Positions 1-64,000 of a stretch of DNA of 64,000 nt are shown here, piece after piece. The first letter of the stretch is position 1, and every line of letters begins with the position of its first letter. The position numbers and the translations under genes were made by a program. The notes under the pieces were generated by a model that saw nothing but the letters and a program-made list of their open reading frames with translations, made no database searches and had not been told where the DNA came from. Source of the DNA: Escherichia coli (GTDB lineage Bacteria; Pseudomonadota; Gammaproteobacteria; Enterobacterales; Enterobacteriaceae); the NCBI RefSeq assembly GCF_009931435.1, contig NZ_CP043414.1. The stretch is one strand, 5' to 3'.

Positions 1-32062: not shown

Positions 32063-33283
32063 ATGAAACGTGCAGTGATTACTGGCCTGGGCATTGTTTC
32101 CAGCATCGGTAATAACCAGCAGGAAGTCCTGGCATCTCTGCGTGAAGGACGTTCAGGGATCACTTTCTCTCAGGAGCTGAAGGATTCCGGCATGCGTAGC
32201 CACGTCTGGGGCAACGTAAAACTGGATACCACTGGCCTCATTGACCGCAAAGTTGTGCGCTTTATGAGCGACGCATCCATTTATGCATTCCTTTCTATGG
32301 AGCAGGCAATTGCAGATGCTGGCCTCTCCCCGGAAGCTTATCAGAATAACCCGCGCGTTGGCCTGATTGCAGGTTCTGGCGGCGGTTCCCCGCGTTTCCA
32401 GGTGTTCGGCGCTGACGCTATGCGTAGCCCGCGCGGCCTGAAAGCGGTTGGCCCGTATGTGGTCACCAAAGCGATGGCATCTGGCGTTTCTGCCTGCCTC
32501 GCCACGCCGTTTAAAATTCACGGCGTTAACTACTCCATCAGCTCCGCGTGTGCGACTTCCGCACACTGTATCGGTAACGCAGTAGAGCAGATCCAACTGG
32601 GCAAACAGGACATCGTGTTTGCTGGCGGCGGCGAAGAGCTGTGCTGGGAAATGGCTTGCGAATTCGACGCGATGGGCGCGCTGTCTACTAAATACAACGA
32701 CACCCCGGAAAAAGCCTCCCGTACTTACGACGCTCACCGCGACGGTTTCGTTATCGCTGGCGGCGGCGGTATGGTGGTGGTTGAAGAGCTGGAACACGCG
32801 CTGGCGCGTGGGGCTCACATCTATGCTGAAATCGTTGGTTACGGCGCAACGTCTGATGGTGCAGACATGGTTGCTCCGTCTGGCGAAGGCGCAGTTCGCT
32901 GCATGCAGATGGCGATGCACGGTGTTGATACGCCAATCGACTACCTGAACTCTCACGGTACTTCAACTCCGGTTGGCGACGTGAAAGAGCTGGCGGCTAT
33001 CCGTGAAGTATTCGGTGATAAGAGCCCGGCGATTTCTGCAACCAAAGCAATGACCGGTCACTCTCTGGGCGCTGCGGGTGTGCAGGAAGCTATCTACTCT
33101 CTGCTGATGCTGGAACACGGCTTTATCGCACCGAGCATCAACATTGAAGAGCTGGACGAGCAGGCTGCGGGTCTGAACATTGTGACCGAAACGACCGATC
33201 GCGAACTGACTACCGTTATGTCTAACAGCTTCGGCTTCGGTGGCACCAACGCCACGCTGGTAATGCGTAAGCTGAAAGATTAA
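32063..33283 (+). CDS. fabB: 3-oxoacyl-[acyl-carrier-protein] synthase I
   Basis: 406 aa, KAS I fold, active-site SSACATS. Confidence 0.96.
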
Positions 33284-33290
33284 TTCGGAG

Positions 33291-33324
33291 TAGGTCGGAT
33301 AAGACGCGTCAGCGTCGCATCCGA
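33291..33324. repeat. Single REP element
   Basis: GTAGGTCGGATAAGACGCGTCAGCGTCGCATCCGAC. Confidence 0.8.
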
Positions 33325-33336
33325 CGATACGCGCTA

Positions 33337-33366
33337 AAGAAAAAGGGAACCCGATGGTTCCCTTTT
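33337..33366 (+). terminator. Rho-independent terminator after fabB
   Basis: AAAAA-GGGAACC-cgat-GGTTCCC-TTTTT. Confidence 0.7.
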
Positions 33367-33528
33367 TCACATCATTGACAATCGCCGCCTGTTCCAGGCA
33401 AACTTCCCGCTTTGTCGATTTCCTTCTGAAAAGACGTACGCGTTAAATCCTGCCAACGCGTACCGTAACCCTGAAACCAGAGAGATGAGACGGGGAAATT
33501 CCTCGCCTTGCGCTGCATTCTGGAGTAA

Positions 33529-35702
<2,174 letters not shown>

Positions 35703-35800
35703 TACGTATCCTTATACCTGAAATCATCGCAAGTATGCCTGGCCGCGAGATTATGGCACACTTGTCCGGTTAACTCTCGTCTCATACAGGTAACACAAAC

Positions 35801-36937
35801 GTGAAAATCCTTGTTGATGAAAATATGCCTTATGCCCGCGACTTATTTAGCCGTTTGGGTGAGGTGACTGCGGTTCCGGGGCGTCCAATCCCAGTAGCTC
35901 AACTGGCAGATGCGGATGCGCTGATGGTGCGTTCGGTCACGAAAGTGAATGAATCTTTGCTGGCAGGAAAACCCATTAAATTTGTTGGCACAGCCACAGC
36001 GGGAACCGACCATGTCGATGAAGCATGGTTAAAGCAGGCGGGAATTGGTTTTTCCGCAGCACCTGGCTGTAATGCGATTGCGGTGGTGGAATATGTTTTC
36101 TCCTCACTGCTGATGCTTGCTGAACGCGATGGATTTTCACTGCATGAGCGTACCGTGGGGATCGTGGGCGTTGGTAACGTTGGTCGGCGTTTACAGGCGC
36201 GACTGGAAGCGCTGGGGATCAAAACCTTGCTTTGCGATCCGCCGCGTGCCGATCGTGGGGATGAGGGCGATTTCCGTTCGTTGGATGAATTAGTCCAGCA
36301 TGCGGATATCCTGACATTCCATACGCCACTCTTTAAAGACGGACCTTACAAAACGCTGCATCTGGCGGACGAAAAACTGATTCGTAACCTGAAGCCGGGA
36401 GCGATCTTGATTAACGCCTGCCGTGGCGCAGTCGTTGATAATACTGCCCTGTTGACCTGTCTGAATGAAGGTCAGAAGTTAAGCGTAGTGCTGGATGTCT
36501 GGGAAGGCGAACCGGAACTCAACGTAGAATTGCTGAAAAAAGTGGATATCGGCACGCCGCATATTGCGGGCTACACCCTCGAAGGTAAAGCCCGTGGCAC
36601 TACGCAAGTATTTGAAGCGTATAGCAAGTTTATTGGGCATGAGCAACACGTTGCGCTTGATACGTTGCTACCCGCGCCAGAGTTTGGCCGTATTACACTG
36701 CATGGTCCGCTCGATCAACCGACGCTGAAAAGGCTGGTGCATTTGGTGTATGATGTGCGCCGCGATGACGCACCGCTGCGTAAAGTCGCCGGGATACCGG
36801 GTGAGTTCGATAAACTGCGCAAAAACTATCTTGAGCGCCGTGAATGGTCATCTCTGTATGTGATTTGTGATGACGCCAGTGCGGCATCATTGCTGTGTAA
36901 ACTGGGTTTTAACGCCGTTCATCATCCGGCACGTTAA
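35801..36937 (+). CDS. pdxB: Erythronate-4-phosphate dehydrogenase
   Basis: 378 aa, GTG start, D-2-hydroxyacid dehydrogenase NAD motif GIVGVGNVG. Confidence 0.95.
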
Positions 36938-37002
36938 TCTCTTCTTCATGCTCTCTGCTGTAATATTGGCAGGGAGCTTTGCTATTTCTGGAGTAAACCA
37001 CC

Positions 37003-38016
37003 ATGTCTGAAGGCTGGAACATTGCCGTCCTGGGCGCAACTGGCGCTGTGGGCGAAGCCCTGCTTGAAACGCTGGCTGAACGTCAGTTCCCGGTTGGGGA
37101 AATTTATGCACTGGCACGTAACGAAAGCGCAGGCGAACAACTGCGCTTTGGTGGTAAGACAATCACCGTGCAGGATGCCGCTGAATTCGACTGGACGCAG
37201 GCACAGCTGGCGTTTTTTGTCGCAGGCAAAGAAGCTACCGCTGCCTGGGTTGAAGAAGCGACCAACTCAGGTTGCCTGGTGATCGACAGCAGCGGATTGT
37301 TTGCTCTCGAACCTGACGTACCGCTGGTGGTGCCGGAAGTTAACCCGTTTGTACTGACCGATTACCGCAACCGAAATGTCATCGCCGTACCGGACAGCCT
37401 GACCAGCCAGCTGTTGGCAGCACTGAAACCGTTAATCGATCAGGGCGGTTTGTCACGTATCAGCGTCACCAGCCTGATTTCTGCCTCCGCCCAGGGTAAA
37501 AAAGCGGTCGATGCGTTAGCGGGGCAGAGTGCTAAATTGCTCAACGGCATTCCGATTGACGAAGAAGATTTCTTCGGGCGTCAACTGGCGTTCAACATGC
37601 TGCCGTTACTGCCGGATAGCGAAGGTAGCGTGCGTGAAGAACGTCGTATCGTTGACGAAGTACGCAAAATCCTGCAAGACGAAGGGCTGATGATTTCGGC
37701 AAGTGTTGTTCAGGCACCGGTATTTTACGGTCATGCCCAGATGGTCAACTTTGAAGCTCTGCGTCCGCTGGCGGCAGAAGAAGCGCGTGATGCGTTTGCC
37801 CAGGGCGAAGATATTGTGCTCTCTGAAGAGAACGAATTCCCGACGCAGGTGGGGGATGCTTCTGGTACGCCGCATCTTTCCGTTGGCTGCGTACGCAATG
37901 ACTACGGTATGCCGGAGCAAGTCCAGTTCTGGTCAGTGGCCGATAACGTTCGCTTTGGCGGCGCGCTGATGGCAGTAAAAATCGCCGAGAAACTGGTGCA
38001 GGAGTATCTGTACTAA
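37003..38016 (+). CDS. usg: USG-1 protein (aspartate-semialdehyde dehydrogenase homologue)
   Basis: 337 aa, N-terminal VLGATGAVG Rossmann motif. Confidence 0.93.
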
Positions 38017-38828
38017 TGTCCGACCAGCAACAACCGCCAGTTTACAAAATTGCGCTGGGCATTGAGTACGACGGTAGTAAGTATTACGGCTGGCAACGGC
38101 AGAACGAAGTACGCAGTGTGCAGGAGAAGCTGGAAAAGGCGCTCTCCCAGGTGGCGAACGAACCGATCACCGTCTTCTGCGCCGGGCGTACTGACGCAGG
38201 TGTACACGGCACCGGGCAGGTTGTGCATTTCGAAACGACCGCGCAGCGCAAAGACGCTGCGTGGACGTTGGGCGTAAATGCGAATTTACCTGGTGACATC
38301 GCCGTGCGTTGGGTTAAAGCTGTACCTGATGATTTTCATGCTCGATTTAGCGCCACGGCTCGCCGTTATCGCTACATCATCTACAATCATCGGCTGCGTC
38401 CGGCAGTGCTGAGTAAAGGGGTAACCCATTTTTACGAACCGCTGGACGCTGAACGGATGCATCGGGCCGCGCAATGCCTGCTGGGCGAGAATGATTTCAC
38501 CTCGTTCCGTGCGGTGCAGTGCCAGTCCCGAACCCCGTGGCGCAATGTTATGCATATTAACGTCACGCGTCACGGTCCTTATGTGGTGGTAGATATCAAA
38601 GCAAATGCCTTTGTACATCATATGGTGAGGAATATTGTCGGCAGCCTGATGGAAGTCGGTGCCAACAACCAGCCGGAGAGCTGGATAGCAGAACTGCTGG
38701 CAGCAAAGGACAGAACGCTGGCGGCAGCAACGGCAAAAGCGGAAGGGCTGTATCTGGTCGCGGTGGATTACCCTGACCGGTTTGATCTTCCAAAACCGCC
38801 AATGGGCCCGCTATTTCTGGCGGACTAA
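38016..38828 (+). CDS. truA: tRNA pseudouridine(38-40) synthase
   Basis: 270 aa; conserved GWQRQ and catalytic AGRTDAGVH motifs. Confidence 0.96.
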
Positions 38829-38910
38829 CGAGAATAAAGCTCGGAAAATTTCAGGCTGTAGCCAACGTAGTTACGGCCTGAAAGATGACGAGTACAAGGC
38901 ATAGGCTAAT

Positions 38911-39570
38911 ATGGACCTGATTTATTTCCTCATCGATTTTATCCTGCACATTGACGTGCATCTGGCAGAACTGGTCGCAGAGTATGGCGTCTGGGTTTAT
39001 GCCATCCTGTTTTTGATTTTGTTCTGTGAAACCGGTCTGGTGGTAACGCCGTTCTTACCGGGAGATTCGCTGCTGTTTGTTGCAGGGGCACTGGCCTCGC
39101 TTGAAACCAACGATCTCAATGTTCATATGATGGTGGTACTGATGTTAATTGCCGCGATTGTTGGTGATGCGGTCAACTACACCATAGGACGGTTGTTCGG
39201 TGAGAAATTATTCAGTAATCCGAACTCGAAAATTTTTCGTCGTAGCTATCTCGACAAAACTCATCAGTTTTATGAAAAACACGGCGGCAAAACCATTATT
39301 CTCGCCCGTTTTGTGCCGATCGTCAGAACGTTTGCCCCCTTTGTTGCAGGGATGGGCCACATGTCGTACCGTCATTTCGCTGCCTATAACGTGATCGGCG
39401 CACTGTTGTGGGTACTGCTTTTTACCTACGCAGGCTATTTCTTCGGTACAATTCCGATGGTTCAGGATAACCTTAAGCTGCTGATCGTCGGGATTATTGT
39501 GGTTTCCATTTTGCCGGGCGTCATCGAAATTATCCGTCACAAACGCGCTGCGGCACGCGCCGCAAAATAA
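38911..39570 (+). CDS. dedA: DedA-family inner membrane protein
   Basis: 219-aa membrane ORF. Confidence 0.93.
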
Positions 39571-39725
39571 AAAGTAACTCCGCGGTTCGACCACTTTTTT
39601 ATCCAAAGTTTCGGGCTGTTATGTTTTAATGTGCAACATTCATGGTCTGTTGGGGGCAAAAATGGCATTATGCGTCCCCAAAGATAAAACTGGCATCGAA
39701 CCAGGTTCAGACAGAAAGGTCCCTA

Positions 39726-40640
39726 ATGAGCTGGATTGAACGAATTAAAAGCAACATTACTCCCACCCGCAAGGCGAGCATTCCTGAAGGGGTGTGGACT
39801 AAGTGTGATAGCTGCGGTCAGGTTTTATACCGCGCTGAGCTGGAACGTAATCTTGAGGTCTGTCCGAAGTGTGACCATCACATGCGTATGACAGCGCGTA
39901 ATCGCCTGCATAGCCTGTTAGATGAAGGAAGCCTTGTGGAGCTGGGTAGCGAGCTTGAGCCGAAAGATGTGCTGAAGTTTCGTGACTCCAAGAAATATAA
40001 AGACCGTCTGGCATCTGCGCAGAAAGAAACCGGCGAAAAAGATGCGCTGGTGGTGATGAAAGGCACCCTGTATGGAATGCCGGTTGTCGCTGCGGCATTC
40101 GAGTTCGCCTTTATGGGCGGTTCCATGGGGTCTGTGGTAGGTGCACGTTTCGTACGTGCCGTTGAGCAGGCGCTGGAAGATAACTGCCCGCTGATCTGCT
40201 TCTCCGCCTCTGGTGGCGCACGTATGCAGGAAGCACTGATGTCGCTGATGCAGATGGCGAAAACCTCTGCGGCACTGGCAAAAATGCAGGAGCGCGGCTT
40301 GCCGTACATCTCCGTGCTGACCGACCCGACCATGGGCGGTGTTTCTGCAAGTTTCGCCATGCTGGGCGATCTCAATATTGCTGAACCGAAAGCGTTAATC
40401 GGCTTTGCCGGTCCGCGTGTTATCGAACAGACCGTTCGCGAAAAACTGCCGCCAGGATTCCAGCGCAGTGAATTCCTGATCGAGAAAGGCGCCATCGACA
40501 TGATCGTCCGTCGTCCGGAAATGCGCCTGAAACTGGCGAGCATTCTGGCGAAGTTGATGAATTTGCCAGCGCCGAATCCTGAAGCGCCGCGTGAAGGCGT
40601 AGTGGTGCCACCGGTACCGGATCAGGAACCTGAGGCCTGA
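39726..40640 (+). CDS. accD: Acetyl-CoA carboxylase carboxyltransferase beta subunit
   Basis: 304 aa from [10 protein letters not shown]; Zn-finger CDSCGQ...CPKCDH; ORF track extends 28 codons upstream. Confidence 0.96.
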
Positions 40641-40650
40641 TAACTGATAA

Positions 40651-40677
40651 GGGCAGGGCCACTGGCTCTGCCCTTTT
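40651..40677 (+). terminator. Stem-loop after accD
   Basis: GGGCAG-ggccactggct-CTGCCC-TTTT. Confidence 0.5.
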
Positions 40678-40709
40678 GCTATTCTCACCGTAACGAATCA
40701 GCGGATACC

Positions 40710-41978
40710 ATGATTATCAAACGCACTCCTCAAGCCGCGTCGCCTCTGGCTTCGTGGCTTTCTTATCTGGAAAACCTGCACAGTAAAACTATCGATCTTG
40801 GCCTTGAGCGCGTAAGCCAGGTCGCGGCACGTCTTGGCGTTCTGAAACCAGCGCCATTTGTATTTACCGTTGCGGGTACGAATGGCAAAGGCACCACCTG
40901 CCGTACGCTGGAGTCGATTCTGATGGCGGCAGGGTACAGAGTGGGCGTCTACAGTTCGCCGCATCTGGTGCGTTATACCGAGCGCGTACGTGTGCAGGGC
41001 CAGGAATTGCCGGAATCGGCCCACACAGCCTCTTTTGCGGAGATTGAATCGGCACGCGGTGATATTTCCCTGACCTATTTCGAGTACGGTACGTTGTCGG
41101 CGTTGTGGCTGTTCAAACAGGCACAACTTGACGTGGTGATTCTGGAAGTAGGGCTGGGCGGACGTCTGGATGCAACCAATATTGTCGATGCTGATGTTGC
41201 GGTGGTGACCAGCATTGCGCTGGATCATACCGACTGGTTGGGGCCAGATCGCGAAAGCATTGGTCGTGAGAAAGCAGGGATTTTCCGCAATGAAAAACCG
41301 GCAATTGTCGGAGAGCCTGAAATGCCTTCTACCATTGCTGATGTGGCGCAGGAAAAAGGCGCACTGCTACAACGTCGGGGCGTTGAGTGGAACTATTCCG
41401 TCAGTGACAATGACTGGACGTTCAGCGATGCTTACGGCACGCTGGAAAATCTGCCGTTGCCGCTTGTCCCGCAACCGAATGCCGCAACGGCACTGGCGGC
41501 ACTGCGTGCCAGCGGGCTGGAGGTCAGTGAAAATGCCATTCGCGACGGGATTGCCAGCGCAATTTTGCCGGGACGTTTCCAGATTGTGAGCGAGTCGCCA
41601 CGCGTTATTTTTGATGTCGCGCATAATCCACATGCGGCGGAATATCTCACCGGGCGTATGAAAGCGCTACCGAAAAACGGGCGCGTGCTGGCGGTTATCG
41701 GTATGCTACATGATAAAGATATTGCCGGAACTCTGGCCTGGTTGAAAAGCGTGGTTGATGACTGGTATTGTGCGCCACTGGAAGGGCCGCGCGGTGCCAC
41801 GGCAGAACAACTGCTTGAGCATTTGGGTAACGGCAAATCATTTGATAGCGTGGCGCAGGCATGGGATGCCGCAATGGCGGACGCTAAAGCGGAAGATACC
41901 GTGCTGGTGTGTGGTTCGTTCCACACGGTCGCACATGTCATGGAAGTGATTGACGCGAGGAGAAGCGGTGGCAAGTAA
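40710..41978 (+). CDS. folC: Dihydrofolate synthase / folylpolyglutamate synthase
   Basis: 422 aa, P-loop VAGTNGKGTT. Confidence 0.96.
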   Translation: MIIKRTPQAASPLASWLSYLENLHSKTIDLGLERVSQVAARLGVLKPAPFVFTVAGTNGKGTTCRTLESILMAAGYRVGVYSSPHLVRYTERVRVQGQELPESAHTASFAEIESARGDISLTYFEYGTLSALWLFKQAQLDVVILEVGLGGRLDATNIVDADVAVVTSIALDHTDWLGPDRESIGREKAGIFRNEKPAIVGEPEMPSTIADVAQEKGALLQRRGVEWNYSVSDNDWTFSDAYGTLENLPLPLVPQPNAATALAALRASGLEVSENAIRDGIASAILPGRFQIVSESPRVIFDVAHNPHAAEYLTGRMKALPKNGRVLAVIGMLHDKDIAGTLAWLKSVVDDWYCAPLEGPRGATAEQLLEHLGNGKSFDSVAQAWDAAMADAKAEDTVLVCGSFHTVAHVMEVIDARRSGGK

Positions 41979-42630
41979 GTTTCAGAATCGGTTAGTGGGT
42001 ACGATCGTGCTGGTGGCGCTGGGGGTGATTGTACTTCCAGGGTTGCTGGACGGGCAGAAAAAGCATTATCAGGATGAGTTCGCGGCAATCCCTCTGGTGC
42101 CGAAAGCGGGCGATCGCGATGAGCCTGATATGATGCCAGCCGCCACCCAGGCGTTGCCGACACAGCCGCCGGAAGGCGCAGCGGAAGAGGTGCGGGCAGG
42201 TGATGCTGCCGCGCCGTCGCTCGATCCGGCCACTATTGCAGCTAATAACACCGAGTTTGAACCGGAACCTGCACCGGTCGCCCCACCGAAGCCGAAACCG
42301 GTGGAACCGCCTAAACCGAAGGTTGAAGCACCACCTGCGCCGAAGCCAGAACCGAAGCCGGTCGTGGAAGAAAAAGCAGCGCCAACGGGTAAAGCTTATG
42401 TTGTGCAACTGGGCGCGCTGAAAAATGCCGATAAAGTGAATGAGATTGTCGGTAAGCTGCGCGGTGCCGGCTATCGGGTTTATACGTCGCCATCCACGCC
42501 GGTGCAGGGTAAAATTACCCGTATTCTGGTTGGGCCAGATGCCTCGAAAGATAAGCTGAAAGGTTCGCTGGGTGAACTCAAGCAGCTTTCTGGCTTAAGT
42601 GGCGTGGTGATGGGCTATACACCGAATTAG
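41968..42630 (+). CDS. dedD: Cell division protein DedD (SPOR domain)
   Basis: 220 aa from GTG (VASKFQNRL), N-terminal TM, Pro/Ala/Lys-rich linker, C-terminal SPOR-like region. Confidence 0.9.
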   Translation: MASKFQNRLVGTIVLVALGVIVLPGLLDGQKKHYQDEFAAIPLVPKAGDRDEPDMMPAATQALPTQPPEGAAEEVRAGDAAAPSLDPATIAANNTEFEPEPAPVAPPKPKPVEPPKPKVEAPPAPKPEPKPVVEEKAAPTGKAYVVQLGALKNADKVNEIVGKLRGAGYRVYTSPSTPVQGKITRILVGPDASKDKLKGSLGELKQLSGLSGVVMGYTPN

Positions 42631-42637
42631 TACGGTT

Positions 42638-42983
<346 letters not shown>

Positions 42984-43146
42984 GCATTGCCCGATGCTGC
43001 AAAGGCATAAAAAGTCGATGGCGTTGAATATTTTTTCAGCGCCATTTTTATTGATGCGTGGGAAGGAAATCCCTACGCAAACGTTTTCTTTTTCTGTTAG
43101 AATGCGCCCCGAACAGGATGACAGGGCGTAAAATCGTGGGACACAT

Positions 43147-43635
43147 ATGGTCTGGATTGATTACGCCATAATCGCGGTGATTGCTTTTTCCTCTCTGGTT
43201 AGCCTGATCCGCGGCTTTGTTCGTGAAACGTTATCGCTGGTGACATGGGGTTGTGCTTTCTTTGTCGCCAGTCATTACTACACTTACCTGTCAGTCTGGT
43301 TTACGGGCTTTGAAGACGAACTGGTTCGAAATGGGATTGCCATCGCGGTACTGTTTATCGCGACACTGATCGTTGGCGCTATCGTGAACTTCGTGATAGG
43401 TCAGTTGGTTGAGAAAACCCACCTGACGGGCACCGACCGGGTGCTGGGCGTCTGTTTCGGTGCGTTGCGCGGTGTGTTGATTGTTGCTGCCATTCTCTTC
43501 TTTCTCGACTCTTTTACCGGAGTGTCGAAAAGCGAAGACTGGAGCAAATCACAGCTGATCCCGCAGTTCAGTTTTATCATCAGATGGTTTTTTGATTATC
43601 TGCAAAGCTCGTCAAGTTTCTTGCCCAGAGCGTAA
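43147..43635 (+). CDS. cvpA: Colicin V production membrane protein
   Basis: 162-aa membrane ORF preceding purF. Confidence 0.93.
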   Translation: MVWIDYAIIAVIAFSSLVSLIRGFVRETLSLVTWGCAFFVASHYYTYLSVWFTGFEDELVRNGIAIAVLFIATLIVGAIVNFVIGQLVEKTHLTGTDRVLGVCFGALRGVLIVAAILFFLDSFTGVSKSEDWSKSQLIPQFSFIIRWFFDYLQSSSSFLPRA

Positions 43636-43671
43636 GTGCTCTGAGATGTGGCTTAACGAGGAAAAAGACGT

Positions 43672-45189
43672 ATGTGCGGTATTGTCGGTATCGCCGGTGT
43701 TATGCCGGTTAACCAGTCGATTTATGATGCCTTAACGGTGCTTCAGCATCGCGGTCAGGATGCCGCCGGCATCATCACCATTGATGCCAATAACTGCTTC
43801 CGTTTGCGTAAAGCGAACGGGCTGGTGAGCGATGTCTTCGAAGCTCGCCATATGCAGCGTTTGCAGGGCAATATGGGCATTGGTCATGTGCGTTACCCCA
43901 CGGCTGGTAGCTCCAGCGCCTCTGAAGCGCAGCCGTTTTACGTTAACTCCCCGTATGGCATCACGCTTGCCCACAACGGCAATCTGACCAACGCTCACGA
44001 GTTGCGTAAAAAACTGTTTGAAGAAAAACGCCGCCACATCAACACCACTTCCGACTCGGAAATTCTGCTTAATATCTTCGCCAGCGAGCTGGACAACTTC
44101 CGCCACTACCCGCTGGAAGCCGACAACATCTTCGCCGCCATTGCTGCTACAAACCGCTTAATCCGCGGCGCGTATGCCTGTGTGGCGATGATTATCGGCC
44201 ACGGTATGGTGGCTTTCCGCGATCCTAACGGTATTCGTCCGCTGGTACTGGGGAAACGTGATATCGACGACAATCGCACAGAATATATGGTCGCTTCCGA
44301 AAGCGTTGCGCTCGATACCCTGGGCTTTGAGTTCCTGCGTGATGTCGCCCCAGGCGAGGCGATTTACATCACTGAAGAAGGGCAGCTGTTTACCCGTCAG
44401 TGCGCTGACAACCCGGTCAGCAATCCGTGCCTGTTCGAGTATGTTTACTTTGCCCGACCAGACTCGTTCATCGACAAAATTTCCGTTTACAGCGCGCGTG
44501 TGAATATGGGCACCAAGCTGGGCGAGAAAATTGCTCGTGAATGGGAAGATCTGGATATCGACGTGGTGATCCCAATTCCGGAAACCTCTTGTGATATCGC
44601 GCTGGAAATCGCCCGTATTCTGGGCAAACCGTACCGCCAGGGCTTTGTGAAAAACCGCTATGTTGGCCGCACGTTTATCATGCCGGGCCAGCAGCTGCGT
44701 CGTAAGTCCGTGCGCCGTAAACTGAACGCCAACCGCGCTGAATTCCGCGATAAAAACGTCCTGCTGGTCGATGACTCCATCGTGCGTGGTACTACTTCTG
44801 AGCAGATTATCGAGATGGCGCGTGAAGCCGGAGCGAAGAAAGTTTACCTCGCTTCTGCGGCACCGGAAATTCGCTTCCCGAACGTTTACGGGATTGATAT
44901 GCCAAGCGCCACGGAGCTTATCGCCCACGGTCGTGAAGTGGATGAAATTCGCCAGATCATCGGTGCTGATGGTTTGATTTTCCAGGATCTGAATGATCTG
45001 ATCGAAGCCGTCCGTGCGGAAAACCCGGATATCCAGCAGTTTGAATGCTCGGTGTTCAACGGCGTTTACGTCACCAAAGATGTTGATCAGGGCTACCTCG
45101 ATTTCCTTGATACTTTACGTAATGACGACGCTAAAGCCGTGCAACGTCAGAACGAAGTGGAAAATCTCGAAATGCATAACGAAGGATGA
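43672..45189 (+). CDS. purF: Amidophosphoribosyltransferase
   Basis: 505 aa; N-terminal nucleophile MCGIVGI. Confidence 0.97.
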
Positions 45190-45283
45190 TGACTTCGCTC
45201 AGGGTGCCGGTCTGGCACCCTGACTTGCAACTCCCGCCGAAATCCTGCAAAGTCTGGCTGCAAGTCTGACAGGGCAACTATTT

Positions 45284-45853
45284 ATGAAACGACTTATTGT
45301 GGGCATCAGCGGTGCCAGCGGCGCGATTTATGGCGTGCGTTTATTACAGGTTCTGCGTGATGTCGCAGATGTTGAAACGCATCTGGTAATGAGCCAGGCC
45401 GCGCGCCAGACCTTATCCCTTGAAACGGATTTCTCCCTGCGTGATGTGCAGGCATTAGCCGATGTCACGCACGATGCGCGCGATATTGCCGCCAGCATCT
45501 CTTCCGGTTCTTTCCAGACGTTGGGGATGGTGATTTTACCCTGTTCAATCAAAACCCTGTCCGGCATTGTGCATAGCTATACGGATGGCTTACTGACCCG
45601 TGCGGCAGATGTGGTGCTGAAAGAGCGTCGCCCGCTGGTGCTCTGCGTGCGTGAAACACCGTTGCACTTAGGCCACCTGCGTTTAATGACTCAGGCGGCA
45701 GAAATCGGTGCGGTAATTATGCCTCCCGTTCCGGCATTTTATCATCGCCCACAATCCCTTGATGATGTGATAAATCAGACGGTTAACCGTGTTCTTGACC
45801 AGTTTGCGATAAATCTACCCGAAGATCTCTTTGCCCGCTGGCAGGGCGCATAA
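45284..45853 (+). CDS. ubiX: Flavin prenyltransferase UbiX
   Basis: 189 aa flavoprotein fold (GISGASGAIYG). Confidence 0.95.
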   Translation: MKRLIVGISGASGAIYGVRLLQVLRDVADVETHLVMSQAARQTLSLETDFSLRDVQALADVTHDARDIAASISSGSFQTLGMVILPCSIKTLSGIVHSYTDGLLTRAADVVLKERRPLVLCVRETPLHLGHLRLMTQAAEIGAVIMPPVPAFYHRPQSLDDVINQTVNRVLDQFAINLPEDLFARWQGA

Positions 45854-45861
45854 CTCCGCTG

Positions 45862-45884
45862 TTGCCCTGTTTCAGGGCAATTTT
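45862..45884 (+). terminator. Rho-independent terminator after ubiX
   Basis: TTGCCCTG-ttt-CAGGGCAA-TTTT. Confidence 0.65.
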
Positions 45885-46034
45885 GCAACCGCGATCAAAT
45901 CCTCAACATTTTGTTCCTGCCATTCAATCTAAACGCTGCGATCCAACCGCCATACCTGCTATCTTCAACTTCAGGACAATAATGCAACGTCTTATTAACA
46001 TATTTAACGTTGAATGTTACTGTTGTCGTCAAGA

Positions 46035-46050
46035 TGGCATAAGACCTGCA
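46035..46050 (+). promoter_or_regulatory. Putative sigma-54 (-24/-12) promoter for argT
   Basis: TGGCAT-N5-CTGCA about 70 bp upstream of the argT start. Confidence 0.45.
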
Positions 46051-46117
46051 TGAACGAGCCTGCAAACACACAACACAATACACAATATAAAAAAGCCATT
46101 TCACTTGAGGGTTATGT

Positions 46118-46900
46118 ATGAAGAAGTCGATTCTCGCTCTGTCTTTGTTAGTCGGGATTTCCGCAGCAGCTTCCAGCTACGCGGCACTGCCGGAGACGGT
46201 ACGTATCGGAACGGATACCACCTATGCACCGTTCTCATCGAAAGATGCCAAAGGTGACTTTGTTGGCTTTGATATCGATCTCGGTAACGAGATGTGCAAA
46301 CGGATGCAGGTGAAATGTACCTGGGTTGCCAGTGACTTTGACGCGCTGATCCCCTCACTGAAAGCGAAAAAGATCGACGCCATTATTTCGTCGCTCTCCA
46401 TTACGGATAAACGTCAGCAGGAGATTGCCTTCTCCGACAAACTGTACGCCGCAGACTCTCGTCTGATTGCTGCCAAAGGTTCACCGATTCAGCCAACGCT
46501 GGATTCACTGAAAGGTAAACATGTTGGTGTGCTGCAGGGATCAACCCAGGAAGCGTATGCCAATGATAACTGGCGCAGTAAGGGTGTCGATGTGGTGGCC
46601 TATGCTAACCAGGATTTGGTCTATTCCGATCTGGCTGCAGGACGCCTGGATGCCGCTCTGCAAGATGAGGTTGCTGCCAGCGAAGGTTTCCTCAAGCAAC
46701 CTGCCGGTAAAGATTTCGCTTTTGCAGGCCCTTCAGTGAAAGACAAAAAATACTTCGGTGACGGCACCGGTGTCGGGCTACGTAAAGATGATGCTGAACT
46801 GACGGCTGCGTTTAATAAGGCGCTTGGCGAGCTGCGTCAGGACGGCACCTACGACAAGATGGCGAAAAAGTATTTCGACTTTAATGTCTACGGTGACTGA
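46118..46900 (+). CDS. argT: Lysine/arginine/ornithine-binding periplasmic protein
   Basis: 260 aa with signal peptide; paralogous to the adjacent hisJ. Confidence 0.95.
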
Positions 46901-47117
46901 TACGTCGCAGGGAAGCTGTACCTGATGGAATGATCATGGTGCACGCCAGGTTTGTTGCACTATCGTGGTGCATTAAAATGCATACTTAAGCATTTTTAAT
47001 GAAAAATAATACGTCTAACGGGGCGGGATATTTTGCCTTGATGGTCAATTTTATGGCACGATAAGTGTAACAAACCTGTAAATATTCCCTATAAAAAGAC
47101 TGTCAGTTGAGGACATT

Positions 47118-47900
47118 ATGAAAAAACTGGTGCTATCGCTCTCTCTGGTTCTGGCCTTCTCCAGCGCAACGGCGGCGTTTGCTGCGATTCCGCAAAACAT
47201 CCGCATCGGTACCGATCCGACCTATGCGCCATTTGAATCAAAAAATTCACAAGGTGAACTGGTTGGCTTCGACATCGATCTGGCGAAGGAATTGTGCAAA
47301 CGCATCAATACGCAATGTACGTTTGTCGAAAACCCGCTGGATGCGTTAATCCCGTCCTTAAAAGCGAAGAAGATTGACGCCATCATGTCATCGCTTTCCA
47401 TTACGGAAAAACGTCAGCAGGAAATTGCCTTCACCGACAAACTGTACGCTGCCGACTCTCGTCTGGTAGTGGCGAAAAATTCCGACATTCAGCCGACAGT
47501 CGAGTCGCTGAAAGGCAAGCGCGTAGGCGTATTGCAGGGCACCACCCAGGAGACGTTCGGTAACGAACACTGGGCACCAAAAGGCATTGAAATCGTCTCT
47601 TATCAGGGGCAGGACAACATTTATTCTGACCTGACTGCCGGACGTATTGATGCCGCATTCCAGGATGAGGTCGCCGCCAGCGAAGGTTTCCTCAAACAAC
47701 CCGTCGGTAAAGATTACAAATTCGGTGGCCCGTCTGTTAAAGATGAAAAACTGTTTGGCGTAGGTACCGGCATGGGTCTGCGTAAAGAAGATAACGAATT
47801 GCGCGAGGCACTGAACAAAGCCTTTGCCGAAATGCGCGCTGACGGTACTTACGAGAAATTAGCGAAAAAGTACTTCGATTTTGATGTTTATGGTGGTTAA
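47118..47900 (+). CDS. hisJ: Histidine-binding periplasmic protein
   Basis: 260 aa, highly similar to ArgT. Confidence 0.95.
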
Positions 47901-47989
47901 TCGCCATCGGTGAAAGAAAGCCCGCTCCCTTCGGGTAACCGGAGGGAGACAAGAGGCGGTAATTCACCACACACGACAGGACAGGCAGC

Positions 47990-48676
47990 ATGTTGTATGG
48001 GTTTTCAGGTGTTATTTTACAGGGTGCGCTCGTCACGCTGGAGCTGGCGATCAGCTCTGTAGTGCTCGCTGTAATCATCGGTTTAATTGGCGCTGGCGGT
48101 AAGCTCTCGCAAAATCGGTTTTCGGGACTGATTTTTGAAGGGTATACCACGCTGATTCGTGGCGTGCCGGATTTAGTGTTGATGCTGCTGATTTTCTACG
48201 GTTTGCAGATTGCGCTAAACACGGTGACGGAGGCGATGGGCGTCGGGCAGATTGATATCGATCCGATGGTCGCAGGTATTATCACGCTCGGTTTTATCTA
48301 CGGTGCTTACTTCACCGAAACGTTTCGTGGCGCGTTTATGGCAGTGCCAAAAGGACATATAGAGGCGGCAACGGCGTTTGGTTTTACTCGTGGGCAAGTG
48401 TTTCGGCGGATTATGTTTCCGGCGATGATGCGTTACGCCCTGCCAGGCATTGGCAACAACTGGCAGGTGATCCTCAAATCTACCGCCCTGGTTTCGTTAC
48501 TTGGCCTGGAAGATGTGGTCAAAGCCACGCAACTGGCAGGCAAAAGTACCTGGGAACCGTTCTATTTCGCCATCGTCTGTGGCGTGATTTACCTGGTTTT
48601 CACCACCGTTTCCAATGGTGTGCTGCTGTTCCTTGAGCGCCGCTACTCCGTGGGTGTGAAGAGGGCTGACCTGTGA
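47990..48676 (+). CDS. hisQ: Histidine ABC transporter permease
   Basis: 228-aa permease. Confidence 0.95.
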   Translation: MLYGFSGVILQGALVTLELAISSVVLAVIIGLIGAGGKLSQNRFSGLIFEGYTTLIRGVPDLVLMLLIFYGLQIALNTVTEAMGVGQIDIDPMVAGIITLGFIYGAYFTETFRGAFMAVPKGHIEAATAFGFTRGQVFRRIMFPAMMRYALPGIGNNWQVILKSTALVSLLGLEDVVKATQLAGKSTWEPFYFAIVCGVIYLVFTTVSNGVLLFLERRYSVGVKRADL

Positions 48677-49389
48677 TCGAAATCTTACATGAATACTGGA
48701 AACCACTGCTGTGGACCGACGGTTATCGCTTTACTGGCGTGGCGATCACCCTGTGGCTGCTGATTTTGTCGGTAGTGATAGGCGGAGTCCTGGCGCTGTT
48801 TCTGGCGATTGGTCGCGTCTCCAGCAATAAATACATCCAGTTTCCAATCTGGTTATTTACTTATATTTTTCGCGGTACACCGCTGTATGTTCAATTGCTG
48901 GTGTTCTATTCCGGCATGTACACGCTGGAGATTGTTAAGGGTACCGAGTTCCTTAACGCCTTTTTCCGCAGTGGCCTGAATTGTACTGTGCTGGCGCTGA
49001 CGCTTAACACCTGTGCTTACACCACCGAGATTTTTGCCGGAGCAATCCGTTCGGTACCGCACGGAGAAATTGAAGCCGCCAGAGCCTATGGCTTTTCGAC
49101 CTTTAAAATGTATCGCTGCATTATTTTGCCTTCAGCGCTGCGTATTGCGTTACCGGCCTACAGTAATGAAGTAATCCTGATGCTGCACTCTACTGCGCTG
49201 GCGTTTACGGCCACGGTGCCGGATCTGCTGAAAATAGCTCGTGATATTAACGCCGCCACGTATCAACCTTTTACCGCCTTCGGTATCGCCGCGGTGCTCT
49301 ATTTAATCATCTCTTATGTCCTGATCAGTCTGTTCCGCAAAGCGGAAAAACGCTGGTTGCAGCATGTGAAACCTTCTTCAACGCACTGA
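48673..49389 (+). CDS. hisM: Histidine ABC transporter permease
   Basis: 238 aa, overlaps hisQ by 4 bp. Confidence 0.95.
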
Positions 49390-49396
49390 GAATACG

Positions 49397-50170
49397 ATGT
49401 CCGAGAATAAATTAAACGTTATCGATTTGCACAAACGCTACGGCGAACACGAAGTGCTGAAAGGGGTCTCACTGCAAGCGAATGCCGGTGATGTCATAAG
49501 TATCATCGGATCGTCGGGATCGGGGAAAAGTACCTTTCTGCGCTGCATTAACTTCCTCGAAAAACCGAGCGAAGGATCGATCGTCGTTAACGGCCAGACG
49601 ATCAATCTGGTGCGCGATAAAGACGGTCAACTCAAAGTCGCCGATAAAAATCAGCTGCGCTTACTGCGCACACGCCTGACGATGGTATTCCAGCACTTCA
49701 ATCTCTGGAGCCATATGACGGTGCTGGAAAACGTCATGGAAGCGCCGATTCAGGTGTTAGGCCTGAGCAAGCAGGAAGCGCGCGAGCGGGCGGTGAAGTA
49801 TCTGGCGAAAGTCGGGATAGACGAACGTGCGCAGGGGAAATACCCGGTGCATCTGTCCGGTGGTCAGCAACAGCGTGTTTCCATCGCGCGGGCGCTGGCG
49901 ATGGAACCGGAAGTTTTACTGTTTGATGAACCTACCTCGGCGCTCGATCCTGAACTGGTAGGCGAAGTGCTGCGTATTATGCAGCAACTGGCAGAAGAGG
50001 GAAAAACCATGGTGGTGGTGACTCACGAAATGGGCTTTGCTCGCCATGTTTCTACTCACGTCATTTTTCTCCATCAGGGGAAAATAGAGGAAGAAGGCGC
50101 GCCGGAGCAGTTATTTGGCAACCCGAAAAGCCCTCGTCTGCAACAGTTCCTTAAGGGATCGCTGAAATAA
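49397..50170 (+). CDS. hisP: Histidine ABC transporter ATP-binding protein
   Basis: 257 aa; Walker [10 protein letters not shown], signature LSGGQQQR, Walker [12 protein letters not shown]. Confidence 0.96.
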
Positions 50171-50366
50171 CTCCCCCTCCGGTGGCTAACGCTGCCGGAG
50201 TATTTTCAAGGGAAATTTGCGAGTCCGTTTCCGCTGAAATGTAAAAGTTGCAGTCCGCTAAAAATACTTCTGAATTCGCTGTCCAAAGATAAAAACTGCC
50301 TGCTGCATTGGGTGTAAATCGTGGTTATTGTCGCGTCATCTTAAATTTGAGGGGTGACGGAACGCC

Positions 50367-51257
50367 ATGACAATATCGACAACTTCCACGCCGCATGATG
50401 CGGTATTTAAATCTTTTTTACGCCATCCAGACACCGCGCGGGATTTTATTGATATTCATCTTCCCGCGTCGCTGCGCAAACTGTGTGATTTAACGACGCT
50501 CAAACTGGAACCAAACAGTTTTATTGATGAAGATCTGCGGCAATATTATTCCGACCTCTTGTGGTCTGTGAAAACGCAGGAGGGAGCGGGTTATATTTAT
50601 GTGGTGATAGAGCACCAAAGTAAGCCGGAGGAATTAATGGCTTTTCGCATGATGCGCTATTCCATCGCGGCGATGCAAAACCATCTGGATGCAGGCTATA
50701 AAGAGCTTCCATTGGTGATCCCAATGCTGTTTTATCATGGTTGCAGAAGTCCTTATCCTTATTCACTCTGCTGGCTTGATGAATTTGCCGAGCCTGCTAT
50801 AGCCCGCAAAATATATTCATCGGCTTTTCCGCTGGTGGATATTACCGTGGTGCCGGATGACGAGATTATGCAACATCGCAAAATGGCGCTGTTGGAGTTA
50901 ATTCAGAAACATATTCGTCAGCGCGATCTGTTGGGATTAGTCGACCAAATTGTTTCGCTGCTAGTTACAGGGAACACTAATGACAGACAGCTAAAAGCCC
51001 TGTTTAATTACGTATTACAAACGGGAGATGCCCAGCGTTTCCGTGCATTTATTGGTGAGATAGCGGAACGAGCACCACAAGAAAAGGAGAAACTGATGAC
51101 CATTGCTGACAGATTACGTGAAGAAGGCGCAATGCAGGGCAAACACGAAGAAGCTCTGCGTATTGCTCAGGAGATGCTGGAAAAAGGATTTGACCACGAA
51201 GTCATCCTGACGCTGACCCGACTTTCACCAGACGACCTAATCGCGCAAAGCCACTAA
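50367..51257 (+). CDS. rpnB: Recombination-promoting nuclease RpnB (YfcI; Rpn/transposase_31 PD-(D/E)XK family)
   Basis: 296 aa; Rpn family-like N-terminus HDAVFKSFL. Confidence 0.85.
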
Positions 51258-51304
51258 TCCTGTAACACCGGGAATTAACTGGCGGATGTTTGCAGTACAC
51301 CACA

Positions 51305-52198
51305 TCAGTGAACAACATCCGCCAGCGCTTCTTCTAAATCGTACCAGCGAAACGCAAAACCCGCTTCTTCCAGCCGTTTAGGCAATGCTCGTTGTCCACC
51401 TAATACCAGTACTGAAGATTCGCCCATTAACAGTCGAATAGCGGTCGCGGGGACGCGCAAAATGGCCGGGCGATGCAGCGCATGACCGAGCGCATGGGCA
51501 AATTGTTCATTGCGTACCGGGTAGGGCGAAACCATATTAAACGGCCCGCGCAGCTCGTTATCCAGCAGCCAGAGAATACCGTTGACCATATCATCGATAT
51601 GAATCCAGGCCAGATACTGCCGACCGGAGCCAATCGGCCCGCCCAGGCCAAGACGAAACGGCGGCAGCATTTTACCGAGGATCCCGCCGTCCGGTGCCAG
51701 CACCACGCCGGTACGCAGCAGGCACACACGTGTTTTGTCGCTTTGCGCCCGACAGGCAATCTCTTCCCAACGAGCGCAGAGTTTGTGGGTAAATTCGTTA
51801 TGCGGCGGTTCCTCTTCGGTAACCACCACTTCACCTAAGTCGCCATAATAGCCCGTTGCCGAACCGGAAATGAGTACCGACGGCGGCGTGTCGCTGGCAT
51901 TAATTACATCGACCAGTTTTTGCGTGATATTCCAGCGGCTTTGGCAGAGACGATCTTTTTGCTCGTGAGTCCAGCGTTTATCGGCAATCGGTTCTCCAGC
52001 CAGGTTGATTACCGCATCAACGCCATTGAGGTTGCTTTGATCTGCAAGCCCTTGCCATAGTGTCACCCGGGGGCCGAGAGCGGAACTGGCTTTCTGCGGG
52101 TTACGTGTCACTACCGTGATTTGATGGCCCAGCTCCAGCAAACGTGGAATCAAATGGCGACCAATTAATCCCGTCCCTCCGGTGATCACTATGTTCAT
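51305..52198 (-). CDS. yfcH: Epimerase-family protein YfcH (NAD-dependent, SDR-like)
   Basis: 297 aa, N-terminal ITGGTGLIG Rossmann motif. Confidence 0.9.
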
Positions 52199-52218
52199 GC
52201 AGCCTCCCGATATGGCGG

Positions 52219-52581
52219 TTAACGCTGCCAGCTTAAGGTCATGGATACCGAATCAGCGTAGCGCAGCGCGTGCAGTTTATCGATCTCTACTTCAGCATAC
52301 GTTACCCAGTGATGTTCACGTGCGATATCGAGCACATCCTGAGTTAATTTCTCCAGCAAAGAGAAACGGTTATTCTCTACGTGCTGAATAATGTTTTTCG
52401 TTACGGTGCGATAATTCAGCGCATCGTTGATATCTTCGCTGGTGCGCGCTTTATCGGCGGGGTAGTGGATCGTCACGTTGATAACTATATCCTGACGGTT
52501 GTTAATTTCTTCTTCCTTAATTCCGATAAACGTACGTAAACGAAGGTTCTTTATACGAATAATAGCGGCAGGTTGTGCCAT
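52219..52581 (-). CDS. folX: Dihydroneopterin triphosphate 2'-epimerase
   Basis: 120-aa ORF in conserved position. Confidence 0.93.
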
Positions 52582-52637
52582 TGCAGGTTCTCCGTTGTTT
52601 TACTTAGGATTAAATAATACACGAGAACCTGTTTCTG

Positions 52638-54114
<1,477 letters not shown>

Positions 54115-54117
54115 TGA

Positions 54118-54672
54118 GTGATGAAACTGATGTTTGCATCGGACATTCATGGGTCGTTACCGGCGACGGAACGTGTTCTGGAGTTGTTTGCCCAAAGCGG
54201 TGCCCAGTGGCTGGTGATCCTTGGCGACGTGTTGAATCACGGCCCGCGTAATGCTTTACCGGAGGGTTACGCGCCAGCCAAAGTCGCTGAACGGCTTAAT
54301 GAAGTGGCACATAAAGTTATCGCTGTGCGCGGCAACTGCGACAGCGAAGTGGATCAAATGCTGCTGCATTTCCCAATAACCGCGCCGTGGCAACAGGTAT
54401 TACTGGAAAAACAACGTCTGTTTTTGACGCATGGTCATCTATTTGGTCCGGAAAATCTGCCCGCTTTAAACCAGAACGATGTGCTGGTGTACGGTCATAC
54501 CCATTTGCCAGTGGCAGAACAGCGGGGGGAGATATTCCACTTCAACCCCGGCTCGGTGAGTATTCCGAAAGGCGGTAATCCGGCGAGTTATGGCATGCTG
54601 GATAATGACGTACTGAGTGTAATCGCACTCAATGATCAAAGTATCATTGCGCAGGTCGCGATTAATCCGTAA
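54118..54672 (+). CDS. yfcE: Metallophosphoesterase / phosphodiesterase
   Basis: 184 aa; metallophosphatase motifs D-x-H-G, GD, GN-D, GHTH. Confidence 0.92.
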   Translation: MMKLMFASDIHGSLPATERVLELFAQSGAQWLVILGDVLNHGPRNALPEGYAPAKVAERLNEVAHKVIAVRGNCDSEVDQMLLHFPITAPWQQVLLEKQRLFLTHGHLFGPENLPALNQNDVLVYGHTHLPVAEQRGEIFHFNPGSVSIPKGGNPASYGMLDNDVLSVIALNDQSIIAQVAINP

Positions 54673-54729
54673 TTTACCCACAACTCAAAATGCGCCGTAA
54701 GAGCGCCAGAAAAAGAAGGTTTCCTGATA

Positions 54730-55272
54730 ATGGAACAGCGTCGTTTGGCAAGTACTGAATGGGTGGATATTGTCAATGAAGAGAATGAAGTCATTGCACA
54801 AGCCAGCCGGGAACAAATGCGGGCACAGTGTCTGCGTCATCGTGCAACTTACATCGTCGTGCATGATGGCATGGGCAAAATTCTGGTCCAGCGTCGTACC
54901 GAGACAAAAGACTTTTTACCCGGCATGTTAGATGCGACCGCAGGCGGTGTGGTCCAGGCCGATGAGCAACTGCTGGAGTCCGCGCGTCGCGAAGCGGAAG
55001 AAGAGTTGGGCATTGCCGGTGTCCCCTTTGCCGAGCACGGGCAGTTCTATTTCGAAGATAAAAATTGCCGTGTCTGGGGCGCGTTGTTCAGTTGTGTCTC
55101 GCACGGTCCCTTCGCCCTACAGGAAGATGAAGTCAGTGAAGTTTGCTGGCTGACGCCGGAAGAAATCACCGCACGCTGCGATGAGTTCACTCCAGACTCG
55201 CTGAAAGCGCTGGCGTTGTGGATGAAGCGCAATGCCAAAAATGAAGCCGTAGAGACTGAAACGGCAGAATGA
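54730..55272 (+). CDS. yfcD: Nudix hydrolase
   Basis: 180 aa with Nudix box GG...E-x2-RE-x2-EELG. Confidence 0.92.
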
Positions 55273-55304
55273 AAAAAGAGCCGCAATTGCGGCTCTTAAC
55301 ATTT

Positions 55305-56825
55305 TTAGTGGTAGCCCATCAACTGAGCACCGATAACCACGACGCTGGACATAATAAACAGCAGTCCAAGCAGTGTCGCGCCCACCTTCAGCCAGTTACG
55401 GAAGTCCACCCGACAAACACCGAGCGTTGCCATTAACGAAGCCGAGGTCGGGTAAATGATGTGACTGAAGCCATCACCAAACTGGAACGCCAGCACGGTA
55501 ACCTGACGGTTAACACCGACCAGATCGCCAAGCGGTGCCAGTAACGGCATGGTTAACGCCGCCTGACCAGAACCGGATGTCACGAAGAAATTAAATACCG
55601 CCTGGAAGAGCAACATAAACCAGGCTGCAACTGCGTTATCCAGACCGCTAATGGCATTGGCAATGCTGTTTAGAATGGTATTTAACACACTGGCATCACC
55701 CGCTTCACCGTTACCGACCAGCAACAAAATCCCTTTGGCGAAACCCACCAGTAGGGCAGGGGCGATCATCATTCGCGCCCCTTCGGTGAAGGATGAAGCC
55801 ATGGTATTAACCGTCATACCGTTTAGGCGGAAAACAACGCCGATGATGCCAATAACTAGCCCCATCGTGAAGAACTGGCTGGCTATTTCTGGAATAAACC
55901 AGGCATTGACGATAACGCCCCAAATTACCCAGATCATGACGGCGGTTAAAACAATCAATACCAGCCAGTCACCAAAGGTAAATGGACGCTGTTCTACATC
56001 CGCCTGTTTTTCGCGGAAGAAACGATCGGACTCATGAACGCGTGACAACAGCGGATTCTTTTTCACCCGCGAGGCGTACACCATAGTGAAGACCAGACCA
56101 ATCAGAGTAGAGATTACCCATACCACGATGCGCAAACCGGAGCCAGAAAGCACCGGAACACCAGCGATCCCCTGAGCAACAACCACACAAAACGGGTTCA
56201 TCCACGAACTGGCAAAACCGATTTGCGTGGCGATATAAGTCACCAGGACGGTGGTAATACTGTCATAGCCCAGCCGGACCATTAGCGGTGCGATGATAAT
56301 GGCAAAGGCGACGGCCTCTTCCCCCATACCAAATACCGCGCCGCCAAGTGAAAAGAGAATAAACAAGGCAGGGATAAAGAGAATTTCATTCCCGCGTGTA
56401 TGCCGAATAAGTGCCAGGATGCCGTTATCAATGGTTCCTGTACGCATCACGATGCCAAACGCGCCGCCAATCACCAGCATAAACATGATGATGCCAACGG
56501 CTGTCCCGTATTTCGATCCTGAGGTTAATCCTTCAAACGGGAAATTCATCAGGCCCGGGCGTTCATCGCCCGTCGAGAACAGTTGCACGCGGTGATACTC
56601 AGGTTCGCCCGCCTCGTTAGTCAGAATGCGAAATGAGTGCGGATCTACGACTTTGCGTGTTTTTGTTTGACCATCAACCTGATACTGCACTTCCTGACTG
56701 TCAAACATCCCCACCGGAACTACCCAGGTGGCAAGGCTGGTTAAAATAGCAACAAAAAAGATAATCACCAGCGTATCGGGCATTGCCCATCTTCTGGTTG
56801 GTTTGGATTCAGTGATTGCGGACAT
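55305..56825 (-). CDS. yfcC: Putative transporter YfcC (C4-dicarboxylate anaerobic carrier-like membrane protein)
   Basis: 506 aa from MSAITESKPTRR; ORF track extends 7 codons upstream. Confidence 0.9.
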   Translation of the reverse strand: MSAITESKPTRRWAMPDTLVIIFFVAILTSLATWVVPVGMFDSQEVQYQVDGQTKTRKVVDPHSFRILTNEAGEPEYHRVQLFSTGDERPGLMNFPFEGLTSGSKYGTAVGIIMFMLVIGGAFGIVMRTGTIDNGILALIRHTRGNEILFIPALFILFSLGGAVFGMGEEAVAFAIIIAPLMVRLGYDSITTVLVTYIATQIGFASSWMNPFCVVVAQGIAGVPVLSGSGLRIVVWVISTLIGLVFTMVYASRVKKNPLLSRVHESDRFFREKQADVEQRPFTFGDWLVLIVLTAVMIWVIWGVIVNAWFIPEIASQFFTMGLVIGIIGVVFRLNGMTVNTMASSFTEGARMMIAPALLVGFAKGILLLVGNGEAGDASVLNTILNSIANAISGLDNAVAAWFMLLFQAVFNFFVTSGSGQAALTMPLLAPLGDLVGVNRQVTVLAFQFGDGFSHIIYPTSASLMATLGVCRVDFRNWLKVGATLLGLLFIMSSVVVIGAQLMGYH

Positions 56826-56944
56826 AGCGCAGATATTCCCTTGCACAAAACAAAGTGGTAAGTATGCAAAGTGAGATGGCGCAATTCATTGATGCAGCGC
56901 AGTTAAGCAAGATAATCAGAAAGGATTAATGCAATTTAAGAGAA

Positions 56945-56976
56945 TAAAAAACCGGAAATAGTGACTATTTCCGGTT
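56945..56976 (-). terminator. Rho-independent terminator after pta
   Basis: AACCGGAAATAG-tg-ACTATTTCCGGTT with a T-run on the minus strand. Confidence 0.7.
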
Positions 56977-57014
56977 CAGGTATCCGCAGCGCAAAGCTGC
57001 GGATGATGACGAGA

Positions 57015-59159
57015 TTACTGCTGCTGTGCAGACTGAATCGCAGTCAGCGCGATGGTGTAGACGATATCGTCAACCAGTGCGCCACGGGACAGATCGTTAA
57101 CCGGCTTGCGCATACCCTGCAGCATCGGCCCGATGGAGATCAGATCGGCAGAACGTTGTACCGCTTTGTATGTGGTGTTACCGGTGTTCAGATCCGGGAA
57201 GATGAACACGGTAGCGCGACCAGCAACCGGAGAATTCGGCGCTTTGGATTTCGCAACGTCAGCCATTACCGCAGCGTCGTACTGCAGCGGACCGTCGATC
57301 ATCAGGTCAGGACGTTTTTCCTGCGCCAGACGAGTTGCTTCGCGAACTTTCTCTACGTCGCTACCTGCACCAGAAGTACCGGTGGAGTAGGAGAGCATTG
57401 CAACGCGCGGTTCGATACCGAAGGCCGCGGCGGAATCAGCGGACTGAATCGCGATTTCTGCCAGCTGTTCTGCGGTCGGATCCGGGTTGATCGCACAGTC
57501 ACCGTAAACGTAAACCTGTTCCGGCAGCAGCATGAAGAACACGGAAGATACCAGGGAGCTACCCGGTGCAGTTTTGATCAGCTGCAGCGGCGGACGAATG
57601 GTGTTTGCGGTGGTGTGAACAGCACCGGAAACCAGACCGTCAACTTCATCCTGTTCCAGCATCAGCGTACCGAGAACCACGTTGTCTTCCAGCTGTTCGC
57701 GGGCAACGGTTTCGGTCATGCCTTTGTTCTTACGCAGTTCAACCAGGCGGCCAACATAGCTTTCGCGAACCACTTCTGGATCGACAATTTCAATGCCAGC
57801 ACCCAGCTCTACGCCCTGAGATGCTGCAACGCGGTTGATCTCAGCCGGGTTACCCAGCAGTACGCAAGTTGCGATACCACGTTCAGCACAGATAGCGGCT
57901 GCTTTAACGGTACGCGGTTCGTCACCTTCCGGCAGCACGATACGTTTGCCCGCTTTGCGCGCCAGTTCGGTCAGCTGATAACGGAACGCTGGCGGAGACA
58001 GACGACGGCTGCGCTCGGAAGTGGCAGTCAGAGAGTCAATCCAGTCAGCGTTGATGTAGTTAGCAACGTATTCCTGAACTTTCTCGATACGCTCGTGATC
58101 GTCAACCGGAACTTCGAGGTTGAAGCTCTGCAGGCTCAGAGAAGTCTGCCAGGTGTTGGTATTCACCATAAATACCGGAAGGCCGGTAGCGAAAGCACGT
58201 TCGCACAGTTTGGAAATGCGCGCGTCCATTTCGTAGCCGCCAGTCAGCAGCAGGGCACCGATTTCTACGCCGTTCATGGCAGCCAGGCAAGCTGCAACCA
58301 GTACGTCAGGACGGTCTGCGGAAGTTACCAGCAGAGAACCGGCACGGAAGTGCTCCAGCATGTGCGGAATGCTGCGTGCGCAGAAAGTGACGGATTTAAC
58401 GCGGCGAGTATTGATGTCGCCTTCGTTGATGATGGTGGCGTTCAGGTGGCGAGCCATATCGATCGCACGGGTCGCGATCAGATCAAAGCTCCACGGCACC
58501 GCGCCGAGAACCGGCAGCGGGCTGGATTCTTGCAGCTTCGCCGGATCAACATTGTTTACTTTTGCTTTGGAAGAGTCGTCGAAAATCTCGGACAGATCCG
58601 GGCGAGTACGACCCTGTTCATCAACCGGTGCGTTCAGTTTGTTAACGATAACGCCAGTGATGTTGGTGTTTTTTGCACCACCGAAGCTGTTGCGAGTCAG
58701 TTCGATACGCTCTTTCAGCTGTTCCGGGGTGTCAGTGCCCTGAGACATAACGAAGACGATTTCCGCGTTCAGCGTTTTAGCGATTTCGTAGTTCAGAGAC
58801 TGGGCAAACTGATGCTTACGTGTCGGGACCAGACCTTCAACCAGAACGACTTCAGCGTCTTTGGTGTTAGCGTGGTAGTTCGCGACGATCTCTTCCATCA
58901 GCACATCTTTCTGATTGCTGGAAAGCAGACCTTCAACGTAGCTCATTTTCAGTGGTTCAGCGGCTGTCGTGGTGGAAGAGTTCGCACGCACGATAGTCGT
59001 GGTCTGATCGGGCGCATCGCCACCGGTACGCGGCTGAGCGATAGGTTTGAAAACGCTCAGACGAACGCCTTTGCGTTCCATTGCACGGATCACGCCAAGG
59101 CTGACGCTGGTCAGACCGACGCTGGTTCCGGTAGGGATCAGCATAATAATACGGGACAC
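57015..59159 (-). CDS. pta: Phosphate acetyltransferase
   Basis: 714 aa, conserved Pta sequence ([22 protein letters not shown]...). Confidence 0.97.
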
Positions 59160-59233
59160 GGTTTATCCTCTTTCGTTACCGCCGGTTTGGCGGGTTACAA
59201 AACAGCACCGCCAGCTGAGCTGGCGGTGTGGAA

Positions 59234-60436
59234 TCAGGCGGTCAAGCGGCAGGCGTCTTGCGCGATAACCAGCTCTTCGTTGGTCGGGATCACAACAGCA
59301 GGGCGGGTGCCTTCTTTGTTGATGAAACCAGATTTGCCGAAACGTGCAGCCAGGTTGCGCTCATGATCAACTTCAAAGCCCAGCACGCCCAGTTTGCCCA
59401 GAGACAGTTCACGAACCATCGCGGCATTTTCACCGATACCACCGGTGAATACAACAGCGTCCAGACGACCATCCATCAGCGCGGTGTAGGCACCGATGTA
59501 TTTCGCCAGACGGTGGCAGTAAACGTCCATTGCGCGCTTCGCGTCTTCTTTTGTCGCGTAGTTGTCTTCAACATAACGGCAGTCGCTGGTGACTTCGGTC
59601 AGACCCAGCAGGCCAGACTCTTTGGTCAGCATTTTGTTGATTGCGTCAACGCTCATGCCCAGAGTGTCGTGCAGGTGGAAGATGATCGCAGGATCGATAT
59701 CGCCAGAGCGAGTACCCATTACCAGACCTTCCAGCGGGGTCAGACCCATAGAGGTGTCAACGCATTTACCGTTGCGGATAGCAGAAACGGAACCACCGTT
59801 ACCCAGGTGGCAGGTGATGATGTTCAGCTCTTCTACCGGTTTGTTCAGCATTTTTGCCGCTTCCTGGGTTACATAGAAGTGGCTGGTGCCGTGCGCGCCG
59901 TAACGACGGATGCCATGCTCTTTGTACAGGTTGTGCGGCAGGGCGTAGAGGTAAGACTCTTCCGGCATAGTCTGGTGGAACGCGGTGTCAAATACAGCAA
60001 CGTTTTTGTCTTTCAGCTGAGGGAAAGATTTCAGTGCTTCTTCGATACCGATCAGGTGAGCCGGGTTGTGCAGCGGTGCAAAAGAAGCTGCATCTTTGAT
60101 ACCCTGAATAACAGACTCATCGATCACTACGGAGCTGGTATACTTTTCGCCGCCGTGTACGATACGGTGACCGATAGCGGTCAGCTGCGCAGACAGTTCT
60201 GGTTTTTGTGCCAGAATAGTATTAACGATAAAGTTGAGCGCTTCGCTGTGAGCGGCGCCTGCACCTAAAGCCGCTTCCTGTTTATTGCCGTCCATTTTCC
60301 ATTTGATACGTGCTTCGGGCAGGTGGAAACATTCGGCTAAACCAGAAAGGTACTCTTCACCATTCACTGCATCGATGATTGCAAATTTCAGTGAAGAACT
60401 ACCGCAGTTCAGAACCAGTACTAACTTACTCGACAT
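59234..60436 (-). CDS. ackA: Acetate kinase
   Basis: 400 aa ([20 protein letters not shown]...). Confidence 0.97.
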
Positions 60437-60773
60437 GGAAGTACCTATAATTGATACGTGGCTAAAAAAACGTCAGGGAGCCATAGAGCGTAGCGCATGA
60501 TGACACTGACATTTATGATTAACATCATGCACTGCAAATTTTTTTTGCATGATGGAAGAAATATCTTGAGTCTATGCCATTTTGCGTAATTTTCAGCCAA
60601 TGGCATAATGTATATGAATTTGACGACTCAATGAATATGTACTACTTAGGCCTTCAGGCTGCTAAAGGATACCTGATAGTGGGTATGGAAGACAAAATGT
60701 TTTGAACGTTGTCCCGCTGAGTTGTGAATTTGCACAAATTTTTGAATCTTTATATGTGAAGTTGAGGTGAAGC

Positions 60774-61229
60774 ATGTCAACGCCGGATAATCGTTCTGTT
60801 AATTTTTTTAGCTTGTTTCGCCGGGGACAGCATTACTCAAAGACGTGGCCGCTGGAAAAACGCCTTGCCCCGGTCTTTGTCGAAAATCGCGTTATCAAGA
60901 TGACGCGCTATGCGATCCGTTTTATGCCGCCAATCGCCGTATTTACTCTCTGCTGGCAGATTGCCCTGGGCGGTCAACTGGGCCCGGCAGTTGCCACTGC
61001 GCTGTTCGCCTTAAGTTTACCCATGCAAGGACTATGGTGGCTGGGCAAGCGTTCTGTAACGCCATTACCTCCTGCAATCCTTAACTGGTTTTATGAAGTT
61101 CGCGGTAAATTGCAAGAGTCTGGACAGGTGTTGGCACCCGTTGAAGGCAAGCCTGATTACCAGGCATTAGCTGACACGCTTAAGCGTGCCTTCAAACAAC
61201 TGGATAAAACTTTCCTTGATGATTTGTAA
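60774..61229 (+). CDS. yfbV: UPF0208 membrane protein YfbV
   Basis: 151-aa ORF with two TM helices, divergent from ackA. Confidence 0.9.
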
Positions 61230-61233
61230 TTGA

Positions 61234-61806
<573 letters not shown>

Positions 61807-61816
61807 GGAGGCCCAT

Positions 61817-64000: not shown

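What the first reader, a model, noticed from the sequence alone, without database searches (positions are those of the whole stretch)
46035..46050. Sigma-54-type promoter upstream of argT
TGGCAT-N5-CTGCA matches the -24/-12 architecture (GG-N10-GC), consistent with nitrogen-regulated expression of the periplasmic binding protein gene.
Basis: partly seen in the sequence, partly recalled or inferred. Interest (0 to 1): 0.15.

Follow-up and report, generated by a model that had tools for sequence, protein, structure and literature searches.

The report
Known sigma-54 promoter of argT

Summary
The window is an E. coli chromosome segment with gene order cvpA-purF-ubiX-argT-hisJQMP. TGGCATAAGACCTGCA sits exactly at 46035-46050 on the argT strand, with GG-N10-GC spacing, and ends 68 nt before the argT ATG.

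On sequence alone it is not significant. A weight matrix built from 134 ChIP-bound sigma-54 sites ranks it 5th in the window, and random 64-kb sequence gives about 3.3 equally good hits. Context and comparison settle it:
- It is the only intergenic hit among the top seven.
- Its nine core bases (TGGCA/TGCA) are invariant in 26 diverged enterobacterial argT upstream regions, where only 15% of columns are invariant and the spacer varies freely.
- The identical 17-mer is published as sigma-54 ChIP-seq site OS22 in E. coli K-12, as a gSELEX RpoN site, and as the sigma-54/NtrC-dependent argT promoter of Salmonella.

The predicted start (about 46061) gives a 57-nt leader that opens with the published GcvB sRNA target.

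Three nuances. Unactivated sigma-54 holoenzyme also represses an overlapping sigma-70 start (published). No consensus NtrC site lies upstream of argT in Escherichia. The only strong NtrC site in the locus lies in the argT-hisJ spacer.

Verdict: confirmed, already known, low interest.

The parts
46034..46050 (+). Sigma-54 core promoter, 17-mer ATGGCATAAGACCTGCA. The -24 element is TGGCAT (GG at 46036-46037). The -12 element is CTGCA (GC at 46048-46049).
   Evidence: Sequence read. PWM score 13.36 bits. TGGCA and TGCA are invariant in 26 orthologous spacers. Identical to K-12 ChIP-seq site OS22.
46061..46061 (+). Predicted sigma-54 transcription start (+1, within about 2 nt).
   Evidence: Inference only. 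It follows from motif centre 46042 + 19 (the rule used in PMC4591121), which equals 12 nt after the C of the -12 GC. It was not mapped here, and no accessible TSS table covered it.
46061..46117 (+). 57-nt argT leader. Its first 26 nt (46061-46086, TGCAAACACACAACACAATACACAAT) are the C/A-rich target of the sRNA GcvB. The Shine-Dalgarno GAGGG is at 46107-46111.
   Evidence: ViennaRNA duplexfold of the leader against K-12 gcvB pairs 46061-46086 contiguously with the R1 region, z = -6.1 against 500 shuffled leaders. GcvB-argT is a verified R1-seed interaction that binds upstream of the RBS (PMC9299463, PMC2639303). ACAACAC is conserved across genera.
46118..46900 (+). argT coding sequence (lysine/arginine/ornithine periplasmic binding protein).
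   Evidence: ORF. RefSeq annotation of the 100%-identical strain.
46015..46023 (+). Candidate extended -10 (TGtTACTGT) of the sigma-70 start that the sigma-54 closed complex represses. The sigma-70 +1 would be near 46029.
   Evidence: PMC4551910 Table S3 places the sigma-54 motif at +6 to +22 of a sigma-70 start, and expression with rpoN is 23% of vector. Assigning this hexamer is my inference. It is identical in K-12 but not conserved outside Escherichia.
45992..46008 (+). Conserved A/T-rich block TTATTAACATATTTAAC at about -69 to -53, between any upstream activator site and the core promoter.
   Evidence: Conserved in most genera, with TAA at 45996-45998 invariant. Its function (an IHF or intrinsic-bend site, as at other NtrC promoters) is inferred from position only and was not tested.
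45956..45965 (+). Invariant block CTGcTATCTT at about -105 to -96. It reads as an extended -10 (TGnTATCTT) and its function is unknown.
   Evidence: Invariant in 26 of 26 sequences except the single n position, which is C or A. It is not on the RpoD gSELEX constitutive-promoter list, where only hisJ is listed for this locus.
45864..45878 (+). ubiX terminator-like hairpin GCCCTG-TTT-CAGGGC followed by AATTTTG. It would insulate argT from cvpA-purF-ubiX transcription.
   Evidence: Sequence. The hairpin is kept in other genera through paired changes, such as GCCCCGTTTCGGGGC and GCCTCAnnATGGGGC. An earlier count gave wrong coordinates for it; these are the corrected ones.
46956..46972 (+). Strong NtrC dyad TGCACTATCGTGGTGCA in the argT-hisJ spacer, with a weaker half-site ending in GGTGCA at 46943. 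It is the only strong NtrC site in the locus.
   Evidence: It is the only match with 1 mismatch or fewer to TGCACCANNNTGGTGCA in the 64 kb. It lies under the 23.7-fold NtrC ChIP-seq peak assigned to hisJQMP (PMC4066584). Tandem dyads are conserved at this position across genera.
47053..47069 (+). Sigma-54-like motif ATGGCACGATAAGTGTA, ending 49 nt before the hisJ ATG, with GT in place of the -12 GC.
   Evidence: 10.9 bits, 7th percentile of bound sites. The orthologous site is canonical (15.8-18.0 bits) in Citrobacter, Kluyvera, Pseudocitrobacter and Buttiauxella. hisJ is absent from the sigma-54 ChIP tables.

Best explanation
46034-50 is the sigma-54 (RpoN) promoter of argT, called argTp in E. 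coli and, from my recollection, argTr in Salmonella.

Proposed mechanism:
1. RNA polymerase-sigma54 holoenzyme recognises TGGCAT at -24 and CTGCA at -12 and sits there as a stable closed complex in all conditions.
2. When glutamine is low, NtrB phosphorylates NtrC. The NtrC~P oligomer contacts the closed complex by DNA looping and uses ATP hydrolysis to open it.
3. Transcription starts at about 46061.
4. The 57-nt leader begins with a C/A-rich tract that the Hfq-dependent sRNA GcvB pairs with. This represses ArgT synthesis when amino acids are plentiful.
5. While unactivated, the same closed complex lies at +6 to +22 of a weak sigma-70 start and lowers that basal transcription.

Shown here:
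- the motif, its geometry and its position;
- its rank among window positions;
- its deep conservation;
- its identity to the K-12 sequence;
- the GcvB complementarity.

Taken from the literature on the identical sequence:
- sigma-54 binding in vivo and in vitro;
- rpoN and NtrC dependence;
- repression of sigma-70 transcription;
- GcvB regulation.

Inferred:
- the exact start site;
- where NtrC binds to activate this promoter in Escherichia.
For: - Geometry: exact motif with GG-N10-GC spacing, on the argT strand.
- Context: best intergenic PWM hit in the window.
- Conservation: every enterobacterial argT ortholog recovered through a coding-sequence pattern has its best sigma-54 hit (13.2-18.3 bits) ending 56-75 nt before the ATG. 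The search pattern did not include the promoter.
- Selective constraint: TGGCA....A..TGCA is invariant while the spacer varies (AAGACC, AAAAGC, CAGAAGA, GGGAAC, GAAAAC). Only 15% of spacer columns are invariant, so a naive probability for nine named columns all being invariant is 4e-8.
- Transferability: the window is identical to K-12 across the promoter.
- In vivo binding: K-12 sigma-54 ChIP-seq site OS22, fold-above-threshold 12. The same paper's supplement has a cross-species score table for OS22.
- In vitro binding: gSELEX RpoN holoenzyme peak at the argT/ubiX spacer.
- Salmonella: ChIP-chip site and rpoN-dependent expression.
- NtrC: ChIP-seq signal over the promoter in nitrogen-starved cells.
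- Direct statement of sigma-54/NtrC control.
- Leader: GcvB pairing with a published verified interaction.
- Repression of sigma-70 transcription by sigma-54.
Against: - The sequence match alone is no better than chance.
- EcoCyc listed the E. coli promoter only as predicted, not experimentally confirmed, at the time of PMC4591121.
- No site within 4 mismatches of the NtrC consensus lies in the 300 bp upstream of argT in Escherichia, Salmonella or most Citrobacter.
- The NtrC ChIP-seq peak at argT was the weakest reported (5.4-fold) and was added by eye.
- In nitrogen-replete cells, deleting rpoN raises argT expression rather than lowering it.
- The strong argTp-gfp reporter of PMC7045595 used window 45863-46060, by my alignment of the primer sequences to the sequence. 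That fragment also contains both sigma-70-type -10 candidates, and the passages I read report no rpoN or ntrC mutant test.
- I could not find a mapped 5' end.
Confidence: 0.93

Rival explanations
1. The site is mainly a repressive parking place for sigma-54 holoenzyme. Productive argT transcription would come from sigma-70/sigma-S promoters upstream (TGtTACTGT at 46015-23 and/or CTGcTATCTT at 45956-65), and the closed complex would act as an operator-like block.
For: - Expression with rpoN is 23% of that without it, and the motif lies at +6 to +22 of a sigma-70 start. Sigma-54 lowers sigma-70 abortive transcription in vitro by 10-60%.
- There is no consensus NtrC site upstream of argT in Escherichia, and the NtrC ChIP signal is weak.
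- An invariant block resembling an extended -10 lies 100 bp upstream.
- The reporter increases in stationary phase.
Against: - Salmonella argT is up 3.5-fold in WT versus delta-rpoN when a promiscuous activator is supplied.
- argT is listed as NtrC-dependent by gene-expression analysis and as sigma-54/NtrC-activated.
- More distant genera keep or improve the promoter (up to 18.3 bits), and some keep a near-consensus NtrC dyad upstream. That is what a productive promoter would show.
- TGtTACTGT is not conserved outside Escherichia.
- Repression and activation are not exclusive. This is best seen as an added role.
Confidence: 0.05
2. It is a chance GG-N10-GC match with no function.
For: About 3.3 equally good PWM hits are expected per random 64 kb. 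Four better-scoring hits exist inside ORFs in this window.
Against: - In vivo and in vitro sigma-54 binding to the identical sequence.
- Invariance of all nine core bases across genera whose spacers are only 47-60% identical.
- Fixed position relative to the ATG.
Confidence: 0.01
3. It is a genuine sigma-54 promoter, but in Escherichia it is activated from somewhere other than a local upstream NtrC site. The candidates are the strong NtrC dyads about 0.9 kb downstream in the argT-hisJ spacer, or NtrC~P acting from weak sites or from solution at high concentration.
For: - No consensus NtrC site within 300 bp upstream.
- The far-upstream dyad kept in Pseudocitrobacter, Buttiauxella and Kluyvera aligns in E. 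coli with TGCCCGCTGGCAGGGCGCA, inside the ubiX 3' end, with spacing 2 bp too long.
- The only strong dyad is at 46956-72, under a 23.7-fold ChIP peak.
- The hisJ core next to it has lost its -12 GC in Escherichia and is not in the sigma-54 ChIP tables.
- From general knowledge, NtrC enhancers can work at kilobase distances and from either side. I did not verify this here.
Against: - The plasmid argTp fragment (window 45863-46060) lacks those dyads and is still highly active, although the cause of that activity was not dissected.
- The hisJ motif still resembles functional GT-type -12 promoters such as pspA and pspG, so the dyads may simply serve hisJ.
- There is no direct test.
Confidence: 0.12

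Closest known systems
E. coli K-12 argTp (sigma-54 ChIP-seq site OS22) and Salmonella Typhimurium argT promoter (STM2355)
   Same: The 17-mer is identical, as is the region from about -109 to -7 of the predicted start in K-12. The downstream gene, the distance to the ATG (57 vs 58 nt) and the leader are the same.
   Different: Across the 291-bp comparison there are a few single-base differences from K-12 and a 1-nt shorter leader. None falls in the -24/-12 elements.
glnAp2, the archetypal NtrC/sigma-54 promoter
   Same: The same -24/-12 class (TTGGCACAGATTTCGCT) and the same activator and signal.
   Different: From general knowledge, glnAp2 has tandem high-affinity NtrC dyads about 100-140 bp upstream. 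argTp in Escherichia has none recognisable within 300 bp, and its NtrC ChIP signal is 5.4-fold against 71-fold at glnA.
hisJ (dhuA) control region, 1 kb downstream in the same locus
   Same: A paralogous binding-protein gene with a sigma-54-type core at the same distance from its ATG. It has tandem NtrC dyads centred about -116 from the start predicted for that core, derived from the coordinates.
   Different: In Escherichia the -12 GC is GT (10.9 bits), and hisJ appears in no sigma-54 ChIP table. hisJQMP is reported as sigma-70-transcribed and ArgR-repressed. argTp has the opposite make-up: a good core and no consensus dyad.
Sigma-54 sites that repress overlapping sigma-70 promoters (classes I/II of PMC4551910: argT, chaC, mdfA, patA)
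   Same: argT is itself one of the four cases tested in vitro. The -12 C is present, as in all repressive sites.
   Different: None; it is a listed member.

Membership tests
Sigma-54 (-24/-12) promoter | GG and GC dinucleotides exactly 10 bp apart within TGGCAC-N5-TTGCW-like elements | tested here: met
   TGGCAT-AAGAC-CTGCA, with GG at 46036-37 and GC at 46048-49. 13.36 bits on a matrix of 134 bound sites, 32nd percentile.
Sigma-54 (-24/-12) promoter | Intergenic, in sense orientation, at a plausible distance upstream of a gene | tested here: met
   The motif ends 68 nt before the argT ATG on the same strand. It is the only one of the top seven PWM hits outside an ORF.
Sigma-54 (-24/-12) promoter | Core elements under purifying selection in orthologous control regions | tested here: met
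   TGGCA and TGCA are invariant in 26 of 26 regions. The spacer is variable, and 15% of spacer columns are invariant.
Sigma-54 (-24/-12) promoter | Bound by RNAP-sigma54 holoenzyme | not testable with these tools
   Published for the identical sequence: ChIP-seq OS22, gSELEX, Salmonella ChIP-chip.
Sigma-54 (-24/-12) promoter | rpoN-dependent transcript starting about 12 nt after the -12 GC | not testable with these tools
   rpoN dependence is published for Salmonella and stated for E. coli. No mapped 5' end was found in the accessible supplements.
NtrC (Ntr) regulon promoter | NtrC dyad(s) TGCACC-N5-GGTGCA within a few hundred bp upstream | tested here: not met
   No site within 4 mismatches in the 300 bp upstream of argT in the window, other Escherichia, Salmonella or most Citrobacter. 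Sites with 1-2 mismatches are present at about -290 from the ATG in Pseudocitrobacter, Buttiauxella and one Kluyvera. The nearest strong dyad is downstream at 46956-72.
NtrC (Ntr) regulon promoter | NtrC occupancy and NtrC-dependent induction under nitrogen limitation | not testable with these tools
   Published: a 5.4-fold ChIP-seq peak over the promoter, added by visual inspection, with gene-expression evidence cited. Also stated.
Sigma-70 promoter (rival) | -35/-10 hexamers with 16-18 bp spacing | tested here: not met
   The consensus scan finds no + strand site in 45700-47300. There are only extended -10-like candidates without a -35 (TGtTACTGT, CTGcTATCTT). A sigma-70 start is nevertheless reported at about 46029.
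GcvB R1-seed target (leader) | C/A-rich tract complementary to the G/U-rich R1 region of GcvB | tested here: met
   Leader 46061-46086 pairs contiguously with GcvB R1, z = -6.1. The interaction is verified in Salmonella and classed as conserved in E. coli.

The most novel reading that the evidence does not exclude
In the Escherichia lineage the two paralogous promoters have drifted into complementary halves:
- argTp keeps a good sigma-54 core but has no consensus NtrC site of its own.
- The hisJ control region keeps strong, in vivo-occupied NtrC dyads, but its sigma-54 core has lost the -12 GC.

The dyads about 0.9 kb downstream could therefore now act as a shared or re-assigned remote enhancer for argTp.

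Separately, the invariant CTGnTATCTT 100 bp upstream may be an unreported, deeply conserved extended -10 promoter. Its transcripts would have to pass the sigma-54 closed complex, which would make the -24/-12 site both a promoter and an operator.
Probability: 0.12. Interest if true: 0.35.

Novelty: already known. Interest (0 to 1): 0.07.

Why it matters
It matters little as a discovery. argTp is a catalogued member of the E. coli and Salmonella sigma-54/NtrC regulon and is already used as a synthetic-biology part.

The case is useful as a calibration. A correct call was made from a motif that is not statistically significant on its own. What settles it is context, deep conservation of exactly the contact bases, and published binding data.

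The side observations could interest people who study how enhancer-dependent promoters evolve, but they are untested:
- the missing local NtrC site at argT;
- the decayed hisJ core next to retained NtrC dyads;
- the invariant block resembling an extended -10.

Tried and rejected
- Consensus-with-mismatch search (TGGCACGNNNNTTGCW, up to 3 mismatches) gave 101 hits against 122 expected, so it was useless as a discriminator.
- The sigma-70 consensus scan found no + strand promoter in the spacer.
- I looked for a mapped argT 5' end in three transcriptome papers. The Cappable-seq supplement (PMC4782308) had no coordinates in range. In PMC4681348 the only 'argT' match in the supplement was a tRNA name (ArgTCT), not the gene. 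PMC4161252 has no supplement held.
- I could not open Reitzer & Schneider 2001 (the id I recalled was PMC99035) or Ames & Nikaido 1985 (the id I recalled was PMC554219). What I recall of them and of Schmitz et al. 1988 is therefore not used as evidence.
- Searching for dhuA/argTr found nothing relevant.
- An Rfam scan of 43000-51000 at E <= 1 found nothing.
- ArgR control of argT was considered, because the block at 45992-46008 is A/T-rich. I rejected it as a claim because the literature says argT is apparently not ArgR-regulated.
- I considered inverted-repeat readings of the CTGnTATCTT block, such as GCTATC...GATAGC in the Cedecea group. I dropped them because the partner arm is not conserved.
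- The full-length GcvB/leader duplex energy from duplexfold (-60.5) is inflated because it ignores intramolecular structure. Only the contiguous 5' pairing and the shuffle comparison are used.
- The argTp-gfp strength reported in PMC7045595 is not counted as evidence for sigma-54. The fragment also holds sigma-70-type elements, and the passages I read report no mutant control.

Full report
**What is there.** The window is an E. coli chromosome segment.
- The 264-bp ubiX-argT spacer is 100% identical to strain R32_14_1F and is present in 5,425 of 5,426 complete E. coli genomes.
- All genes lie on the + strand: cvpA 43147-43635, purF 43672-45189, ubiX 45284-45853, argT 46118-46900, hisJ 47118-47900, hisQ, hisM, hisP.
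GG is at 46036-37 and GC at 46048-49, with ten bases between them. The motif ends 68 nt before the argT ATG.

**Is it more than chance?** On sequence alone it is not.
- The degenerate pattern is expected 0.54 times per window, and 38 of 100 shuffles contain one.
- The looser consensus with three mismatches is, if anything, under-represented.
- I built a log-odds matrix from the 134 other sigma-54 ChIP-seq 17-mers of Bonocora et al. (PMC4591121), leaving out the argT site itself.
- The site scores 13.36 bits. That is rank 5 of 127,968 window positions and the 32nd percentile of genuine sites. Random 64-kb sequences contain on average 3.3 sites as good.
- Context separates it from the others. 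The six other hits in the top seven all lie inside ORFs of 189 aa or more, and the argT site is the only intergenic one.

**Independent comparative test.**
- I fetched argT loci from the species-representative genome collection using a degenerate pattern for the ArgT peptide GTDTTYAPF. The promoter therefore played no part in the selection.
- Every enterobacterial ortholog (ArgT identity 77-99%) has its best sigma-54 hit, 13.2-18.3 bits, ending 56-75 nt before the ATG. The genera are Escherichia, Salmonella, Citrobacter, Kluyvera, Pseudocitrobacter, Buttiauxella, Cedecea and an isolate labelled Klebsiella sp. BIGb0407.
- In an alignment of 26 non-redundant upstream regions the pattern TGGCA....A..TGCA is invariant, while the intervening bases differ (AAGACC, AAAAGC, CAGAAGA, GGGAAC, GAAAAC).
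- Only 40 of 264 spacer columns are invariant, and identity to the window falls to 47-60% in the distant genera.
- This is selection on exactly the bases that sigma-54 contacts. Bonocora et al. already hold a cross-species score table for this site, so the conservation is not new either.

**What the literature says about the identical sequence.** The window matches K-12 MG1655 without a difference from 45952 to 46054, and all elements discussed here are exact matches in K-12.
- The 17-mer ATGGCATAAGACCTGCA is sigma-54 ChIP-seq site OS22. Its fold-above-threshold score is 12 and its predicted start is 58 nt before argT. At that time it was flagged as predicted rather than confirmed in EcoCyc. 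It is the only high-stringency site in the K-12 interval that corresponds to this window.
- RpoN holoenzyme binds the argT/ubiX spacer in genomic SELEX, with and without NtrC (PMC8743547).
- In Salmonella, TGGCATAAGACCTGCATG is a ChIP-chip site. argT is listed among four operons experimentally shown to be sigma-54-dependent, with NtrC as activator and 3.5-fold higher expression in wild type than in delta-rpoN (PMC3844500).
[quoted passage not shown] It says hisJQMP uses a sigma-70 promoter repressed by ArgR.
- NtrC ChIP-seq in nitrogen-starved cells shows a peak over the promoter (PMC4066584).

**How it most likely works.**
- Holoenzyme binds -24/-12 as a closed complex.
- NtrC~P opens it when nitrogen is limiting.
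- Transcription starts near 46061. That is the motif centre plus 19, which equals 12 nt after the C of the GC.
- The 57-nt leader begins with TGCAAACACACAACACAATACACAAT (46061-46086). This tract pairs contiguously with the R1 region of GcvB taken from the K-12 record, at z = -6.1 against shuffled leaders.
[quoted passage not shown] The Shine-Dalgarno GAGGG is at 46107-46111.
- Upstream, a hairpin after ubiX (GCCCTG-TTT-CAGGGC, 45864-45878) is maintained in other genera through paired substitutions. That is consistent with argT needing its own promoter.

**Nuances that bear on the mechanism.**
1. Schaefer et al. (PMC4551910) list argT among sigma-70 promoters repressed by sigma-54. The motif lies at +6 to +22 of a sigma-70 start, expression with rpoN is 23% of that without it, and sigma-54 lowers sigma-70 initiation in vitro.
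   - That start would be near 46029. TGtTACTGT at 46015-23 is a plausible extended -10, but it is not conserved outside Escherichia.
   - The site is thus both a promoter and, when unactivated, a brake.
2. I could not find the enhancer.
   - No 17-mer within four mismatches of TGCACCANNNTGGTGCA lies in the 300 bp upstream of argT in Escherichia, Salmonella or most Citrobacter.
   - Pseudocitrobacter, Buttiauxella and one Kluyvera keep a dyad with 1-2 mismatches at about -290 from the ATG.
   - In E. coli that position falls inside the ubiX 3' end and reads TGCCCGCTGGCAGGGCGCA, with the half-sites 2 bp too far apart.
   - In line with this, the NtrC ChIP peak at argT was the weakest in the study (5.4-fold) and was added by eye.
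3. The fragment used as argTp in PMC7045595 is bounded by its primers to window 45863-46060. It contains both sigma-70-type candidates, and I found no mutant test of it, so its high activity is not clean evidence for sigma-54.

**The neighbouring hisJ control region (side finding).**
- The only match with 1 mismatch or fewer to the NtrC consensus in the whole window is TGCACTATCGTGGTGCA at 46956-72, in the argT-hisJ spacer. It lies under the 23.7-fold NtrC peak assigned to hisJQMP.
- About 85 bp downstream is ATGGCACGATAAGTGTA (47053-69), which scores 10.9 bits.
- In Citrobacter, Kluyvera, Pseudocitrobacter and Buttiauxella the orthologous site is a canonical TGGCACGATAACTGC[A/T] or TGGCATGAAACATGCA at 15.8-18.0 bits, with tandem NtrC dyads upstream.
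- In Escherichia the -12 GC has become GT, and in Salmonella the element reads CCGCA at 11.3 bits.
- hisJ appears in none of the sigma-54 ChIP tables.
- The two paralogous promoters therefore look complementary in Escherichia. Whether the retained dyads serve hisJ, argTp from a distance, or both is untested.

**Unexplained.** CTGcTATCTT (45956-65, about -105 to -96) is invariant in all 26 sequences except at the one position that would be the free base of an extended -10, TGnTATCTT. A start there (about 45972) would give a 146-nt leader that runs through the sigma-54 site. RpoD gSELEX lists hisJ but not argT for this locus, and I found no TSS data, so this remains a candidate only.

**Verdict.** The feature is the known argT sigma-54/NtrC promoter. 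Novelty: already known. Interest is low.

Noticed in passing
window 47053-47069 (+), with NtrC dyads at 46927-46943 and 46956-46972: The hisJ upstream region carries a sigma-54-like core, ATGGCACGATAAGTGTA, whose -12 GC is GT in Escherichia (10.9 bits). The orthologous core is canonical (15.8-18.0 bits) in Citrobacter, Kluyvera, Pseudocitrobacter and Buttiauxella. The tandem NtrC dyads upstream are retained, and the strong one lies under a 23.7-fold NtrC ChIP-seq peak in K-12. hisJ is in no sigma-54 ChIP table.
   Followed up: partly
window 45956-45965 (+): CTGcTATCTT is invariant in 26 of 26 enterobacterial argT upstream regions except at the single n position of TGnTATCTT. This is the signature of an extended -10. 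It lies about 100 bp upstream of the sigma-54 start. I found no published promoter or TSS for it.
   Followed up: partly
window 2010-2026 and 2074-2090 (+): Two of the best sigma-54 matrix hits in the window (ATGGCACGAAATTTTCA at 14.0 bits, TTGGCGCGTTCTTTGCT at 14.9 bits) lie 64 bp apart in sense orientation. Both are inside an accessory oligosaccharide MFS transporter gene (ORF 1608-2855) that is present in about half of complete E. coli genomes (2,646 of 5,426). They may be intragenic sigma-54 sites of the kind Bonocora et al. describe, but they are absent from K-12 data.
   Followed up: partly
window 35440-35456 (-), 15372-15388 (+): Further intragenic sigma-54 matrix hits: CTGGCGCAACGTTTGCT at 14.5 bits in ORF 34707-35702, and AGGGCATAAATCATGCA at 13.4 bits in ORF 14297-16489. 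Neither corresponds to a high-stringency K-12 ChIP-seq site.
   Followed up: no
window 45864-45878 (+): The ubiX terminator-like hairpin GCCCTG-TTT-CAGGGC plus AATTTTG is kept in other genera by paired (compensatory) changes, such as GCCCCG...CGGGGC. The simple terminator scan did not report it because the T-run is short.
   Followed up: partly
window 45832-45850 (+), inside the ubiX 3' end: In E. coli the last codons of ubiX overlie the position where several other genera have a near-consensus NtrC dyad just after their ubiX stop. The E. coli sequence TGCCCGCTGGCAGGGCGCA keeps the outer bases, but the half-sites are 2 bp too far apart.
   Followed up: partly
window 46973-46978 and 46995-47000 (+): The RpoD gSELEX paper gives TTGAAA-16-TTTAAT as the hisJ sigma-70 promoter in K-12. 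In this window the -35 reads TTAAAA (G to A), so this strain's hisJ -35 is one step further from consensus. The argT-hisJ spacer is not identical to K-12.
   Followed up: no
window 46969-46982 (+): A perfect small palindrome, TGCATTAAAATGCA, abuts the strong NtrC dyad, and TGCATA is conserved in most genera. It may be part of the ArgR/NtrC operator region of hisJ.
   Followed up: no

Follow-up and report, generated by a model that had tools for sequence, protein, structure and literature searches.

The closest described relative of the gene studied here is rpnB of Escherichia coli K-12. Overexpression of K-12 RpnB raised RecA-independent recombination 19-fold, lowered colony-forming units by 98.7% in a ΔrecA recipient and led to early SOS induction in a recA+ strain (Kingston et al. 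2017; PMC5350276). Mg2+-dependent endonuclease activity was shown in vitro for its K-12 paralog RpnA, in which the residues D11, D63, E82, Q84, R94 and D165 of a PDDE motif were mutated. RpnA phenotypes were lost in the D11A, D63A, E82A and Q84K variants, and nuclease activity was lost in D63A (PMC5350276).

Later work established a second, internal product. Ribo-RET showed iTIS peaks, marking internal starts, in all rpn genes (Meydan et al. 2019 preprint, bioRxiv 10.1101/520783). In K-12, dRNA-seq found an internal transcript, shorter and more abundant, for all rpn genes, and both rpnA and rpnB were altered by mutation at the RBS and iTIS of the internal start (Zhong et al. 2023; PMC10400941). 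SPA-tagged forms of both the short product RpnB_S and the long product RpnB_L were detected in this strain, and a construct making RpnB_L only was more toxic than the wild-type gene (PMC10400941). Induction of dinD-lacZ by K-12 RpnB was stopped by RpnB_S and not by RpnA_S, i.e., there was no cross-inhibition of RpnB_L by RpnA_S, and a stop codon in RpnB_S ended the effect (PMC10400941). The RpnS proteins were moreover described as hypervariable in four-amino-acid repeats that start 8–20 residues past the internal Met (PMC10400941). Zhong et al. (PMC10400941) and a commentary by Koonin (PMC10400984) treat Rpn as gene-within-gene toxin–antitoxin systems and not as transposases or transposable elements.

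We analyzed the rpnB gene in a window of 64,000 nucleotides, one strand of the E. coli contig NZ_CP043414.1 (RefSeq assembly GCF_009931435.1). With a probability of roughly 90%, we read it as a single-gene, two-product toxin–antitoxin system of the gene-within-gene type, in which RpnB_L would be the nuclease and RpnB_S its blocker. The gene resembles K-12 RpnB_L/RpnB_S in its locus, its length of 296 aa, its catalytic residues, a Shine-Dalgarno sequence with an iTIS at M244, and a 53-aa RpnB_S with one GAMQ unit. It differs from it by 12 substitutions, nine of them within aa 272–283 of the S domain, where K-12 has DRGLDRELVMMV. RpnA (YhgA), for which a crystal structure of RpnA_S is available (PDB 7TH0), shares the architecture, the active-site residues and the iTIS at M244; however, it is another paralog at feoC-bioH, and its RpnA_S of 49 aa is one four-residue unit shorter than RpnB_S. 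The plasmid system RpnP2_LS belongs to the same family and follows the same gene-within-gene logic, as described by Zhong et al. (PMC10400941). In contrast to the chromosomal gene, it is carried by a plasmid, and among Rpn systems it alone has been shown to give protection from T-even phages; no such protection is reported for chromosomal RpnB. Other PD-(D/E)XK nucleases, i.e., Shedu SduA, Hachiman HamA, McrC and type IIS restriction enzymes, have no detectable sequence similarity to RpnB; they carry other regulatory domains and no intragenic antitoxin. The features of the locus are collected in Table 1.

Table 1. Features in and around rpnB, in window coordinates
Feature	Position	Strand	Basis and remarks
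Terminator-like hairpin of hisP (50177–50200) plus T run	50177..50209	+	Terminator scan; segment kept in rpnB-less strains
Segment missing in rpnB-less E. coli, e.g. strain 81009	50277..51278	+	Alignment; covers upstream region, ORF and 21 nt beyond
rpnB (yfcI), full ORF, product RpnB_L	50367..51257	+	Single ORF, ATG start, 296 aa; coordinates include the stop codon
Transposase_31 / YhgA-like domain, aa 8–209	50388..50993	+	Predicted PD-(D/E)XK core and PDDE motif; PF04754 match
Shine-Dalgarno AAGGAG of the internal start	51084..51089	+	6 nt 5' of ATG 51096; read from the sequence
rpnB_S, in-frame gene within the gene, M244 to stop, putative 53-aa antitoxin	51096..51257	+	Sequence; homology; Zhong et al. 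2023
Four-residue unit GAMQ (aa 254–257) in the long first helix	51126..51137	+	Site of an extra four-residue unit in other strains
Hypervariable patch, aa 272–283 (K-12: DRGLDRELVMMV)	51180..51215	+	Differences from K-12; helix positions from AlphaFold2 model
Perfect 12-nt inverted repeat with 23-nt loop between rpnB and yfcH	51279..51325	.	Repeat search; overlaps yfcH 3' end

Gene identity and the nuclease domain

A sequence-only reading of the window had named this open reading frame rpnB (yfcI), and the same frame with the same boundaries was recovered by our analysis. The encoded protein is identical to K-12 RpnB (b2305, formerly YfcI) at 284 of 296 residues (96%), without gaps and at equal length; identity to the K-12 paralogs is 66% for RpnA, 65% for RpnE and 52% for RpnC. 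Upstream lies hisP (49397–50170), downstream the convergent yfcH (51305–52198, minus strand), followed by folX and yfcG. Because this position between hisP and yfcH is the same as in K-12, we assign the gene from its sequence as rpnB, the ortholog of b2305. In the RefSeq annotation of the closest genomes, the same ORF between hisP and yfcH is likewise labeled rpnB. The assignment is based on the 96% identity and on synteny and not on an RpnB-specific HMM, as none is among the NCBIfam matches listed.

Membership in the Transposase_31/PD-(D/E)XK family, also proposed from sequence alone with an HMM search as its check, was borne out when this search was run. The product matched Pfam PF04754 (Transposase_31, YhgA-like) at E 2e-91 and 305.6 bits (cut-off 21), covering profile positions 1–202 of 203, and the Rpn family model NCBIfam TIGR01784 at 191 bits (cut-off 52). 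Two NCBIfam equivalog models remained below their 583-bit cut-offs, RpnA with 466 bits and PRK09956 (‘ISNCY family transposase’) with 459 bits, as expected for a different paralog.

Over its whole length, the window shares about 98.6–99% identity with a handful of genomes named ‘E. coli’ and about 95–96% with K-12-like strains, and hisP and yfcH have a dS to K-12 of 0.15–0.17. From these values it follows that the window stems from a somewhat deep-branching Escherichia lineage, by which the conclusion on rpnB is unaffected.

In the N-terminal domain, an alignment showed that D11, D63, E82, Q84, R94 and the PDDE motif (aa 163–166) are all kept in the window protein at the positions they have in RpnA. 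Among 36 aligned sequences, the residues critical in RpnA (D11, D63, E82, Q84, R94 and D165 of PDDE) are invariant or nearly so. Compared with K-12, dN/dS of the N-domain is 0.05 at a dS of 0.10. As this is near the values of the housekeeping neighbors hisP (0.02) and yfcH (0.035), the nuclease part is under purifying selection. With AlphaFold2, the alignment of 36 sequences gave a model with a mean pLDDT of 61, about 72–84 in the core (aa 10–130) and weak values outside of it; a Foldseek search of the PDB with this model of low overall confidence returned zero matches at E ≤ 1e-3.

The internal gene and its variable tail

The internal start has the better ribosome binding arrangement of the two. 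The primary start ATG 50367 has only a GAGGGG at a distance of about 12 nt, less favourable than the internal Shine-Dalgarno sequence, and the layout of the latter with its ATG is the same in the K-12 and GE3 alleles, as seen by alignment. M244 itself is invariant in every K-12 paralog and in 36 homologues. RpnB_S can furthermore be placed at M244 because Zhong et al. (2023) made a stop mutant at ‘D29’ of RpnB_S, a residue that equals D272 of K-12 RpnB under that start only. With regard to transcription, two promoter scans gave no convincing sigma-70 consensus 5' of 51096.

RpnB_S and RpnA_S are 45% identical over their full length, with one four-residue gap. In a PDB sequence search, the RpnB_S region matched RpnA_S (7TH0) at E 2e-3, and no other part of the protein has a counterpart among solved structures. 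The top of that search was held by designer pentatricopeptide proteins (E down to 2e-16), which we rejected as a repeat-summation artefact: the match sums ten weak repeats on aa 252–285, each with an i-Evalue above 20, and the Pfam PPR model gave the window protein 14 bits against a cut-off of 25. For close homologues of the window protein, precomputed annotation lists Pfam PF27070 (HTH_Rpn_C). The window allele keeps all the sequence elements needed, i.e., the ORF, the catalytic residues, the Shine-Dalgarno sequence with the iTIS, and the S domain.

Divergence from K-12 is concentrated in this tail. Nine of the 12 amino acid differences are found in aa 272–283 and the other three in aa 1–243 (Fisher p 1.5e-5); at the nucleotide level, 18 of 37 differences fall in the final 159 nt, 15 of them inside the patch. 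In the AlphaFold2 model, the patch runs from the end of the long helix of RpnB_S through the turn and over the second helix. Compared with K-12, dN/dS rises to 0.41 in the tail and to 0.78 in the patch. However, dS of the patch is also high (0.49), which fits an allele segment imported or separated long ago better than point-wise positive selection. The patch allele of the window occurs in about 910 complete E. coli genomes, among them O157:H7 and strain 536. Strain R32_14_1F, the closest genome in the flanks, has an S allele different from that of the window, and the S region is therefore uncoupled from its background. Divergence of the S region exceeds that of the N region or the flanks by 8–17 percentage points in most genomes compared.

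Length varies as well. The GE3 allele has a 12-nt insertion directly after position 51125, 10 residues past M244, which gives the sequence REE-GRND-GLIL-GKREE. Alleles of rpnB with 903 bp are found in about 1100 genomes, and both repeat states are present in several Escherichia species. Counted from the internal Met, the tails of the 120 best database homologues are 49, 53, 57, 61, 65, 69, 73, 77 or 81 aa long, i.e., they change in steps of four. The indel position of 10 residues falls inside the published range of 8–20, and the tail variation thus reproduces the RpnS hypervariability reported before. Three classes of S alleles can be told apart, the K-12 type, the window/O157 type with its patch, and a type with four additional residues (GRND-GLIL); they are common to several Escherichia species.

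Distribution, loss and the question of mobility

All but one of the 5426 complete E. coli genomes have the hisP and yfcH flanks (5425), and 4755 have rpnB, 4742 of these with at least 80% coverage. The gene was always chromosomal (0 on plasmids), with a median of one copy per genome and at most 2 in the 5426 genomes. The order hisJQMP–rpnB–yfcH–folX–yfcG is shared by the window, K-12 and the closest RefSeq genomes, and hisP–rpnB–yfcH–folX is also found in E. whittamii, Escherichia sp. MOD1-EC7003, E1V33 and E. coli E69. In E. albertii, hisP–rpnB is kept and the contig ends just past rpnB. As it holds the same locus in five Escherichia lineages, rpnB predates their split.

About 670 genomes, i.e., roughly 12% of complete E. 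coli, are without rpnB, and all eight examples sampled share a hisP–yfcH span of 825 bp (with a query of 1801 nt). In strain 81009, the segment 50277–51278 is swapped for about 27 nt that match an internal stretch of rpnB (50814–50840) at 24 of 27 positions, and this relic joins the right flank at a CTGG(T/C)GGAT microhomology (50833–50841/51279–51287). Because an internal 27-nt relic of rpnB remains, the empty allele is a derived deletion and not an unoccupied target site or the product of a clean excision. In some other genomes, rpnB is interrupted by ISVsa5 or IS1. Absence from about 12% of E. coli and IS disruption in a few genomes mean that rpnB is dispensable.

Outside the genus, the best Salmonella homologue lies at the feoC-bioH site, which is the rpnA locus, and a Citrobacter freundii homologue lies beside MFS-transporter, cobW and cstA genes. 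Identity of the nearest homologues is 65–70%, with about 66–68% for the best ones of Salmonella and Citrobacter. In a contig pattern scan for RpnB orthologs, which is sensitive to close relatives only, the matches outside Escherichia were one Erwinia homologue (55%) and a ‘Novosphingobium’ contig of 380 bp, the latter probably a contamination. A conserved place next to the his transport operon, as proposed by the sequence-only reading, thus holds within Escherichia, but with loss in about 12% of E. coli and with Salmonella and Citrobacter homologues at other sites.

The terminator-like hairpin behind hisP marks the end of the his transport operon, and rpnB is therefore probably a separate transcription unit. 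On the other side, the inverted repeat between rpnB and yfcH is a possible bidirectional terminator. An Rfam scan of 49900–51700 found no family. The marks of an insertion sequence or of an ISNCY element (inverted repeats, target-site duplication, variable sites) were not seen at rpnB, and a repeat search found no terminal inverted repeats around it. With no such repeats, a median of one copy, no plasmid copies and a fixed locus, rpnB is not a transposon. The window's only other mobile-element-type genes belong to the argW island at tRNA-Arg(CCT), at 1–7 kb, where torI is intact and intS truncated. Calling rpnB the only intact mobile-element-related gene in the core of the window, as had been done, is fair as a description, although the gene itself gives no sign of mobility.

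These data bear on two other readings, both of which we consider contradicted by sequence and distribution. The idea that rpnB is a transposase of the ISNCY type, possibly domesticated, with a role in DNA mobilisation or in RecA-independent recombination for horizontal gene acquisition, draws on the family name Transposase_31, on the 459 bits against PRK09956, on a match to PHROG 3300 (‘transposase’) at E 1e-89, and on the 19-fold recombination increase with overexpressed K-12 RpnB (PMC5350276). Yet the PRK09956 score is under its 583-bit cut-off, neither terminal inverted repeats nor target duplications surround the gene, and a single median copy holds a fixed hisP/yfcH position across Escherichia species, with none on plasmids. 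The basal recombination frequency was unchanged when rpnA–D were deleted (PMC5350276), and the assays with overexpressed protein had co-expressed RpnB_S unknowingly (PMC10400941). Moreover, the fold is not known from any autonomous transposase, and no sign of transposition was seen by Zhong et al. (PMC10400941). We hence regard a transposase as very improbable and ‘Transposase_31’, ‘ISNCY family transposase’ and the PHROG 3300 label ‘transposase’ as historical labels. That Rpn proteins promote RecA-independent recombination, the other part of the earlier reading, agrees with the published effect of K-12 RpnB overexpression, but its term ‘domesticated transposase’ is out of date in view of the arguments for a toxin–antitoxin system (PMC10400941; PMC10400984), and it overlooked the internal RpnB_S, although AAGGAG and ATG 51096 are plain in the sequence.

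Alternatively, rpnB could be left over from an ancient acquisition, decaying and without function but tolerated, and its tail variability a sign of relaxed constraint instead of selection. The deletion in about 670 of 5425 genomes, the disruption by ISVsa5 or IS1 in others, the rpnD pseudogene of K-12 and its rpnE, annotated as inactive, as well as the raised dN/dS of the tail (0.41) and of the patch (0.78), would fit with this. However, 4742 genomes (at least 80% coverage) and five Escherichia lineages carry an intact ORF, the N-domain evolves at a dN/dS of 0.05 with all catalytic residues kept, and the Shine-Dalgarno sequence and iTIS are conserved. Tail changes are in-frame, come in four-residue steps and fall into discrete allele classes across species, which is not random decay, and K-12 expresses both proteins (PMC10400941). 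A mere relic is thus highly unlikely, and we keep to the reading of rpnB as a two-product toxin–antitoxin gene.

Proposed mechanism and possible role

In the proposed mechanism, translation from ATG 50367 would yield the 296-aa RpnB_L, with its N-terminal PD-(D/E)XK domain as a Mg2+-dependent DNA endonuclease of little sequence specificity. Left unchecked, RpnB_L would cause DNA damage, SOS induction and growth inhibition. Translation from ATG 51096 (M244), with its much better Shine-Dalgarno sequence and in K-12 also from an internal transcript, would yield the 53-aa RpnB_S, a predicted three-helix bundle. Its long first helix may bind the identical C-terminal domain of RpnB_L and so block the nuclease. 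Cognate specificity would come from the variable tail, through the count of four-residue units and probably also through the patch at aa 272–283. The recombination gain seen upon overexpression would most likely be a by-product of DNA breakage. For the window allele, nuclease activity and L–S binding are what we infer from its sequence.

If RpnB_S were removed upon phage infection or by another stress, the nuclease could be freed and thereby start a defence of the abortive-infection type. Such a phage-triggered toxin release by chromosomal RpnB is suggested by analogy to the plasmid RpnP2, the only case for which phage protection was shown (PMC10400941). The neighborhood of rpnB is made up of housekeeping genes (his transport, yfcH, folX, purF) and is not a defence island, i.e., by its location the locus does not classify as an anti-phage defence system. 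PADLOC-DB v2 (2023 library, evidently without an Rpn model) had zero matches for RpnB_L and RpnB_S. Neither the neighborhood nor the PADLOC outcome independently speaks for a role of this locus in defence.

We may speculate further that the patch at aa 272–283, as well as the repeat number, sets L–S cognate specificity or the sensitivity to a phage trigger, that the S classes are under balancing or diversifying selection with recombination between lineages, and that chromosomal RpnB is a working, allele-specific abortive-infection system. We put this forward as a tentative proposal that is rather unlikely to hold in full.

The rpnB gene of this window is intact and ordinary, a direct instance of biology that is already known (Kingston et al. 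2017; Meydan et al. 2019 preprint; Zhong et al. 2023), and its analysis leaves the current understanding unchanged. What we add is small and descriptive: the deletion allele with its relic, three classes of S alleles with their frequencies, and the patch at aa 272–283. For annotation, it would be appropriate to label rpnB as a two-product toxin–antitoxin gene and not as a transposase or mobile element, and to annotate the 53-aa internal product too. As at least three S types are intact at this locus, next to a recurrent-looking deletion allele and IS-disrupted alleles, it also forms a handy natural series for studies of L–S specificity.

Deletion of rpnB between hisP and yfcH

Among the 5425 complete E. 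coli genomes that have the flanks, about 670 lack rpnB, the gene for the nuclease toxin RpnB_L. This rpnB-less allele is a deletion. It retains a 27-nt relic of the interior of the gene (24 of 27 positions identical to window 50814-50840). The junction of this relic with the right flank lies in a microhomology of 9 nt, CTGG(T/C)GGAT. In all eight deletion genomes that we sampled, our 1801-nt hisP–yfcH query spans the same length, 825 bp, which suggests that rpnB was lost in a single ancestral event.

Features of the rpnB locus and of the other variable segments (window coordinates)
Feature	Position	Strand	Remark
Segment missing in rpnB-less allele	50277-51278		counterpart, E. coli 81009 locus (L003) 672-732
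RpnB_S class 1			K-12 type
RpnB_S class 2			window/O157:H7 type, with aa 272-283 patch; ~910 genomes
RpnB_S class 3			+4-aa GRND-GLIL type; ~1100 genomes
tRNA-Arg(CCT)	6969-7043	minus	
cscA, kinase and transporter	within 1-7043		sucrose genes, tRNA-Arg island
torI	3379-3579	minus	intact
PACE efflux gene	within 1-7043		tRNA-Arg island
LysR regulator	within 1-7043		tRNA-Arg island
intS integrase	6322-6636	minus	truncated
Unmatched segment	23356-24007		inside last gene of chaperone-usher fimbrial operon, StfH/YfcO-family adhesin
REP/BIME-like tandem array	29516-29966		yfcL-mnmC intergenic region

Allele classes of the antitoxin RpnB_S

RpnB_S, the antitoxin translated from an internal in-frame ATG of rpnB (53 residues in the window), occurs in E. 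coli in at least three discrete allele classes (window 51126-51215). Both repeat states, i.e., the short one with the four-residue GAMQ unit (aa 254-257) and the one longer by four residues, are present in further Escherichia species too, and the S allele differs between the window and the genome that is closest to it by its flanks. The E. albertii rpnB (3001-3900 of its locus, L012) is 903 bp long, as are the E. coli alleles of the +4-aa type; here the four additional codons belong to the N-terminal part (upstream of residue 230) and not to the RpnS repeat site, which is in the short GAMQ state.

Part of RpnB_S (window 51129-51221, RpnB aa 255-285) is similar to the consensus pentatricopeptide repeat (PPR) GKLDEALKLFEEMVEKGIKPDVV, and designer PPR proteins therefore ranked first in a PDB sequence search, via summed weak repeat matches. 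With Pfam PPR, the segment stayed below threshold (14 bits vs 25), and it is probably just a helical-hairpin look-alike. In the assembly of Novosphingobium sp. BW1, a 380-bp contig of low coverage (NZ_VIRF01000009.1; coverage 0.9) codes for the last 98 residues of RpnB (91% identity); this contig almost certainly stems from contamination with Escherichia DNA.

Source lineage and other variable segments

The window is ~98.6-99% identical to a few RefSeq genomes labeled E. coli (R32_14_1F, 2013C-4282, 2020CK-00188 and 2017-02-2CC), vs only ~95-96% for K-12-like strains, and dS between window and K-12 amounts to 0.15-0.17 for hisP and yfcH. The window may hence come from a deep-branching lineage of E. 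coli, or from a cryptic clade.

A variable island (window 1-7043) adjoins tRNA-Arg(CCT), and coverage of window 1-25000 reaches at least 80% in just 30 complete E. coli genomes. The closest genome, R32_14_1F, is otherwise 98.8% identical to the window, but megablast found no match in it for the unmatched segment within the adhesin gene; the adjoining 1 kb shows just 93.8% identity to R32_14_1F. The segment thus looks like a divergent adhesin allele. The REP/BIME-like array consists of 3.9 copies of a 94-nt unit (95% match) and is ~188 nt longer in the window than in R32_14_1F.
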